Source of the DNA: a virus | Lineage: Duplodnaviria > Caudoviricetes | Strand: one strand, 5' to 3' | Virus record (IMG/VR): IMGVR_UViG_3300028886_000001 | Length of the DNA stretch: 64,000 nt | Shown here: one piece after another, positions 1 to 64,000 of the stretch | How the letters are laid out: every line of letters begins with the position of its first letter | How positions within the stretch are numbered: position 1 is the stretch's first letter | Program-made: the position numbers and the translations under genes | The notes under the pieces: generated by a model | Database searches by the model: none | Told to the model about the DNA's origin: nothing | Seen by the model: only the letters and a program-made list of their open reading frames with translations

Positions 1-10
1 TGCTTATAGC

Positions 11-2359
11 ATGGAATATATAACAGGTAATGGTACTCAAGTAAATAATATTAGTAATAATATTATGAATGCAATGCCAACACAACAACCTATGTATGGT
101 ATGCAACAACCAATGGTAAACAATTTCTATAATCCTATGATGCCACAATATCCACCAATGGGTAATATGATGCCTATGTATAATGGATATGGTATGCAAC
201 CTATGGTAAATATACCAATGATGCCTTACCAACCAATGGGTATGCAACAACCAATGCAACAAATGCCATCTGTTCCAGAACTAATGGCAAGAAGCAAAGC
301 TATGTTTGGAAATCCTTATGAGGATTTTAAGAAACATCCAGAAAGGTATGCAGATGTACCAAAAGCTGCAAATGGATTACCAGATCCATGTGCGTTAGCA
401 GAACGTAATGCACGTATGGTGCTTAATACTACACCATATGTAATGCCTAATTATATGGGAGGATTTAGAGCACCAATGCCACCTTACTATAACCCATATA
501 ATCCATATATGCAACAACCAATGATGCCAATGTTCAATCCAATGATGAACTCTGGTTATGGTAGAGATATGCTTAGCATATTAATATCAGCAGAGAGTCA
601 ACTTAATCGTAACAATATGGCAAGTCAAAACAGCTTTACTCAAAAGCTAATGCGTAATGCAATGGAGCTTGAGGGTATTGACAATGAAGAAATAAATAGA
701 AGGTTAAAACCAACACAACCTATCTATGGTCTTAATATACCAAAGCAACATAAGCCTTTGGACGAAAAAGCTCGTAGAAAGAGGGAGATGTTATTATCTC
801 AATTTGACATTTGGATACAAGCTAAAACTGAAGAAGCTTATAGACAATATAAAGCTAGTAGGAATGAACCAATGCCAGTTCTAGTTCCTTCAGTATCTCG
901 TGATTTTGCAGCTTATGTAAATTACGTTAATGAACCTGGCATAGGTTATAACGAATTTGCAAATAGATTAGCTGAAGTAAAACATGCAGAAATGCTTAGT
1001 AGTATTAGGAGGAAAGCCAAATATGAAGGCTCTCAGACTTTTATGAACAAAAAGCATATAAATAACAATTTCAGAATGGGATATAATCCTATATATGCTG
1101 ACAATATGGCAGCAATGTCTATGGTAAATAAACCCTTTCCAACTACATTAGATCCTTATAAGCAATATGCTGATCCTAGATCTGATGAAGAAATAAAAAA
1201 AGTAATATATTCAGATGCATCTGAATATAGTAATTGTTTAAGAAGTACTATACCAGATGATCAAAAACTTGTTAATGCAATCAATAATGCAGAACAAGAG
1301 CAAAGTGAAGCAGTAGATAGAATATCTACTGACTCTGAAGATAATAAGCCTTATGAAGAGGAACAACCAAAATCGGAAGAGACAAAGGAGGTAGAGACTA
1401 AGAAGCCTATAATGGATAATACTGAAAGTCTCAAATGTCTCAGGCGATTTGGATTAAATATAAATGAATATGAGGACTTCGATAACAAAACATTTGACTC
1501 ATTAAGAGGTCCTCGTGTTTGTGATGTAATAGATCCAGAAAGTATGGAGCTAATACGTAAAGCAGTAAAAAGTCCTAGCCCTCAGAAAAAACTTAAGATG
1601 GTTAAGGATATTATTACTGAAAGATGTCCTAGATTAAGATATTTCAATAGAGGCACTAATAGATTTGCCTTTATTGATATATTGGATGATTCATATATAT
1701 TTAAAATAGGACATACAATGGAAGGAGAAAATGCAACTAAGAATGAGTTTGCAACACAAGATATTCTTAAACCTTTCTGTACTAGAATATTTGATATCTC
1801 AGAAGATGGTATATTCTCTACTTGTGAGAGAGTACAAAGATATGAGAAGGATGCATATGCTGAAAGGTTTGATGAAATAAAATATGTGTTACAAGAAGTA
1901 ATGAGCAGATGTGTAGTAGATGATGCTGGATTACTAACTTTTAATAACTGGGGAATCAGAGAAGGTTTCGGTCCAGTAATATTAGACTATGCACGTTGTT
2001 ATAGACTTGTGGATAAATATGTAAGATGTAATCATAAGAAAGCAAATGGTGAGTATTGTGATGGCATTATGCAATTTGATACTACATTCTCATATTTTAG
2101 ATGTCCTAAGTGTGGTCAAACATGTCATATATCTATGGCTAGAGGTTTACAACAAATAGAATATCATAGTTTACACAATAAGTTCTTGGATTATTCTATT
2201 AGTAAAGCCATGACTGATATAAAACATTTGGATTTACACATAAAGGTAGTTAAAGGTGATGAAGTATTGTATGATACGGAAGAAGCCAAGAAGAAAAAGG
2301 AAGTATCAAACTCTAAGAGGATCAAGAAACCAGTAGAGATTGATATGAGTCAATACTAG
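11..2359 (+). CDS. Protein kinase-like protein with long M/P/Q/N/Y-rich low-complexity N-terminus and C-terminal zinc ribbon (may begin upstream of window)
   Basis: N-terminal ~190 aa of PMYGMQQP-type low complexity. Kinase-fold motifs in order: RGTNRFAF (G-loop), YIFKIG (Lys), TKNEF (helix C Glu), DDAGLLTFNNWG (catalytic loop), VILDYA (DFG-like). Then CNH..CDG..CPKCG. No in-frame stop before position 11. Confidence 0.7.
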   Translation: MEYITGNGTQVNNISNNIMNAMPTQQPMYGMQQPMVNNFYNPMMPQYPPMGNMMPMYNGYGMQPMVNIPMMPYQPMGMQQPMQQMPSVPELMARSKAMFGNPYEDFKKHPERYADVPKAANGLPDPCALAERNARMVLNTTPYVMPNYMGGFRAPMPPYYNPYNPYMQQPMMPMFNPMMNSGYGRDMLSILISAESQLNRNNMASQNSFTQKLMRNAMELEGIDNEEINRRLKPTQPIYGLNIPKQHKPLDEKARRKREMLLSQFDIWIQAKTEEAYRQYKASRNEPMPVLVPSVSRDFAAYVNYVNEPGIGYNEFANRLAEVKHAEMLSSIRRKAKYEGSQTFMNKKHINNNFRMGYNPIYADNMAAMSMVNKPFPTTLDPYKQYADPRSDEEIKKVIYSDASEYSNCLRSTIPDDQKLVNAINNAEQEQSEAVDRISTDSEDNKPYEEEQPKSEETKEVETKKPIMDNTESLKCLRRFGLNINEYEDFDNKTFDSLRGPRVCDVIDPESMELIRKAVKSPSPQKKLKMVKDIITERCPRLRYFNRGTNRFAFIDILDDSYIFKIGHTMEGENATKNEFATQDILKPFCTRIFDISEDGIFSTCERVQRYEKDAYAERFDEIKYVLQEVMSRCVVDDAGLLTFNNWGIREGFGPVILDYARCYRLVDKYVRCNHKKANGEYCDGIMQFDTTFSYFRCPKCGQTCHISMARGLQQIEYHSLHNKFLDYSISKAMTDIKHLDLHIKVVKGDEVLYDTEEAKKKKEVSNSKRIKKPVEIDMSQY

Positions 2360-2377
2360 GCAGAGATGCCTAGTATT
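2352..2377 (+). terminator. Intrinsic terminator hairpin overlapping stop codon
   Basis: AATACTAGGCA-gaga-TGCCTAGTATT followed by CTTTTATT. Confidence 0.75.
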
Positions 2378-2393
2378 CTTTTATTACAGCGAT

Positions 2394-2405
2394 AACACAT
2401 AAGTA
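2394..2405 (+). promoter_or_regulatory. AR9-type late promoter AACA-N6-TA
   Basis: AACA CATAAG TA upstream of RBS of 2457. Confidence 0.6.
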
Positions 2406-2456
2406 TACAATACTTATGTATTATATATTCAAATAATATTAAAGGAGAGATTAATC

Positions 2457-2969
2457 ATGAAGATTAAAATAATAAGAGCAAATGGAGAGTCAACTACTGT
2501 TGATAGTGAAAAGAAAGGAGAACCTACTTTCAATGAAAAAGCTAGGTGGAAAAAACAAAGCAATACTCATTTTACAGTAGTAGCTGATTTACCTAATGGT
2601 AACGGTCTTAATAATGATCTAAAGAAAGAAGTAACAGAAAAAGTTATCAATAAAGATCAAGACGAGCAACGTTCTGCTAATAATAAGCAGAATGAAAGAA
2701 AGAGGGACAATAGATATCCTAATGGTAAAAAAAAAGAACAAAAAGAGGAAAACTATAAAATAAATAAAGACGGTATAATAGTACCTGAAGAAGAAAAAGA
2801 AGTTGTAGAAGTAAATAAAGACTTAGCTGATAAATTAGTTGAGTCTATGACTACTTCTGATGAGGATAAAGACATCATGACAAAGAAGATCATGGAACAA
2901 TATGGTTTAGAACCTGGAAATGATCAATCTGGTCTAGAAGATGAAGAAGATCCAATAAATGAATATTAA
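2457..2969 (+). CDS. Hypothetical highly charged, probably disordered protein
   Basis: AAGGAG RBS; K/E/N/D-rich. Confidence 0.75.
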   Translation: MKIKIIRANGESTTVDSEKKGEPTFNEKARWKKQSNTHFTVVADLPNGNGLNNDLKKEVTEKVINKDQDEQRSANNKQNERKRDNRYPNGKKKEQKEENYKINKDGIIVPEEEKEVVEVNKDLADKLVESMTTSDEDKDIMTKKIMEQYGLEPGNDQSGLEDEEDPINEY

Positions 2970-2983
2970 AGGAGTGATATAAA

Positions 2984-3640
2984 ATGACAGGGAGAATATC
3001 AGTAACAACAGATATTAATGTAGTATACGATAATATTTCTTCTTGTAAGGTAATTACTATAGTAGATGTAGATAATATTACTAGTGAGCTTAAAGCTATA
3101 TCTACTATAGCTCCTTTTATGCTTCCACCTTATGAAGTTGTATCTAGAAAACTATGTGATGAAGATGAATCAGTGTTTTCTATATTATACTCTCAATACT
3201 TACATCAAGGTGAACCTTTAGAGTTTATAGCTATATTGTATAAAGCTCTATTACAAGGAGTAAATATATTATTATATTTCCCTTCAGATTATGAGCTATT
3301 TATAAACGAGCTATTATTTATATTGGCAAATGAATTTGGATTCTGGTTTGATGGAGACATAGGATTAAATATGGGATATATAGGTTTTATAAATGTATTA
3401 TTATATTCATATGATCTAATATCACCATATGAATTATTATGCTTCATTAAAGATGTATCAGAATTACCAAGAGAAGTCATTGGTAAACTATCTGAAGAAC
3501 TATTCTTACCGTATGAAGTAATGACATATGAACAGATAGTGCAGTATATTAATAATATGCTTCATAAGCAAAGAGCATCTGATGGTAGTATACTAAGAAA
3601 TATATGGAGGGTAGATAATAATGCTAGTATTCACAAATAG
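2984..3640 (+). CDS. Hypothetical protein, possible DUF488-like fold, paralog of next gene
   Basis: AAGGAGTG RBS; LPP..F...Y..Y......EF...L....G.N.. pattern shared with 3621..4085. Confidence 0.65.
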   Translation: MTGRISVTTDINVVYDNISSCKVITIVDVDNITSELKAISTIAPFMLPPYEVVSRKLCDEDESVFSILYSQYLHQGEPLEFIAILYKALLQGVNILLYFPSDYELFINELLFILANEFGFWFDGDIGLNMGYIGFINVLLYSYDLISPYELLCFIKDVSELPREVIGKLSEELFLPYEVMTYEQIVQYINNMLHKQRASDGSILRNIWRVDNNASIHK

Positions 3641-4085
3641 TCATTGTTTAACTCCAGAGATAGTATATAATCAAGAGAATGTAATATATAATCTATCTTC
3701 TTATATAGAAGGGTTCGAAAGAGTTAATATTCTTCCACCCTTCGGATTAGATAGATATAGTAGGGAATTTGATTTAGCATATGAAGAATATATAAGAACC
3801 AATGATTCAGTATTCATGGAGTTTATGAAGATAATAATGTCTTTATATAATGGATACAATGTCATTATCTTAGTAGATATGAATAGTCCAATATTCACTA
3901 GTGTTACAGAATCTTTAATTATACTATTTGAACAGAAGTATGATTTAATACCTAATATAGTTCAAGAATTAGAAGATTGGGACTCTGTAGAAGAATATAG
4001 CTTTTCAGAAAGAGGGATAAATAATTTACTTATAGAAAAAGAGAGATATTCATATATAATAGAAGCGATGAATCTATATAAGTAG
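3621..4085 (+). CDS. Hypothetical protein, paralog of previous gene
   Basis: GGAGGG RBS; ILPPF..EFDLAYEEY..FMEFMKIIMSLYNGYNVIIL. Confidence 0.65.
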   Translation: MLVFTNSHCLTPEIVYNQENVIYNLSSYIEGFERVNILPPFGLDRYSREFDLAYEEYIRTNDSVFMEFMKIIMSLYNGYNVIILVDMNSPIFTSVTESLIILFEQKYDLIPNIVQELEDWDSVEEYSFSERGINNLLIEKERYSYIIEAMNLYK

Positions 4086-4120
4086 ATTCATCCTTCTTAT
4101 TTTTTTAAAAGGAGGTAAAT

Positions 4121-4927
4121 ATGTATAGTACTTTGTATAATAAGCACAATTATCTTTTAGATGATCAGAAGTTTTTATTGTCTAATTATATAAGAGAATA
4201 TGATTTATCTAAAGCTAATATAAGTGTATTATATGCTAGTAAAGTTATAGATGAAGATACTTATAATAGATTATTAGTATCAGATAAAATGGATAGAGAG
4301 ATTGAAATAGGAAAGATGATAAGAAAAGATTCATCTATTCAAGATACTTTATCTAAAGGTATAATAGAAGCAAAGAAATTATTATTTGAAGCTAATCAAA
4401 TACAAGATAATGAAGTTTTATCTATTAAGAATGATGCTGTGTTTATTATAGGAAGACCATTATATAATACAGTATTTCTTAATGGATTATTGACTTTCAA
4501 TAATAAGAATAACTATAATTCATATTATAGATTAGGTACTTATGAGTATTATGGTTATAATATAAATGATGTATATGATATAGACATAAAAGGTATGGGA
4601 AGTAAGAGATCTTTACATGAGAAATATATGATAGATTTCTTTAAATATTGTTTCTATATGGCAGAGCAAGTAAATATAAGAGAGATATTAGATTTAGTAA
4701 AAGGCTTCTATACAGACTATGTATGTCTTAAATTGGCTAATGGATATTATAGACCATTAAATAGTGAAAGATACTTATTGAGAAATATGCTTCAATATTG
4801 TCCTCCACAAGAAGTAGATGAAGTTAGAGAAGAAGATAAGAAGTATATAGATATATCTTACAATCTTAATATACTTAGAGAACTTCATCAATGTTATTCG
4901 ACAGTATATTTTAATAAGAGGAGATAG
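4121..4927 (+). CDS. Stand-alone family B-like DNA polymerase palm subunit (divergent)
   Basis: EYDLSKAN (motif A-like), SIKNDAVF (motif C-like), IDIKG; only 268 aa with no exonuclease domain. Confidence 0.6.
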   Translation: MYSTLYNKHNYLLDDQKFLLSNYIREYDLSKANISVLYASKVIDEDTYNRLLVSDKMDREIEIGKMIRKDSSIQDTLSKGIIEAKKLLFEANQIQDNEVLSIKNDAVFIIGRPLYNTVFLNGLLTFNNKNNYNSYYRLGTYEYYGYNINDVYDIDIKGMGSKRSLHEKYMIDFFKYCFYMAEQVNIREILDLVKGFYTDYVCLKLANGYYRPLNSERYLLRNMLQYCPPQEVDEVREEDKKYIDISYNLNILRELHQCYSTVYFNKRR

Positions 4928-4931
4928 TATA

Positions 4932-5060
4932 ATGGATAAACTAAAGCTATATGAATATAATAAACACAAATACGATAGAGGATGTCTATTTACAGTAGAT
5001 GTAATAAAGAATAGGTATTATACCTATTCTTTTATTTTTTCTATGATACTGAGAATATAA
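4932..5060 (+). pseudogene. Short ORF/gene remnant running into the repeated terminator-promoter cassette
   Basis: GAGGAG RBS, ATG at 4932 (MDKLKLYEYNKHKYDRGCLFTVDVIK...); frame reads through the terminator hairpin of the repeat. Confidence 0.35.
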
Positions 5061-5166
5061 GTGTTTGTAAAACTTCTATATTTCAATTGTATATTATTAT
5101 CTTGTAATAATCAATAGTATATAATATAAAGAATAATAAAGGGAGGATGATTATTATGATGAATAA
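5007..5166 (+). repeat. ~160-bp dispersed repeat copy A: terminator + early promoter + RBS + first codons
   Basis: Near-identical to 49552..49707 (aagaataggtattatacctattcttttattttttctatgatactgag...tttcaattgtatattattatcttgtaataatcaatagtata...aaagggaggatgattattatgatgaataa). Confidence 0.95.
5085..5097 (+). promoter_or_regulatory. Early-type phage promoter AATTRTATATTAT
   Basis: AATTGTATATTAT; recurs upstream of 10 non-structural genes; core resembles phiKZ early TATATTAC. Confidence 0.7.
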
Positions 5167-5353
5167 AATGTTAGTAGAAAAGTTATCAAGAGAGGACATC
5201 GAGTATGTACTTGACAACCTAGGAGACATGACAGAAAGTGAAAGGTATCAAATTGTTAATGCTCTTTCTGAGCCATTAACATTAGATACCTTGGTAAAAG
5301 GTTACGACCTTTTACTAAAAGTAATGAGGTTCGAACAAGCCTCAAAAAGATAA
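5156..5353 (+). CDS. Small hypothetical early protein
   Basis: GGGAGG RBS favours ATG 5156; more GC-rich codons than neighbours. Confidence 0.75.
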   Translation: MMNKMLVEKLSREDIEYVLDNLGDMTESERYQIVNALSEPLTLDTLVKGYDLLLKVMRFEQASKR

Positions 5354-5377
5354 AGAATAAGCATTTGCTTATTCTTT
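5352..5377. terminator. Bidirectional terminator between convergent genes
   Basis: AAAGAATAAGCA-tt-TGCTTATTCTTT with A/T tracts on both sides. Confidence 0.75.
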
Positions 5378-5811
5378 TATTTTTTTGTTTCATTGGTTTC
5401 TATTACATATCTTAATACTCTAATATATACTCTTTCTGCTATAACAGGACCTAAATCATATTGGTATAATTGTCTTAATTTGCATGATATTGTCTTGCAG
5501 TTAGATACTCTATTAGCTACTCTTTCAGCTAACTCTTTTCTTATTTGTTCTTCCATCTTAGGAGTAATTTCTGTTATGTTTTTATAGTTCATATTTATAG
5601 TAGTATAGACTAATAGCTCTTCATCTATTATTAGATCTAGAAGACTAAAAGACTCTGCTCCTAATTCAATATTATTTCTTGTTTCAATCTCTTCTAATTG
5701 ATATCTCTTCTTCTCTATAGAAGTCTTTCTTATTGTTTCTATAGTTATTATTAATGAAAATATAAATATTATTACAGCAGTAGCTATAGCACAAATATCA
5801 ATCACATCCAT
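5377..5811 (-). CDS. Hypothetical membrane-anchored protein
   Basis: N-terminal TM helix (ICAIATAVIIFIFSLIITI); GGAGTG RBS before ATG 5811. Confidence 0.75.
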   Translation of the reverse strand: MDVIDICAIATAVIIFIFSLIITIETIRKTSIEKKRYQLEEIETRNNIELGAESFSLLDLIIDEELLVYTTINMNYKNITEITPKMEEQIRKELAERVANRVSNCKTISCKLRQLYQYDLGPVIAERVYIRVLRYVIETNETKK

Positions 5812-6457
5812 TTTCCACACTCCAATCATATATTTTTTCTCTAAGATCTAATAGTCCATTATCATTAGATTCTCCTTCATCTATACTTCTATTTAAATAG
5901 TATAATATCTTATAAGCTATGTCTTGAGTTATTCCATCATGATATTCTTCTAAGAAGCTTTGCCAATTACCGAAACACATATCAGGATGTATAAAGAAAT
6001 CTTGACTATTATGATATAGTTGATGAGAAGTTAATGATAGCATTACTAATTGAATCCTATTATTTTTGTGTTCTTTCTTTAAAAGATTAACTAAATCGAA
6101 TGTAGTTATATATCCATATGTATTTAGCATATGTTCTGTTATAATAACTGCTATATCAAATATAGTTAGCATATTATGATGCATTTCAATAGTAGCCATT
6201 TCATTAGTAATATTCCCATGAAATTGACATCTATCTAATCCTAGATTTATTAGGTATCCTTTATAATGCTTATAAGTTCTACTATGTCTAAATCTAGATA
6301 TAGCATTATTTAAGAATCTCTCATATACTTGTACATCTAATAAAGATTCTCTTGTTTGATAGAATGGAAGTTCAAATGGAGTATTAGGTGATGTTAATGT
6401 AGGATTAATAAATCCTCCTTGTGTATCTATTCCAGGAATGTTGTTATAAGTGTTCAT
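5798..6457 (-). CDS. HNH-like (beta-beta-alpha-Me) fold protein
   Basis: CQFHG...IEMHH...LVMLSLTSHQLYH pattern; late promoter at 6488..6499. Confidence 0.55.
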   Translation of the reverse strand: MNTYNNIPGIDTQGGFINPTLTSPNTPFELPFYQTRESLLDVQVYERFLNNAISRFRHSRTYKHYKGYLINLGLDRCQFHGNITNEMATIEMHHNMLTIFDIAVIITEHMLNTYGYITTFDLVNLLKKEHKNNRIQLVMLSLTSHQLYHNSQDFFIHPDMCFGNWQSFLEEYHDGITQDIAYKILYYLNRSIDEGESNDNGLLDLREKIYDWSVENGCD

Positions 6458-6487
6458 ATCTAAAACCCCCTTTAATCATTTAATTAT

Positions 6488-6499
6488 TACATGTATGTT
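6488..6499 (-). promoter_or_regulatory. Late promoter AACA-N6-TA
   Basis: minus strand AACA TACATG TA. Confidence 0.65.
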
Positions 6500-6524
6500 A
6501 CGCTATGTCATTGTACAGCATTTC

Positions 6525-6537
6525 AATTATATATTAT
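6525..6537 (+). promoter_or_regulatory. Early-type promoter
   Basis: tttcAATTATATATTATtatcttgt, same flanks as the 5085 and 49630 copies. Confidence 0.7.
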
Positions 6538-6606
6538 TATCTTGTCATAATAGTTACATGATTATATAGATACATAAATAAATTATATGGAAGGGAGGAG
6601 ATTATT

Positions 6607-7080
6607 ATGACAATATATTTTGAAAGCAGGAAAGATTCCTGCTCACATTTTGGTAGAGGAAGTATCTATGAGGATATTTCCTGTATGACATGTCACGATC
6701 GCAGGGAATGCAATAACATTAATGGGGAAAGACAGATGAAACATTTTATGGACAGTCATAAAGACTGCATAGGGTGTGAGAATTATGACCATTATGAATG
6801 CAAAGGAACATCTTTGTGTTTCGGTCATATAGAAAGATGCAATGAGGAGGAGTACTGTCAATGTATGAATCATTGCATTGATAGTTCTACTGCAAAAAAG
6901 ATTAAAAATTATAAGTGCAAAAGAAGTATACGTTCACAATACGGTGACGTATACGAAAAAGGAAAAGTATATTCAGTATTGCATACTGAATATGCATACT
7001 TTGCACATGTTAAAGGTGGTTGGTGGAAGATGTTTGAGTCTTCCACCATCTTCGAAGATTACTTCGAAGAGATAAAGTAA
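6607..7080 (+). CDS. Cys/His-rich hypothetical early protein
   Basis: GGGAGGAG RBS; multiple CxxC/CxC clusters in N-terminal half. Confidence 0.75.
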   Translation: MTIYFESRKDSCSHFGRGSIYEDISCMTCHDRRECNNINGERQMKHFMDSHKDCIGCENYDHYECKGTSLCFGHIERCNEEEYCQCMNHCIDSSTAKKIKNYKCKRSIRSQYGDVYEKGKVYSVLHTEYAYFAHVKGGWWKMFESSTIFEDYFEEIK

Positions 7081-7130
7081 ATAGGTTGGGTCCATTCCAA
7101 CCTTTTATTTTTTGTATATTTACGTATCTC

Positions 7131-7142
7131 AACATAGTAGTA
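7131..7142 (+). promoter_or_regulatory. Late promoter AACA-N6-TA
   Basis: AACA TAGTAG TA just upstream of AAGGAG. Confidence 0.7.
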
Positions 7143-7169
7143 TAAATAAATAAAAGGAGAGTGAAATCA

Positions 7170-8756
7170 ATGGCAAATAAAGAAAAAGGTAAAATAACCA
7201 CTAAGCAATTAAGTGAAGAAGTTTTACGTTTAATAGATCAAAAAGCTGTTACTTATGTACAAAGAGATGTACAGCATAATAGTATCACTTCAGGAGGTTT
7301 ACCACTTCCTGATAATGATTTTGACCATGAATATTATGAGAAGTTTCATAATAACCCAATAAGAAACTGTGTGGCTCATATATATGGAGCAGGTAATGTA
7401 CCTAAGAATAAATATGAAAAAGATTCAGATTTACTTCTAGTATATCTAAATGGAACTTTGTTATATGAAGATATAGATTATGCAGTAAGTCCTAATAGTG
7501 AATACATAAAGAGATTAGACAACTCTACTTGGCTTAAAGTTGGAGATCCTTATGTGTATATTAATACTATACCAAGTGATACACCAGAAGAAAATAAGCA
7601 TCTATATAGAAAGTTCCCTTCTAATGGAAATTTCTTTTATTTTATAATAATAAAAGGTGCTAGAGCTGATTATGGTTCTATTCAAGGTTCAGATATAATA
7701 GATGGAACTATAGAAGAAAGAAAGTTAGATAGTACATTAAAGAGAAAGATAGATGCTAAATTAGATGACGATAATCTAGATCCTATAAGAAACGATATAG
7801 ATGTAATCAATACTAAATTAGTAAATATAGATCCTTCTCTAGCGGCTAGTGAAGTCCCTGTTGGTACTACATTAAATGCTACTATAAAATATATATTAGA
7901 GCAATCTATAGAGCAAACTGATTTCTATAAAAAGTTAAAGACTGCTAATATAAGAAGAGTAGCATTAAGACTAAAACTATATGCTTATAAAGGACAAATC
8001 TTTATAGGGGATAATACAGATAATAATTTTACTACAGTATTCTTATTATCAAGTATAGTAGAAGGATTATCAAATAATGGATTAAAAGTTAGTCTTATAT
8101 TTGATATGACTGAGAGTATAATAAATACATTTGGTGGTCCATCAAATGATTTCTTTACTATGTATACTAAGTTCTTAATAGATACATTAACTACAGTATC
8201 TGGTATAAATTCTATAGCAGAATATATAGACCACGCATTCTTATTTACAGACTGTCCTTCTTTATCTAGCAATGAAGAGAAAGAATATAAAGTAAAAGAG
8301 ATGGTAGATACATTAAGAACCAAAACAGCAGGCAAACAAATTCAATATGGATTCATTACTACATTACAGACTATGGAGTTAGTTAATGGTATAACTGTAT
8401 TTGATGATTTTGATATTATAGGTATAAATAATGAACCTAATGTATCTGACACAGCTAGTAGAAATGAAGCATTTGTTGCTATGAGACATGTAGATTATTA
8501 TAGCATATTTGATATGATAGATAAGATATGTAAAGATAATAATAAGAGGTATATAGTTACTGGTATGGGATATAATAAATCAGTAAAGAGTCAAGATCAA
8601 TATATGATAAACTATATTCAAGCAGCATTTGATATATTTAAACATAGTGATTATTGTGATGAATTCTGGTTAAATGATGTTACTTATAGTAGTAATTATA
8701 ATTGGATGATTAGTGATGCTACTTATACAGCAGTAAAAAATTTAGGAGGTAAATAA
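7170..8756 (+). CDS. Tail/baseplate fibre protein with C-terminal degenerate clan GH-A TIM-barrel domain
   Basis: LLVYLNGTLLYEDIDY and IIDGTIEERKL motifs shared with fibre genes 30080 and 31687; C-terminal GLKVSL...FDIIGIN...YIVTGMGY...AAFDIF...DEFWL resembles GH113/GH53-type barrels. Confidence 0.6.
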   Translation: MANKEKGKITTKQLSEEVLRLIDQKAVTYVQRDVQHNSITSGGLPLPDNDFDHEYYEKFHNNPIRNCVAHIYGAGNVPKNKYEKDSDLLLVYLNGTLLYEDIDYAVSPNSEYIKRLDNSTWLKVGDPYVYINTIPSDTPEENKHLYRKFPSNGNFFYFIIIKGARADYGSIQGSDIIDGTIEERKLDSTLKRKIDAKLDDDNLDPIRNDIDVINTKLVNIDPSLAASEVPVGTTLNATIKYILEQSIEQTDFYKKLKTANIRRVALRLKLYAYKGQIFIGDNTDNNFTTVFLLSSIVEGLSNNGLKVSLIFDMTESIINTFGGPSNDFFTMYTKFLIDTLTTVSGINSIAEYIDHAFLFTDCPSLSSNEEKEYKVKEMVDTLRTKTAGKQIQYGFITTLQTMELVNGITVFDDFDIIGINNEPNVSDTASRNEAFVAMRHVDYYSIFDMIDKICKDNNKRYIVTGMGYNKSVKSQDQYMINYIQAAFDIFKHSDYCDEFWLNDVTYSSNYNWMISDATYTAVKNLGGK

Positions 8757-8758
8757 TT

Positions 8759-9820
8759 ATGGCTTATACACAAGATAATGTAAATCATACTAATATAAAT
8801 CATAATGGATATGGGAATCCTCATCCACAATATATAGGATCTACACCAGCGGCTAGTATAACTAATGCTGTAAATTCTACTGTATGTGCTAATTCTAATA
8901 ATATAGTATGGAATGCTCTTACAATTACATTAAATCAAGATTCTATATCTAAACTAATCAATTGCAAATGTATATGTAATTATAAGATCATAATGGATGA
9001 TAATAAGAGAATATCTAAAGGAGAATTTACTATTAGAGTAGATAATAGAGGTAATGGTAATATATATTCTGATAGTATAGGACAGTATAATGTGTATATG
9101 GTAAATACTAGTAAGACTAGTAAAACTATAGTATATGATATATATGCAGAAATGCCATCTAATGATTCTAAGTGTTATCTTATAAAAGAATTTGAAGATG
9201 GAGAGAATTATAATATAGAAGAACATAACTTCAAATTATTGCAAGATAATATTCCTAATCTTTCTAATACTAGATTATTAGGAATGATTCCTTATGATAA
9301 TAGTAAAAGAACTAAACCTATGGTAGATATAACTAAAAACTATATTGCTATATGCCAATTTAATTCTTTAGTAGCATTAGGAGAAAAGATAGATACTAGA
9401 TTAAGAATAACTAGGTACTCTAATACTATAGCAGATTGTGCTCATGCAGATATAAGAATTATATATGATTATTCATCTAGTATAAAGAATATACATGGAA
9501 GAATAGTAGATATGTATGGTCTTAATACTACTGATATTGTATATAATATACAAGCAGGTAAGGTTACTATATATGCTAAATTAAAATCATTAGGAGATTA
9601 TTATACTGTACAAGCATTAGATACAATAGCAACAACAAATGCAGAAGTTGATTCTTCAATGAAACTACTTACAGGAATAGATCCTATAGGATTATATGAC
9701 ATAGAAAATCCATTGACATTTATACCTATAGGAAAAACATTATGTGTACCAGAAGAAACAACTGGTTCTGTATATGAACTTAAAGTATCTGGTGGTACAG
9801 TAGTAGCTAAAAATATATAA
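8759..9820 (+). CDS. Putative tail fibre protein
   Basis: N-terminal H..PHPQY motif typical of fibre proteins; beta-rich body; GGAGG RBS. Confidence 0.55.
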   Translation: MAYTQDNVNHTNINHNGYGNPHPQYIGSTPAASITNAVNSTVCANSNNIVWNALTITLNQDSISKLINCKCICNYKIIMDDNKRISKGEFTIRVDNRGNGNIYSDSIGQYNVYMVNTSKTSKTIVYDIYAEMPSNDSKCYLIKEFEDGENYNIEEHNFKLLQDNIPNLSNTRLLGMIPYDNSKRTKPMVDITKNYIAICQFNSLVALGEKIDTRLRITRYSNTIADCAHADIRIIYDYSSSIKNIHGRIVDMYGLNTTDIVYNIQAGKVTIYAKLKSLGDYYTVQALDTIATTNAEVDSSMKLLTGIDPIGLYDIENPLTFIPIGKTLCVPEETTGSVYELKVSGGTVVAKNI

Positions 9821-9875
9821 ATAATATAATCAAGGTGTACATCACCTTGATTTGTTTTTTGAAAGGAGGGTAATT

Positions 9876-12401
9876 ATGATTAATGAACCAGATGATATAA
9901 AGACAGATAATATTCCTCTATTAGATGGTCTTATATATAATATAAAGAAGATAGTTAATTCTATAGTAGTTAAAGAGCAAAACGAAGCAGATAAATATGA
10001 AACAAGTGGTATTGAAAAAGAGGCTGATGAATATATAGATGCTATAGAAGATAGAAAGAAGTATTATGATTATAATTATTATTTAGAAGATTTTATATCT
10101 GCTGGTGTACCATTGAAAGATGTAAGCACATATCTAATGGCAGATCAATCAGAGAAGGTTAAAAAGCTTCCTGAAGATATTAAACAGAAATTATTTAAGA
10201 ATAAGAAAGAAAGTATAATAAAGTTTTATGCAGAATCTAATAAGTATTATAGAGATCTAGAAGGCAAACCTAGTTATGATGGTTCTACTAATATATACGT
10301 ACGACAACAAGACATACCAGATAGATTAAAGTCTATTAAAGCTGATAAGAATATAGATATGTTTACCAAGAATGAAATAGATGTTTTATATGGATGTGGG
10401 TTTATGGATACATTATATAATACTTATGGATATGAATATCTAAAACATATGGGTTCTAAATCTATATCACCATACGTAGCTAGAAAAGCAGATGATGCTG
10501 ATTTATTATATATAGATAGTGGTATACCAGATGTAGTTCTTAATAGATTCAAAGAAAAGTATGTATTGAATAAAGCTTTTATTATGAAGACAGTGTATTC
10601 TAATGCATTTAAATTAGAATCTAGATACTATGATAACTTTATAAGAGCTTTCATATTGATAAATACTATAATAGATATGATAGATGAAATACCAGATATG
10701 ATTATAAAGAGAGAAGTATTTGATGTAAGAATGGTTAAAGTTATAATGGTTAATAGTGGAGTAGAGTATTTTCCAGAAATACCATTAAGATATCAATTAG
10801 CTCTAGTAAGAAATTTAAATAGACTTATAAAGTATAAGTCTACTACTAGAAATATAGTAGATATATGCTCTCTATTTGGGTTTGATAATATAGAAGTGTT
10901 TAAGTATTATATATTAAAGATAAGAAATGTAGATAGTAATGGTAGATATATCTCAGCTACTAAAGAACAGTATGATTTCAATGATAATAAATGGGAAACA
11001 GTAGAAGACTTAGATAAAGAATATAGTCTAAAGTTTTTAAAAGTTCCTATAGATGATATAGCAGATAATTATCTAAGTAACCAAAGTAATTATCTAGATT
11101 ATGATCAAGTTGCTGCTGAAGATAAATATTGGAATGGAGATGTAGATCCTAAGACAGTAAAAGATACTATATTGAAACATGAATTCAATATATTAAATAG
11201 TAAATATCTATCTGTAGATACTATATACAGTCTAGATAATCTTACATTTGAACAGGCTTATTTTGTTAATATGCTATTTGATGATGAGATAAAAGAAGAA
11301 GATTTGATGTTACCAGTACCTCTTATCAATAGTTATTCAAAATTTAGGTTAACTGATTTATTTAACTTCTTATTTGCATTAGCTTACGAGTATTTAGAAA
11401 CCAATGATATGCTTTCTAATATGGAATATGGCGATGATTCTGGGGATTATATAATGGATCTAGATAAAGAGAAAGAAAGGATAGCAGGTAAGAATTATAT
11501 AATTAAGACTCTATATGTAAGAGGATTTAATTTTAAAGCAGACTTAACTGCATTGGGTAATTATATAGCAGAGAAAGGATTCTCTGCTGAAGAACTAGGT
11601 ATAGATAAATTTCAAATACCAGATAAATCGGTTCTTACATTTAATCAATTAGTAGAAGTATTTGCTAATAATACTAAGATATATAATCATGTAAGAAAAC
11701 AATTAGAGAATGCTGATAATAAGAATATATACGAGATATATAAAAAGATATATGATACATTATTCTTAACAGAGCTTACATTAAACTACTATAGAAAACC
11801 AGATGGTACTCTATATAAGTCATTTACAGAATTCTTAAAAGATAGAGATAGTATACTATACGAAGTATTACTATCTTTAGAAGATATAGATGATGCTAAT
11901 ACTAAGAAAGAGCAAATTATAAAGATAATAGATGCAGTAGTATATCAAATAGAATTACAGTTAGAAGACTTGAACTTTAAATATTTATTTAATAATCTAC
12001 CTGGAATATCTGTAGAGTATATTAAAGAGTATATGAAGAAAGTAATAAACTTCTTTAAGTCATTCAAAGTAGATTTCCTTAGTATAAATACTATATATCT
12101 ATTTGATGATAAATTAGATAATCTTATAAAGATGATAGATGAAGTATCTTTATATACTTATCTTACTAAACAATCTACAGTAGAAATATTAGACAAAGCT
12201 GATAGCATGATATCAAAGCTTACTTATAATGAAAATATACCAATGAAAGATAAAGCTTATATCTATGCTAGTTATATAAAAGATCTATACATGAAACAAT
12301 ATATATATCATAAAGAAGATATTACTCTTAATAGTATACACGAATTTAAGAGTAGTATATGTATAGATGATAATATATCTATAACTGTTATAAATGAATA
12401 G
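9876..12401 (+). CDS. Putative baseplate wedge / large virion structural protein
   Basis: AGGAGGG RBS before ATG 9876; LIKYKSTTRNIVDICSLFG resembles wedge-protein KGT motif region; structural context. Confidence 0.55.
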   Translation: MINEPDDIKTDNIPLLDGLIYNIKKIVNSIVVKEQNEADKYETSGIEKEADEYIDAIEDRKKYYDYNYYLEDFISAGVPLKDVSTYLMADQSEKVKKLPEDIKQKLFKNKKESIIKFYAESNKYYRDLEGKPSYDGSTNIYVRQQDIPDRLKSIKADKNIDMFTKNEIDVLYGCGFMDTLYNTYGYEYLKHMGSKSISPYVARKADDADLLYIDSGIPDVVLNRFKEKYVLNKAFIMKTVYSNAFKLESRYYDNFIRAFILINTIIDMIDEIPDMIIKREVFDVRMVKVIMVNSGVEYFPEIPLRYQLALVRNLNRLIKYKSTTRNIVDICSLFGFDNIEVFKYYILKIRNVDSNGRYISATKEQYDFNDNKWETVEDLDKEYSLKFLKVPIDDIADNYLSNQSNYLDYDQVAAEDKYWNGDVDPKTVKDTILKHEFNILNSKYLSVDTIYSLDNLTFEQAYFVNMLFDDEIKEEDLMLPVPLINSYSKFRLTDLFNFLFALAYEYLETNDMLSNMEYGDDSGDYIMDLDKEKERIAGKNYIIKTLYVRGFNFKADLTALGNYIAEKGFSAEELGIDKFQIPDKSVLTFNQLVEVFANNTKIYNHVRKQLENADNKNIYEIYKKIYDTLFLTELTLNYYRKPDGTLYKSFTEFLKDRDSILYEVLLSLEDIDDANTKKEQIIKIIDAVVYQIELQLEDLNFKYLFNNLPGISVEYIKEYMKKVINFFKSFKVDFLSINTIYLFDDKLDNLIKMIDEVSLYTYLTKQSTVEILDKADSMISKLTYNENIPMKDKAYIYASYIKDLYMKQYIYHKEDITLNSIHEFKSSICIDDNISITVINE

Positions 12402-12404
12402 TAA

Positions 12405-12416
12405 AACATTATAGTA
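12405..12416 (+). promoter_or_regulatory. Late promoter AACA-N6-TA
   Basis: AACA TTATAG TA. Confidence 0.7.
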
Positions 12417-12441
12417 ATCTAAATAAATAGGAGGAAGAACA

Positions 12442-13248
12442 ATGAGTGATAAGATTTTAAATTTACATGAAAGAAATAAGACTCAAGATATAATTCATGA
12501 TACAGAAATATTAATATATGTAGAAGGAACAGATATACTATTACATAGATTACATAATAAAGTAATAGTATCAGGATCAGCATTTACCGCTGCTAAGCAT
12601 TTCAATATTAAACCTAATATATGGACACCTACATATAATACTAAATTAGGTATATATACTCCAACAGCAGAACCATACACTGAACCTGGCATAAGAAAAG
12701 ATGAAATAGTATGCTTATTTGCTATAGGAACAGATGGATGTGGGCAAGAAAACAGCCAAGTATATGATGTAAATTATACTAAATGGATAGCACCAGAAAA
12801 CTTAATTCCATTTAGATATCAACAACCAACAGATGATTTAAATACTGCTATGAGAAGTAAATACTTTGGTAGAGTTGCTACTAATAGTAGAATAGCATAT
12901 TACTTTAAGAAATTTGAATCAGACCCAGTATTTAAACAACAATATTCAGATGGTACTCCAATAGATGAAAATGTCTATACAGATGCTAGATTGGATGAAG
13001 TAGAATCTTTTGTTGAAATATCATTAAAGATTACTAAAGAAGATTGTAGAGATTTCTTTTTAGCTACTACTGGTATAAATAGTGCAAGAGTAAATACAAT
13101 ATCTCTTCTTACAGGATGGTCTAGTGTAGACGGTGATGGCTTTACTTATTATCATGATATAAGACCACTAACTAAACTAAATTTCCCTAATGAATCTTTA
13201 ATAGATACATCAAAAGGATTAGATATTATATATCATATATATTATTAA
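12442..13248 (+). CDS. Virion structural protein (baseplate / tail-collar-fibre-like fold)
   Basis: NKVIVSG...FAIGTDG...INTISL...KGLDIIYHIYY pattern; follows wedge gene. Confidence 0.5.
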   Translation: MSDKILNLHERNKTQDIIHDTEILIYVEGTDILLHRLHNKVIVSGSAFTAAKHFNIKPNIWTPTYNTKLGIYTPTAEPYTEPGIRKDEIVCLFAIGTDGCGQENSQVYDVNYTKWIAPENLIPFRYQQPTDDLNTAMRSKYFGRVATNSRIAYYFKKFESDPVFKQQYSDGTPIDENVYTDARLDEVESFVEISLKITKEDCRDFFLATTGINSARVNTISLLTGWSSVDGDGFTYYHDIRPLTKLNFPNESLIDTSKGLDIIYHIYY

Positions 13249-13308
13249 TACATAAGAGAGACTTTTAATAGAGTCTCTCTTAATTTATTTATCTAGGAGG
13301 GATTTATA

Positions 13309-14526
13309 ATGACCAAGAGAATATCTAAGCATATAATAAATAAAGAGGATGTAGAGTTTCTTTTAAACGTAAAAGAAGAAGATGTTACATTATCATTTAT
13401 AATGGAGCAATTTGGAGAATTCAATGGTAAATCTAGATTTAGACCTTATGATACTATTACTATACCAAAAGGATACTATGGTAATGATAAGAAAAAGAAT
13501 AAGAATGAATTTAGAACTACTGTAGGTAGATGGATATACAATAAGTATTTTATAGAAAGAGACTTATTAGATATATTTGGATATGTAAATAAACCAATAA
13601 CAAAGAAAGAGTTCGGTAAGATGAATAAGAAGTTATCTTATGCATTATTAGAAGAAGATATATCTCTAGAACAATTAAAAAGATATCTTATGAAAACACA
13701 AAAGATAATGCCATATGTATCAATATTAGCAGGACATATGACATCTGTAATGTGTGAAAGTAATGAGAAGATAGCAGCATTAAAGAAAAAGTTATTAAAA
13801 GAGAATGCTGAAGGTATAAAGAATAAGGATGCTTATGTAGCAGATAAAATAGATCGTGAATTATTAAAAGCTGCTAGAGAAATATTACAAGATGATGAAT
13901 CTATGGATTACTATAACAGTATAGGTTCATTTGACAACAACTATAAGAATATGTATGTAATGAAAGGAGCCACTAAAGATCCAGATCCTAATAAAGGATA
14001 TAATATAGCTACATCTAATTACATGGAAGGTATAAAAAAAGAAGACTATAGCGTATATGCTAACTCTCTTACAGAAGGACCATATTCTAGAGCAGTAAAA
14101 ACAAAAGATGGAGGATATTGGGAAAAATTATTTAAATCAGCATTCCAGCATATAGTATTGGATAAAGAAGGATCAGATTGTGGCACTGATAAATATATTA
14201 CAGTAAATTTAACAGATGATAATATAGATGACTATATGTATTCTTATATAATAGAAGGAAAGAACTTAATAGAATTAAATAGTAAGAATAGAAATAAGTA
14301 TGTAAATAAGACAGTAAAGTTTAGATTTGCTAGTATGTGTAAATCTAAAACAGGTATATGTAATAAGTGTGCAGGTAACTTATTCTATAAATTAGGTATT
14401 ATGAATATAGGTATGGCTACACCAACATTAGCATCTACATTAAAGAATATGTCAATGAGTTCGTTCCACGATTCAACTATTAAGTTTCATGAAATAGACG
14501 TCTCAGAGGCATTCGGAATCGAATAG
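13309..14526 (+). CDS. rpoC: Phage multisubunit RNA polymerase beta'-like subunit (middle/C-terminal part), probably virion RNAP
   Basis: TTVGRW, SNYMEG, bridge helix AVKTKDGGY, DCGT and C..CxxC zinc site, trigger loop NMSMSSFH; lies in late operon. Confidence 0.85.
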   Translation: MTKRISKHIINKEDVEFLLNVKEEDVTLSFIMEQFGEFNGKSRFRPYDTITIPKGYYGNDKKKNKNEFRTTVGRWIYNKYFIERDLLDIFGYVNKPITKKEFGKMNKKLSYALLEEDISLEQLKRYLMKTQKIMPYVSILAGHMTSVMCESNEKIAALKKKLLKENAEGIKNKDAYVADKIDRELLKAAREILQDDESMDYYNSIGSFDNNYKNMYVMKGATKDPDPNKGYNIATSNYMEGIKKEDYSVYANSLTEGPYSRAVKTKDGGYWEKLFKSAFQHIVLDKEGSDCGTDKYITVNLTDDNIDDYMYSYIIEGKNLIELNSKNRNKYVNKTVKFRFASMCKSKTGICNKCAGNLFYKLGIMNIGMATPTLASTLKNMSMSSFHDSTIKFHEIDVSEAFGIE

Positions 14527-14658
14527 TTATGATAAGAATTTTTTAAAATAAACACTTTTCACGCTATATATAATAGGGCTTCTTTAATACCACTTAATGA
14601 CTCGTAAAATTATTTTTTTACGAGTCTAATTACATATCATTAAGGAGGTATTAATAAA

Positions 14659-15531
14659 ATGGATATATACTATAATATTAATCAAAATAATTATATTTTT
14701 GAGAATCCTATACCAGGAGGTAATGTATTACACTATGGTGCGGGATATGATCCAGAGGTATTTTACTTAATAGACTTTTATAATATAGCAGATGATACGT
14801 ATTATATAAGTTCTTATGGAAGAGTATTTAATATTGTAACTATGAAAGAAAGAAAACCTGTAAAGAGTAATACAAATTATTATGATGTACAACTAAAATT
14901 AAATGATGGAACAGATAAACAATTTAGAGTGCATAGGCTTGTTGCTATGGCATTTATACCTAGAACGCATGAAGATATAGTAAATGGAAGGGATTTTGTC
15001 AATCATAAGAATCTGCAAAAGACATTTAATTATTATGGAAATTTAGAATGGGTTACTAATGAAGAAAATATACATCATGCTAATGTAAATAATGCTAGAG
15101 AAAGACATCATATATGGTTTGATTTATCTAGAGATAATAGTAAAATATATGGTGCTAAAAGAATAACAGACGAACAAGTGCATACAATGTGTAGATGTAT
15201 ATCTATAGGTAAATCTAAAAGTGAAGCTTTAACTGCTGCTGGTTTGGAAAATACACCAGGTAACATTAGTACATTATGTAATATAATAGCTGGTAGAAGA
15301 AGAGTTAATATATCTTCTCAATATGATTTTTCTAATGTAAAATCTAGACAATGTGAAAATCATACTGAGCATATAATTAAAGTGTGTGAATTACTAGAAC
15401 AGGGATATAGAATAAAAGATATATGTGATATGCTAGACATTTCTGATAATTACAATAAAGCAAGAAAATTTGTAGGCGGAATTAAGAACCATAAAACATA
15501 TACTAATATATCATGTAATTATAATTTCTAA
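14659..15531 (+). mobile_element. Free-standing HNH homing endonuclease (NUMOD4-HNH type)
   Basis: YYISSYGRV, RVHRLVAMAFIP, VNHKN...NLEWVTNEENIHHA; C-terminal HTH-like repeats. Confidence 0.85.
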
Positions 15532-15561
15532 TGATTATATAATCTCTTTAATACATATTAT

Positions 15562-15574
15562 AATTGTATATTAT
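15562..15574 (+). promoter_or_regulatory. Early-type promoter
   Basis: AATTGTATATTAT. Confidence 0.65.
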
Positions 15575-15610
15575 AATATTGAATATAGATAATTGAGGGG
15601 AGATTATATT

Positions 15611-15901
15611 ATGAATGAAAGTGTTAAAAGTACATTAAAATTATTAGAGGTAAGAATAAATCAAATGACTAAGTATTCTGAAATGCTTGGTAGTGAAGAT
15701 GAGAAAACAAAGACATCAATAACAATATGCACATATATATTAGATAGCTTACATCCTGAATGGAAACTAAAGAAAGGATTGAAGTTATCAGATAAAAGAC
15801 CATTATTAAATATGATATATTCATTTAATACTGGTATAGGTATTGCTGGTTCTCTAAGATGGTTTAGAGAAGCATTAAATGAAGAAGGCATATTACAATA
15901 A
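15611..15901 (+). CDS. Hypothetical protein
   Basis: GAGGGGAG RBS before ATG 15611; terminator hairpin follows. Confidence 0.7.
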   Translation: MNESVKSTLKLLEVRINQMTKYSEMLGSEDEKTKTSITICTYILDSLHPEWKLKKGLKLSDKRPLLNMIYSFNTGIGIAGSLRWFREALNEEGILQ

Positions 15902-15973
15902 GAATTAGCTATATAGCTAATTCTTTATTTTTTTATTTTATAGTAAACCTATAGTTGAAAGGATGTGATTATA

Positions 15974-16324
15974 ATGAGGAATATTAATTTAAGAGATTTG
16001 AGAGCTATATATTATAGATTCGGTAAAAGTAATCTTGTAGATCATAAGAAAGTAGAGTTTAGAGAAAGAGGGACAGTTATATATATTACAGATGAGTATA
16101 TGCATTCGTATTATATTAGCAAAGATAGGGATAATGATAGATTAATTATAGCTACAAATCCTATGCCAGATGGATGTAATTGTGTATCTTTCTATACTAA
16201 AGATAAAGAAGGTAAGTATAATCTATTATGCATATCATATGATGATAATGTTGAAAAAAGTTATATAGATGATATTAATGTAGAACTCAGATTTATAAAT
16301 ATACCTGAATTATTCTTTAGCTAA
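15974..16324 (+). CDS. Hypothetical protein
   Basis: AAGGATGTG RBS; ORF track. Confidence 0.65.
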   Translation: MRNINLRDLRAIYYRFGKSNLVDHKKVEFRERGTVIYITDEYMHSYYISKDRDNDRLIIATNPMPDGCNCVSFYTKDKEGKYNLLCISYDDNVEKSYIDDINVELRFINIPELFFS

Positions 16325-16334
16325 TACATATTAT

Positions 16335-16347
16335 AATTATATATTAT
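16335..16347 (+). promoter_or_regulatory. Early-type promoter
   Basis: AATTATATATTAT. Confidence 0.65.
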
Positions 16348-16399
16348 AATAATGATATAATATTAATATATCAAATAATATTAAGGGAGGTCTGTTAAT

Positions 16400-16678
16400 A
16401 TGGCAGATGAAAAGAAAGAATTAACACAAGAAAGAATTGATACTTTTAAGGAGAACTACACTAGTATTGTAGAAGACAGTTTAGAAATAGCAGAAGCTAT
16501 TGATGCAAAGAATCCAGACTTAAATTTACATGGTAAATTAGAAAAGGTAATGGATAGTGATAATGACTTTATGGATGTTTGTGAATTAATGAGTGACTAT
16601 AATGTTGCTGATAATAAATTTACAAATGAAGACCTATACAATTACATTATAGAAGCCAACAAGACAGAAGAAGAATAG
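16400..16678 (+). CDS. Small acidic hypothetical early protein
   Basis: AAGGGAGGT RBS; D/E-rich. Confidence 0.75.
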   Translation: MADEKKELTQERIDTFKENYTSIVEDSLEIAEAIDAKNPDLNLHGKLEKVMDSDNDFMDVCELMSDYNVADNKFTNEDLYNYIIEANKTEEE

Positions 16679-16889
16679 AGATAATATGTCTTATTCATAG
16701 ACAGTTTAGGACTTATTATAAAAATAAGAAATGCGAGACAACACTTGCATTTCTTTTTTTTCATTTAAGGAGGTATATAATGAGTATCATACTTCAAATA
16801 AAATAGATAATAAGGTTTAATATAAAGAAGACTATATAGTCTTCTTTATATTTTTATATGATCCTGAACTAATGAATAATAGTAGCTAT

Positions 16890-16902
16890 AATTATATATT
16901 AT
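16890..16902 (+). promoter_or_regulatory. Early-type promoter of RNAP subunit gene
   Basis: AATTATATATTAT. Confidence 0.65.
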
Positions 16903-16939
16903 ACTATTGTACTATAAATATAAGGATGTGAAAAACAAA

Positions 16940-18616
16940 TTGGAAGAAGAAAAGCAAATATTACCTAATATTAAAACTAAACTATCGTACCCATATTCTG
17001 ATGAGTATGAGTATATGTCTAAACTAAAAATAATAAATCTAGATCAAACTAGAGAAGAATGTTTATTATCTGGTAAAGGATTCGTAATAAAGAAACAACA
17101 AAGTTCTTTAAAGAAGAATCTTAAAGATCCTAATAGTATATTCTCTACAAGATTTGGACAAACATTAACAGATATGAATGCCCACCCAGATAGATATAAG
17201 TGTGATTGTGGTGCAACAATGGGAAGACTTAATGATGGTATTACATGTAAAAACTGTGGTACTAAAGTAAAATTTGTTGATGATGATTTTGAGTACTTTG
17301 GATGGATAGTACTTAGAGATTATTATGTAATCCATCCAATATTATATGCTATGCTAGATAATCTTTTAGGTAAAGAAAGAAAAGATAATAAATCTAGCTA
17401 TCTGGAGAATATAATAAAGCCTATTAATACTAAAGATGAAGATGGACATCTGATAGATATATCAGATAAATTAGCAGAGCAACCATTCTATGGTATAGGT
17501 ATAATGGGATTAAAAGAAAGATATCAAGATGTGTTGAATTATTATTATAATAAGAATCCTAAGAAGGAAGAGACATATGAATTATTAAGAAATATGGAAG
17601 ATACTTTCTTTACACATTCTATACCAGTATATACAATACATTTAAGACCATTTAAACCAGATGCTTCTAAATTCGAATATGAAGATAGTAATGGTTTATA
17701 TAATATGATGGCTAAACTTCAAGAAGATATCAATGATGATAATCTTAAAATGGCTAGACAATCAAAACCTAAAGATCAATTATTATATGATATTCAAATG
17801 AAGTATATGAAGATATATGAGCATGTATTAGAATCTATATCTAAGAAGAAAGGATATTTCAGAACAGTATTTGGAGGTAGATATAACTTCGCTTCTAGAT
17901 CAGTTATAGTTCCAGATCCTTCTTTAAGAATAGATGAAGTAAAATTACCATATCCTGCATTATTAGAATTATTACAATTACAGATAGTAAATCTGTTACA
18001 GAGATTACATCAATACAATTATATAAATGCATTAAAAGAATGGACTAATGCTAAGAATAATCCTAGCGAACATGGATTAGTATATAGTATAGTAAAAGCT
18101 CTAGTAGAGAAAGATAATCCTAATAGAAAGACATTCTTAAAAGCTCTTGCTGAAGAAGAGAAAGATGGATCTATTGTATATTCTGACATGGAATATAATG
18201 CATTGAAAGAAAGTAAGAGAAGAGAAATGGTAGGACATAAACGTGGTATTCCATTATTGATTAATAGAAATCCTACAATAAACTACGGTTCTATTTTACA
18301 GATGTTCTGTGTAGGAATAAATGATAATTATACAATGAGTATGCCATTACAGGTATTACCATTATTAGCTGCAGATTTTGATGGAGATACTCTTAATATC
18401 TTATATATCCATAATAAGAATTACTTTGAAGCTGCTAATAGAGTATTAAATCCAAGAAATGCAATGTATATATCTAAGAATGATGGTACATTCAATAATT
18501 TAGTAAATCATAAGAAAGATTTAATAATAAATCTAAATGGTATATTACAATTATCTAGAAAGAATTATAGTCAAGATCAATTGAATAGAATAAGATTGGC
18601 TAAGACACTAGAGTAA
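16940..18616 (+). CDS. rpoC: Phage multisubunit RNA polymerase beta'-N catalytic subunit, probably non-virion RNAP
   Basis: Zinc finger CDCG..CKNC, GGRYNFASRSVIVPD, NRNPTI, catalytic AADFDGD. TTG 16940 follows AAGGATGTG (ORF track start 16907). Confidence 0.92.
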   Translation: MEEEKQILPNIKTKLSYPYSDEYEYMSKLKIINLDQTREECLLSGKGFVIKKQQSSLKKNLKDPNSIFSTRFGQTLTDMNAHPDRYKCDCGATMGRLNDGITCKNCGTKVKFVDDDFEYFGWIVLRDYYVIHPILYAMLDNLLGKERKDNKSSYLENIIKPINTKDEDGHLIDISDKLAEQPFYGIGIMGLKERYQDVLNYYYNKNPKKEETYELLRNMEDTFFTHSIPVYTIHLRPFKPDASKFEYEDSNGLYNMMAKLQEDINDDNLKMARQSKPKDQLLYDIQMKYMKIYEHVLESISKKKGYFRTVFGGRYNFASRSVIVPDPSLRIDEVKLPYPALLELLQLQIVNLLQRLHQYNYINALKEWTNAKNNPSEHGLVYSIVKALVEKDNPNRKTFLKALAEEEKDGSIVYSDMEYNALKESKRREMVGHKRGIPLLINRNPTINYGSILQMFCVGINDNYTMSMPLQVLPLLAADFDGDTLNILYIHNKNYFEAANRVLNPRNAMYISKNDGTFNNLVNHKKDLIINLNGILQLSRKNYSQDQLNRIRLAKTLE

Positions 18617-18686
18617 TAAAGGAGAGATAGCATTAGCTATCTCTTTTATCTTTTAAATATAATAAAAAATAAAGTGGAGGAATAAT

Positions 18687-19073
18687 ATGTGTAATACAAA
18701 ACCAAGAGATATGAAATATGTAGGAGAGAATAAATCTATAAAGGACTGTTATGGAGATGCAGTATTTCATTGTATAGAAAATATAATAAATATAGAAACA
18801 ATGAAGATGGGATATCTAATTAGAGTACCATTAATACATGGAGACGAAGTAATATATCCAGCTGGTATGTCTGGGTTTTATATAGATGAAGAAACTTTAT
18901 ATAGAGATTTTAAATATGTGGATGGAGATAAGCTAGAAGATATAATTCCTGAAGATGAAACTAATATGGAATTCATTAAAGAAATAGCTAGCAAGATAGA
19001 TAATATATCAGATGAAGATATAGAGAATCTATTTAGTGTGGAAAAGGAAGACAGTAATGAGGGAAATAAATGA
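18687..19073 (+). CDS. Hypothetical protein
   Basis: GGAGG RBS. Confidence 0.7.
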   Translation: MCNTKPRDMKYVGENKSIKDCYGDAVFHCIENIINIETMKMGYLIRVPLIHGDEVIYPAGMSGFYIDEETLYRDFKYVDGDKLEDIIPEDETNMEFIKEIASKIDNISDEDIENLFSVEKEDSNEGNK

Positions 19074-19386
19074 TGATATTATAGGTAGTAAAATAAATGA
19101 TGAACTTATTAGAAATAGGAGGTTTAAATTTAAAGATAATATAAGACTTATAGAAGCTAATATATATTTATTATTAAATCCATCAATTCCTAATATGGAT
19201 CATTCTATATCTTATGCTGTGAAGATTTATGATAATCATAATGATTTATATGCTAGTGATACAATAGTATCCACATATGATAAAGAATCTTTATTAAGAG
19301 AAATTAAAGAAGCTAATATATACGAAAGCATAATTAATAAAGTAACAGACTATATAGAAACAGAATACGGTATTAAAGTAAAATAA
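19057..19386 (+). CDS. Hypothetical protein
   Basis: AAGGAAG RBS before ATG 19057; terminator follows. Confidence 0.65.
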   Translation: MREINDDIIGSKINDELIRNRRFKFKDNIRLIEANIYLLLNPSIPNMDHSISYAVKIYDNHNDLYASDTIVSTYDKESLLREIKEANIYESIINKVTDYIETEYGIKVK

Positions 19387-19465
19387 GCATAATAAAGAAC
19401 TACTTTAAAGTAGTTCTTTATTTTTTGACTATAATAACAGATTAATAAAACAAGGAGGTGAAAAC

Positions 19466-19858
19466 ATGAATAGAAATGACGAATACTTGAAATCATTAAC
19501 TGGGCGTGAATTTAAACACTTTAAAGGTAAGATGTATAAATATCTTGGTATAGTTCATCAATATAATGAAGTAACACCATATACATCTAGCAGTGAAATA
19601 GAATTATATGGTAATGCAATTCATACAGAAACAGATGAAATGCTTACTATATGGACAGATGTATCTAATTCAACTTCTGATAGATTCTTATTTACTATAA
19701 ATAAGAATAATGATAATGAAGAAGATCTAGTATTATATCAAGCAGAATATGGAGAAAATCTATGTTACTTGAGACCGATAGATATGTTTCTTAGTGAAGT
19801 AGATAGAAGTAAGTATCCAGATGCTAAACAGCAATATAGATTCGAATTAGTAGAATAG
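19466..19858 (+). CDS. DUF1653 family protein
   Basis: FKHFKGKMY, AIHTET, VLYQAEYG...RPIDMFLSEVDRSKYP...QYRFEL; late promoter at 19436..19447. Confidence 0.85.
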   Translation: MNRNDEYLKSLTGREFKHFKGKMYKYLGIVHQYNEVTPYTSSSEIELYGNAIHTETDEMLTIWTDVSNSTSDRFLFTINKNNDNEEDLVLYQAEYGENLCYLRPIDMFLSEVDRSKYPDAKQQYRFELVE

Positions 19859-19896
19859 AATATTAAGAGAGTTATTATGAGAGGGGTAAATAAGCT

Positions 19897-20103
19897 ATGA
19901 AGATAAGATTTAGACTAGAAGAAGAAGGATGTAATTGTACAGAATGTGATGGAAAAATATCTATAGGAGATTCTAAGTGTCTTATGACTTTAGGAGAAGT
20001 AAAAAATATTTTATGTCATGATTGCTATGAACAATTACAAGAAGACTTAATAAATTCTTATGGAGATTATATAGACGGAGTAGAATACAATGAAGAAGAG
20101 TAA
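19897..20103 (+). CDS. Small zinc-finger protein
   Basis: CTEC...LCHDC; GAGGGG RBS. Confidence 0.65.
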   Translation: MKIRFRLEEEGCNCTECDGKISIGDSKCLMTLGEVKNILCHDCYEQLQEDLINSYGDYIDGVEYNEEE

Positions 20104-20169
20104 GCACATGCTTACTCTTTATTTTTTGTTTTAGGTAAACATTATATTATAAAAGGAGGATGATATATC

Positions 20170-21492
20170 ATGGTAATGAGAGAAGTTAGCCCTATAAATA
20201 TATTTCATAATGATAATGATAGAATAGATTTTTTAGGTGATATGTATAGAAGTGCAGCTATACCTTCATTAGCTCATTCTTATTCTATAGGAATAGAATA
20301 TATAAGAGATTGGTTCTTACATAAGTTTAATGATAATAATACTAATTACTTTAAGTCTGTATATATAGATGGAAAGCATATAGCACAAGACTTTAAAAAG
20401 TTCTCTATAAACGAAAAGTTAAAGTTAGAGAAACCTAATGTAGCTATAGTACCAGAAATAGAATTAGAATATGATAGAGAGAAGTTAGACTTATATGAGA
20501 ATGGATTAGATTCTTTATATAGAAGAAGTTATTTAGAGTCTTCTTTCTTTAGAGATTTTCAAAGAAACTTATTCCTTGGTATGAGAATGGAGGCATTAAA
20601 GATAAACTTTGAAATTAAAGTAAGAGTAAATAGTAAAGCAGAACAATTAGACTTATATAAGTACATGCAGATAGCATTTAAAGTAGGTATATCTCAAAAT
20701 GAAAGAATAGATATAGATTATCATATACCATATTCTTTAATGATACAGATAGCAAAAGATGCTGGATTCAGAGTTGAGAATAATAAGATAGTAAATATAG
20801 GTTGTTTTATTAGATATATAAACTCTCATTCTTATTTTCCTATAATGTTTAAGTATAGAGCTATTACAGGAAACTATGAATTCTTTATGAAGCTAAGAGA
20901 TCAATATATGAGAATAGAGTGTCCATCATCTATATCTGCTGATAGTGGTGAAAGAGAAGGAATGACCTATAGTAACTTTGTATTAAGTTTAAATGTAGAA
21001 TTATTAATGCCTTCTATACAAGTAATGCAATATTATTCTACTAGGAAGCATGATAATATAAGAACTATAGAGTCTGATAAAGAATCAAACTTCATAGGAT
21101 TGAATAGTATCAAGATTCCAAGAATACCAGATGTAAATAATAAAGGTTGGAATAAGATACTTACTACAGAATGGGTAGAGGATGAATTAGATAAACCATT
21201 AAAGATAGAATTTGAAGAATTAATAAGTGGTAGTGATGTAGAAAAGGTAATAAATTATAATAAATCTATGTATTTATCACCTTCTAACTTCATTGAATTT
21301 AAGCTATATAACGATGGTCATTATATAGATTCTGCAATTAATTGGGATACCCTTACTCTATTCACTAAGGTCAAACCAAAAAGCATGAAAACAGCTATAG
21401 CAGTATATGTAAATCTAGGATATGTAAATGATCAAATAATACAAATGGAAGATATGAAGAAAGATAGATTAGAGAAAAAAGCAAAAATATAG
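20170..21492 (+). CDS. Putative virion structural protein (neck/tail completion-like)
   Basis: Late promoter 20138..20149, AAGGAGG RBS, beta-rich; function by context only. Confidence 0.5.
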   Translation: MVMREVSPINIFHNDNDRIDFLGDMYRSAAIPSLAHSYSIGIEYIRDWFLHKFNDNNTNYFKSVYIDGKHIAQDFKKFSINEKLKLEKPNVAIVPEIELEYDREKLDLYENGLDSLYRRSYLESSFFRDFQRNLFLGMRMEALKINFEIKVRVNSKAEQLDLYKYMQIAFKVGISQNERIDIDYHIPYSLMIQIAKDAGFRVENNKIVNIGCFIRYINSHSYFPIMFKYRAITGNYEFFMKLRDQYMRIECPSSISADSGEREGMTYSNFVLSLNVELLMPSIQVMQYYSTRKHDNIRTIESDKESNFIGLNSIKIPRIPDVNNKGWNKILTTEWVEDELDKPLKIEFEELISGSDVEKVINYNKSMYLSPSNFIEFKLYNDGHYIDSAINWDTLTLFTKVKPKSMKTAIAVYVNLGYVNDQIIQMEDMKKDRLEKKAKI

Positions 21493-21516
21493 AGATAAGG
21501 AAATATCCTTATCTCT
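21491..21516. terminator. Bidirectional terminator
   Basis: AGAGATAAGGA-aata-TCCTTATCTCT between convergent genes. Confidence 0.7.
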
Positions 21517-21517
21517 T

Positions 21518-22006
21518 TTAATCTTTGTAAAAGTCATTTAAAACACTTGATATATCTACACTATTACTATTAGACTTAGGTATTGCGTTATTAGTTTTTT
21601 TCTTAATAACGATATCTTCATTTTCATTATCAATGCCTTTACAATTATCTATAATTATTTTAGAGAATATATAATTCAAAATATCATCTGTAAGATAGTT
21701 TAACTCTTTTTCAGTAAATTCTATATTACTTTCATTAAATTTATGTAGTAATACATTATACAAATGACCACTTATTTCATTTATCCATTCTTCTTTTGTT
21801 CGTGTATGCGTATTATAAAAATCATTATAATAATCTTTAGCACTATTTGCTAGCATATCTCCATAATGCTTATAGATATATTCACCAGCCTCTTGCTCAT
21901 TATTAAACTTTAATTTATGTTTTTTCTTCTCTGATATACTTAGTATTTGCAATGATATTATACTAGAAGTAATGAATCCTAGTATAAAACTAACTATAAT
22001 ATTCAT
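21518..22006 (-). CDS. Hypothetical membrane-anchored protein
   Basis: N-terminal TM; AAGGAG RBS. Confidence 0.75.
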   Translation of the reverse strand: MNIIVSFILGFITSSIISLQILSISEKKKHKLKFNNEQEAGEYIYKHYGDMLANSAKDYYNDFYNTHTRTKEEWINEISGHLYNVLLHKFNESNIEFTEKELNYLTDDILNYIFSKIIIDNCKGIDNENEDIVIKKKTNNAIPKSNSNSVDISSVLNDFYKD

Positions 22007-22020
22007 ATGTATTATCTCCT

Positions 22021-22146
22021 TTATAATATTTCTTTACCAGCAATTTTATTTACTATTAGCTTAACTATAACCAATAGTATATACCCTATAACAACGCCAA
22101 TAAAAAAGCACATTACGCCTTCCCATGTAATATTATTTGAACTCAT
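22021..22146 (-). CDS. 41-aa single-pass membrane peptide (not in ORF track)
   Basis: AAGGAGGG RBS; MSSNNITWEGVMCFFIGVVIGYILLVIVKLIVNKIAGKEIL; stop abuts RBS of next gene. Confidence 0.75.
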   Translation of the reverse strand: MSSNNITWEGVMCFFIGVVIGYILLVIVKLIVNKIAGKEIL

Positions 22147-22231
22147 ATTTATCCCTCCTTCCATTAGATAGTTATCGTACAAGTATTATTTTAAACATAG
22201 AGAGACAAAATAGATGAGTAAGCTATATAGC

Positions 22232-22624
22232 TTACTCATCATCTTCATCTTTTGTGTCGTTACTTTTTTGTTCCTCTAGAAATTTCTCAAATGACTTATA
22301 CTTCTCTGGCAGTAGATTAAACCAGAATATAGCTTTAGTCATTTTACCCATCATCTCAAAACCTATCATACCGCACACAAAACACGGTAGTATTATTATT
22401 TTCCAAGTAAAATGTTCTATTATAAAGTCGCTTAAGGAAAATACGAGTATAGATGATACTACAGTTGATAACAATATTCTACTTATTTTTACTTTAGGAT
22501 TTATACCTGTTAGAGTATCATAAGTATCTTTGGCTAAAGCACCAGCAAAGCAAAATAAAGTTATAAATAAAAAATCTAATAATTGTGAAACAAGTGTTTG
22601 GTCGTTTATTAATTGTTCTATCAT
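22232..22624 (-). CDS. Holin-like multi-pass membrane protein
   Basis: Three hydrophobic helices, charged C-terminal tail, 130 aa. Confidence 0.55.
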   Translation of the reverse strand: MIEQLINDQTLVSQLLDFLFITLFCFAGALAKDTYDTLTGINPKVKISRILLSTVVSSILVFSLSDFIIEHFTWKIIILPCFVCGMIGFEMMGKMTKAIFWFNLLPEKYKSFEKFLEEQKSNDTKDEDDE

Positions 22625-22646
22625 CTATATCACACCCATTTCAAAT

Positions 22647-23633
22647 TCATATTTCTTCTGACTTATTCAATTTATTTTGTATATATCCTGATACTATAAA
22701 GACACCAAAGGATATTACAATAGATATTGATATATAACCTACTTTGGTTTTACCCAATATTAATATATCATTTGTAGCTTCTGTTATCTTATCTTCAGAA
22801 AAAGTTAAATCTGATAGATAAGGTTGTATTGTGTCATACATATTTATTCTTTGTACAATTATTATTTTGTAGTTGTTGTTTTTAACTCCTAGAGAATTTA
22901 CATCTTCATTCCCAAACACGTCACCATTATTAGTTATATAAATAGGTACTAATAATTCGTATGATTTAAGAACATCAAGACCATGTTTATTGCACTGTTG
23001 CAATAATTGATCTATATCCATATCGCTTATTACATCATGCTCTACTAATGGCTCTTTCCCTTCCCAAAATATCAATTCTGAATTATTATCCTTGTTTAAT
23101 ATACTGTCTATTGCTAATTGAGAAAGATGTTTATTATGAGTTGTTTTATTAAAATCAGTAATAGGTATTGAAGAAGAATTACTATCATCTTGCACATAAG
23201 TAGCTGTCTTATTCCAGATGATAAATCTACTAGATGTGACAAAAGGCTTATTAGAACAAGAATCTTTATTTATAAAGACACTAGATAATTCGTCATCTAA
23301 TATACTACTCAATTTAGAGTCTTCACTAGGATGTTGAATATCAAACTTTAATTCATCTAAATTGTCTTTATATTCTTTAAGCATCTTATCTTGAATATCA
23401 TTAGATATTTCATTTAGATACAGATCAGCTTTATTTCTATTCTCTTTTAATATAGTCTTTATTACATTATCCTTCTCATGAGTTGTTGTTTGCAGTGCAT
23501 TTTGGTATTTAACCTCCATGACATGATAATTACAATACTGAATATATGCATTGATAAGAATACATATGATTATAATTATAGTGCAACAAGATAATACATT
23601 TGCTATAAGTTTTTTATTTTTTAATTTTTCCAC
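22647..23633 (-). CDS. Two-TM membrane protein with extracytoplasmic Cache-like domain and no cytoplasmic output domain
   Basis: TM at both ends, long helix then alpha/beta domain (ELLVPIYI...KIIIVQRIN); late promoter 23659..23670. Confidence 0.5.
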   Translation of the reverse strand: MEKLKNKKLIANVLSCCTIIIIICILINAYIQYCNYHVMEVKYQNALQTTTHEKDNVIKTILKENRNKADLYLNEISNDIQDKMLKEYKDNLDELKFDIQHPSEDSKLSSILDDELSSVFINKDSCSNKPFVTSSRFIIWNKTATYVQDDSNSSSIPITDFNKTTHNKHLSQLAIDSILNKDNNSELIFWEGKEPLVEHDVISDMDIDQLLQQCNKHGLDVLKSYELLVPIYITNNGDVFGNEDVNSLGVKNNNYKIIIVQRINMYDTIQPYLSDLTFSEDKITEATNDILILGKTKVGYISISIVISFGVFIVSGYIQNKLNKSEEI

Positions 23634-23696
23634 TTAAAGCACCCCCTTTCATATAAATTACCAAGATGTTAGGGATAAAAAGAGCTAGGGATATCC

Positions 23697-24143
23697 CTAG
23701 CTCATAAAGTATTTTGTATATATCTTCTTATAGATATTTATTACATGTTGCAATATTGCTTGCTTTGTAGTATCATTCTCATCTATATCTTTAAATGATG
23801 ATAAGTCATAATCAAAACTTTCATTCTTAGATATATTTAAATATACTTCTCCTCTGAATCCATCTTCATATAGAACTATACTAATACTTTCATAATCTGG
23901 TATATTTATTATCTTAATATTTTTATCAGATACTTCTAATCCTATCTTATCTAAATATGACTTAGATAAAAGCTTACTTGTAGACATCAAATCTATTAGA
24001 TTATTATAATCCATACAATTATCACATAAATCTTTTAGATAATGTTTAGTATTAGCAAACCAATCTGATATTAAGTATATCTTTCTAGTAAGACCTTCAT
24101 AATCAGTATTTATCAAATTCTTCTGTATCAATATATGGTTCAT
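23697..24143 (-). CDS. Hypothetical protein
   Basis: ORF track (alternative start 24155); terminator hairpin at its 3' end. Confidence 0.65.
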   Translation of the reverse strand: MNHILIQKNLINTDYEGLTRKIYLISDWFANTKHYLKDLCDNCMDYNNLIDLMSTSKLLSKSYLDKIGLEVSDKNIKIINIPDYESISIVLYEDGFRGEVYLNISKNESFDYDLSSFKDIDENDTTKQAILQHVINIYKKIYTKYFMS

Positions 24144-24681
24144 CGATTTCCTCACATCCTATTTCTATACCATGTTTTAATGGACTATCTGAGTCCAATG
24201 CTATGTTAAGAAATCTAAGATAAGCTGAATAAAGCAGATTATTAATATATTGCATTAATTGCTTATCTTTCTCTTTAGAATCTTCATTATAATCATTATA
24301 TTTTACATTGATATGGAATACATAATCTATAGAATAGTATATTTGAATCTCTTTACATCTTATTCTAAAGTCTTTCTTTATAGGATCTAAATCTATTCTT
24401 ATATGTATTATATCCTTTATCTCTAAAGCAAATGATAATATATTAGAATTGGTGTTTTCTATTATGTGTGTATTAGAATCTTCATAATTATAATCCTTTA
24501 TAAGAATGTAAAGCTCATATAATTCATCAAATTTTATTATGAAGTCTTTATCTTCTATAGCTTTGTATATTATACTTTCTAATTTGCTTTTGTATCTAGT
24601 TATTTCCTTCTTTAGTTTCCATCCTTTATACTTTTTTTGTAAAAAATACTTGTCCACTAAAAGTTGTGTATAAAGCATCAT
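24103..24681 (-). CDS. Hypothetical protein
   Basis: GGATGGTG RBS; operonic. Confidence 0.7.
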   Translation of the reverse strand: MMLYTQLLVDKYFLQKKYKGWKLKKEITRYKSKLESIIYKAIEDKDFIIKFDELYELYILIKDYNYEDSNTHIIENTNSNILSFALEIKDIIHIRIDLDPIKKDFRIRCKEIQIYYSIDYVFHINVKYNDYNEDSKEKDKQLMQYINNLLYSAYLRFLNIALDSDSPLKHGIEIGCEEIDEPYIDTEEFDKY

Positions 24682-24696
24682 AATATTATCACCATC

Positions 24697-24882
24697 CTAA
24701 TCTACTTTTATTATTTTTCCACATTTATTGCATTTATATATACATATTATTTTGCTTCCAGTTCTTTCTGTATGTATTGTATATATATTCTTAATTACAT
24801 AGTCATGATTACATTTTCTACTTTTTAACCAATTGAATATTCTCATCTGTTCATCATCCTTTAAATATAATATCAAATTCAT
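24697..24882 (-). CDS. Small zinc-ribbon protein
   Basis: CNHDY...CNKCG; start uncertain, may be the downstream Met. Confidence 0.6.
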   Translation of the reverse strand: MNLILYLKDDEQMRIFNWLKSRKCNHDYVIKNIYTIHTERTGSKIICIYKCNKCGKIIKVD

Positions 24883-25585
24883 TTTCTACTTTTAGTCTAT
24901 TATAATATGCATATACTAATGATAAGAAACATTGTTCGCAATCATTAATAAAATTCAAATGATTTGAGTCATTAAAAGTTAATGTATATTCTTCAAATGC
25001 ATCTTCAAATTTATCCACTTGAAGTATTATAGCTCCATCTATATGAATATTATAATAGTTCTCTAGCATATATCTATATGCTGATAATTGAAGAAAGTAT
25101 CTATATCCTACATGATTTGAAGTCTTAAAATCTGTAAGATACACTTGTCCATTTATTTTGATAAGTAAATCATATGTGCCACCGAACCATGGACATACTA
25201 AGGCATTTTCCATTCCTATAATTTCTATTTGATTATTTTCTCTTATTTTATTATACCACAGTATAAATGATTCTACACAATGTTTTACTTTTTGCATATC
25301 TCTATTTAGATTATCTTTCCTTTCAAAGTAACTCTTATTAGTCTTTATATATTCTTCTATAAAATTATGAGCATCTGTTCCTACATTAGCAGCTGTCTCC
25401 ATATAAGATGAATATCTAGTTCTTTTACACAATCCTAGATAATTAGACCAATTCATTAAAGACTCTTCATGTAACATAGAGCTTAATATAGTATTTACTC
25501 TTGGTACGTTTACTCCGTTATACTGGTACTTATCTTCTTCTATTATATTTTCTGTTTCTAATTCTTTTAGTAAACTTATTATCAT
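24854..25585 (-). CDS. PD-(D/E)XK exonuclease (RecB/Cas4-like fold, no Fe-S cysteine set)
   Basis: PRVNTIL, GTDAH, GGTYDLL, TDFKTS, QLSAY; late promoter 25601..25612. Confidence 0.85.
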   Translation of the reverse strand: MIISLLKELETENIIEEDKYQYNGVNVPRVNTILSSMLHEESLMNWSNYLGLCKRTRYSSYMETAANVGTDAHNFIEEYIKTNKSYFERKDNLNRDMQKVKHCVESFILWYNKIRENNQIEIIGMENALVCPWFGGTYDLLIKINGQVYLTDFKTSNHVGYRYFLQLSAYRYMLENYYNIHIDGAIILQVDKFEDAFEEYTLTFNDSNHLNFINDCEQCFLSLVYAYYNRLKVENEFDIIFKG

Positions 25586-25678
25586 TGTAACACCTCCTTT
25601 TACGTATTTGTTAGCCTGGTTGTATATTTATAAAGTCAACATATCTATAATAATTTAATTAAAGGAGGTATATATAAT

Positions 25679-26626
25679 ATGGAACAAAAGTCAGTAAGTA
25701 AAAATTACTCTAGCACATATTTATATAATAAATCAAACCAGTATGAGAAAAATATCTTTGACTTTGTAATGCATGGAGAAGAGATAAATAAACAAGATCC
25801 TACATTTGAAGATATAAGATATGATATTAAGAAAAGACAGATAAGTAATTCATTAGTCAAAGTATTAGATTCTAAGAATGTAATATTATTGTCTAGAAGC
25901 ATGCCAATGCCAAGAGCATTTAAAGTGTTCTGTTGTAAAGATCCTAAGATGAATGATGGAAAATATAAAGTATTTATAGATGTATCAGATATCATTAAAA
26001 AGGTCGAAGGTGGATACAGATGTAATAGTATAGATATATTAATAGCTTATTTAGTAGATGCTATGAATACTATGATATATTATATGGATCCAAAGAGATT
26101 AATAATGAGAAATGAAATAATCAATGAAGGAGCATATTGTTTTGCTACTTTATTTACTCATGTAATAGATTATCTATATAAGATATCTACTACACCAGCA
26201 GTAAGAGCTAAATGCTTATATCTTTCTTCAATGTATTACATGGTAAATATATTAAAGAAAGAACCTACAGATTCTATTAAAACTTCATGTAGAAATATAG
26301 CAGGTATTCAACCAAGAGAAGCAGATGTAATAGATCTTAAACTAGATAAAACTAGTTTTGTTAATATAAAATATTTTATAGAAACACTATCTGATTCATT
26401 AAGAATAGGTAAATTAACTATAGATACATTCTTAGAGAAATGGTTATATCTATTCGGAACAGGAACTCAATTTGCATTGGAAATGTACCCTTCTTTCTCA
26501 GCAATGATAACAAATGCTTATGTAGGTTGTTATCTAAATAATCAAAAGACTATAGAAAAGATATTAGGAAGACATATAATACCATTTACTTTATGTATTC
26601 TTAAAGTAGGTCAGGAGTCTGTATAA
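25679..26626 (+). CDS. Hypothetical late (probably virion) protein
   Basis: Late promoter 25638..25649, AAGGAGG RBS. Confidence 0.7.
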   Translation: MEQKSVSKNYSSTYLYNKSNQYEKNIFDFVMHGEEINKQDPTFEDIRYDIKKRQISNSLVKVLDSKNVILLSRSMPMPRAFKVFCCKDPKMNDGKYKVFIDVSDIIKKVEGGYRCNSIDILIAYLVDAMNTMIYYMDPKRLIMRNEIINEGAYCFATLFTHVIDYLYKISTTPAVRAKCLYLSSMYYMVNILKKEPTDSIKTSCRNIAGIQPREADVIDLKLDKTSFVNIKYFIETLSDSLRIGKLTIDTFLEKWLYLFGTGTQFALEMYPSFSAMITNAYVGCYLNNQKTIEKILGRHIIPFTLCILKVGQESV

Positions 26627-26627
26627 T

Positions 26628-28943
26628 ATGAGTAATATAGTTTACAATAGAGTAGATAATCTAAGACAACGAACAAAAACAGTTGTCTCTAATACACAGG
26701 TGGCTAAGTCACCTGCTTTATATTCTCTAATAAATGAAAGAAGGTACTCATTTAAAACACACGGTTTTTATCATTCAATATATTCAGATGATCAACCATC
26801 ACCTACTATTACTATAAACGGAAAACAAATAGACTTGCATAAGAATGATATGCTTTTTGTTGTCCATAATTTACCTTATAATTTAAAGAAGACAAGACAT
26901 GTATATGCTGATTCTATGGAGAATATGGTAAGCAATAAAGAGATTAAACCATTCTTATTATTTATAGAAGATACATTCATAAAATGGTCAGATATGATGA
27001 TTATAAACGATTGTAAATACGGATATATCTTAGTAATAAATCATCCAGAGTTTATGCAAATAGTTAATCCTAAATTACAATCAATACTATTACATGATGA
27101 TATTGTATATAAAGAAGGACTAACTTCTATACCAGATCAAAATCTATTTGCTTTTGATTCTAATGGATTATCTGTATTACCAGATAATACAGGTAGTACT
27201 TATACTTGTATTTCTAGAGGAAATAAATATCATCCATTATTTCACGAAGACTTATCTCTAGTAGAAAATGCTAATACACAATGTACATTAAATACTAATT
27301 ATTCTATAACAGAATCTAATTGTATTGTATTCAAGAATGGTAAGTTATATACAGAAGCAGATATAGAATTACTAGGAATGAATGTATTAAAGATAGATAA
27401 TAATACATTCAATGGAGATAATCTAGTATGTAAGATATTCTATTATGCAGATTATAATGATAGAATATACAATAATTCTACAGAGATATATGATAGCGAA
27501 TATGTAAGAAAGATATTATTAAAAGGAGAGACAGAAGAATATTTAGAAAAAGTATGTAAAGAACAATTTGATTATACTTTTGATAAGAATAAGACATACG
27601 AAGAGAATATAACAGACTCTTTAAATTATATAATGTCTTATAATCCTAAATTTATGAATAGTATATATTCTAATGCATCTAATATAATATCTAGAGAATA
27701 TACTGGAGCCAGGTTAATGCAATTAATGTCTCCTAGTAGATATGTAACATTATCTAGAAATTATGGAGATTACAAGGATTGTTATATTATGATATATCTT
27801 AATGGATATTTATATAAAGAATACTATAGTATAACATATCATGCTAGTTACTTTAAATTCTATCTTAGAGATGATATTAAACCTACAGATAAATTTGAGA
27901 TATTATATTTAAGAAATGTAGATAATACTATAACTCCTATAACATTTGATTCTACTTCAGAGACAGATGAATATATAATAAATCCTGATTTAGATTTAGA
28001 TCATATAAAACTATTCTGTCCTACACCATATCAACCAGATTTTGATATACAAAAGACACCACAAATACAATATGAATTAGAATTACATGTAGAGAAATTA
28101 GATAATGGCAAAGTTAAAATGTATCCAGTAGAACCATATTACTATGATAAAGAATTATATTTAGCATCAGATAATCAATTTAGATATTATCATTTTAATA
28201 TAGAAGAAGATACAACAGATGTATTATTACCTAGTGATTTTGCTTATTGTAATAATCAAGATAAGTATATGGTATTCTTAAATGAAAAGAAGATAGATAA
28301 TGATAAGATATTCGTTACAGTAATATCTAAGTCTAGACCTTTTGATTCTATATCAATATATTTATCATTAGAATTACATAAGGGAGATTCATTAGATGTA
28401 TTCTATATGCCTGGTGGATTAGAAGAAGTAAATGTAACTCCAGAGATTAGTGAAAATGGATTAATCTATATGGATAAGACTAAATTAGCTTATAACTTCG
28501 ATCCTAATTTATACTTTGTATTTATCAATGGTAAGAAGTTATTACCAGAAGAGTATACTAATATAGGAAGTAATATTATAAAGATAACTACTAATACTAC
28601 ATCTAAGAAGAATATATCTATAATGAAACATGCTAGAGATAATGAGATATTAAAACCATTATTCCAAACATTGTTATCTAAGATAGATGATAATATTCTT
28701 AAGAATGTAGAAGCAAGATCTGCTAGTGATAATGTATATAGCGATACAGATTCTGATATATATGATGGAAGAACAATAGATAAACAAGATATAATAGATA
28801 AATTAATTCTTGATTACTATTCTAGACCTTTTATTAATCAAGGAGACGTATTTGTATATGATTATGAAGAAGCAGAATGGGATAAAGATGTAGATGGTAA
28901 TAATCTATTTACTACACTTAATTCAGATAAGCATGTAGACTAG
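26628..28943 (+). CDS. Large virion structural protein with repeated beta-modules
   Basis: Repeated (V/I)(F/Y)(L/I/K)NG modules (VFKNGK, IYLNGY, VFINGK) shared with tail genes. Confidence 0.6.
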   Translation: MSNIVYNRVDNLRQRTKTVVSNTQVAKSPALYSLINERRYSFKTHGFYHSIYSDDQPSPTITINGKQIDLHKNDMLFVVHNLPYNLKKTRHVYADSMENMVSNKEIKPFLLFIEDTFIKWSDMMIINDCKYGYILVINHPEFMQIVNPKLQSILLHDDIVYKEGLTSIPDQNLFAFDSNGLSVLPDNTGSTYTCISRGNKYHPLFHEDLSLVENANTQCTLNTNYSITESNCIVFKNGKLYTEADIELLGMNVLKIDNNTFNGDNLVCKIFYYADYNDRIYNNSTEIYDSEYVRKILLKGETEEYLEKVCKEQFDYTFDKNKTYEENITDSLNYIMSYNPKFMNSIYSNASNIISREYTGARLMQLMSPSRYVTLSRNYGDYKDCYIMIYLNGYLYKEYYSITYHASYFKFYLRDDIKPTDKFEILYLRNVDNTITPITFDSTSETDEYIINPDLDLDHIKLFCPTPYQPDFDIQKTPQIQYELELHVEKLDNGKVKMYPVEPYYYDKELYLASDNQFRYYHFNIEEDTTDVLLPSDFAYCNNQDKYMVFLNEKKIDNDKIFVTVISKSRPFDSISIYLSLELHKGDSLDVFYMPGGLEEVNVTPEISENGLIYMDKTKLAYNFDPNLYFVFINGKKLLPEEYTNIGSNIIKITTNTTSKKNISIMKHARDNEILKPLFQTLLSKIDDNILKNVEARSASDNVYSDTDSDIYDGRTIDKQDIIDKLILDYYSRPFINQGDVFVYDYEEAEWDKDVDGNNLFTTLNSDKHVD

Positions 28944-29000
28944 CATTATGCTAGTCTACTTCAACATATTAATAAAATTTTATAATAAGGAGGAATAATA

Positions 29001-30080
29001 ATGAATGGAAAATTTTCTAGAATACCGATAGTTCCTTTAGATTTGAAGCAATCATATAAAGCAGTCCCAAATGAATTATTAGTAGATAGAGCTAATGGTA
29101 ATATCTATATAAAGAAAATGGACGGAGAATTATTTGATGTAACACAATCAATTAGAGAAGCTGTTGAAAAATTCAATTCAGATAATATATACGTAACTAT
29201 AGATGGTATTAAGTATACTCTTACTGAAACTATAGTTAAATTCCTAAATGAAACATTACAACTTAAAGAAACTGGAGAAGAAGCTAAATATATCGTAAAA
29301 CAAGATAGAATAGATGATATGTCTATAGAAGCTAAATTCAAAAGAGTTCAAATAAGAAACTTTGATCAAGCAGAGAACGGAGCTTTACCTCAAAAGCATA
29401 ATGGTGTAGTAAGATGGGTCAAGCTACCAGATAATCTTAATGAACTATTACAACAAGCAGACGAAGGTAGTCCTGATGATGGTATAAAGACTAAAATTAG
29501 AATGATAGAACCTCTAAATGCAAAGGTGTATTTACAAGCTGCTAGAAATCAAAAGACTCCTAATCTACATGAGAATGTAAGAGTTATCTTACCTTCTATA
29601 TTAGATGAATTCTCTGAAGTATATTGGATGGCTAGAACTTATGCATATCAACCTACATTGATATTCCCATCTAATGTATACTTTAATACAGCATTTCAAC
29701 CAATGGCTGACTCTCAAAATCTATATATATTTAGAACTTTTGATGGAGGAGAAACTTGGTTGGGAGAATTAAGATCTTATAATAATACTACAGGCGGTGC
29801 AACAGATGCTAATGGTGCAGTTACTTTAAATTATTTAAAAGATAATTATTCTACATCATTAGAGAACGATACTAAATACCTTACTAAAGAAGATGCTTCT
29901 AAAAAGTATTATAATAAAGAAGAAATCAAAGGAGCATATATGACATCTAGAGAAATGCTTGATAAATATTATGATAAGGATCAAATAAATGATATCTTAG
30001 AGAATAAGTATGAATTAAAAGATCCATCTATAGATAAGCAGACTGCATTAATAATTGATACAGATGGAGGTGATATCTAA
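29001..30080 (+). CDS. Putative tail fibre-associated protein
   Basis: ELLVDRANGNIYIK, IFRTFDGGETWLG, YY.K..I repeats; late promoter 28963..28974. Confidence 0.6.
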   Translation: MNGKFSRIPIVPLDLKQSYKAVPNELLVDRANGNIYIKKMDGELFDVTQSIREAVEKFNSDNIYVTIDGIKYTLTETIVKFLNETLQLKETGEEAKYIVKQDRIDDMSIEAKFKRVQIRNFDQAENGALPQKHNGVVRWVKLPDNLNELLQQADEGSPDDGIKTKIRMIEPLNAKVYLQAARNQKTPNLHENVRVILPSILDEFSEVYWMARTYAYQPTLIFPSNVYFNTAFQPMADSQNLYIFRTFDGGETWLGELRSYNNTTGGATDANGAVTLNYLKDNYSTSLENDTKYLTKEDASKKYYNKEEIKGAYMTSREMLDKYYDKDQINDILENKYELKDPSIDKQTALIIDTDGGDI

Positions 30081-31609
30081 TGATATTCTATTATACTGAG
30101 ATAGTGAAAGATAATCTTGATATAACCAATGTTATTGGTGGTCAGTTTGTATTCTGTACTGATACATTTGATGTATTCTATGATAGAGATTTAGAGACAA
30201 GAATACAAATAGATCAAGGAGATGTATTCTTCTTAAATACTGATGAAGATAGAGAAGCTATACTAAATCCTTTAAAGAATAAGATATATTATGTAAAGAG
30301 TACTAATACTCCTTACAGATATAATGGAGCATGGTTTAAAATAACTGATAATGATATGATTATGCAAGTTGTTTTTGATAATGATGAATATGTTCCAGTA
30401 AACTTTGCTACTGGTAATAAACAAGTGGCAGTAAACACATTAGCAAGCCAAGTATATACCACTCCTAACTTTACCGCTCAAGATGAAGTTTCTCAATTGA
30501 CCTTATTAAAAGTAGAGAATAGATATGCTTATGCTGCTAGAGAAAATCAAATGGAATTTGAAATACCATTTCCAATAAAACCATACAATTTTTATAGAGA
30601 TAAGTTGAATGTAGTTCTTAGAAATCAAGTTATATCTGAGAATAAATATACTATACAAGATGATATGCTTGTATTCAATGATAATTATTATCATATAACT
30701 CCAGGTGAATCTATATTATTCACTTTCTATTACAATATATATATAGATTTAAATGCTGGAGTTAAATTAGAAAGTAAGAATATAGGAGAAGGAACAATTA
30801 CAGAAGATAAGATAGCTCCTAATGCTGTAAGTTATAATAAATTATCAGATGAATTAAAGACTAAGTTAGGAGTAATATCATCTGATGATGGTGTAACCAA
30901 AGTATCTATAGCAGAAAAACTATTAGGAAGAACTTCTAATAACTCTAAATACGAAATAGAAGGTAATCAACTATCAAATGCTTTAGATGTAACACTTATC
31001 CCATCTAATAATCTAAGTGATGTAGGAATGTATATACGTCAAATGGAATATGATAGTAATCAATCTAAGAGAATGATTAAATTAATTGATGCTGATGGTA
31101 ATACTTCATTTCCTGGAAATGTAAGTGCTAAATCACTATATGTAGCTGGTAACGAGGTATATCATCCTAATAATCTACCTACAGCATGCCAAATAGGTGG
31201 AGGAGAAATTATAGAATTATGTAAATACAGATTTACTTCAAATAAGATATATGGAGTACAAAGTTATAAGAATTCAAAGAATGTAACTACTTTTGGTAAA
31301 TATATTAAATTTGATTCACCACTAGGTGGCACTTATCAAGTACAAGTAATAGTGCCTAATATATATATTAAACCTGGAGATTTAATAACTTGTAAGGCAG
31401 AGATTTTATATAATGGTGTAACAAGTTATGCAACGTATATTATAAATCAAAGAATATATAATTCTCCAGCATCTAATCTAAAGATAAATATAGCAGGAAC
31501 TTATTCTGATGTATTCTCTATAGGTCCAGGAGGAAGTTTATTTCTAAGTGGTAATATAAACTTTAGTGATGACACACCAGTATTAGTACAAATAATAAAG
31601 ATTAGTTAA
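30080..31609 (+). CDS. Putative tail fibre protein
   Basis: IGEGTITEDKIAPNAVSYNKL, GNEVYHPNNLP fibre motifs; N-terminus paralogous to 31687. Confidence 0.65.
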   Translation: MIFYYTEIVKDNLDITNVIGGQFVFCTDTFDVFYDRDLETRIQIDQGDVFFLNTDEDREAILNPLKNKIYYVKSTNTPYRYNGAWFKITDNDMIMQVVFDNDEYVPVNFATGNKQVAVNTLASQVYTTPNFTAQDEVSQLTLLKVENRYAYAARENQMEFEIPFPIKPYNFYRDKLNVVLRNQVISENKYTIQDDMLVFNDNYYHITPGESILFTFYYNIYIDLNAGVKLESKNIGEGTITEDKIAPNAVSYNKLSDELKTKLGVISSDDGVTKVSIAEKLLGRTSNNSKYEIEGNQLSNALDVTLIPSNNLSDVGMYIRQMEYDSNQSKRMIKLIDADGNTSFPGNVSAKSLYVAGNEVYHPNNLPTACQIGGGEIIELCKYRFTSNKIYGVQSYKNSKNVTTFGKYIKFDSPLGGTYQVQVIVPNIYIKPGDLITCKAEILYNGVTSYATYIINQRIYNSPASNLKINIAGTYSDVFSIGPGGSLFLSGNINFSDDTPVLVQIIKIS

Positions 31610-31686
31610 AATTAATTGTCTTAGCTGAAATATGCTAAGACAATTATATTGAAACATCTAAGTATAATTAAGAAAAGGAGTGATTA

Positions 31687-33045
31687 ATGATGCTAAAGAA
31701 GATTACATATAGTGAATTAGGAATGACACCTATAGTAGTTGGAGATATAATTTATGTAACTGATAGATATGATTATTATTATGACACAGCTAAAGGTAGA
31801 AGTTTAGTATTAGATATAGTCAAAATAGAAACAGAAAAAGAAAGAACATCATTGACATATATACAATCTGATAAATTATATCTAGTAAAAGAAGACAATA
31901 AGCTATATAGATATTTATCAGAAAGTGCTTTATGGCAAGCTGTAGATATATTAGAAGTAGTAGATCTATTAACTTTATCTTCAGAATTAGTACCTATTAC
32001 TATAGTAAGAGATGGTATTAATTATGCACCAAGAACATTAGCTAATAATGTATTTACTGATGACGGAAAGAAGTTATCAGATGTAATGAAAGATTATGTA
32101 AGAGATGGTAAGAGATTTGTATTAAAAACTCATACATCATCTTTTACAGTTACAGAAGATAAACAAAGAGTATTTACTCTAGATCCACCATATAATAACT
32201 TTGACTTTGCTAAATATCCATTGCATATATTAGTAAATGGTAGATTAGCTAATGAAGCATATTATTATATAAACGGTAATCAACTTATATTCTCTAATGA
32301 CTTATCTACTGGTATAAAGAGAGGAGATAAGATTATTCAAGTATATCATTATGTAGATATAATATGTGAAACAGATGGTATAGATGCACAATCTATAAAT
32401 GGTGTAGGATTTACTATCAGTCCTTATCCACCAATAAGAAAAGAAAAAGATGATATATGGATAGATACAACAGAGCATGTAATCAAGCAATATGATGGTG
32501 AACATTGGCATGTTGCTGTATCTGCTAATGGAGAAAATAGAATAAACTTCAATGTAAAGAAAGCTACAATGGATGTAACAGAGTTTACAACTACTGTAGA
32601 TATTGGTATTAGTACTTTTAATAAGGATACAGATTTATTAATGGTATTCTTAAATAGTATATACTTAGAAGAAGGCGATGATTATACTATATCACCAGAT
32701 AGTAAGAAGATAGTATATGCTGGAGACGAAGCAGGTTGGGATGGTACTGATGTATCTCAAGTATTCAACTTTGTTGTATTTAAGAATGTATCAGATGTAA
32801 CTGGAGATATAGATGGAAGTTATCTAATAGATAATACTGTTGGATATGATAAACTATCTTTCCAAGTGCAGAATTATATTAAAGATACTAAAGAAATAAA
32901 AGAGAGATTAGATACTATAGAAACATATTTAAGCTTCTGCTTAATAATAGAACCTCTAATAGATAGTAATAATGATGTATTATTGACTTCAGATACTAAT
33001 GAGTCTATCTTAATAGGAGAAAAAGATATATTCAATCAAGGCTAG
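31687..33045 (+). CDS. Putative tail fibre/baseplate protein
   Basis: Paralogous N-terminus (KLYLVKEDNKLYRY vs KIYYVKSTNTPYRY), DIWIDT, VFLNSIYLEEGDDY; late promoter 31653..31664. Confidence 0.65.
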   Translation: MMLKKITYSELGMTPIVVGDIIYVTDRYDYYYDTAKGRSLVLDIVKIETEKERTSLTYIQSDKLYLVKEDNKLYRYLSESALWQAVDILEVVDLLTLSSELVPITIVRDGINYAPRTLANNVFTDDGKKLSDVMKDYVRDGKRFVLKTHTSSFTVTEDKQRVFTLDPPYNNFDFAKYPLHILVNGRLANEAYYYINGNQLIFSNDLSTGIKRGDKIIQVYHYVDIICETDGIDAQSINGVGFTISPYPPIRKEKDDIWIDTTEHVIKQYDGEHWHVAVSANGENRINFNVKKATMDVTEFTTTVDIGISTFNKDTDLLMVFLNSIYLEEGDDYTISPDSKKIVYAGDEAGWDGTDVSQVFNFVVFKNVSDVTGDIDGSYLIDNTVGYDKLSFQVQNYIKDTKEIKERLDTIETYLSFCLIIEPLIDSNNDVLLTSDTNESILIGEKDIFNQG

Positions 33046-33093
33046 AAAGGATCTTATGATCCTTTCTATATTTTATTTAAGGAGGAGATGTAA

Positions 33094-34068
33094 ATGGCAA
33101 AATGGTGTATAGATCCAGGACATGGTGGATTAGATAGAGGTTTCTCTGGTCAGAATGGAGATGCTGAAGCAGATTATAATTTAAAAGCAGCATTAGCATG
33201 CAAGAAAGCTCTAGAAGACAATGGACAGGAAGTAGTGCTTACTAGAGAACATGATGTACAAGTAACATCTGCTGAAAGATGTTCTATATGTAGTAATTAT
33301 AAATGTGATTACTTTGTATCTATTCATATGAATGGAAGTGATAATGATAGTAGTCTTAGAGGAGTAAATTGTTATATATTTGATAAAGCTGATAGTGTAA
33401 CAATGAATATGGCTCAAAGAGTAGTCTCATCCGTATATAATTTTATAGTACAAACAGACGAGACTAATTACGAAGGTATAAACGAATCTAGCTTTGCTAT
33501 AATGAAATATTCTGGTGTACCAACAATAATGATTGAAGGAGACTATATTACTAATCCAGAAGTAGAAGGTCATTTTAATTGTGAAGAATATGGTATAGCT
33601 ATAGCATATGCATTAATAGATTTTGCAGATGGTCCATTTGATAAAGCTAGTTATGCTCATCCAGAAGAAATACCTAGATATGAAATAAGTAATAATACTT
33701 ACTATGGAAAGCTAAGAGACTTATTAAATCAATATGGTTATAGAGATTATATGGATAGAATACTAAAAGTAACAGATGACGAACCAGATGCTAAGATGAT
33801 ATATGCTTTATCAAGATGTAAACTTAAAAAAGGTGATGCAAATGATATAGTATTATTATTAAAAGATATGCTTAGTAAAGTGAAGTATCATAATCCAGAT
33901 ACAGGAGCAGATGTAACTCAATTTACATTCAAACACAAGAGTGATCCATTATTTGATAATGATATGGATTCAGTTATTAAATTCATTCAAAAGGAGAATA
34001 AATTAAATCCTGATGGCATCATAACATGCAAGTTGTGGGTTATAATATTAACACTTTATTGTAAATAA
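33094..34068 (+). CDS. N-acetylmuramoyl-L-alanine amidase (Amidase_3) with C-terminal peptidoglycan-binding domain
   Basis: IDPGHGG, EADYNL, LTRE, FVSIHMN, IMIEGDYITN; C-terminal FIQKENKLNPDGII..W. Confidence 0.9.
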   Translation: MAKWCIDPGHGGLDRGFSGQNGDAEADYNLKAALACKKALEDNGQEVVLTREHDVQVTSAERCSICSNYKCDYFVSIHMNGSDNDSSLRGVNCYIFDKADSVTMNMAQRVVSSVYNFIVQTDETNYEGINESSFAIMKYSGVPTIMIEGDYITNPEVEGHFNCEEYGIAIAYALIDFADGPFDKASYAHPEEIPRYEISNNTYYGKLRDLLNQYGYRDYMDRILKVTDDEPDAKMIYALSRCKLKKGDANDIVLLLKDMLSKVKYHNPDTGADVTQFTFKHKSDPLFDNDMDSVIKFIQKENKLNPDGIITCKLWVIILTLYCK

Positions 34069-34089
34069 ATTAAAGAGGAGTGATTTACA

Positions 34090-34671
34090 ATGTTACAAGA
34101 TGTAATATATAATTCATTAATGCCATTATTACAATCATTACTTGTCGCTTTAATAACTATTGGAGTTGGATTTGCTATTTCATATATAAAATCTAAAAAG
34201 AAAGATCTTATATTAAAAGCAAATCAAATTAAAGATGAAGATAAAAGAAATGCTGCATTATATGCAATAGATGCTATAGATAATGTATTGAATACAAATA
34301 TAGTAGCTATGAACGATACAGCTAAGAAGATAAAGAATGCTGATTTAACTGCAGAAAACAGAAAAGAAGAACTAGCTAAGTTAGCTGAAACAGTAAAGAA
34401 TGATGTTATAGCTCAATTGTCAGAATCTATAAAGAATGAATCATCAACTATTATAAATGATTTAGATGGTTATATTGCTAAGAGATTAGAGAAGAATTTA
34501 GATGATTTAAAGAAAGAATCTAATTATCTATCAACTGGTACAATAGAAGTTGCACCATTAAATCCAATAAAGGCTACAGATGAACCACAAGCAATACTAT
34601 TATCAAATACAAAAGAAGATAATAGCGTTAAAGAAGTATCTATGAATGACGTTGTTATAGAAGATAAATAA
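34090..34671 (+). CDS. Holin-like protein (single N-terminal TM, LL-H-like)
   Basis: N-terminal TM followed by basic patch and helical domain; directly after amidase. Confidence 0.55.
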   Translation: MLQDVIYNSLMPLLQSLLVALITIGVGFAISYIKSKKKDLILKANQIKDEDKRNAALYAIDAIDNVLNTNIVAMNDTAKKIKNADLTAENRKEELAKLAETVKNDVIAQLSESIKNESSTIINDLDGYIAKRLEKNLDDLKKESNYLSTGTIEVAPLNPIKATDEPQAILLSNTKEDNSVKEVSMNDVVIEDK

Positions 34672-34759
34672 AACAATCTTGACTATGTCAAGTTTATATA
34701 GATTCCGTAGAGATAACTAACAAATATATCAAAAAAAAAACAATAGCTTGTACTAAAAA

Positions 34760-34787
34760 AAGACCTAAGGAGAAATCCTTAGGTCTT
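34760..34787 (+). terminator. Intrinsic terminator with GAAA tetraloop
   Basis: AAGACCTAAGGA-gaaa-TCCTTAGGTCTT. Confidence 0.75.
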
Positions 34788-34868
34788 CTTTCCCGTTTAA
34801 ATTTACTACATCTGTAACTGATAAATAATTATAAAGAGATTAAAAAAAGAAGAAAGGATGATATTACA

Positions 34869-35213
34869 ATGATAAAAGTAAAGGTATTTACAAATAGTTT
34901 ACAAAACTCAATGAATAAAAGAGAGAAGTTTAAGTTTATCCCTAAAGGGTATTTAGAAGTAGAAGAATTTGATAAAGATGAAGCATGGAACTTATTAAAT
35001 TGGAGTAATTATGCAAAAGAGCAACCAAAGGAAACATTAAATACAGAAGTTTCTACATGTTGTAGTGGAATATTATTACAAGAAGAAGGACAAGATGAAT
35101 GTTATCTTTCATTATCTGTAGGGTGGAAGAGATTCACTAACTTTGAAGAAGCATTTAGATGGATGAGACCAAGAGCAAGAAAGAATTTCTTAATAGATGG
35201 TGATATTATATGA
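34869..35213 (+). CDS. Hypothetical protein
   Basis: AAGGATG RBS; ATGA overlap with next gene. Confidence 0.7.
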   Translation: MIKVKVFTNSLQNSMNKREKFKFIPKGYLEVEEFDKDEAWNLLNWSNYAKEQPKETLNTEVSTCCSGILLQEEGQDECYLSLSVGWKRFTNFEEAFRWMRPRARKNFLIDGDII

Positions 35214-36403
35214 GAAAGATATGGAGAAAATTATCTAATGAAGAATTGATATATGCTCTTAATGTCAATACTAATACTAGAGGAACTTTAGTAGAAGTTC
35301 ATATAGCCGATTTACACTTAGGTGTAAATCGTTTAACTCCTGAATATCAATATAATATATTAAAAGAACAGTTTGTCAATAAGTTATATAATTTAAGATT
35401 TGATATATTATCTATAGACGGGGATTTATTTGATCATAAAGTAATGAATAATAATAAGGTAGTATTATATGCTTCATTACTTATAGATGAGCTAGTAAAT
35501 ATATGTAAAGAGAAGAATGCTACTATGGTTTTAATACATGGTACAGAATCTCATGATGCTAAGCAGTTAAAGATGTTTTATCATTATCTTAATGATAAAG
35601 ATTTAGACTTGCGTATAGTAGAAGACGTTAAGTTTGAATATATTAAAGGAGCAAAGATATTATGCATACCAGAGCTATACGGAAAAGGAGAAGATTATTA
35701 TAATTATTTTCTTAAAGGTTGTGGTGTATATGATAGTGTATTTATGCATGGAGAATTTAAAGGAGCTATATATAATAACAGACAAGAACTAGGACTAAAT
35801 TCTCCTACAGCACCAGTATTTGATATGGATGATTTCTGTTTATGTAGAGGACCTATAATATCAGGTCATGTGCATGTAGCAAATTGTTTTAAGAAGCACT
35901 TTTACTATACTGGATCTCCTATGAGGTGGCAGTTTGGTGAAGAACAAGAGAAGGGGTTTTACATAGTATTGCATAATTTAGACACTCAGCAATATTATAT
36001 AGAAATGGAGCCTATATTTAGCTATAGATTTGATACTATAAATCTAGAAGAAGAGTTAATGAAGGATCCAAAAGAAGTCATAGACTATATAAATAAGATA
36101 AAAGAAAATGGTATAGATTTTATTAGAGTAAAGTTTGGAAGTCCTACATTACAAGACGCAATTAATAATGTAAAGATAATCAAGCAATACTTTAGAAATA
36201 ATGATACAGTAAAGATAGATGCCGATATAAATAATACTAGAAAAGTAGATAAAGAAACTCAGAATAAGTATGATGAGTATTCTTATATACTAGATAATAA
36301 TTTAAACGAATATGATATATTATCAAAGTACATTAATCAACAAGAGAACTCTGAGTTCATTACTCCAGATGAACTTAGGTCTATAGTAAACGATATTTTA
36401 TAG
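35210..36403 (+). CDS. sbcD: SbcD/Mre11-like metallophosphoesterase nuclease
   Basis: IADLHLG, DGDLFD, HGTESHD, FMHG, SGHVH, YTGSP. Confidence 0.88.
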   Translation: MRKIWRKLSNEELIYALNVNTNTRGTLVEVHIADLHLGVNRLTPEYQYNILKEQFVNKLYNLRFDILSIDGDLFDHKVMNNNKVVLYASLLIDELVNICKEKNATMVLIHGTESHDAKQLKMFYHYLNDKDLDLRIVEDVKFEYIKGAKILCIPELYGKGEDYYNYFLKGCGVYDSVFMHGEFKGAIYNNRQELGLNSPTAPVFDMDDFCLCRGPIISGHVHVANCFKKHFYYTGSPMRWQFGEEQEKGFYIVLHNLDTQQYYIEMEPIFSYRFDTINLEEELMKDPKEVIDYINKIKENGIDFIRVKFGSPTLQDAINNVKIIKQYFRNNDTVKIDADINNTRKVDKETQNKYDEYSYILDNNLNEYDILSKYINQQENSEFITPDELRSIVNDIL

Positions 36404-36487
36404 ATATTTTTATAGTAAAAAAATTTGTAGCCAACATAAAAATATCTGAAAGAAGAAAAAAATAATTAAGGTGGGGTGACCAATCAA

Positions 36488-38491
36488 ATGAACGAAGAAA
36501 TGTTGAAAAGGAGAAATAGGTATAGCGGTCAAAATATAAGATACGTTAAGAATGAAAAGAAAGCTACTATAAATTTTAATTTAAATGAGTTAAACACATT
36601 TTGTGCTTATGCTATTACTATAAATAATATGAAGATAAAGAAGAAGAACTTATTTAATATGAGAAATCTATTCTATTCTATAGATTTAGAAAGATATAAA
36701 ATGAGTGATGACTTATATAATAGAGCAATATTTATAAGAAAGGCAATGGATGCTAGATTAAATCAAGGATTAGAAGATCCTAATTTAATCATTTCTGCTG
36801 TAAATGGTGGTATGGGTGAAGATGATTTAGTAGATAGATTAAACTTCATTAATATAACTTTTACCGATGGTGAATTAGATTATATAAATAATACTATAAG
36901 CAGCTGTTTACAATATATTTATATATATGAAAATGTAGATGATACAATAAAAGCTTGTACAGATTTCAAAGCAGAAGACTTTGATAATAAAGCACAAGCT
37001 GCTAAGAACTATAGTAGAGTAATTACTAAAGCATACACTGATTTAATGAACGTTACTACATCAAATGATGATGAATTAACTTTCAGTCTTAGAGAAGATA
37101 AATTAGAACCATCTTTAACTGTAGTTAAAGATCAATTATCTAATCCTTCATTAAAATTAAGAACCTGTATTAAAGGTATGAACGAAATGCTAGGTGGAGG
37201 ATTTGAAGGTAGTAGAATATATATGTTTTTAGGATTAGCAGGAGTAGGTAAGTCTATGACTATGCTTAATCTAGCATATCAAATGAAAAAAGCCAATAAA
37301 GATTATACTACTAAAGACCCAGATAAAATACCTGCTATAGTATATCTTACTATGGAAAACACAGTAAGAGAAACTATACAGAGATTATATGAGATGATAG
37401 TAGGACAAGATAAAGATATGTCTAAACTATCTGTACAAGATATAGTAAATCTATTAAAGTCTGAAGGAGAATTATATCTATCTTCAGAAAGCCCAATAGA
37501 TATAATAATCAAATATAAACCTAATAACTCTGTAGATACTAATTATCTATATGAATTAGATGAAGAACTTCAATTTGAAGGATATGAAATGATATGTCTT
37601 ATTCAAGACCATATTAAAAGAATAAGACCTGTCAATAGAAGAAATGATATAAGATTAGATCTAGGTGAAGTAGTAAATGAGATGAAAGTATTTGCTCAAT
37701 TAAAGGATATACCAGTAATTACTGTATCTCATATTAATAGAGAAGGATCTAGAAAGGTAGAAGAAGCTAGTAGAGTAGGAAGACAAAATATTACTAAACT
37801 ATTAGGACGTTCAACAGTAGGAGAATCTATGCTTATGATAGATAACTTGGACGGTGCATATGTCATAGGTAAAGAAAAGGGTGTAGATGGTGATATATAC
37901 CTCGGTATAAATAGAATAAAGGAAAGGTATAAATGTACAGATGAGTCTAAATATATAACTATTCCGTACGAGAAAAATAATGATATTAGACTTAAGGAAG
38001 ATCTATTTACTACAGAAAATATAGTAGACGTTACTAAGAAGAAAAATATTAAGAGAGAGATGACTACTATTGATTTTGCATTTGAAGAAGATGTAAGAAA
38101 CAGACCTGATATGTTTTATACTAAATATAAAGATACTCCTAAGAGTAGATTGAATATAACAATTCCAGAAAGTCAAACTATGGTTAGACACTTTGTTAGA
38201 TTTAGATATGAATATAGGTTTGAGCATCTACATGAAATAGTAGATAAGATTAATGCTCTACCAAAAGGACCAAATTTAATTGGTAGACAACTTGATCTTT
38301 TTGAAAAGATAATGAACCCTCATAATTTAGACGGTAAAGAGGTAAATATATATGGTATGAATGACGGACTTACTACACCAGAAGGTAAACATGTTGTATG
38401 GAGATGTTTTAGTGATAAAGCATATAAAAAATACATGCAATCTGGAGAAAACCCATATTATCAAGGAGGATACAAACCAAAAAAAGAATAG
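36488..38491 (+). CDS. dnaB: DnaB-like replicative helicase
   Basis: Walker A GLAGVGKS, TMEN, QDHIKRI, VSHINR; ORF track GTG start 36476. Confidence 0.9.
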   Translation: MNEEMLKRRNRYSGQNIRYVKNEKKATINFNLNELNTFCAYAITINNMKIKKKNLFNMRNLFYSIDLERYKMSDDLYNRAIFIRKAMDARLNQGLEDPNLIISAVNGGMGEDDLVDRLNFINITFTDGELDYINNTISSCLQYIYIYENVDDTIKACTDFKAEDFDNKAQAAKNYSRVITKAYTDLMNVTTSNDDELTFSLREDKLEPSLTVVKDQLSNPSLKLRTCIKGMNEMLGGGFEGSRIYMFLGLAGVGKSMTMLNLAYQMKKANKDYTTKDPDKIPAIVYLTMENTVRETIQRLYEMIVGQDKDMSKLSVQDIVNLLKSEGELYLSSESPIDIIIKYKPNNSVDTNYLYELDEELQFEGYEMICLIQDHIKRIRPVNRRNDIRLDLGEVVNEMKVFAQLKDIPVITVSHINREGSRKVEEASRVGRQNITKLLGRSTVGESMLMIDNLDGAYVIGKEKGVDGDIYLGINRIKERYKCTDESKYITIPYEKNNDIRLKEDLFTTENIVDVTKKKNIKREMTTIDFAFEEDVRNRPDMFYTKYKDTPKSRLNITIPESQTMVRHFVRFRYEYRFEHLHEIVDKINALPKGPNLIGRQLDLFEKIMNPHNLDGKEVNIYGMNDGLTTPEGKHVVWRCFSDKAYKKYMQSGENPYYQGGYKPKKE

Positions 38492-38502
38492 AATGTAGTT
38501 TC

Positions 38503-38928
38503 CTACATTCCACAATTAACTCTATTTTCATATATAGTTTTACTTTCAGAATTTGCTATAGAAGACAATATAGTTTGCATATCATCTATCTTAAGCATAT
38601 TAAGTTTTCTAAAGTCAAATTCTTTAACACTACACACATTGTTTAGTAATAATATGACATAGTATAATTCAGTATTCTTATATACATCATAAGCTAATAA
38701 CTTTGGTTTATATAGATACTTATTATATTCATCATCATCAAGGACAACAGTTACTGCCTTCTCTTTGATTAATGGCAAATAATCATTTATAAGATTATAA
38801 GAAATAGATAATGTATCTCCATCTTTATCATATAGAGATATTGCATCATAACACAATGAGTTATTACTACATTTTATAAAATCATCAACAGTATATGTTT
38901 TAGTAGAATCAGCTGTATAACTAGACAT
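38503..38928 (-). CDS. Baseplate protein, T4 gp53/LysM-like
   Basis: YKPKLLAYDVYKNTELYYVILLLNN. Confidence 0.7.
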   Translation of the reverse strand: MSSYTADSTKTYTVDDFIKCSNNSLCYDAISLYDKDGDTLSISYNLINDYLPLIKEKAVTVVLDDDEYNKYLYKPKLLAYDVYKNTELYYVILLLNNVCSVKEFDFRKLNMLKIDDMQTILSSIANSESKTIYENRVNCGM

Positions 38929-38932
38929 ATTC

Positions 38933-39268
38933 TTATACCTCCCTTATGAGTTCACATTTATCAATATCCCCACCGATAAATGTAACTATGAATTTACTAC
39001 CTACTTTACCAGCAGGTATATGTTTTGGAACTAATAATTCTAGATAATTACAACAGTTATATTTGGTTTCACCAATAGAACTCTTATTGTAATTATCTAT
39101 ACTTACTGTATTATTTATTTGATTTGTTTGTTTGGCTACAACACTATTATCTATAAATGGCATTATTGCTGGTATTCTGAATTTACAGATTGTATTTGGT
39201 TGATAATCCTCTAGTGCTATAGCTATTTCACTATAGTACATCTTAGAATCAGTATAAAAATTATTCAT
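38933..39268 (-). CDS. Baseplate hub/spike OB-fold protein (gp5-N/gpV-like)
   Basis: CKFRIPAIMP...PAGKVGSKFIVTFIGGDID; late promoter 39295..39306. Confidence 0.6.
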   Translation of the reverse strand: MNNFYTDSKMYYSEIAIALEDYQPNTICKFRIPAIMPFIDNSVVAKQTNQINNTVSIDNYNKSSIGETKYNCCNYLELLVPKHIPAGKVGSKFIVTFIGGDIDKCELIREV

Positions 39269-39344
39269 ATTTTACATCTCCTATAACTTTTAATTAATAA
39301 AATGTTATAGAATAACGTTAATACATTTAAGGAGGAATATTATT

Positions 39345-39797
39345 ATGGTTAAAGATAGTATATATAATTTACTATTGGATTTATTAAATTTACAGGTAAT
39401 AGAGGAGGACAGATTATTATACTGTCCATTAACAGATTCAGTATTTATATGCGATGGTAAGTATATTAAGGTATATACAGAAGAAGAATTAGCAAATGGT
39501 GTTAAACTAGACAAAAGGTCTGAGACATTATTTGATCCAATTAATAATTATAGATTAATAGAAAGGTTATTTCAGTTCTTCTTATGTACATTAAGAGATT
39601 ATGAGGATGTTACTATAGATAATGTAGTTAGACTTCCACCAGATACTTTAAAGAGATCAGAAATATACATTATGTATGAAGAAGATTATTCAAAATTATA
39701 TAGTGATAGATTCAAGAATGTATGTCTATGCTTTATAGATATTATATTTAAATATAATAGTATAAATGTAGACCTACATCCATTTGATACTATATAA
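39345..39797 (+). CDS. Hypothetical protein
   Basis: AAGGAGG RBS. Confidence 0.75.
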   Translation: MVKDSIYNLLLDLLNLQVIEEDRLLYCPLTDSVFICDGKYIKVYTEEELANGVKLDKRSETLFDPINNYRLIERLFQFFLCTLRDYEDVTIDNVVRLPPDTLKRSEIYIMYEEDYSKLYSDRFKNVCLCFIDIIFKYNSINVDLHPFDTI

Positions 39798-39814
39798 GAA
39801 AGAGAGAGATAGAT

Positions 39815-41020
39815 ATGGGATTTATGCTCACACCACAACAAAAGTACATCCATGATGAAGCTTTAAAGTTTTTAAAGAATAATTCAGAACAGCTATTCCA
39901 GATTGATGGATTAGCTGGTACTGGAAAATCAGTATTACTTAATTCTATATTACAAGATAGTGGTATACCTAAACACAGAATAGCTCCTATGAGTTATATA
40001 GGTCAAGCATGTATAGTTATGAGAAGGAAAGGTATGATGAATGCAAAGACTATACATAGTTGGTTATTTGAATCAGTAGATGAATATGTATACGATAAAG
40101 ATGGTAATATAGTAATGGATAAATACTTTGATAGACCAAAGATAAAGAGTTCTTGGAAACCTAAACCATTAATAGATATTGATTTAATTCTTATAGATGA
40201 AGCATCTGCAGTACCTTATGAGTTTAGACAAGAGATATTATCTAGAGGAACAAAAGTGATAGCAGTAGGAGATTTAGGACAGTTACCTCCTGTATATGGT
40301 AATCCTGCATTTTTATGTGATGGAAAGATATATCACCTTACAGAAGTATTAAGACAAGCGGCAGGATCTGCTATATTATATATAGCACATAGAGCTAGAC
40401 ATGGATTACCAATACATCAAGGTTTATATGGTAATGTATTAGTAATAGATGAATGTGATTTGAATGATAATATGCTATCTAGTGCTGATATTGTTATATG
40501 TGGTAAAAATAATACCAGAGACTATATAAATAAAAGAATAAGACATGATATATACAAGATAGATCAAGAATTACCTCTATATGGAGAAAAGATGGTCTGT
40601 AGAAAAAACAATTGGAACATAGAAGTCGATGGTATAAACTTAGCTAATGGTTTAATAGGTAGAGTAGTAAATGCTCCTGGTGTAGAAGGTTTTGATGGAA
40701 AGACATTTACTATGGATTTTAAACCAGACTTTATGAGAAATGCATTCTTAGATGTAAAGTGTGATTATGCTTATCTTACTGCTTCGGCTAAGCAAAGAAA
40801 CTTTCTTAAGAATGATAGATATAATATATCAGAGAAGTTTGAATATGCTAATGCAATAACTTGTCATATGTCTCAAGGAGCTCAATTTAGAAATGGTATA
40901 TATATAGAAGAATATCTTAATAAAGATATACAAAACAATCTTAATTATACTGGACCTACAAGATTTACTGATAATCTAATATACGTTAAAAAACAGAAGA
41001 AAAATTTTTATTTCTATTAA
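39815..41020 (+). CDS. dda: SF1B DNA helicase (Dda/RecD-like)
   Basis: GLAGTGKS, TIHS, IDEAS, GDLGQLPPV, LTEVLRQ, YANAITCHMSQG. Confidence 0.9.
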   Translation: MGFMLTPQQKYIHDEALKFLKNNSEQLFQIDGLAGTGKSVLLNSILQDSGIPKHRIAPMSYIGQACIVMRRKGMMNAKTIHSWLFESVDEYVYDKDGNIVMDKYFDRPKIKSSWKPKPLIDIDLILIDEASAVPYEFRQEILSRGTKVIAVGDLGQLPPVYGNPAFLCDGKIYHLTEVLRQAAGSAILYIAHRARHGLPIHQGLYGNVLVIDECDLNDNMLSSADIVICGKNNTRDYINKRIRHDIYKIDQELPLYGEKMVCRKNNWNIEVDGINLANGLIGRVVNAPGVEGFDGKTFTMDFKPDFMRNAFLDVKCDYAYLTASAKQRNFLKNDRYNISEKFEYANAITCHMSQGAQFRNGIYIEEYLNKDIQNNLNYTGPTRFTDNLIYVKKQKKNFYFY

Positions 41021-41063
41021 AAAATATATTTGATTAAACTCTATAGTGTGCAAAATATGATAT

Positions 41064-41076
41064 AATTATATATTAT
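41064..41076 (+). promoter_or_regulatory. Early-type promoter
   Basis: AATTATATATTAT. Confidence 0.65.
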
Positions 41077-41143
41077 AATATTGGTATGCGATGAGTATGC
41101 ATACTATAGAGAAATATCAAATAAATATTAAGGAGGAATAAAA

Positions 41144-41518
41144 ATGGGAAAAACAGTATTTAAATATGTCGATGAAGACAAGAGAGAAAAATATTTAGAA
41201 AGAATGAAAAAATCAGATGCTCCTGTGTATGCAGATAAGACATATATCTTATTACTTACAGGAGAAGATGAAAAAGGATCCTTTTATAATTATAAGATAA
41301 TAGAAGGAAGAAAAGAAGCATTTGATTATCTACTTAACTTATTAAAAGCATTCAATGAAGAGAATGAAGGTTATTTAGATATAGAAGAGTCAAAGGTATT
41401 GATAGACGGAAGTGATATTTCATTAGATAAAGCGGCTAATGTAAAGAGGTTTATGGAATACGTTTCAGCTAAGTTAAATATACCTTTTGATCCAGATGAA
41501 TATGACAAAATAAAATAA
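41144..41518 (+). CDS. Hypothetical early protein
   Basis: AAGGAGG RBS. Confidence 0.75.
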   Translation: MGKTVFKYVDEDKREKYLERMKKSDAPVYADKTYILLLTGEDEKGSFYNYKIIEGRKEAFDYLLNLLKAFNEENEGYLDIEESKVLIDGSDISLDKAANVKRFMEYVSAKLNIPFDPDEYDKIK

Positions 41519-41533
41519 AGGGGGGTGTAATTC

Positions 41534-41992
41534 TTGGCTTTTAATAATAAGAAGAAAGCTAAGAGAAATTACTTTTCTCAGAATATACAAGAGAATGGTG
41601 AGAATTTCTTAGATTATAAGAATGCACAGGACATGCTTAAAGATGCAGCTAGAATTATAAAGGATTTGGCTAATGAGAATATAGATATTAATAAATACTA
41701 TTACTTCTTTCAAGAGCCAAAGGTTATAGATGCATGTATACAATATGTATGGACTCAATTACAAGAGTTCGCATTTATATCTATGAGTATAGATTTCTCT
41801 ATTAATAATAGAGGTAAAGGTGTTATTCCAGACCCTGTATCTATGTCATTACAGAACAAGTACAGGAACAAAAAAGATATATTTGAACATATTTATAATT
41901 CTTTGTCATACTATAAAGCTTGCGGGGATGTAAACATATTATACGTTCTTGCTAAGACTATGAACAACAATAGATATTATATAAATAATTAG
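41534..41992 (+). CDS. Hypothetical protein
   Basis: TTG start after G-rich RBS. Confidence 0.7.
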   Translation: MAFNNKKKAKRNYFSQNIQENGENFLDYKNAQDMLKDAARIIKDLANENIDINKYYYFFQEPKVIDACIQYVWTQLQEFAFISMSIDFSINNRGKGVIPDPVSMSLQNKYRNKKDIFEHIYNSLSYYKACGDVNILYVLAKTMNNNRYYINN

Positions 41993-42003
41993 GAGGTATA
42001 TCA

Positions 42004-42375
42004 ATGGAAGCAAAACAAGTCATAAGAATAAGAGACACTTATGGTAAAGACAATCTAAAAGTAGTATGCGATAATGTATACTACTTTAATACTAGAGTAG
42101 ACAATATAATATGGGACGATGCTAATGAAATGCTATATGCAGTTAGAGGTAATGAAGATTACCATTCTAATGATACTAGACCAATAAAAATAGAAGCAGT
42201 ACCATATGAGCAAATTCAATATATGAACTGCACTAATAATAGAGCTGATGCTAAGAAGATAATGTTAGCTCTAGGATATACTGCAGAACAAGCTGATAAG
42301 ATTATTCTTAAAGTCGCACCTATAGATATAGAAAGAGGTATGATGTACGATAATAAGAATACATTCCAACCATAA
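42004..42375 (+). CDS. Hypothetical protein
   Basis: AGGAGGT RBS. Confidence 0.75.
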   Translation: MEAKQVIRIRDTYGKDNLKVVCDNVYYFNTRVDNIIWDDANEMLYAVRGNEDYHSNDTRPIKIEAVPYEQIQYMNCTNNRADAKKIMLALGYTAEQADKIILKVAPIDIERGMMYDNKNTFQP

Positions 42376-42389
42376 AAAATAAATGAATA

Positions 42390-42413
42390 AACAGAATTAT
42401 AATTATATATTAT
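42390..42413 (+). promoter_or_regulatory. Overlapping late (AACA-N6-TA) and early (AATTATATATTAT) promoters
   Basis: AACA GAATTA TA overlaps AATTATATATTAT, within inverted repeat CAGAATTATAAT..ATTATAATTCTG. Confidence 0.55.
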
Positions 42414-42468
42414 AATTCTGTAATTTATATAAAATCATTCAGAAAACAAATATTAGGAGGAATAAACA

Positions 42469-43431
42469 ATGATGAACAATTACAACAATTATGCACCAAT
42501 GGGGGCACAACAACAATATGGGTACAACCCAGCATTTGGAGGTACAAGATATGGTCAAGCACCTCAAATAAGATTTAGCCAACCATTGACTAGTGAGAAA
42601 GCAAAATTATTAAGAGGAAATAGTGCTAAGTTTAATTTAGCTGTAACACAATCTGAACTTGATAGAGCTTGCTGTACTCATAAGAATATTCAAACTAATA
42701 GTATCGCATTAATGGATAATAATGATGGTACTGAAACTTGCACTGAATGTGCAGAAACATTTTCTTTACTTCCATTAGAAATGGCAGGAAGTCAAGAAGT
42801 ACAAGACATAGTAAATCAGTTCTTGAACTTATTACAATCTATTAAGACTTATTATGTAACTTTACCTGATAAGACAATAGAAGAATTCTTTTCTATGATA
42901 CCATATGTAAAGAAAGTTCCTGAATTCTTTGTTGAAGCAGCAAATGTATTTAGAAGATACTGTGGTGGATATAATGGTGTTACTGTAGACAATGATCAAT
43001 ATGGATGGGGAATGCTTAATAGTATGACTAATCCTGGTTTCATGGGAATGCCAATGAACAATGGTTTTGCTGGTAATCCAGTAAATAACTTCCCATATGC
43101 TAATCAACCAAATGGTGGATATTATGATCAACAACCAGGTCAAGCACCAGGTCCAAATCCATTCGGATTTAATGGAGCTCAACAACAAGCACCAGCTTAT
43201 GGACAACAACCTATGTATGGAGCTCAACAACAAGCACCAGCTTATGGACAACAACCTATGTATGGAGCTCAACAACAACCTGCATACGGAGCTCAACAAC
43301 AAGCTTACGCTCAACCAAATGTACCAAATGCAAATGCAGGATGCAACCATCAACATGGTGCAACTGAACAAGTAGCAGTAAATAATAACGGACAAGCAGT
43401 TGCTACTAAAACAGAAACAACAACTAAATAG
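42469..43431 (+). CDS. Zinc-binding protein with prion-like Q/G/P/Y/N-rich termini
   Basis: CTH...CTEC core; C-terminal GAQQQAPAYGQQPMY repeats. Confidence 0.75.
   Translation: MMNNYNNYAPMGAQQQYGYNPAFGGTRYGQAPQIRFSQPLTSEKAKLLRGNSAKFNLAVTQSELDRACCTHKNIQTNSIALMDNNDGTETCTECAETFSLLPLEMAGSQEVQDIVNQFLNLLQSIKTYYVTLPDKTIEEFFSMIPYVKKVPEFFVEAANVFRRYCGGYNGVTVDNDQYGWGMLNSMTNPGFMGMPMNNGFAGNPVNNFPYANQPNGGYYDQQPGQAPGPNPFGFNGAQQQAPAYGQQPMYGAQQQAPAYGQQPMYGAQQQPAYGAQQQAYAQPNVPNANAGCNHQHGATEQVAVNNNGQAVATKTETTTK
43174..43308 (+). repeat. 45-bp coding tandem repeat (two exact copies plus two partial)
   Basis: ggagctcaacaacaagcaccagcttatggacaacaacctatgtat at 43174 and 43219; partial copies at 43264 and 43288. 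Confidence 0.95.
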
Positions 43432-43447
43432 TATATAAATTACAATT

Positions 43448-43479
43448 ATAGAGTATAAGGAGAAATCCTTATACTCTAT
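43448..43479 (+). terminator. Intrinsic terminator with GAAA tetraloop
   Basis: ATAGAGTATAAGGA-gaaa-TCCTTATACTCTAT then T-rich tract. Confidence 0.8.
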
Positions 43480-43636
43480 TTATTTTGTCTTATAAAGACA
43501 TTTATTTCTTGCTCCACTATAGGGGTACTGATAAAAATATACTATAGTTTAAACACAATATTGAAAAATGTATAATAGTTATATATTATAACTATGGAAA
43601 ATATTAAGGAACAAATATCTGAGGTGATTATTTAAA

Positions 43637-45946
43637 ATGAAGAAAAAGTTTGATAAAACGATGGAAGCAAACATCAAGAATTACGGAAACGAAATAGAAC
43701 ACTTAGAGTACCCAGATGATATACGAAGAAAACCTGGAATGTATATTGGGGGTAAAGGGAACAGAGGATATCTTAATATGTTTAAAGAGATATTTCAGAA
43801 CTCTACAGATGAGCTTATGAAACCTTCATCACCATGCACAATGATAAGTGTATATTATGATGAAAGAATAGCAGAAGCTATAGTAGAAGATAATGGTAGA
43901 GGAATACCATTCGATAAAATGATAGATATGTTTACTGATGAACATACATCATCAAATTATACTAAGAAGGGAGGAGAATTCTCTTCTGGAGTACATGGTA
44001 TTGGTGCTAAAGTAACCAATGCTTTATCTGAATTCTTTAGTGTAGAATCTCATATACTGGGAGAAGTAAGATATGTAGAATTCCACGATGGAATTACTAA
44101 GAAAGGTGTACAGAAATTAAAGCCTAATGATAAATATCAAGGAACAATAGTTAGATTTAGACCTTCGGTAGAAGTAATGGGAGAGATAACTGTTTCTGTT
44201 CAAGATATTTTATATATGATTAAAGCTATTATGCCTCTTACTAAGATTGGTGATACAGTACAATTTAGAGGAGTATTAGCTGATGGCAAAACTTATGATG
44301 AAACAATAGTTAATGAGTATGGACTAGGAGGTTATTTAGCAACTATAGCTCCATCACCATTAATAAATCCTATAGGATGTGTAAAGGAAACAAATGAGAT
44401 AAAAGCAGATATTGTATTCACTTTTGACTCTACTAGTCTTAATGAAAATATTATATCTTTCGCAAACTTTTGTCAAGTAAGAGAAGGAACTCATTTAGAT
44501 GGGTTTATAGATGGACTTTGTTATTACTTTAGAACTTATATGAATAAGATATTCTTAGCTAATAATAAGAAACTATCTATAATTAATAATGATATAAGAG
44601 CAGGATTAAAAGCTGTAGTAAATATATCAGTATTAGAACCAATATTCTCTGGGCAAGCTAAAGAAGTATTCACTAATATAGAAGCAAAAGAATTTGTAAA
44701 TAAATTAGTGGTTAATTCTTTAAAGGAATGGGCTAAGCTTAATCCTAAAGATTTGCAGAAAGTATGTAAATACATTAAAGAGATTGCAGAGATCAGAGTG
44801 AAATCTGAAGAAGGAAGAGTTAAACTTACTACAAAGTATAATACTTCTTCAGTAAATAATTTACCTAGTAAGTATACTCAACCAGTTGAGCATAAGGGTG
44901 AATTCATAATAGTTGAAGGAGATTCAGCTAAAGGATCTGCTACAAATGTAAGAGCTAAATATCAAGGTATAATGCCAATAAGAGGTAAGTTACCTAATGC
45001 ATTTACTACACCTAAATCTAAATTCATGAGTAATGAAGAAATAGCTGGTATAATGATGATTATATCTAATGGTAAATATGGATATACATTAGATCCAGAG
45101 ACAGTACCATGGGAAAAGATAATATTTATGCCAGATGCTGATGTAGATGGAAAGCATATTAGAGCTTTATTATTAAGATTCTTTATTATGTATTATCCTA
45201 CATTGATAGAAGCAGGAAAAGTATATAGTGCAGTACCACCATTATATTCTTTAGAGAAAGGTAAAAAGAAGATATACCTTACAGAAAGAGCAGATTATGT
45301 AAGATATAATCAACAAGCTTTTACTAAGACTAATACTATAGCAGATATAAATAATAAACCTATAAAACCATTAGACTTAGGTAAGATATTATATGATAAT
45401 ATGAATTATACATATGATATGAATTGTTTATGTGATAATTACGCTGTAGATCCATTATTAATGGAATTAATAGCTTGTAATATAAACCTTACTCCAAAGA
45501 AACTAGATAAGGTAGTAAATAAAGTATTTAGATTTATGCATGCTGAAGTTATAAATGGAGTTACTGTAGTAAGAGGATTATTAAATTGTCAATCTAATAC
45601 AGTAATATTACACCAGCAACTAGTAGATCAAATAGTAAGCACAATAGTACCTTATATACAAAATAACAGAAGCATGTACTATATATTGAATGGACAAGTA
45701 GTATCATTATATACATTTATGACAGCATTCGAGAGTGTAACATCAGTACAACGTTATAAGGGATTAGGAGAAATGGATGCTAATGAATTAGCAGAGTCTA
45801 CATTACTTCCGGAGCAAAGAACTCTTATACAATATACATTAGAATCAGCTAAAGACGAAATAGAACAAATAAGATACTACGAGTCTAATAAAGATAGATT
45901 CTTAGAATTAATAACTAATGTCACTAGAAATGACTTAGTAGAATAG
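43637..45946 (+). CDS. gyrB: Type IIA topoisomerase B subunit (GyrB/ParE-like)
   Basis: RRKPGMYIG, EIFQNSTDE, EDNGRGIP, GVHGIG, VEGDSA, PIRGK, DADVDG, RYKGLGEM. Confidence 0.95.
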   Translation: MKKKFDKTMEANIKNYGNEIEHLEYPDDIRRKPGMYIGGKGNRGYLNMFKEIFQNSTDELMKPSSPCTMISVYYDERIAEAIVEDNGRGIPFDKMIDMFTDEHTSSNYTKKGGEFSSGVHGIGAKVTNALSEFFSVESHILGEVRYVEFHDGITKKGVQKLKPNDKYQGTIVRFRPSVEVMGEITVSVQDILYMIKAIMPLTKIGDTVQFRGVLADGKTYDETIVNEYGLGGYLATIAPSPLINPIGCVKETNEIKADIVFTFDSTSLNENIISFANFCQVREGTHLDGFIDGLCYYFRTYMNKIFLANNKKLSIINNDIRAGLKAVVNISVLEPIFSGQAKEVFTNIEAKEFVNKLVVNSLKEWAKLNPKDLQKVCKYIKEIAEIRVKSEEGRVKLTTKYNTSSVNNLPSKYTQPVEHKGEFIIVEGDSAKGSATNVRAKYQGIMPIRGKLPNAFTTPKSKFMSNEEIAGIMMIISNGKYGYTLDPETVPWEKIIFMPDADVDGKHIRALLLRFFIMYYPTLIEAGKVYSAVPPLYSLEKGKKKIYLTERADYVRYNQQAFTKTNTIADINNKPIKPLDLGKILYDNMNYTYDMNCLCDNYAVDPLLMELIACNINLTPKKLDKVVNKVFRFMHAEVINGVTVVRGLLNCQSNTVILHQQLVDQIVSTIVPYIQNNRSMYYILNGQVVSLYTFMTAFESVTSVQRYKGLGEMDANELAESTLLPEQRTLIQYTLESAKDEIEQIRYYESNKDRFLELITNVTRNDLVE

Positions 45947-45961
45947 GAGGTCAATACAATA

Positions 45962-48364
45962 ATGGCAGAAAGAATAATAGTCAAAGATACATTAGAGCAA
46001 TATAAAGATGATATGGCACAATATGCTTTAGTCATAAACAGAAAAAGAGCAACCCCAAATATTCTAGATGGTTTAAAACCAGTACAAAGAAGAATTATAT
46101 GGGATATGTATAATGATATGAAAGCTACATCACCAGCTAATAGAAAAAAATCAGCAAGAATATCAGGTAGTGTAATAGGAAAATATCATCCACATGGAGA
46201 TACCGCTGTATATGAAACAATGGTTCCAATGGCTAATTGGTATAGATGCTATATACCACTAATATATGGTAAAGGAAACTGGGGTAATATACAAGGTGAC
46301 TCTCAAGCAGCAGCACGTTATACAGAAGCATCTTTAAATAGCTTTTCAGTAGAAGTAGTAATAAATGCTTTAAGAGAATGCAGAGAAGTTGTTAACTGGG
46401 AGAATACTTTTGATGATACTGATAAAGAACCAGAATATTTACCAGTAGCAATACCTCTATTATTAATAAATGGTACATTTGGTATTGGAGTTGGTCTTAC
46501 AACAAGAATACCACCACATAATATAGTAGAAGTAATAGATGCTACTATAGCATTAATAAAGAATCCTAATGCTAGAATAGTACTATATCCAGATCAATGT
46601 ATGCCTTGTCAAATAATAGATGCAGATTTCAAAAAAATAAGCAATACAGGTGTAGGTAAGTTTATAGTAAGAGGAATTATAGATATAGAAGAAGTCAATG
46701 TCCACATAGGACATAATAAGAAAAATGTAAAAAGAACTTGCTTAGTAATAAAATCTACACCAGACTTAGTTACATTAAATGCTATAAAAGATAAGTTAGA
46801 TTCTTTGATAAAGGATAAGGTAATAACTCAGATTGTAGATATTATAGAAGATCATTATTCTGATAAAGATGGTATTGAACATATGAGAATGATATTACCT
46901 TTAGCTATTGGTGCTGATCCTAATTATGTAAGAGATATGATATATAAGAATACTTCTATGCAATCAACTGTAGCAGAAAACTTCGAAGTATTAGATGGAT
47001 TACATCCAGTAATAATGGGACATAAACAATATCTATTGAGATTTATAGATAATGCTTTGAATACTAAGTTTAGACTATATTGTCACAGACTTAAGAAGTA
47101 TCAAACTAAGTATCACGAGAAAGAAGCATATATTAAACTAATGCAATCTGGAGAGATTGATAATATAATAGATATGATTAAGAAGAGAACTGATACTGAT
47201 GATAATAAACTTATGGAGTATCTTATCAAGAAACTTAATATAACAGATCTTCAAGCTATGTATATTATGAAAGCTAACTTAAAGACTTTATCTATAGGAT
47301 ATCTTAATAAGTATATAGATGAAGCTAATGAATTATCTAATAATATAAGTAGATGTATGGATATGATTACCAATAGAGAATCTATGGTAAAAGAACTATT
47401 AGAGGAATTAAAGTACTATAAGAAAAAGTATGGTTGTCCGAGAAGATCAGTTATAGTTCCTAAAGAAGTAATGAACAATATTCCACAAGGAGATTTTACT
47501 GTTATACTTACAGAGAAGAACTTTGTAAAGAAAGTATCATTAGGTCAATCTATAGGTAGCTTTAAGAATGATAAACCTAGAATGATATTGAATGGACAGA
47601 ATACAGAAAATATTCTTATATTTGATAGGATAGGTAAAGTATATAAGTTACCTATACATAAGATTCCTACTACAGATAGAAATAGTAATGGAACTGATAT
47701 TAGAATGATTAATAAGAAAATTAGTACTAATATCATGCAGATTATGTATGAACCTGAATTAAAAGCTGTATATGATCAAATAAAAGAGTCTTATATGGTT
47801 ATAGTAACAGCTAAGGGTAATATTAAGAAAGTTACATTACAAGATTTCTTAACAGTTCCACCTAGTGGTATATTCTTTATCAAATTAGATCCAGATGACT
47901 ATGTATCAGAGTGTATAGTAGCATCAGATATAAATGATGTAGGAGTATATTCTAAACAGAAAGCATTAAGAATGAGTATAGCAGATATTCCATTCCAAAA
48001 GAGAAATAATAAAGGAATGAAGTCTATGGCTGACTCTGATGTTATAGATGGAGTATTTAGTATTAATCCAAGTAATACTGATATTATCATAGTAACAGAA
48101 CACGGAAAGATAAATAGAATATCCACAACAGCATTAGAGTGTAGTGGAAGAAATAGAGCTGGAAAGAGAATAATAAAATTATCTCAAGGTGATAGTATTA
48201 AGTGTGTTAAAGCAGGAAATGAGAATAGTATTATCAATATGGAAACAGCTTTAGGAAATGATATGCAATTACGAATAGGAGATATAGAAATAGGCAGTAC
48301 AGCTAGTACAGGAAAGAAGTATCTTCCTAAGAGTGATATTGTAGTAAGATGTCAATTAATATAA
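45962..48364 (+). CDS. gyrA: Type IIA topoisomerase A subunit (GyrA/ParC-like)
   Basis: DGLKPVQRRI, KKSAR, GKYHPHGD, catalytic AAARYTE, PPHN; beta-pinwheel CTD. Confidence 0.95.
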   Translation: MAERIIVKDTLEQYKDDMAQYALVINRKRATPNILDGLKPVQRRIIWDMYNDMKATSPANRKKSARISGSVIGKYHPHGDTAVYETMVPMANWYRCYIPLIYGKGNWGNIQGDSQAAARYTEASLNSFSVEVVINALRECREVVNWENTFDDTDKEPEYLPVAIPLLLINGTFGIGVGLTTRIPPHNIVEVIDATIALIKNPNARIVLYPDQCMPCQIIDADFKKISNTGVGKFIVRGIIDIEEVNVHIGHNKKNVKRTCLVIKSTPDLVTLNAIKDKLDSLIKDKVITQIVDIIEDHYSDKDGIEHMRMILPLAIGADPNYVRDMIYKNTSMQSTVAENFEVLDGLHPVIMGHKQYLLRFIDNALNTKFRLYCHRLKKYQTKYHEKEAYIKLMQSGEIDNIIDMIKKRTDTDDNKLMEYLIKKLNITDLQAMYIMKANLKTLSIGYLNKYIDEANELSNNISRCMDMITNRESMVKELLEELKYYKKKYGCPRRSVIVPKEVMNNIPQGDFTVILTEKNFVKKVSLGQSIGSFKNDKPRMILNGQNTENILIFDRIGKVYKLPIHKIPTTDRNSNGTDIRMINKKISTNIMQIMYEPELKAVYDQIKESYMVIVTAKGNIKKVTLQDFLTVPPSGIFFIKLDPDDYVSECIVASDINDVGVYSKQKALRMSIADIPFQKRNNKGMKSMADSDVIDGVFSINPSNTDIIIVTEHGKINRISTTALECSGRNRAGKRIIKLSQGDSIKCVKAGNENSIINMETALGNDMQLRIGDIEIGSTASTGKKYLPKSDIVVRCQLI

Positions 48365-48421
48365 ACAATAGAAGGAGATATTAATCTCCTTCTTAATATA
48401 ATATTATGGGGTGCAGAATGA

Positions 48422-48607
48422 ATGAAAGTATCAGCAACGACTTTAATGAGCAATCAATGTTTAATAAGAGAATACAGAGCGAAACAAGAATATGTAGTAG
48501 AGAATTTAAAACAAATTAAATCCATTGTAGAGAATCTAGAAGGTGAAAATAAAGAGTTGGCTTTAGAGATGTTAGATGGATGCGAATATATACTAGATAA
48601 TAAATAA
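48422..48607 (+). CDS. Small hypothetical protein
   Basis: GGGGTG RBS. Confidence 0.6.
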   Translation: MKVSATTLMSNQCLIREYRAKQEYVVENLKQIKSIVENLEGENKELALEMLDGCEYILDNK

Positions 48608-48624
48608 CAAGGGGCGTAATACTT

Positions 48625-48984
48625 ATGAGCTATGGTTATAAAAGAAAAAGAAAACGCTATGATAATACTAAATATAGGACTTTATCAAGCGGAACTAAGT
48701 TAATGATTATAACAAATGATATTACTACTAAAGTAGGAATATTAATGGCTAATGCATTTAATCACGATAGAGATGTAATATTAGAATATAAATCTGGAGA
48801 ATATATAATGCGATTGAAATGTGGTAAATATTCTATAGGATTTATATATATAGATAAGAATGATAATATTACTAAATACACACTATGTTTTGATGATTTA
48901 CAATCATTCTTTAGTGATGTAAATATAAATAGTCTAATAGGTATATTGAATTATTATATAGGAAAGAAATTAAAAAAGGACTAG
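48625..48984 (+). CDS. Hypothetical protein with basic N-terminus
   Basis: AAGGGG RBS; terminator hairpin over stop. Confidence 0.65.
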   Translation: MSYGYKRKRKRYDNTKYRTLSSGTKLMIITNDITTKVGILMANAFNHDRDVILEYKSGEYIMRLKCGKYSIGFIYIDKNDNITKYTLCFDDLQSFFSDVNINSLIGILNYYIGKKLKKD

Positions 48985-49020
48985 TCATATAGACTAGTCC
49001 TTTATATTAACTAATATTTT

Positions 49021-49033
49021 AATTGTATATTAT
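49021..49033 (+). promoter_or_regulatory. Early-type promoter
   Basis: AATTGTATATTAT. Confidence 0.65.
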
Positions 49034-49073
49034 TACTAAGTATACATAAATAAATATAAAGGAGAGATTTATT

Positions 49074-49553
49074 ATGACAAAAGTAAATACTGTAGAAGCT
49101 AATGCAAAAATATTATATCGTAGTTTATTAGATGAATCAGCAAGTTATTATTATGATGGAGATAACTATAAGATACTTAAATTAATATCTAATCTAGATA
49201 GATTCTTGCATTCTAAATTGAAAGATAATAAAAGCTTTGAATCTGATGAAGAACATCTTGAATATTTATTATCTGTTTTAAAGGAAGCTACATCTAAATA
49301 TATTTATAAGATATTAACTCTTGCAGAGCTGGATAAATATGATTTAAATGGTTGGAAGGATGCAATAAATATATCAAAAGGTCATTGGCATGAATATGAT
49401 TTAATTGAACTTCCAGACCTTTATAAGGATTATAATTATATCAATGCAGATTCAGCAAAAAGTAAGGATCTAAAGATATTAGAACAACCATTATATTATT
49501 GGTGCGGATTTCAAATGATACCAATTAAAAAAGGATGGGCTATATATTTATAA
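49074..49553 (+). CDS. Hypothetical early protein
   Basis: AAGGAG RBS. Confidence 0.75.
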   Translation: MTKVNTVEANAKILYRSLLDESASYYYDGDNYKILKLISNLDRFLHSKLKDNKSFESDEEHLEYLLSVLKEATSKYIYKILTLAELDKYDLNGWKDAINISKGHWHEYDLIELPDLYKDYNYINADSAKSKDLKILEQPLYYWCGFQMIPIKKGWAIYL

Positions 49554-49707
49554 GAATAGGTATTATACCTATTCTTTTATTTTTTCTATGATACTGAGGA
49601 TATGAGTATTTGTAAAACTATTATATTTCAATTGTATATTATTATCTTGTAATAATCAATAGTATAAAGAATAATAATAAAGGGAGGATGATTATTATGA
49701 TGAATAA
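49552..49707 (+). repeat. ~160-bp dispersed repeat copy B (terminator + early promoter 49630..49642 + RBS)
   Basis: Near-identical to 5007..5166. Confidence 0.95.
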
Positions 49708-50068
49708 TGATACTTTTGTTGAAAAGCTAACAGCTTTCGAATGTAAGAATTTTGAAGAGGACGATTTAAGAGGACTAGCAATAATAGGAGAAACAATTAG
49801 AGAAGTTGATTTCTCTTATGCAGATTTGAGGGATTGTGAATTCAAATATTGCAATTTTATCGATTGCTATTTTACAGACAGCGATTTGAGAGGCGTGCAA
49901 TTCAACAGTTGCAACATAATAAACACCAATTTACGTGGTGCAGATTGTAGAAATACAAACATGAAACAGACTTCAATGATAAATTGTAAGATCTTTGACG
50001 AGACAATCAAAGATATTACATTTTGGTTCTCTGACATCGATGGAAAAGACCCAAGCGATAAAAAATAA
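49697..50068 (+). CDS. Pentapeptide repeat protein
   Basis: VDFSY ADLRD CEFKY CNFID CYFTD SDLRG VQFNS CNIIN TNLRG ADCRN. Confidence 0.9.
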   Translation: MMNNDTFVEKLTAFECKNFEEDDLRGLAIIGETIREVDFSYADLRDCEFKYCNFIDCYFTDSDLRGVQFNSCNIINTNLRGADCRNTNMKQTSMINCKIFDETIKDITFWFSDIDGKDPSDKK

Positions 50069-50090
50069 AAGTAGCTTAATGCTACTTTTA
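50066..50090. terminator. Bidirectional terminator
   Basis: TAAAAGTAGC-ttaat-GCTACTTTTA between convergent stops. Confidence 0.7.
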
Positions 50091-51473
50091 TTTTTTTCTT
50101 TTGTCATTGTATATATCTTGAATTTGTTTATGCAAATCTGTTTTCTTATATATATTATTACGATAATCTCCACCTTCGAATTTATCATATAGATAAGTAT
50201 AATACATTTTACTTACCATGCTTATATCTGCTTTATCTTTATTTCTACCAGGTTCTAATATATCCTTCTGCATTATCTTTTTTATATCTTGTATTTGTTT
50301 TTTGATCTCTTTCTCCATTTTAGGATCTATATTATTACGTTTTATTTCTTTCTCTAAGTAATCTATTTGATTATATAATCTAGCTGTTATTGTAGGATGT
50401 GGAGAACTAGCACAGAATAATATATTAATTGGCATTATAACTAAGTTTAAGAAATGAATATATAATGGATATTCATATACTTCTCCTTTCTTATTCTTAT
50501 AATGCTTAGTTTCTAATCCTTCTATCTTTACTAATCCTTTAGCTAAGTCATCACCATACCCATACATAGTAGCAAAACTATCTGCTAATTTTTCATCATT
50601 ATATCCTAATAGATGACTTAATAATCCTCTTACAGATACAAAGGTTTTTATAGTAGTCTTTTGTTTTTTGCCATCCAACCAATCTTCTATATACTTTATT
50701 GGATCATTCTCTATTGCTATTATTTTACCTATATGACCTGTAATTAAATATAATTGTTTTACTACATTTAAAGCATTACTAATAATTCTCTTCATAGTAT
50801 CTCTAGCTACTACTACATTAGGCAAATGCTGATTCATATACTTCTCTAATGAATTAGAAAACATAACTGAATATTTAGATCCATATTGTATAGTATCTTT
50901 AATAGTCTCTATAGCCTTTAATGGTCTAACAGCAGCATTAGCAGCATCGGTTATTAAATCTGATATCATATACGAATATTTTATATCATCAAATATATCT
51001 ATCTTTTTATCAAAGTTAGAACTAAAGTTATGTCCTATTTCATGTAATAATATAGCTAATACTTCTCTATCTGTAACACTCTTCATTAGTAATAGATCGT
51101 AGTATATAAATACAATACAAGAATAATTAGCTTCTTTAGTATATTTAATTCCATCTTTAGTAGGAGCAAGATATTTCTTATGATTCCCAGCATCTAAAGT
51201 ACTAGTTATAGGAAATGTACATGCATTAACACCACAAGATGATTGTACTGTTAAACAGAAGTTTACAAATCCAAATGTCTTTTCTGCTTGTCTATTAAAT
51301 GCTATAAGTTCTTCATATGTATTAGCTTTTACTGCTTTAGAATCTTTATCTTTCATACATCTTTTTCTAAATGCAGATAAACAACTTTGAAGCTTCTTTA
51401 TATCAGATGTCTCGCCAAAATATACTTCATTAAGAACGGTTCTTTGCACAAAGTCTTTATTATATATTCCCAT
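50088..51473 (-). CDS. Zincin metallopeptidase (M48-like), probably virion-associated
   Basis: AILLHEIGH, EKLADSFA..YGY...LAKGL.K, HPT..ARL; late promoter. Confidence 0.8.
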   Translation of the reverse strand: MGIYNKDFVQRTVLNEVYFGETSDIKKLQSCLSAFRKRCMKDKDSKAVKANTYEELIAFNRQAEKTFGFVNFCLTVQSSCGVNACTFPITSTLDAGNHKKYLAPTKDGIKYTKEANYSCIVFIYYDLLLMKSVTDREVLAILLHEIGHNFSSNFDKKIDIFDDIKYSYMISDLITDAANAAVRPLKAIETIKDTIQYGSKYSVMFSNSLEKYMNQHLPNVVVARDTMKRIISNALNVVKQLYLITGHIGKIIAIENDPIKYIEDWLDGKKQKTTIKTFVSVRGLLSHLLGYNDEKLADSFATMYGYGDDLAKGLVKIEGLETKHYKNKKGEVYEYPLYIHFLNLVIMPINILFCASSPHPTITARLYNQIDYLEKEIKRNNIDPKMEKEIKKQIQDIKKIMQKDILEPGRNKDKADISMVSKMYYTYLYDKFEGGDYRNNIYKKTDLHKQIQDIYNDKRKK

Positions 51474-51498
51474 GAATATGCCTCCTTATTTTTTAATA

Positions 51499-51523
51499 TA
51501 TTTAAATGTTCAACATAGTAATA
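51499..51523. promoter_or_regulatory. Back-to-back divergent late promoters
   Basis: TA-TTTAAA-TGTT-c-AACA-TAGTAA-TA: AACA-N6-TA on both strands, 1 bp apart. Confidence 0.75.
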
Positions 51524-51550
51524 ATTATATTAATTAAGGAGGGTTTATGT

Positions 51551-52732
51551 ATGAAAGATACAGAATCTTTGGTTAAACAGTTGTACCCAAAAGTATCAAC
51601 AAGTTTATCTAAAAATACTAATAAATATAGACAAGTGATAGCTAGATTTATAGAGAAGAGATCTAAAGATTTATATGATATAGCACCATGTAGTAGAATA
51701 TACTTTGGAGAGGATGATATAACAGATTTTTATTCTTCTATGGGGTTAAATATAAATGATGCTACTAAAGCATTGCAAGGTACCTATTATTATAATATAG
51801 CTAATTTTAATCCTAGAGCTGCTAAAGATGAATTTACTGTTACACTGATGATGGTTATAAGATATTTCTATATTAAGAATATGAGTAAAGAATTAGATAT
51901 GGCTATGATACATTTAGCATTCTCTGGTAAATTCTACCCATCTATACATTATAGATCATTCCCAGTAACACAGCCATCTGAATATAGATATATAATGGAA
52001 TATGTAGTAAATAATAAATTAAGTAATAAATATGATATAAAAAGAGAAGGTAGTTTGTTTAAAGCTATACTTAGTATATGTAAAACTTGGTTATCTTCTT
52101 ATGGTAGTAGAATAAAGAATTCAGATGATGAAGATATAGTATATCTTATACAGCAACTTCATACTAGAATAGGATCTTTTATGAAGAATATAGCTACTAT
52201 ATATTATGAAGTATATAATAATAAAGATGCTTATTTTGTATATGATACAGATAATGCTAGTGAAGATGGATATAAAGTAGCAGATAACGATTCTTTAAAG
52301 ATAGAAAGAATAGTAGAGAAGACTATGGAGAATATTCAATCTCATGCTATAGATTATAAGATATGTAAAATGGCAGCTGACTCTAATGTAAAGACAGATG
52401 AAGTTAAATCTATAATAGAGTCTATACTTAATGATAAAGACAATATAGGAATTATAAAGGAATTATTGAGAAATATAGTTTCAGAATACTTTGTTAATGG
52501 TGGAACATCTACTAAAGATGTAAGAGATATAAAGTTTATTACATTCTCTCTTACTCCTAAACCTAATACTAAAAATAAGAATGTAATAAGGCAGAAAGAG
52601 ATAATAGAACAACTTCTTAATGAAAACTCTACTGCATATAGAAGGAGAAGATCTAGAGAGGCTACTAAGAATAGTTACCATAGATCAATATTAGCATACT
52701 TTGTAATACTAATACATGAATCTAATAAATAA
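51551..52732 (+). CDS. Hypothetical late protein
   Basis: AAGGAGGG RBS before ATG 51551; the ORF track start 51506 lies inside the promoter. Confidence 0.75.
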   Translation: MKDTESLVKQLYPKVSTSLSKNTNKYRQVIARFIEKRSKDLYDIAPCSRIYFGEDDITDFYSSMGLNINDATKALQGTYYYNIANFNPRAAKDEFTVTLMMVIRYFYIKNMSKELDMAMIHLAFSGKFYPSIHYRSFPVTQPSEYRYIMEYVVNNKLSNKYDIKREGSLFKAILSICKTWLSSYGSRIKNSDDEDIVYLIQQLHTRIGSFMKNIATIYYEVYNNKDAYFVYDTDNASEDGYKVADNDSLKIERIVEKTMENIQSHAIDYKICKMAADSNVKTDEVKSIIESILNDKDNIGIIKELLRNIVSEYFVNGGTSTKDVRDIKFITFSLTPKPNTKNKNVIRQKEIIEQLLNENSTAYRRRRSREATKNSYHRSILAYFVILIHESNK

Positions 52733-52782
52733 CGATACAAACTAATCAATGTAAATATATTTATTAAGAAGGAGAGAAAATA

Positions 52783-53079
52783 ATGGGACGATCAAATACT
52801 ATAAAATTTCATACATTTTCAGAAGCTTTAGATGCTTGTATAAATAAAGGTGCAAAAATGAAATTAGCTAGTTGGGAACAAAATGAATTTGTTGTTTATC
52901 AAAAAGGATACCCAGATGGTATTAAATGTAATAAACAATGTGCTGAAGCATGGGGTATAAATGAAGGAGATCTATTTAAATGTAGACCATATCTACAAAA
53001 ACAAAATTTTGATATGACACATACAATGTGGACACCTTCTACTGATGAATTATTATCTGATGGATGGATGATTATATAG
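52783..53079 (+). CDS. tad2: DUF2829 / Tad2-family anti-defence sponge protein
   Basis: FSEAL...KGAKM...W...FVVYQKGYP...PYLQ...WTPS..LL..W family pattern. Confidence 0.75.
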   Translation: MGRSNTIKFHTFSEALDACINKGAKMKLASWEQNEFVVYQKGYPDGIKCNKQCAEAWGINEGDLFKCRPYLQKQNFDMTHTMWTPSTDELLSDGWMII

Positions 53080-53209
53080 CTAGTACTTAATTGTACTAGC
53101 TATTTCTTTTGTCTAAGATATATCTCAACATAATACTAAGCCTTATGCATAAGGTGATAATAATATAAAACATAATAGTGAAGTTTTATATATAAAGGAG
53201 GTAATAATT

Positions 53210-55018
53210 ATGTCAGAAGAAATTAAAATGAGAATTACAGACCTTAAAGAAGCTGAAGACGTACAAGGTAGTGATTACCTTTTAGTAGAACAAGCAAAGG
53301 GAAGTAGAAAAGTTAAAGTAGAAGACTTACCTTTCTCTGGTGGTCCTGGTGGAACTGGAAAGCCTGGAAAAGATGGTAAATCTGCTTATCAAATCTGGCT
53401 AGATGCTGGTAATACAGGTTCAGAAGCACAATTCTTAGCTTCATTAAAAGGACCTAAAGGTGATACTGGAGCAGATGGTAAATCTGCTTACGAAATTTGG
53501 AAAGCTGCTGGTAATGATGGTACTGGTGATGATTTCTTAGCTTCATTAAAAGGTAAAGACGGTAAGGATGGTACTGATGGTATCAAAGGTACTGATGGTA
53601 AGTCTGCTTATGAAATTTGGTTAGCTGCTGGTAATGTAGGTAGTGGACAAGATTTCTTAAATTCTCTTAAAGGAGAAAAAGGTGACGCAGGTGAAGCTGG
53701 TACTGACGGAGCTGCTGGTAAATCAGCATATGAAATCTGGAAAGAACAAGAAGGAAATGCTGATAAATCAGAAGAACAATTCTTAGCTTCATTAAAAGGT
53801 GAGGCTGGAGAAGCTGGAGCTAAAGGTGATGCAGGTGAAGCTGGTGCTGCTGGTAAATCAGCATATGAGATCTGGAAAGAACAAGAAGGAAATGCTGGTA
53901 AATCAGAAGCAGATTTCTTAGCTTCTCTTAAAGGAGAAAAAGGTGCTGACGGAGCTAAAGGTGACAAAGGTGATAATGGTGAACCATTTAGAATAGCTAA
54001 GACTTATAAATCTATAGCTGAAATGAATGCTGATCATGATAATGCTGAAGTTGCTGTAAATAGTTTTGTAATAATCTCTACTGATGATGTAGATGATGAA
54101 GACAATGCTAAATTATATGTAAAGACAGAAGAAGGATTTAATATTATAACTGATCTTTCTGGAGCTCAAGGTATCCAAGGTGAAACTGGTCCTCAAGGTC
54201 CAGACGGTAAATCTGTATATCAAGTATGGCTTGATAATGGAAATACTGGAGAAGTAAATGATTTCTTAAATAGTATATCTGGTGGTTCTGTATATGATGT
54301 ATATGTAGAAACTTGCGAAACTGCAGGTACTGAACCATTAAGCAAAGAAGAATGGTTAGTAACAATGAAAGGTCCTAAAGGAGATGCAGGAGAAAAGGGT
54401 GCTGACGGAGCTGCTGGTGAAAAAGGTGAAACTGGAGCTAAAGGTGCTGATGGTCAATCTGCTTATCAACTATGGTTAACACAAGATGGAAATGCTGGTA
54501 AATCAGAGGCAGATTTCTTAGCTTCTCTTAAAGGAGAAAAAGGTGATGCAGGTGAAGCTGGTGCTGCTGGTACTAATGGTAAATCTGCTTACCAAATCTG
54601 GATGGAAAATGGACATGAAGGTAGTGAAACTGAATTCTTAGCTTCTCTTAAAGGAGAAAAAGGTGATGCTGGAGCTAACGGTAATGACGGAGCTGCTGGT
54701 AGAGACGGTACTAATGGTACTGATGGACAATCAGCATATCAAATTTGGTTAGCTGCTGGAAACGAAGGTACTGCATCAGACTTCTTAACTTCATTGAAAG
54801 GTCAATCTGCTTATCAACTATGGTTAGCACAAGAAGGAAATGCTGGTAAATCAGAGGCAGATTTCTTAGCTTCTCTTAAAGGAGAAAAAGGTGATGCTGG
54901 AACTGCTGGAGATATTCCTGTAGCTACTTCATCTCAAGATGGACTTATGAGTTCTGCTAATGTAACTACATTAAGTGCTTTAGCTGAAAATGCAATAACA
55001 ATTGAATATCTTGATTAA
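53210..55018 (+). CDS. Collagen-like fibre protein with GxSAYxIW...FLASLKG repeats
   Basis: Gly-X-Y runs alternating with about a dozen G(K/Q)SAY(E/Q)(I/L)W..G..G....FL.SLKG units; late promoters at 53127 and 53169. Confidence 0.85.
   Translation: MSEEIKMRITDLKEAEDVQGSDYLLVEQAKGSRKVKVEDLPFSGGPGGTGKPGKDGKSAYQIWLDAGNTGSEAQFLASLKGPKGDTGADGKSAYEIWKAAGNDGTGDDFLASLKGKDGKDGTDGIKGTDGKSAYEIWLAAGNVGSGQDFLNSLKGEKGDAGEAGTDGAAGKSAYEIWKEQEGNADKSEEQFLASLKGEAGEAGAKGDAGEAGAAGKSAYEIWKEQEGNAGKSEADFLASLKGEKGADGAKGDKGDNGEPFRIAKTYKSIAEMNADHDNAEVAVNSFVIISTDDVDDEDNAKLYVKTEEGFNIITDLSGAQGIQGETGPQGPDGKSVYQVWLDNGNTGEVNDFLNSISGGSVYDVYVETCETAGTEPLSKEEWLVTMKGPKGDAGEKGADGAAGEKGETGAKGADGQSAYQLWLTQDGNAGKSEADFLASLKGEKGDAGEAGAAGTNGKSAYQIWMENGHEGSETEFLASLKGEKGDAGANGNDGAAGRDGTNGTDGQSAYQIWLAAGNEGTASDFLTSLKGQSAYQLWLAQEGNAGKSEADFLASLKGEKGDAGTAGDIPVATSSQDGLMSSANVTTLSALAENAITIEYLD
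53370..54900 (+). repeat. Internal coding repeats of the collagen-like gene
   Basis: For example aatgctggtaaatcagaggcagatttcttagcttctcttaaaggagaaaaaggtgatgc occurs near 54491 and 54839. Confidence 0.85.
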
Positions 55019-55112
55019 TATTAAAGAAGAAGACTTATCTAAAGTCTTCTTCTTATTTCCCGATAGGAGGTAGAGTAACATGTAAGTAAAAATATTATAA
55101 GAAGGTGATTAT

Positions 55113-57257
55113 ATGATACAGTATACTAATACTAGAGTACAAAAAGTGTATTATCAATTTGAAACGTCAAATAAGTCGTTCTTAGATATGCACCATTACC
55201 TTAAAGATACTGGTGTCAAAAATAATAAATTCTTCTTAATACTTACAGATCCAGATTTAGCAGGTATAAATCCTAGAGATCCTAGATTAAATATGTTAAT
55301 GAAACAAAAAGTATTAAGAGAGTGTATATGTAACTATTGGTATTTCTTAAGAGAAGTAATTAGAATACCAGATCAAGGTGGAGCTGCCAATGGCGGTAAA
55401 CCTTATCAATTGCATAGAGGAAACTTAGCATTAAATTTCTGTATGATATATAATTGGAATACATTTACAGAATTACCAAGACAACATGGTAAGACAATAG
55501 CTGTTATATGTAGACAGTTATGGACATTCTTATTTGGTACTAGTAACTCCGAAATGGTATTTATAAATAAGAAGTTTGAAGACTCTAAGTTAAACTTACA
55601 AAGATTAAAAGATATAAGAGATGCATTACCATCATATTTAAGAATGCAAGATCAATATGGTCCAGATGGTAAGAAACTTAAAGTAAAGAATAGTGTTGAA
55701 ACATTAGAACATCCATTCAATGGAAACAGAATTAAGACTTTAGCATCAGCGAGAAATAAAGTTGCAGCGAACAGTCTAGGAAGAGGTATGACAATTCCAT
55801 TACCTTGGTTTGATGAATATGCATTTATACCTTATAATGATATTATATATCTAGCAATGGTTCCAGCGTTTAAGACAGCATCTCAAAATGCTAAGAATAA
55901 CCATGCACCATATGGTATTACAATAACAACAACACCTGGTGATATGACTACTGATGAAGGAACAGCAGCATATGCTATGAAAGAAGCTGCTACTGAATTT
56001 ACTGAATTATGGTATGATAAATCTCCAGAACAAATACAAGAGATATTATCTAAGAATACTGAATCAAGTTTTATTCATATTAAATTTACATATCAACAAT
56101 TAGGTTCTTCAGAACAATGGTTTAAAGAAACCGTTATTGATATGAAGAAGGATTGGTCAGCAATCCGACGTGAAGTTTTACTTGAATGGTCTAAAGCATC
56201 AGATAACTCTCCATTCAAGAAAGAAGACTTAAATATAGTTAAAGCATTATTAAAACAACCTATACAACAAATAATGCTTGGAGGAATGTATACTTTCAAT
56301 ATATATGAGAAATTTGATTTAAGATATCCTCCATTAATAGGTGTCGATGTATCTGGTGGTTTTAAGAGAGATGCTTCAGCTATAACTATAGTAGATTCTA
56401 AAACAACTAGAGTTGTAGCAGATTTTAACTGTAACTTTATATCTACTCCAGATTTAGCATCAGTTATATATGAGCTAGTTACTAAATATATGAGTAATGC
56501 TGTAGTTAATATAGAACGAAATGGTGGATTTGGAGCATCAGTATTAGCTAAACTTATTAAAACACGAATAAAGAGAAATCTATTCTATGAAATTAAAGAT
56601 AAAGTAATAGAAGAAAGATCTGTTGGAATGAATACTGTAAAGAAAACACAGAAAACTAAGATATATGGTTTAGATAATACTCATAATGTAAGAGAATTGT
56701 TAATGGAAATATTAAGACAAAGAATGGAATACCATAAAGATAAATTCATATCTCCAATAATATTCTCTGAATTAGAAACATTAGAAGTTAAGAAGAATGG
56801 TAGAATAGAACATACTTCTACTGGACATGATGACCAAGTATTTTCATATCTAATGGCTTTATATATTTGGTATGAAGGCAGAGACTTAATGGAAAGATGG
56901 GGTATAGAAAAATCTACTATAAAGACAGATCAAGATGCAGAAGAAGCTATAGTAAATCTTGAAGAAGATTATAAGAATATAGTTATAGATTTAGAAAGAC
57001 GTGATGATGATGAAGATCCAGCAGAAATAAAGAAACAATTAGATTATCTAGCTTCAGATAAAACTATGGGTTTTGAACAATGGATGCAATCTCAAGCACA
57101 ACAAGATAGAGAAAGCCTTAATAGATTATTGAATACTAAATTAGGAAAGATGGCTTACATGGAGAAATATCACAAAGATGAGGATTATATGGCACAACAA
57201 GGGTTATATACAATACCTAACTCTGTATTTATGAATGATGATACCATTGAACAATAA
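55113..57257 (+). CDS. terL: Terminase large subunit
   Basis: Walker A PRQHGKT, Walker B WFDEYAF, TTTP, nuclease IGVDVSGG...D, IERN, HDDQV; late promoter 55077..55088. Confidence 0.9.
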   Translation: MIQYTNTRVQKVYYQFETSNKSFLDMHHYLKDTGVKNNKFFLILTDPDLAGINPRDPRLNMLMKQKVLRECICNYWYFLREVIRIPDQGGAANGGKPYQLHRGNLALNFCMIYNWNTFTELPRQHGKTIAVICRQLWTFLFGTSNSEMVFINKKFEDSKLNLQRLKDIRDALPSYLRMQDQYGPDGKKLKVKNSVETLEHPFNGNRIKTLASARNKVAANSLGRGMTIPLPWFDEYAFIPYNDIIYLAMVPAFKTASQNAKNNHAPYGITITTTPGDMTTDEGTAAYAMKEAATEFTELWYDKSPEQIQEILSKNTESSFIHIKFTYQQLGSSEQWFKETVIDMKKDWSAIRREVLLEWSKASDNSPFKKEDLNIVKALLKQPIQQIMLGGMYTFNIYEKFDLRYPPLIGVDVSGGFKRDASAITIVDSKTTRVVADFNCNFISTPDLASVIYELVTKYMSNAVVNIERNGGFGASVLAKLIKTRIKRNLFYEIKDKVIEERSVGMNTVKKTQKTKIYGLDNTHNVRELLMEILRQRMEYHKDKFISPIIFSELETLEVKKNGRIEHTSTGHDDQVFSYLMALYIWYEGRDLMERWGIEKSTIKTDQDAEEAIVNLEEDYKNIVIDLERRDDDEDPAEIKKQLDYLASDKTMGFEQWMQSQAQQDRESLNRLLNTKLGKMAYMEKYHKDEDYMAQQGLYTIPNSVFMNDDTIEQ

Positions 57258-57327
57258 GAGAAATACCTAGTATTATCTAGGTATTTCTTCTTGATCAACA
57301 TATTGGTATAAAGGAGGTCGATAACCA

Positions 57328-58206
57328 ATGAATAGAATATTACATTTATTCGAATGGAGACTAAACGATATTACGAAAGAATTATCAGATATAAAGAATC
57401 AGGGATTTAATTGTATTCAGATATCTCCAATACAACCTTTAAAAGAATACACATATGCATGGTGGTCATTATATCAACCATGTGATTTAACTATTGGTAA
57501 TAGTTGGATAGGTAGTCAAGGAGACTTATCTTTACTATGCAATAAAGCAGAAAACTATGGGATAAAAATAATAGCAGATGTAGTAATATGTCATATGGCT
57601 GGAAAGAACAATGGGGAATTAAAACCACATGAAATGGTGAATAAAGAATTATTAAATAATAAAGACTATTGGTTAGAGCCAAAGATGATAAATGATTGGA
57701 ATAATAGATATGAAGTTACACATTATTCTATGGGACTACCAAGATTAAATATATACAATCATGAAGTACAAGATAAGATAATCAAATTCTTAGATGGTTT
57801 ATATGCTAGTGGGGTTAAAGGGTTTAGAGTAGATGCAGCAAAGAATATAGCATTACCACAAGAAGGATGCGATTTCTATACTAGAGTAATGGATAGATAT
57901 AAAGATCTATTTGTATACTCTGAATTAATATTTACAGATAGACATCTATTAGATGAATACTCTAAGTATACAATGATCCTTACTGAGTCAGAATGTGTAG
58001 ATAATAAGAAAATAGCATATTTTGAATCGCACGACTCTTTCTTAGATGATACTTTAGGATATACAAAGAATATGGATCAGAATAGAGTAATAGATGAATA
58101 CGTAATAAAGTGTAAGTATTTTGATAATACTTTGTTTTATAATAGACCTAATACTAGAATGTATATGGATGGTAGAGTAAAAGCTGCTAATCTAAGGTAT
58201 ATATAA
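57328..58206 (+). CDS. GH13 alpha-amylase (catalytic domain only)
   Basis: ILHLFEW, IQISP, WWSLYQP, IADVVICH, GFRVDAAK, YSEL, ESHD: catalytic D/E/D intact; late promoter 57297..57308. Confidence 0.9.
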   Translation: MNRILHLFEWRLNDITKELSDIKNQGFNCIQISPIQPLKEYTYAWWSLYQPCDLTIGNSWIGSQGDLSLLCNKAENYGIKIIADVVICHMAGKNNGELKPHEMVNKELLNNKDYWLEPKMINDWNNRYEVTHYSMGLPRLNIYNHEVQDKIIKFLDGLYASGVKGFRVDAAKNIALPQEGCDFYTRVMDRYKDLFVYSELIFTDRHLLDEYSKYTMILTESECVDNKKIAYFESHDSFLDDTLGYTKNMDQNRVIDEYVIKCKYFDNTLFYNRPNTRMYMDGRVKAANLRYI

Positions 58207-58243
58207 ACATGTATATAAATAAAATTATAAAGGAGTGATAATT

Positions 58244-59194
58244 ATGTTACCAATAACAAGAAGAATTAGCCCATACAATCATTCGTCTGGAAATGACATA
58301 ACTTACATAGTTATGCATTATACTGGTAATGACACTGATAGTGCTGCTGGTAATGCTAATTATTTTAACGGCGGAGATAGACAAGCATCAGCACATTACT
58401 TTGTAGATGATAATTCTATATACCAAGTAGTCGAAGACTATAATGCTGCATGGCATTGTGGAGATGGGCATGGTAAATATGGAATTAGTAATCATAATTC
58501 TATAGGAATTGAAATGTGTTGTAAGAATGGTTCTATTACTACTACTACAGAGAATAATGCTATTGAATTAGTAAAATACTTAATGAATAAATATGGTATT
58601 GATACTAATCATGTAGTAAGACATTATGATGCTAGTAGAAAGATATGTCCAAATTGGCAAGCTAATAACTGGTCTAGATGGACTAACTTTAAGAATAAAC
58701 TAAATGGACCTTCTGTTCAAGAGGAGGATGATGAAATTATGGATGTTAAAAATGTATTTTGCGATGCTTGGTACTTACAAGCATATCCAGATGTAAAAGC
58801 TGCTACTGAAAGAGGAGAACTAAGTGCATATGAACACTATAGAGATTATGGTAAAGCAGAAGGAAGAAAACCTAATTGTGGAATTCCTAGTGGTTGGAAT
58901 GAAGCATATTATTTAGCTAATAATCCTGATGTAAATGCTAATGTATCTAGTGGTACAGGATTCGTTTCTGGATTACATCATTATCTAATGGTAGGTTGGA
59001 GTGAAGACCAAAGAAAAAATACTTATTTAAATCCTCCTGCAAGTGCTTCTAAAGAAGAAAGTGATGAAGGAAAAGAAACATGGTATAGAGTTGTAGCTGG
59101 TTCTTATAAAGAAAGAGCTAATGCAGAAGCAGAAGTTCAAGCTTTAAAAGATAAAGGTGTAGATGGTGTATTTTTAACTGTATTTAAAAAGTAA
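58244..59194 (+). CDS. Endolysin: Amidase_2 + two YL..(Y/N)PDV repeats + SPOR-like domain
   Basis: IVMHYTG, SAHYFVD, AWHCG, SIGIEMC, VVRHYD..KICP; WYRVVAGSYKERANAE; late promoter 58206..58217. Confidence 0.9.
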   Translation: MLPITRRISPYNHSSGNDITYIVMHYTGNDTDSAAGNANYFNGGDRQASAHYFVDDNSIYQVVEDYNAAWHCGDGHGKYGISNHNSIGIEMCCKNGSITTTTENNAIELVKYLMNKYGIDTNHVVRHYDASRKICPNWQANNWSRWTNFKNKLNGPSVQEEDDEIMDVKNVFCDAWYLQAYPDVKAATERGELSAYEHYRDYGKAEGRKPNCGIPSGWNEAYYLANNPDVNANVSSGTGFVSGLHHYLMVGWSEDQRKNTYLNPPASASKEESDEGKETWYRVVAGSYKERANAEAEVQALKDKGVDGVFLTVFKK

Positions 59195-59198
59195 TAAT

Positions 59199-59226
59199 AA
59201 GGCATATAGGGAGACCTATATGCCTT
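59199..59226 (+). terminator. Intrinsic terminator
   Basis: AAGGCATATAGG-gaga-CCTATATGCCTT plus T tract. Confidence 0.8.
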
Positions 59227-59230
59227 TTTC

Positions 59231-59338
59231 AACATATCATTGAAATTTTATATATAAAGGAGGCAAAGACATATGACTGATACAATTAGAAATGTAAGAT
59301 TAAAAGACAAAGATGGTAATATATTACACCCAGAAATT
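59231..59338 (+). repeat. Fibre-cassette head, copy 1 (late promoter + RBS + MxDTIxNVRLKDxxGNILHPEI)
   Basis: aacatatcattgaaatt(t)tatatata..ggagg plus coding start shared with 61680 and 63166. Confidence 0.9.
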
Positions 59339-59905
59339 GCAGTAGAATATTCATCATCAGCAAATAGTAATAAGCCATTAGCTAATAAGACTATTACTGC
59401 ATTATTATCTGAAAAAGTAAATGCTATTTCCCAAGCAGACTATAATACATTACAAAATAATAATGGTGTAGATTCAACTGTTCCTTATTTGGTGATTACA
59501 GATGAAACATTAGGTACAGAAAAAAAAGCATTATTATATTATAATAATCAGCTTTATAATTTTGCTAATCCATCTACTGAGAGTAATGAAATACAACAAA
59601 AAGTATCTTTAAATGCTACTAAAAATAATAGTATAGAAATAGCTACTGCTGACAGTAATAATAAATTAATGATAGATAATTATAAATTTATCAAAGCTAC
59701 AGAGAATACAACTTCTATTGTAAAGAAATTTAATAATAGTAATAAGGATAATTTTATATATAATCCAGATGAAATAGATTTTAATAATAACAATACTTTT
59801 GTCAAAAATAAATATGTCTATGATGTAAAGATAAATAGTGATGGATTATATGAGAGTGAAGTTATAAATAAAAGTGATTTTTTAGAAATAAGCGAGGTGA
59901 TATAG
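59273..59905 (+). CDS. Tail fibre anchor-module protein (paralog 1)
   Basis: Shared N-terminal MTDTIRNVRLKDKDGNILHPEI; ISQADYNTL...YLVI motif. Confidence 0.7.
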   Translation: MTDTIRNVRLKDKDGNILHPEIAVEYSSSANSNKPLANKTITALLSEKVNAISQADYNTLQNNNGVDSTVPYLVITDETLGTEKKALLYYNNQLYNFANPSTESNEIQQKVSLNATKNNSIEIATADSNNKLMIDNYKFIKATENTTSIVKKFNNSNKDNFIYNPDEIDFNNNNTFVKNKYVYDVKINSDGLYESEVINKSDFLEISEVI

Positions 59906-59906
59906 G

Positions 59907-61151
59907 ATGGCAAAAGTAGGAGAACAATTATTAGCACCAGAAGCAGGGTGGAAAAGAATAGATGATACTTATGAAAAAATAAAATATAATGGCACTGGTT
60001 GGGTTCCTGGATCTGCTAGTGGATTTAATATGTATAATAATACTTGGCATTATTCTTCTAATGTTGGAGATAATATAGATATTTATTTTAAATCAAATAG
60101 GATAAGAATAGTCGCAATCACATCACCGGGCTCTATGCAAGATAATAATATAGAATATATTTTAGATGATAATGATATTTGTTATGTTACTGGTTATGGT
60201 GAAACTGGAAGCAATCAAGGAAGTTGGCTTAAATATGAAAAAACAGAATTATCATCTTCTGTTCATCATTTAAAAATAGTATTATTAAAAGGCAAAAATA
60301 CTGGAAATAATGTTATAACTCTCGATTGCATAGATATAGATGAAGATGGATATTTATTAACAGAAGAAGAATATAATAAAACAATAAGTAATTATATAAA
60401 ACAAGATAACAAATATTATGGATTTTCTGATGATAATTATGATACTACAACCAAAATGTATAAAGAAGTTACCTTAGATAATATAAAAAACTTAAAATAC
60501 AGCAATTTAATATTTAATCTTACTAAAGAAACCACAATAGGAGATGAAACATTTAAACCTATTGATAAATTTACTAATTTTCAATTAATATCATCTTATA
60601 ATAAACCAAAGACAATTATAGGTTTTAAATCTAAATCTGGATTAATAGTTGCTAATGGAGATATTTATGCAGGTAGAATATCAGATAGAATAAATAGTTT
60701 TACTTTAGATTACACTGTTAATAATAATTCAGCTATTAAAATGGCAGTAAGTTTTAACAATGGTTCTACATGGAAAACTTATAAAGATGGAACATTTCAA
60801 GAATTATCTATAACTATACCTAATAAATATTATGCTAATATGACAGATGAAGAAAAGACTAATTATAGCAACGCTAAAACAACTATATTAGAAAATGGAT
60901 TTAATGCAAGTGATTTATCTAGTATAGATTTTAATATAGATAATTTAGATACTATAAGATTTGCTTATGTATTATATCAAGATAGTATAAATGACGATTG
61001 CAAAATGAGTGATTTATCTTGGAATTTCAATGCTAAAGGATATTTACAAAAGATGAAAGATAGTGAGGTAGATACATCTTTCTGTAACGGAATAATTAAG
61101 ATAACTCCGTTGATAGATTGCGAAATGATAATAACAAATTATAATTATTAA
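59907..61151 (+). CDS. Putative tail receptor-binding/jelly-roll protein
   Basis: VGEQLLAPEAGWKRIDD...LDCIDIDEDG module, VSFNNGSTW Asp-box-like motif; coupled to previous gene. Confidence 0.55.
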   Translation: MAKVGEQLLAPEAGWKRIDDTYEKIKYNGTGWVPGSASGFNMYNNTWHYSSNVGDNIDIYFKSNRIRIVAITSPGSMQDNNIEYILDDNDICYVTGYGETGSNQGSWLKYEKTELSSSVHHLKIVLLKGKNTGNNVITLDCIDIDEDGYLLTEEEYNKTISNYIKQDNKYYGFSDDNYDTTTKMYKEVTLDNIKNLKYSNLIFNLTKETTIGDETFKPIDKFTNFQLISSYNKPKTIIGFKSKSGLIVANGDIYAGRISDRINSFTLDYTVNNNSAIKMAVSFNNGSTWKTYKDGTFQELSITIPNKYYANMTDEEKTNYSNAKTTILENGFNASDLSSIDFNIDNLDTIRFAYVLYQDSINDDCKMSDLSWNFNAKGYLQKMKDSEVDTSFCNGIIKITPLIDCEMIITNYNY

Positions 61152-61225
61152 TCTCAGTTTATATGGGTTAAATAAAATAATTTTAACAGATATATGTATT
61201 ATAAAATAAGAAAGGAATGATATAA

Positions 61226-61576
61226 ATGGCAAAACAAGTAAAAATCTGGGATAAAGTTTCTCCTATAAATGGAGTTCCTGCAGAAAAAGTTACTCCTAAT
61301 TGGACTAACGTAGAAGAAGTAGTACTTATATTAGATGAAAATGGAAGAGTTCTAGAAATGAATGATCCAGCAATCTTAAAACAAAACTTAGGTGTAACTG
61401 AAGATAAAACTGCACAAGAAATTGGTGAACTTTGGGTTGCACATGAAGAAGAAATGAATAATAAGCAAGCTCAAGATAAAATTACAATGGAAGAGTTAAA
61501 AGCAAGACAAGATGAAACTGATGCAGCTATTGCTGAATTAGCAGCTGCTATTGCTGGAGACAACACACAAGCATAA
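61226..61576 (+). CDS. Putative tail fibre assembly/chaperone (XkdW-like)
   Basis: Small protein with C-terminal coiled coil ending DAAIAELA; late promoter 61185..61196; context. Confidence 0.5.
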   Translation: MAKQVKIWDKVSPINGVPAEKVTPNWTNVEEVVLILDENGRVLEMNDPAILKQNLGVTEDKTAQEIGELWVAHEEEMNNKQAQDKITMEELKARQDETDAAIAELAAAIAGDNTQA

Positions 61577-61588
61577 TACAAAAATAAA

Positions 61589-61616
61589 ACAGTATAGGGA
61601 TAAAACCCTATACTGT
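61589..61616 (+). terminator. Intrinsic terminator
   Basis: ACAGTATAGGG-ataaaa-CCCTATACTGT plus T tract. Confidence 0.8.
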
Positions 61617-61679
61617 ATTTTTTATTGTCCATTATATTAAATTATACTAAACGATATACAGATGTTGATGGTGTGTCTC

Positions 61680-61787
61680 AACATATCATTGAAATTATAT
61701 ATATAGAGGAGGTAAAGAAAGATGAGTGATACAATTAAAAATGTAAGACTTAAAGACAAAGATGGTAATATATTACACCCAGAAATT
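61680..61787 (+). repeat. Fibre-cassette head, copy 2
   Basis: Same promoter/RBS/N-terminal block as 59231 and 63166. Confidence 0.9.
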
Positions 61788-63119
61788 ACAGTAGATGTTG
61801 AGCTTAATTCTACTTCTGAGAATCCTGTACAAAATAAAGTTATCAATGCTAAATTAGATGAGGTTTTTCAATCTGTCAGTAATGGTAAAACACTGTTAGA
61901 AACAGCTATTACTGACAAAGGTTCATCTGTTTCTAAAGCTGGAGATGTTGCTACATTTGAAGAATTAAAGACTGGTATAGATAATATAAGTACTGGCGTT
62001 TGTGAATTAAATATATTTACTCAAACAACAGAGCCTGCTAATAAAAAAGGTCTATGGTTAAATACTGATAGTACCTTTAACAGGATAGAAAATTATGCTG
62101 AAGCAACTTATGATAATTTTGCTCAAACTATAAACTATCTTGGATATAATAGTGGATTAGCATTTCAATATTCTAAATCTTGTCAAGTAGGGAAATATTG
62201 TTATATCATTGGTGGAAATGGTATAGCAAAAAGAAATTTAAGATATGATATGGAAACCAAAGAAACATCAACAATGGCAGAACTACCTATGGCTCTAGAA
62301 AAGGGTACGGTTTGTACAGATGGTACATATATTTATATAATGTGTGCATCTGATGATCATAAAACAAATTATAAGTATGATATTGCAGCAAACACATATA
62401 CTACTCTACCAAATGGAGTTAATATAGATAGACCTTCATCACAATGTATTAATAATAAGATATATATATTTGGAAACAATGATGATGCTTGCTATATTTA
62501 TGATTTATCAACAAATACAACAACAAAAATGCCTAATATAACATATAACAATATGATAAATAATAGATCTATAACTGTTGGAGATTGTATATACATCATG
62601 TTTGATTATACTAATACAGGTGCATCATATAAATATGATACTACTACAAATACACTTACAGCATTATTAGCCTCTCCATTAAAACATTCTGGAGATGAAG
62701 CTGCTATATTTGAAAAGAATGGTTATATATATGTATTCTCACATGATAATACAGGTATTAATGGGTCTGCAATAAATGTAATATACAGATATGATATAAA
62801 AAATAATAATTATAAAAAACTAAATAAGACAACAACAAATGATAGAGTTTCTTCTGTTCATTCATATTGTTTCTATAATGAAGTATTAACTTGTTTCGAC
62901 GATTTATCAACTTCTTATTCTACTTTTAATCTGAATAAAAATTGTTTATATTTAGATAAATCTGAAGAAACTAATTCTGCATTATTAGTAGAAACACCTT
63001 ATGATTATTTGAATAAAGAAGAAAAGTTTAAAAACTGTTTCTTAACAGATAGTAATGCTTCTAGGGTTTCTTGTGACTCTTATATAGGCAATGGTACTGA
63101 ATGGACTAAAATATCATAA
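61722..63119 (+). CDS. Tail fibre/receptor-binding protein with C-terminal Kelch beta-propeller (paralog 2)
   Basis: Shared anchor, VDVELNSTSENPVQNKV, EVFQSVSNGK; Kelch blades (CYIIGG..RYD, IYIM..YKYD, IYIFG..YIYD). Confidence 0.8.
   Translation: MSDTIKNVRLKDKDGNILHPEITVDVELNSTSENPVQNKVINAKLDEVFQSVSNGKTLLETAITDKGSSVSKAGDVATFEELKTGIDNISTGVCELNIFTQTTEPANKKGLWLNTDSTFNRIENYAEATYDNFAQTINYLGYNSGLAFQYSKSCQVGKYCYIIGGNGIAKRNLRYDMETKETSTMAELPMALEKGTVCTDGTYIYIMCASDDHKTNYKYDIAANTYTTLPNGVNIDRPSSQCINNKIYIFGNNDDACYIYDLSTNTTTKMPNITYNNMINNRSITVGDCIYIMFDYTNTGASYKYDTTTNTLTALLASPLKHSGDEAAIFEKNGYIYVFSHDNTGINGSAINVIYRYDIKNNNYKKLNKTTTNDRVSSVHSYCFYNEVLTCFDDLSTSYSTFNLNKNCLYLDKSEETNSALLVETPYDYLNKEEKFKNCFLTDSNASRVSCDSYIGNGTEWTKIS
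61862..61936 (+). promoter_or_regulatory. Candidate -1 programmed ribosomal frameshift signal (G_GUU_UUU + H-type pseudoknot), copy 1
   Basis: Slip site 61862-68; S1 61874-85/61906-17; S2 61896-905/61927-36; -1 frame stop TAA 61880-82. Confidence 0.75.
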
Positions 63120-63123
63120 TTAC

Positions 63124-63153
63124 ATACCATGATATCATATGATATCATGGTAT
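63124..63153 (+). terminator. Terminator, perfect 30-bp palindrome
   Basis: ATACCATGATATCATATGATATCATGGTAT then CTCTTTT. Confidence 0.75.
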
Positions 63154-63165
63154 CTCTTTTGTCTC

Positions 63166-63271
63166 AACATATCATTGAAATTTATATATAAAGGAGGCAA
63201 TTAATATGAGTGATACAATTAAAAATGTAAGACTTAAAGACAGAACTGGAAATATACTACATCCAGAAATT
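63166..63271 (+). repeat. Fibre-cassette head, copy 3
   Basis: Same promoter/RBS/N-terminal block. Confidence 0.9.
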
Positions 63272-64000
63272 ACAGTAGATACAGAACTTAATTCTACATC
63301 TGAAAATCCAATACAAAATAAAGTAGTAAAGGCAGCATTAGATGCTGCATATAATCCTACAAATAAAGAGGATTTAAATAAAATAGGGCATGATGAAAAA
63401 GGAAATCTTACTTATAATGAAGTAGTAGTCGGTGGAAGTTCTATTACAGTAGATGCAGAACTTAATTCTACTTCAGAGAACCCTGTGCAGAATAAAGTTA
63501 TCAATGCTAAGTTAGATGAGGTTTTTCAATCTGTCAGTAATGGTAAAACAAGAATAGAAACAGCTATTACTGACATGGGAGGAACTGTTTCTAAAAGTGG
63601 CAGTGTAGCTAAAATAGGAGAATTAATCTCTGGTCTTGCTACAGTAGCATCAGCACAAGCGAATATATTTGTTCAAGAAGCTGAACCAGAAACTAAAAAT
63701 GGTTTATGGTTAAAGACATCTAATACTTATGACGATATAGTAAATATAAGTGGTACAGAAAACACTATTACTTATACTAAAATGACAGACATACCACGTA
63801 ATTTTTGTAATGGTTCTGCTGTAGCTGTTGGTAATGATATATACATTCTTGGTGGTAATGATAGTCCAACTATTAATTATAAATATGATACCACTACTAA
63901 TACTTATACACAAATGACAGGTATACCATATGGATTTTATTATGGTTCTGCTATAGCTATAGGTAATGATATATATTTATTAGGTGGAGCTGATAGTAAT
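63206..64000 (+). CDS. Tail fibre/receptor-binding protein with Kelch repeats (paralog 3; runs off window, not in ORF track)
   Basis: Manual translation MSDTIKNVRLKDRTGNILHPEITVDTELNSTSENP...EVFQSVSNGK...AVGNDIYILGG...YKYD...AIGNDIYLLGG; AAGGAGG RBS; frame open to 64000. Confidence 0.88.
   Translation, partial: MSDTIKNVRLKDRTGNILHPEITVDTELNSTSENPIQNKVVKAALDAAYNPTNKEDLNKIGHDEKGNLTYNEVVVGGSSITVDAELNSTSENPVQNKVINAKLDEVFQSVSNGKTRIETAITDMGGTVSKSGSVAKIGELISGLATVASAQANIFVQEAEPETKNGLWLKTSNTYDDIVNISGTENTITYTKMTDIPRNFCNGSAVAVGNDIYILGGNDSPTINYKYDTTTNTYTQMTGIPYGFYYGSAIAIGNDIYLLGGADSN
63520..63593 (+). promoter_or_regulatory. Candidate -1 programmed ribosomal frameshift signal, copy 2
   Basis: Slip site 63520-26; S1 63532-43/63564-75; S2 63555-63/63585-93; -1 frame stop TAA 63538-40. 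Confidence 0.75.

Follow-up and report, generated by a model that had tools for sequence, protein, structure and literature searches.

Among the described systems closest to the element analysed here is dnaX (tau/gamma, DNA polymerase III), in which a -1 shift on an A-site-slippery sequence, with a 3' structure about 5-6 nt downstream and an early -1 stop, gives an isoform that is truncated at the C-terminus and has its N-terminal assembly domain in common with the full-length protein. The element described below, which we call the cassette, has the same layout and the same predicted outcome, built from different parts. Whereas dnaX has A_AAA_AAG, an upstream Shine-Dalgarno-like stimulator and a stem-loop, the cassette mostly has a slip tetramer only, carries a two-stem pseudoknot, and resides in a virion fibre gene (in the present case one with Kelch repeats); the two have no sequence relationship. 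The cassette works like dnaX, but is not a dnaX-type member.

Insertion sequences of the IS3, IS911 and IS1 types follow the same bacterial rules, using A_AAG, U_UUY and A_AAA tetramers or heptamers and, in IS3, a pseudoknot at a short spacer (PMC4066793). These signals extend a protein (the OrfA-OrfB fusion), whereas the cassette is predicted to terminate it after four codons; the cassette does not belong to their family. Searches for overlapping ORFs are blind to the cassette because it lies inside one continuous ORF. Its heptamer in the window (the whole 64,000-nt stretch of phage DNA that was analysed) is G_GUU_UUU, as in PRRSV nsp2N and cardiovirus 2B*, and the PRRSV -1 shift also truncates (PMC7618472). 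In those viruses, however, the stimulators are proteins bound 10-14 nt downstream and the ribosomes are eukaryotic, whereas the cassette has an RNA pseudoknot at 5 nt, and G_GTT_TTT is merely one of many variants in its family.

Frameshifts known from phages include those of the lambda G/GT-type tail chaperones, T7 gene 10A/10B, and capsid and tail extensions in Listeria and Lactobacillus phages. These resemble what is predicted of the cassette in being -1 (or +1) shifts in late structural genes with a fixed isoform ratio; they differ from it in extending the protein into another frame, and none lies in a fibre gene at an anchor/tip junction. The tail assembly chaperone gene G/GT lies between those for the tail tube and the tape measure and has a long -1 extension, neither of which applies to the cassette. 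In the part of a 2016 recoding review that was accessible, we found no case of a frameshift in a fibre gene. There is no Rfam match at the cassette up to E = 10 (positions 61500-64000), and no description of it was found in full-text literature searches or in a 2025 preprint on frameshift prevalence. The cassette is apparently undescribed.

Anatomy of the cassette in two tail-fibre genes

The window comes from a 213,202-bp phage record in IMG/VR that has direct terminal repeats, and corresponds to its bases 1-64000, minus strand. The source of this phage is a bovine gut sample. Two paralogous fibre genes in the window each carry a copy of the cassette, and the features are as follows.

61722..63119, + strand: tail-fibre gene (ORF, 465 aa) with a short N-terminal anchor, the motif EVFQSVSNGKTLLETAITDKG and a C-terminal Kelch beta-propeller
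61862..61868, + strand: slip site G_GTT_TTT, in frame as codons GAG GTT TTT
61865-61868, + strand: A-site tetramer T_TTT, the core of the slip site that is conserved family-wide (slip tetramer in 173/173 relatives)
61869..61873, + strand: spacer CAATC, 5 nt, read directly from the sequence
61874..61885, + strand: stem 1, 5' arm TGTCAGTAATGG, which holds the stop of the -1 frame
61880..61882, + strand: -1 stop TAA, the fifth codon past the predicted shift (stop here in 173/173 relatives and in the remote classes)
61886..61895, + strand: loop 1, 10 nt, whose Gly and Lys codons are freely variable in relatives
61896..61905, + strand: stem 2, 5' arm TTAGAAACAG, adjoining the stem 1 3' arm (covariation among relatives)
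61906..61917, + strand: stem 1, 3' arm CTATTACTGACA (sequence and pairing across relatives)
61918..61926, + strand: loop 3, 9 nt, read directly from the sequence
61927..61936, + strand: stem 2, 3' arm CTGTTTCTAA (sequence and covariation among relatives)
63520-63593, + strand: second cassette, in the paralogous fibre gene 63206..>64000
63520-26, + strand: slip site of the paralog
63532-43 with 63564-75, + strand: stem 1 of the paralog
63538-40, + strand: -1 stop TAA of the paralog
63555-63 with 63585-93, + strand: stem 2 of the paralog, 9 bp

Kelch repeats are recognised in the 465-aa protein by Pfam, and the region of the motif EVFQSVSNGKTLLETAITDKG matches PHROG 26419, 'tail fiber protein'. 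Stem 1 (TGTCAGTAATGG/CTATTACTGACA) has 12 bp with one G-U and stem 2 (TTAGAAACAG/CTGTTTCTAA) has 10 perfect bp; the arms interleave around loops of 10, 0 and 9 nt, the topology of an H-type pseudoknot, as a predicted fold read from the sequence. The -1 frame reads TCA ATC TGT CAG TAA, and the predicted -1 product of this gene is 49+4 = 53 aa long, with the C-terminus ...EVF-SICQ.

Duplex energies are -14.9 kcal/mol for stem 1 and -10.4 kcal/mol for stem 2. The nested minimum free energy of 61855-61945 is -26.7 kcal/mol (z = -3.26), and the corresponding fold of the window copy consists of stem 1 and an alternative local 5-bp helix that replaces stem 2. When the codons of the window gene were shuffled synonymously with local codon usage (2000 versions), the observed number of 22 pseudoknot pairs was reached in five versions (0.25%); a pseudoknot of any kind with at least 14 pairs arose in about 6%, and 94% were without a pseudoknot. 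The strongest case against chance is the comparative evidence given in the next section.

The cassette sequence is identical in the two paralogs, which differ in sequence on either side of it. The predicted short product of the paralog is 111 aa long. A covariance model built for the family gives the paralog cassette 74.4 bits in the sense and 17.4 bits in the antisense orientation, and across the whole phage genome it matches only the window copy and the paralog copy.

Conservation and covariation across the family

We scanned IMG/VR and one genome per GTDB species with the amino-acid pattern S-V-S-x-G-K-N15-A-I-T-D, which admits every codon, so that codon choice was not pre-selected. The scans yielded 173 distinct family members, with GC contents of 26-62%, and 43 unrelated chance matches to the pattern (e.g. 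a Marinobacter protein) that served as controls. At the paired sites the family uses TCT in 168/174, GTC in 172/174, AGT in 173/174 and ACT in 168/174 cases, and the paired Asp codon is GAC in 158 and GAT in 16 of 174. All synonyms are used for the unpaired Gly, Lys and Ala codons of the loops, and in the controls all codons are used at every site. The suppression of synonymous variation is limited to the signal: paired and slip-site codons are near-fixed and the neighbouring unpaired codons vary.

Over 105 sequences, 96.7% of stem 1 cells are paired; sliding the partners by one to three columns lowers this to 27-63%. The pair 25/54 switches between AU (54), GC (37) and GU (13). Stem 2 lacks a fixed sequence, with 104 different 5' arms in the family that retain complementarity to their partners. 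A helix score of at least 7 is reached by 83% of members with their own downstream sequence vs 17% with that of another member (Mann-Whitney p = 5e-62). Double changes occur at 5/9 stem 2 pairs, in a fixed register chosen by an amino-acid criterion, and the window stem 2 differs from that of two relatives (L005 and L006) by three double third-position changes. Stem 2 was scored in 143 relatives. In these, 1-41 nt (most commonly 12 nt) separate the best stem 2 helix from the 3' arm of stem 1, and in 117 the 5' arm of stem 2 directly adjoins that arm or stops one base short of it.

G-U pairs are common in the family, and family members score 60-83 bits with the covariance model in the sense orientation vs 17-27 bits in the antisense orientation; the structure therefore belongs to the mRNA. 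Nor are the RNA features a by-product of the peptide, because one family protein (L278) has a second copy of the protein motif (EVDTGK...AITYKG) that lacks both the slip site and the stem. No further motif repeats were found inside the family ORFs that were fetched, repeats being present only in P0001, P0006 and P0008. The family alignment has no conserved upstream element of the kind of a Shine-Dalgarno-like stimulator.

A slip tetramer is present in 173/173 relatives, as T_TTT (131), A_AAA (30), A_AAG (11) or T_TTC (1). The residue corresponding to Phe49 of the window protein is F (TTT/TTC) or K (AAA/AAG) in all 173 members, an alternation that is odd for a protein position and is expected of a homopolymeric A-site slip codon. 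The third base of the preceding codon is without exception T before TTY and A before AAR. Leu is accordingly written CTT (95 members) ahead of Phe TTT/TTC and TTA or CTA (29) ahead of Lys, Val is GTT ahead of TTT and GTA ahead of AAR, and Ser, Cys and Thr at this position are TCT, TGT and ACT. The canonical heptamer T_TTA_AAR (A/G) is found in 16 members, and in most members re-pairing in the P site would be poor (G/A/C_CTT_TTT). Six tetramers shift in E. coli when a pseudoknot lies downstream; A_AAG, U_UUC, U_UUU and A_AAA are among these six, and they predominate in IS1 and IS3 elements. Even when the pseudoknot is strong, shifting at tetramer-only sites in this bacterium is 0.26-5.6% (PMC4066793).

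The spacer is 5 nt in the window, in all aligned relatives (the alignment being ungapped) and in all three sequence classes, and the usual distance from slip site to structure is 5-9 nt (PMC7618472). A stop is the fifth codon of the -1 frame in 173/173 members (TGA 80, TAA 72, TAG 21); because this codon uses bases that also form stem 1, selection for a stop and selection for pairing are inseparable. In 28 members, by contrast, the +1 frame has no stop for more than 34 codons.

Remote homologues in Clostridioides difficile phages keep this architecture with other amino acids and other stem sequences. CD2301 and phiMMP01 have GCT TTT, the spacer CAAGA and a 12-bp stem (AGCCGATAGTGG/CTGCTATCGGCT), with a -1 reading of TCA AGA AGC CGA TAG; no partner for stem 2 was found in this class, which has a hairpin only. 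In phiCD27 (gp29), phiMMP02 and phiCDHM19, G_GTT_TTT and the spacer CAAAG precede a 13-bp stem 1 with one bulge (TGGAGTTAATGCT/AGCATTAAACTCCA) and a 9-bp stem 2 (TGTAGTAAC/GTTACTACA) next to the 3' arm of stem 1; their -1 frame reads TCA AAG TGG AGT TAA. The -1 stop falls at positions 7-9 of the 5' arm of stem 1 in each of the three sequence classes.

The sequence features by which -1 frameshift signals are recognised, namely a slip motif, a spacer, a covarying structure, suppressed synonymous variation and a conserved -1 outcome, are all present. A slip motif produced by synonymous choice, a spacer fixed at 5 nt, a sense-strand pseudoknot with covarying stems and a -1 stop at a constant codon have, in combination, one known meaning, and the cassette is probably an early-terminating -1 signal. 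From this anatomy, its conservation, covariation and strand specificity, and the size of the family, evidence that is comparative throughout, we infer that the cassette is most likely a widespread programmed -1 frameshift element that truncates fibres at the junction of anchor and tip.

The first-pass annotation, made from the window copy, had proposed a pseudoknot-stimulated -1 shift that truncates the fibre. Its slip site, spacer, stems, loops and -1 stop are all correct to the base, and each sequence test that it named agrees with the predicted shift. The free synonymous variation at slip site and stems that it took as evidence against a shift is absent, these codons being near-fixed in the 173 relatives; the stems covary, by pair switching in stem 1 and through 104 sequences that stay complementary in stem 2; and the -1 stop is conserved as the fifth codon in 173/173. 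Its slip element, G_GUU_UUU, holds for the window and is too narrow for the family, in which that heptamer occurs in 23/173 relatives only and the general element is an A-site T_TTT or A_AAR.

Distribution, module boundary and alternative roles

A profile of the 40-residue motif finds 4381 clusters (50% identity) at E <= 1e-3 among 1.84 billion representatives. Hosts given in the genome records are Clostridia and Bacilli. Among cultured phages, carriers of the cassette are, for instance, Paenibacillus phiERICV, Clostridium phiCT9441A and Makh22, and Brevibacillus Abouo and Davies. It is present in myophage-type tail clusters, in jumbo phages and in a tectivirus, Lysinibacillus phiG2, where the slip site is T_TTA_AAG. 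Genes that bear the cassette are annotated as fibre or structural genes and have baseplate, holin and lysin genes as neighbours; an annotation of slippage is absent from all records inspected. A blastn search of the window gene against GenBank phages gave no match, nor did a 47-aa tblastn query, so longer or looser queries are required. Matches to Enterococcus phages (EFDG1-type) are false, as the similarity covers only CAA CTT GTC CGT AAT GGA AAA and excludes the 3' arm. A single metatranscriptome run gave no cover of the cassette.

Within the proteins, 12-984 aa (median 147) separate the cassette from the N-terminus and 64-744 aa separate it from the C-terminus. Protein pairs that share the N-terminal part alone number 384, against 19 that share the C-terminal part alone and 35 that share both. 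Among the downstream tips are propellers of the Kelch, WD40/PQQ and SBBP/NHL kinds and a phage-fibre repeat; most others have no Pfam match. The cassette marks the exact anchor/tip joint of natural tip shuffling, which makes it useful for engineering the host range of phages or tailocins.

A position that is always a protein module boundary also suits a pseudoknot with another job, with frameshifting incidental: a translational pause between anchor and tip for co-translational trimerisation, an element of mRNA stability or processing, or an operator bound by protein or RNA. Pairing and covariation support the structure itself very well, the slip motifs are mostly weak tetramers, and the N-terminal region is modelled as an intertwined trimer (see below), all of which such a role would accommodate. 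A pause element, however, ought to avoid slippery codons, and the slip tetramer is present in 173/173 members and is made by synonymous choices; the fixed 5-nt distance, the alternation of F and K and the slip motif of the remote classes are likewise left unaccounted for. We consider another job for the pseudoknot unlikely.

A role at the level of DNA would treat the near-invariant block as a joint retained for tip swapping by homologous recombination, with the hairpins as a by-product. The cassette sits exactly between the shuffled modules, as the counts of shared N-terminal and C-terminal parts indicate, and it recurs across myophage-type tail clusters, jumbo phages and a tectivirus. Contigs of other phages in pig and other gut metagenomes match the window gene only over 61856-61922, and the two paralogs in the window have the same cassette sequence between flanks that differ. 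Homology-driven exchange requires identity and not complementarity, however, which leaves unexplained the 104 sequences of stem 2 and the complete change of the stem 1 sequence in CD2301 and phiCD27, where pairing persists, as well as the tolerance of G-U pairs, the sense-strand bias, the slip tetramer and the -1 stop. As the main explanation, recombination is quite improbable; it may be a secondary benefit and not a rival of frameshifting.

Chance or codon bias, by which SVSNGK...AITDKG would happen to encode inverted repeats in an AT-rich genome, gains something from V-S-N and I-T-D being reverse-complement-compatible codon sets and from the roughly 6% of randomisations with a pseudoknot of at least 14 pairs, but is extremely improbable given that the observed 22 pairs are reached in only 0.25% of them, that relatives of 26-62% GC retain the same rare codons where unrelated proteins with the same pattern do not, and that the stems covary.

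Several other mechanisms were considered and rejected. Termination-reinitiation at the -1 stop (UAAUG/UGAUG) lacks its ATG wherever x is AGT, GAA, GAG or GAC, and would open a +1 frame that is not conserved. A -2 shift is possible on xTT_TTT and impossible on xTA_AAR, so it is not the mechanism of the family. The runs are only 4-8 bases long, which speaks against transcriptional slippage, and no T-run follows the stems on either strand, as an intrinsic terminator would have.

Predicted products and their possible role

Under a programmed -1 frameshift, the cassette would act from within the coding sequence, between an N-terminal anchor or shaft and an exchangeable C-terminal tip. With GTT and TTT in the P and A sites, the base of the 22-bp H-type pseudoknot, formed by stem 1 stacked on stem 2, would lie 5 nt downstream at the mRNA entrance and resist unwinding. 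In some ribosomes the A-site tRNA-Phe (tRNA-Lys in other members) would re-pair one base back on T_TTT (or A_AAR), and these ribosomes would read four codons in the -1 frame and terminate at the stop inside stem 1. Because shifted ribosomes would terminate after four codons, the gene would yield both the full-length fibre (465 aa) and a short protein confined to the anchor, of 53 aa in this gene and 111 aa in the paralog. Such a product may be rare, since most members have the tetramer only, a class of site for which shifting in E. coli was 0.26-5.6%. Some members would make a version of just 30-50 aa or so, a small size for a structural role.

Should the shift take place, a second, unannotated protein is encoded by thousands of fibre or spike genes in phages of Bacillota, among them phages of C. 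difficile, C. tetani, Paenibacillus larvae and Brevibacillus, as well as jumbo phages from the gut and a tectivirus. Because truncating frameshifts leave no overlapping ORF, they escape the standard tools for frameshift detection and genome annotation; such frameshifts are discoverable from synonymous constraint, as here. The family also offers a compact pseudoknot with hundreds of natural compensatory variants for the study of frameshift efficiency in Gram-positive hosts.

Our best guess is that the short product occupies, or co-assembles at, the docking and trimerisation sites of the anchor and so sets the number of tips per fibre or baseplate. Extending this, we tentatively suggest a portable 'valency controller', in which an anchor-only fraction joins trimers or fills baseplate sockets and thereby tunes how many tips, often monomeric beta-propellers, are displayed per fibre or virion. 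It would move with the tips among myophages, jumbo phages and tectiviruses, and stem 1 would serve in addition as a recombination joint.

The first-pass annotation had offered a narrower rationale, a fixed ratio of short to long chains that would give one Kelch propeller per trimer. This does not serve as the general reason, because the tips are diverse, the efficiency predicted from most slip motifs is low and would make the short product a minority, and some short products would have only 30-50 aa. One bulky propeller per trimer may hold for the propeller-tipped members.

Structure modelling places a 49-aa fragment in an intertwined trimer with two 110-aa chains, with a score of 0.80 vs 0.00 for the best control; the mark set for this score is reached by 51/78 solved complexes and by 2/108 mismatched pairs. 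The model runs agree in at least 99% of contacts, and the partner chains have a pLDDT of at least 89. On this model, anchor-only chains could trimerise alone or mix with full chains, and mixed trimers of short and full chains could form.

Fibre genes and their upstream neighbours

Three successive genes in the window have in common an N-terminus of ~25 aa, M[ST]DTI[KR]NVRLKD..GNILHPEI, and lie just downstream of a 292-aa ORF and a predicted endolysin.

Fibre gene array and upstream genes (window coordinates)
57328-58206: 292-aa ORF, just upstream of the array
58235-59194: N-acetylmuramoyl-L-alanine amidase/endolysin, just upstream of the array (PHROG 1794, E = 2.8e-44)
59273-59905: array gene 1, shared N-terminus, without a cassette
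61722-63119: array gene 2, shared N-terminus, cassette present
63206->64000: array gene 3, shared N-terminus, cassette present

The third gene carries the module ELNSTSENP.QNKV twice ahead of its cassette, and extends past the window end, which is the first base of the record.

Shared block and motif repeats

Contigs from gut metagenomes (pig, bovine and other), from phages otherwise unrelated, align to the fibre gene only across 61856-61922, starting at the slip site and stopping where the 3' arm of stem 1 ends (word depth 729 for one such contig). This pattern is consistent with a mosaic joint at which these phages have a block in common.

In P0001 and P0006 (L277 and L279), the second motif half recurs 2-3 times as a tandem protein repeat, ..LAxAIT[ND]KGVSTxxxxxFxxMAxNI. 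The later units have neither the FQSVSxGK half nor a slip site, and the RNA signal is therefore in the first unit only.

Cassettes in other phages

Some jumbo-phage contigs carry at least four cassette-bearing genes. Two cassettes occur within L093, one of them with A-V-T-D and a weakened stem 1.

Cassette loci in jumbo phages
L093, L104, L113, L123: IMGVR_UViG_3300045988_127368, 256 kb
L131, L136: 259 kb

Among the Clostridioides difficile phage relatives (L145, L273-L276), a gene annotated as a 'rhodanese-related sulfurtransferase' and a small ORF precede the cassette-bearing gene in phiCD27, phiMMP02 and phiCDHM19. In phiMMP01, this gene is followed by a small ORF and then by holin and amidase genes. 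All these cassette-bearing genes are annotated as 'hypothetical protein'.

A complete cassette is also found in a tail-less tectivirus, Lysinibacillus phage phiG2 (Tectiviridae; L268, 2262-3029), and the module therefore spans virus realms (Duplodnaviria and Varidnaviria). This copy has T_TTA_AAG, a 5-nt spacer and the same stem 1 as the window, and is encoded within a 255-aa protein in which a heptad-repeat N-terminus precedes the cassette.

Follow-up and report, generated by a model that had tools for sequence, protein, structure and literature searches.

Two fibre-like genes near the end of a 64,000-nt stretch of phage DNA (the window) contain the same internal coding segment, which raises the question whether this segment was kept for the protein that it encodes, for the RNA that it forms, or by recent exchange between the two genes. 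The original prediction was that the segment is a frameshift element present in two copies and that its pattern fits selection on RNA structure better than selection on protein alone, recent gene conversion being one condition that would refute it.

The window corresponds to positions 1-64000 of a 213-kb IMG/VR jumbo-phage record (28% GC, terminal overlap of 109 bp), read on the minus strand. Three paralogous fibre-like genes with a common N-terminal peptide (MSDTIKNVRLKD..GNILHPEI) are found there, in a neighbourhood that includes a collagen-like fibre gene, a terminase and an endolysin. Two of them, copies 1 and 3, have Kelch repeats at their C-terminal ends and carry the shared segment, hereafter the cassette. 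When the record was circularised, the full ORF of copy 3 was 473 aa long; an anchor peptide at its N-terminus is followed by the ITVD.ELNSTSENP.QNKV module in duplicate, the cassette and finally the Kelch repeats. No Pfam match was obtained for the N-termini of copies 1 and 3, and AlphaFold run on copy 1 without an alignment returned a pLDDT of 35.8. The motif region matches phrog_17334, which is found alongside tail-fibre phrogs in cultured homologues, and the cassette homologues phiCT9441A_65 and Abouo gp30 are annotated as tail fibre; homology and context suggest that the cassette genes encode tail-fibre or receptor-binding proteins.

A promoter-like repeat, AACATATCATTGAAATT(T)TATATATA[AG]AGGAGG, stands directly 5′ of four fibre-like genes. 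Strong terminator-like hairpins followed by T-runs lie on both sides of copy 1, so that copies 1 and 3 are probably separate transcription units. The propellers of these two Kelch-tipped paralogues have diverged despite an identical C-terminal peptide, YIGNGTEWTKIS, which in copy 3 lies beyond the window. The collagen-like fibre protein (602 aa) is composed of many GKSAY[EQ]IW...FLASLKG repeat units. A gene adjoining that of the endolysin, in the interval that separates the terminase from the fibre paralogues, codes for a protein with an alpha-amylase catalytic domain (Pfam E = 5e-13).

Coordinates of the two cassettes and of neighbouring features in the window
Feature	Position	Strand	Remarks
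Copy 3 slippery heptamer G_GTT_TTT	63520..63526	+	zero frame GAG GTT TTT; A-site tetramer U_UUU
Copy 3 spacer CAATC	63527..63531	+	5 nt
Copy 3 stem 1, 5′ arm TGTCAGTAATGG	63532..63543	+	12 bp
Copy 3 TAA in the -1 frame	63538..63540	+	TCA ATC TGT CAG TAA; ends the predicted 111-aa short product
Copy 3 loop 1 TAAAACAAGAA	63544..63554	+	
Copy 3 stem 2, 5′ arm TAGAAACAG	63555..63563	+	9 bp; abuts stem 1 3′ arm, loop 2 = 0
Copy 3 stem 1, 3′ arm CTATTACTGACA	63564..63575	+	
Copy 3 loop 3 TGGGAGGAA	63576..63584	+	
Copy 3 stem 2, 3′ arm CTGTTTCTA	63585..63593	+	
Copy 1 cassette	61862..61936	+	same parts as copy 3
Copy 1 heptamer	61862-61868	+	
Copy 1 spacer	61869-61873	+	
Copy 1 stem 1	61874-61885 / 61906-61917	+	12 bp
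Copy 1 loop 1	61886-61895	+	
Copy 1 stem 2	61896-61905 / 61927-61936	+	10 bp
Copy 1 loop 3	61918-61926	+	
Copy 1 TAA in the -1 frame	61880-61882	+	predicted short product 53 aa
Fibre-like paralogue lacking the cassette	59273-59905		
Fibre-like gene, copy 1	61722..63119	+	465 aa, Kelch C-terminus; own promoter-like element and terminators
Fibre-like gene, copy 3 (paralogue 3 of the original prediction)	63206..64000	+	continues past the window end
Promoter-like repeat	53169-53204, 59231-59266, 61680-61715, 63162-63191		includes AACA-N6-TG
Terminator-like hairpins with T-runs	61587-61625, 63120-63156		both sides of copy 1
Internal duplication in copy 3	63269-63344, 63443-63518		ITVD.ELNSTSENP.QNKV..A.LD module
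Shared C-terminal peptide, copy 1	63075-63116		
Alpha-amylase catalytic-domain protein	57328-58206		
Collagen-like fibre protein	53210-55018		

In both copies the 5′ arm of stem 2 sits within the loop of stem 1, which corresponds to the layout of an H-type pseudoknot. Stem 1 alone was calculated at -15.7 and -16.8 kcal/mol in the two copies, with z = -5.2 and -4.7 versus shuffles (the shuffle controls, here and below, take no account of the relatedness of the sequences). The claimed identity of the slip site, spacer, stem 1, nine stem 2 pairs and -1 TAA was confirmed to the base (63520-63593 versus 61862-61936), and the variation inside the element is, as had been noticed, confined to the loops: CACTG(T) versus CAAGAA in loop 1, and AAGGTTCAT versus TGGGAGGAA in loop 3. 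A block of 33 nt is identical in both copies and does not occur elsewhere in the window or in the 213-kb genome, which contains two cassettes only. The two copies are most alike, with 100% identity, in the slip site and the 5′ arm of stem 1; identity reaches about 60 nt 5′ of the cassette and drops to the random level about 120 nt beyond this maximum, in line with the downstream loss of similarity first reported. The synonymous differences described just 5′ of the element, gtacaa/gtgcag and aaatta/aagtta, are present as well. The codons described as disfavoured but retained are rare in the genome, where GTC makes up 3.1% of Val, GAC 12% of Asp and GAG 18% of Glu codons. The predicted short product of copy 3 consists of the residues up to F107 followed by SICQ, which gives the expected 111 aa. 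Copy 1 would yield a short product of 53 aa, and the difference is due to the module duplicated inside copy 3.

Two paralogues are insufficient to distinguish selection on the RNA from gene conversion, and homologues were therefore gathered without regard to codon choice. IMG/VR, metagenomes and GTDB genomes were scanned with peptide patterns, and cultured phages were searched by tblastn. A total of 99 distinct sequences with the peptide [LV]F[QT]SVS[NDE]GK-x5-A[IV]TDKG were recovered, on contigs whose GC content spans 26-66%. A second scan, anchored on stem 1 only, yielded 97 distinct cassettes, and the combined set contained 164. Cultured phages gave no match to copy 1 by blastn, nor to the window's own 63-aa motif by tblastn at 1e-3; a main-family query retrieved 10 records by tblastn, and the five cultured phages examined from this search showed the same nucleotides. 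Cultured carriers include Clostridioides pCD1602_4, Clostridium phiCT9441A and Makh22, Brevibacillus Abouo and Davies, Paenibacillus phiERICV and Lysinibacillus phiG2. The part of the homologous proteins that precedes the cassette has a median length of 147 aa, for proteins of about 510 aa. The strict stem 1 pattern was also looked for in 400 genomes sampled from the class to which a C. difficile carrier belongs; the carrier was the only one to have it, and a general chromosomal element was accordingly rejected.

The synonymous-site analysis that had been proposed was performed on the 99 homologues, and near-invariance of synonymous sites was limited to the slip site and the stems. At the slip site, Leu is CTT in 81/81 cases, versus 17% in the flanks, and Phe is TTT in 99/99. 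TCT (96/97), AGT (96/96) and ACT (89/93) are constant or nearly so, as are GTC (93/99, versus 12% in the flanks) and GAC (82/84, versus 28% in the flanks), while Gly and Lys codons within the same 24 codons are used as in the flanks. The cassette forms an island of 63% nucleotide identity over 120 nt between flanks whose identity is at the random level; in two locus pairs the upstream flank is common and the downstream flank is not. As the stems also encode the conserved peptide SVS[NDE]GK..A[IV]TD, RNA and protein constraints overlap. Conservation at the nucleotide level nevertheless tracks the slip site and the stems, which supports selection on RNA structure rather than on protein alone, as originally proposed; with more than 160 distinct homologous cassettes, this proposal now has a basis that the two paralogues could not provide.

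Covariation was then analysed for each stem. In the alignment of 99 sequences, 94.3% of stem 1 cells are paired. At pair 22/51, AU occurs 47 times, GC 33 times, GU 17 times and other combinations twice, and A is never found opposite C (Fisher p = 1e-13), a pattern that is present in each GC3 tertile. At least 8 loci have changed Asp to Gly via GAC to GGC, which preserves pairing as U.G. In one locus (L106) a C-G pair is replaced by G-C and the 3′ arm is in a different reading frame, encoding LLT instead of ITD; in two others (L017, L102) TGTCAG pairs with CTGACA two codons earlier, and another (L050) keeps a 12-bp stem with the same start nucleotide and a different distal partner. In a few variants of the L061 type, only 7 bp of stem 1 are left.

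Among the 12 sequences of the subfamily to which the window belongs, stem 2 is paired in 95.8% of cells, versus at most 49% with a slid partner; three pairs switch between AU and GC or CG on both sides, and one sequence (L155) has a mixed but internally consistent stem 2 haplotype. The whole family, read at the subfamily's columns, is only 50% paired in stem 2. The 3′ arm lies at a variable distance across the family, loop 3 being mostly 9, 12 or 16 nt long, and for this reason cognate and non-cognate duplexes were compared. The loop and its own downstream sequence form duplexes with a mean of -15.7 kcal/mol, versus -9.1 for GC-matched non-cognate and -10.4 for codon-shuffled partners (p ~1e-17), and contiguous helices of at least 7 bp were found in 78/99 cognate versus 23/99 non-cognate combinations. 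This result was replicated on 64 further sequences. Stem 2 comprises 50 different 8-nt arms, each complementary to its own partner, and amino acids are exchanged between the two arms (A-S-A with T-D-A versus A-D-A with T-S-A). The covariation in stem 2 thus indicates that the pseudoknot is real and old.

Both window copies have a spacer of 5 nt, and its length is invariant in alignment A3. In all 164 cassettes the two codons located 5 nt 5′ of stem 1 are either NNT_TTT (145) or NNA_AAR (19), and the slip tetramers are T_TTT in 145, A_AAA in 13 and A_AAG in 6. The P-site codon follows the class, Leu being CTT with T_TTT and TTA or CTA with A_AAR, and Val likewise GTT or GTA. Wherever possible, the preceding base completes a heptamer: T precedes TTA_AAR in 13/13 cases, from Asn, Asp, Gly and Ser codons, for which we calculated a chance probability of 0.38^13 = 3e-6, and G precedes GTT_TTT in 20/20 and GTA_AAR in 4/4. 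A swap between Phe and Lys would be senseless for the protein and fits the Z_ZZN rule of A-site slippage. The -1 stop (TAA, TGA or TAG) is at the same codon in 164/164, 4 codons past the shifted codon; since it lies inside stem 1, its constancy is tied to that of the stem. U_UUY and A_AAR are shift-prone tetramers in E. coli and are also used by IS1 and IS3 elements (PMC4066793). The commonest site, G/A_CTT_TTT (113/164), offers such a tetramer only, with poor P-site re-pairing, and the efficiency may be low, of a few per cent, because tetramers combined with a strong pseudoknot have yielded shifting at 0.26-5.6% in E. coli (PMC4066793).

The locus thus combines a slippery motif, a spacer in the range of about 5-9 nt, a stable structure, covariation and a defined -1 product. 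We infer, with a probability of roughly 75%, that it is a programmed -1 frameshift cassette embedded in a coding sequence of the tail-fibre or receptor-binding type. In the proposed mechanism, the A site would hold UUU (AAA or AAG in other phages) when the ribosome meets an H-type pseudoknot that begins 5 nt downstream, with a stem 1 of 12 bp, a stem 2 of 9-10 bp and no loop 2. The pseudoknot would block translocation and some ribosomes would slip back by one base, translate another four codons ([S/Y]-I-C-Q) and reach a stop inside the 5′ arm of stem 1. Each gene would then give two products, the full-length Kelch-tipped fibre (465 or 473 aa) and a short N-terminal protein (53 or 111 aa). In phiERICV, the gene order is a PF12571 tail-collar anchor, the cassette and a Kelch propeller, so that the short form would be anchor-only. 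It could be conjectured that this form occupies docking sites on the baseplate or sets the number of bulky heads per fibre.

Other known mechanisms were considered and rejected: an intrinsic terminator, because the hairpin lacks a trailing U-run on both strands; transcriptional slippage, because the run is only 4-5 nt long; +1 shifting, because the position of the +1 stop is not conserved; bypassing of the T4 gene-60 type, because the loop is translated and its peptide conserved; and DGR or invertase sites, to which the cassette bears no resemblance.

A conserved pseudoknot in the mRNA could also have a non-recoding role, such as pausing for co-translational folding or trimerisation of the anchor, or mRNA stability or processing, with slippage being incidental; this appears unlikely. 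Conservation and covariation of the two stems demonstrate a structure and not shifting as such, the majority slip site is weak, and the cassette marks a boundary between domains, as in phiERICV, where it follows the PF12571 anchor. Such a role would nevertheless leave unexplained why the codons are always NNT_TTT or NNA_AAR despite the change from Phe to Lys, why the heptamers U_UUA_AAR (13/13) and G_GUU_UUU (20/20) are completed, and why the -1 stop is ever-present.

Two further explanations dispense with an RNA function. The cassette could be a patch of DNA homology serving as a recombination linker for swaps of fibre heads, the hairpin being irrelevant or acting as DNA; the identity island between random-level flanks, the two locus pairs with common upstream and unlike downstream flanks, and the divergence of copies 1 and 3 past the cassette would agree with this. 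However, a homology patch should be uniformly conserved, whereas loop codons are free and stems covary, about 50 stem 2 sequences match only their own partner, G.U intermediates point to RNA, and the F/K alternation at the slip site destroys homology, so that we regard it as improbable, although module exchange may be a side benefit of the cassette. Hardly credible, finally, is an ordinary protein motif made identical in the paralogues by recent duplication or gene conversion, with coincidental stems. The presence of only two copies in the genome, identity reaching about 60 nt upstream and the conserved peptide would be expected in that case; yet rare codons are fixed across 26-66% GC next to saturated codons, stem pairing survives changes of amino acid or of reading frame, and stem 2 covaries. 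As for recent gene conversion, the refuting condition of the original prediction, it is unable to explain the pattern, because conservation spans phages of 26-66% GC with unrelated flanks.

With regard to the spread of the cassette, Lysinibacillus phage phiG2 (L092, gene phiG2_25), a tectivirus, has one with a canonical U_UUA_AAG heptamer, so that the element is present in two virus realms, Varidnaviria and Duplodnaviria. A jumbo phage contig of 256 kb (IMGVR_UViG_3300045988_127368) has at least 4 cassettes (two sites in L197, and L216 and L225); the slip sites read in it, two in L197 and one in L225, all belong to the A_AAA class. Multi-fibre phages seem to place the cassette in several of their fibre genes. 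More tentatively, and with slightly less than even odds in our view, the cassette could be a self-contained portable module whose RNA needs dictate the peptide [LV]F[QT]SVS[NDE]GK...A[IV]TDKG, which has spread across otherwise unrelated fibre and receptor-binding genes in phages of Bacillota, jumbo phages and a tectivirus among them, and which fixes the ratio of anchor-only to full-length protein. If so, it would represent an unrecognised layer of control of virion assembly or host range.

The signal is unannotated: an Rfam covariance-model search (E <= 10) gave no relevant match, a literature search found no paper on this peptide motif or on frameshifts in fibre genes, and 'tail fiber' is absent from the accessible part of the text of a 2016 recoding review. 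More than 160 distinct fibre genes of phages share it at the nucleotide level, and it is a candidate new RNA family with carriers among cultured phages; the conserved 'protein motif' of the fibres would be explained largely as an RNA constraint. Should the shift occur as proposed, a second, unannotated protein would be encoded by hundreds of fibre genes, in phages of Clostridium tetani, Clostridioides, Brevibacillus and Paenibacillus larvae and in the Lysinibacillus tectivirus among others. The signal would then be among the most widely conserved pseudoknot-dependent -1 signals in bacterial viruses and the first one in fibre genes, and it would truncate its product, unlike the known phage structural cases, which are extending.

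Several known systems share part of this design. The dnaX signal of E. coli consists of A_AAA_AAG, a downstream stem-loop and an upstream SD-like element; an upstream SD at a distance of 13-14 nt stimulates dnaX frameshifting. Similarly, an SD-like GAAGGAGC or GAAGGGGC (peptide VEGAL) is found 13-14 nt 5′ of the slip tetramer in about half of the cassette homologues (including L010, L011, L017, L033-L035 and L038) and is absent from window copies 1 and 3. Both dnaX and copA yield truncated products by a -1 shift, and in dnaX tau/gamma, as proposed here, a mid-gene shift with a nearly immediate stop gives a truncated isoform with a common N-terminus (PMC5009743). The cassette differs from dnaX in that its stimulator is an H-type pseudoknot, its site mostly a U_UUU tetramer and its gene a virion fibre. 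A downstream pseudoknot is used by the copA frameshift. In E. coli copA, a -1 shift in a long gene gives a small protein corresponding to the N-terminal domain, CopA(Z), of 70 aa, much like the predicted short form (PMC5009743). However, copA belongs to an unrelated protein family, and the fibre cassette is common to hundreds of otherwise unrelated genes. The lambda G/GT tail assembly chaperone is a further case of conserved -1 recoding in phage tail morphogenesis genes, its product being extended and its gene lying between the tail tube and tape-measure genes; membership of this group was rejected, because the cassette gene encodes a Kelch-tipped fibre-like protein and the -1 frame closes after 4 codons. 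The transposase signals of IS3 and IS1 also use Z_ZZN tetramers (A_AAG, U_UUY, A_AAA) or heptamers with a pseudoknot about 5-6 nt downstream (PMC4066793), but the IS shift fuses two ORFs whereas that of the cassette would terminate. Phage T7 gene 10A/10B, finally, is likewise a phage structural gene, and its shift site has the G_GU form (PMC5009743) seen in the G_GUU_UUU of the window; T7 extends its capsid protein, whereas the cassette would truncate the fibre and has a local pseudoknot.
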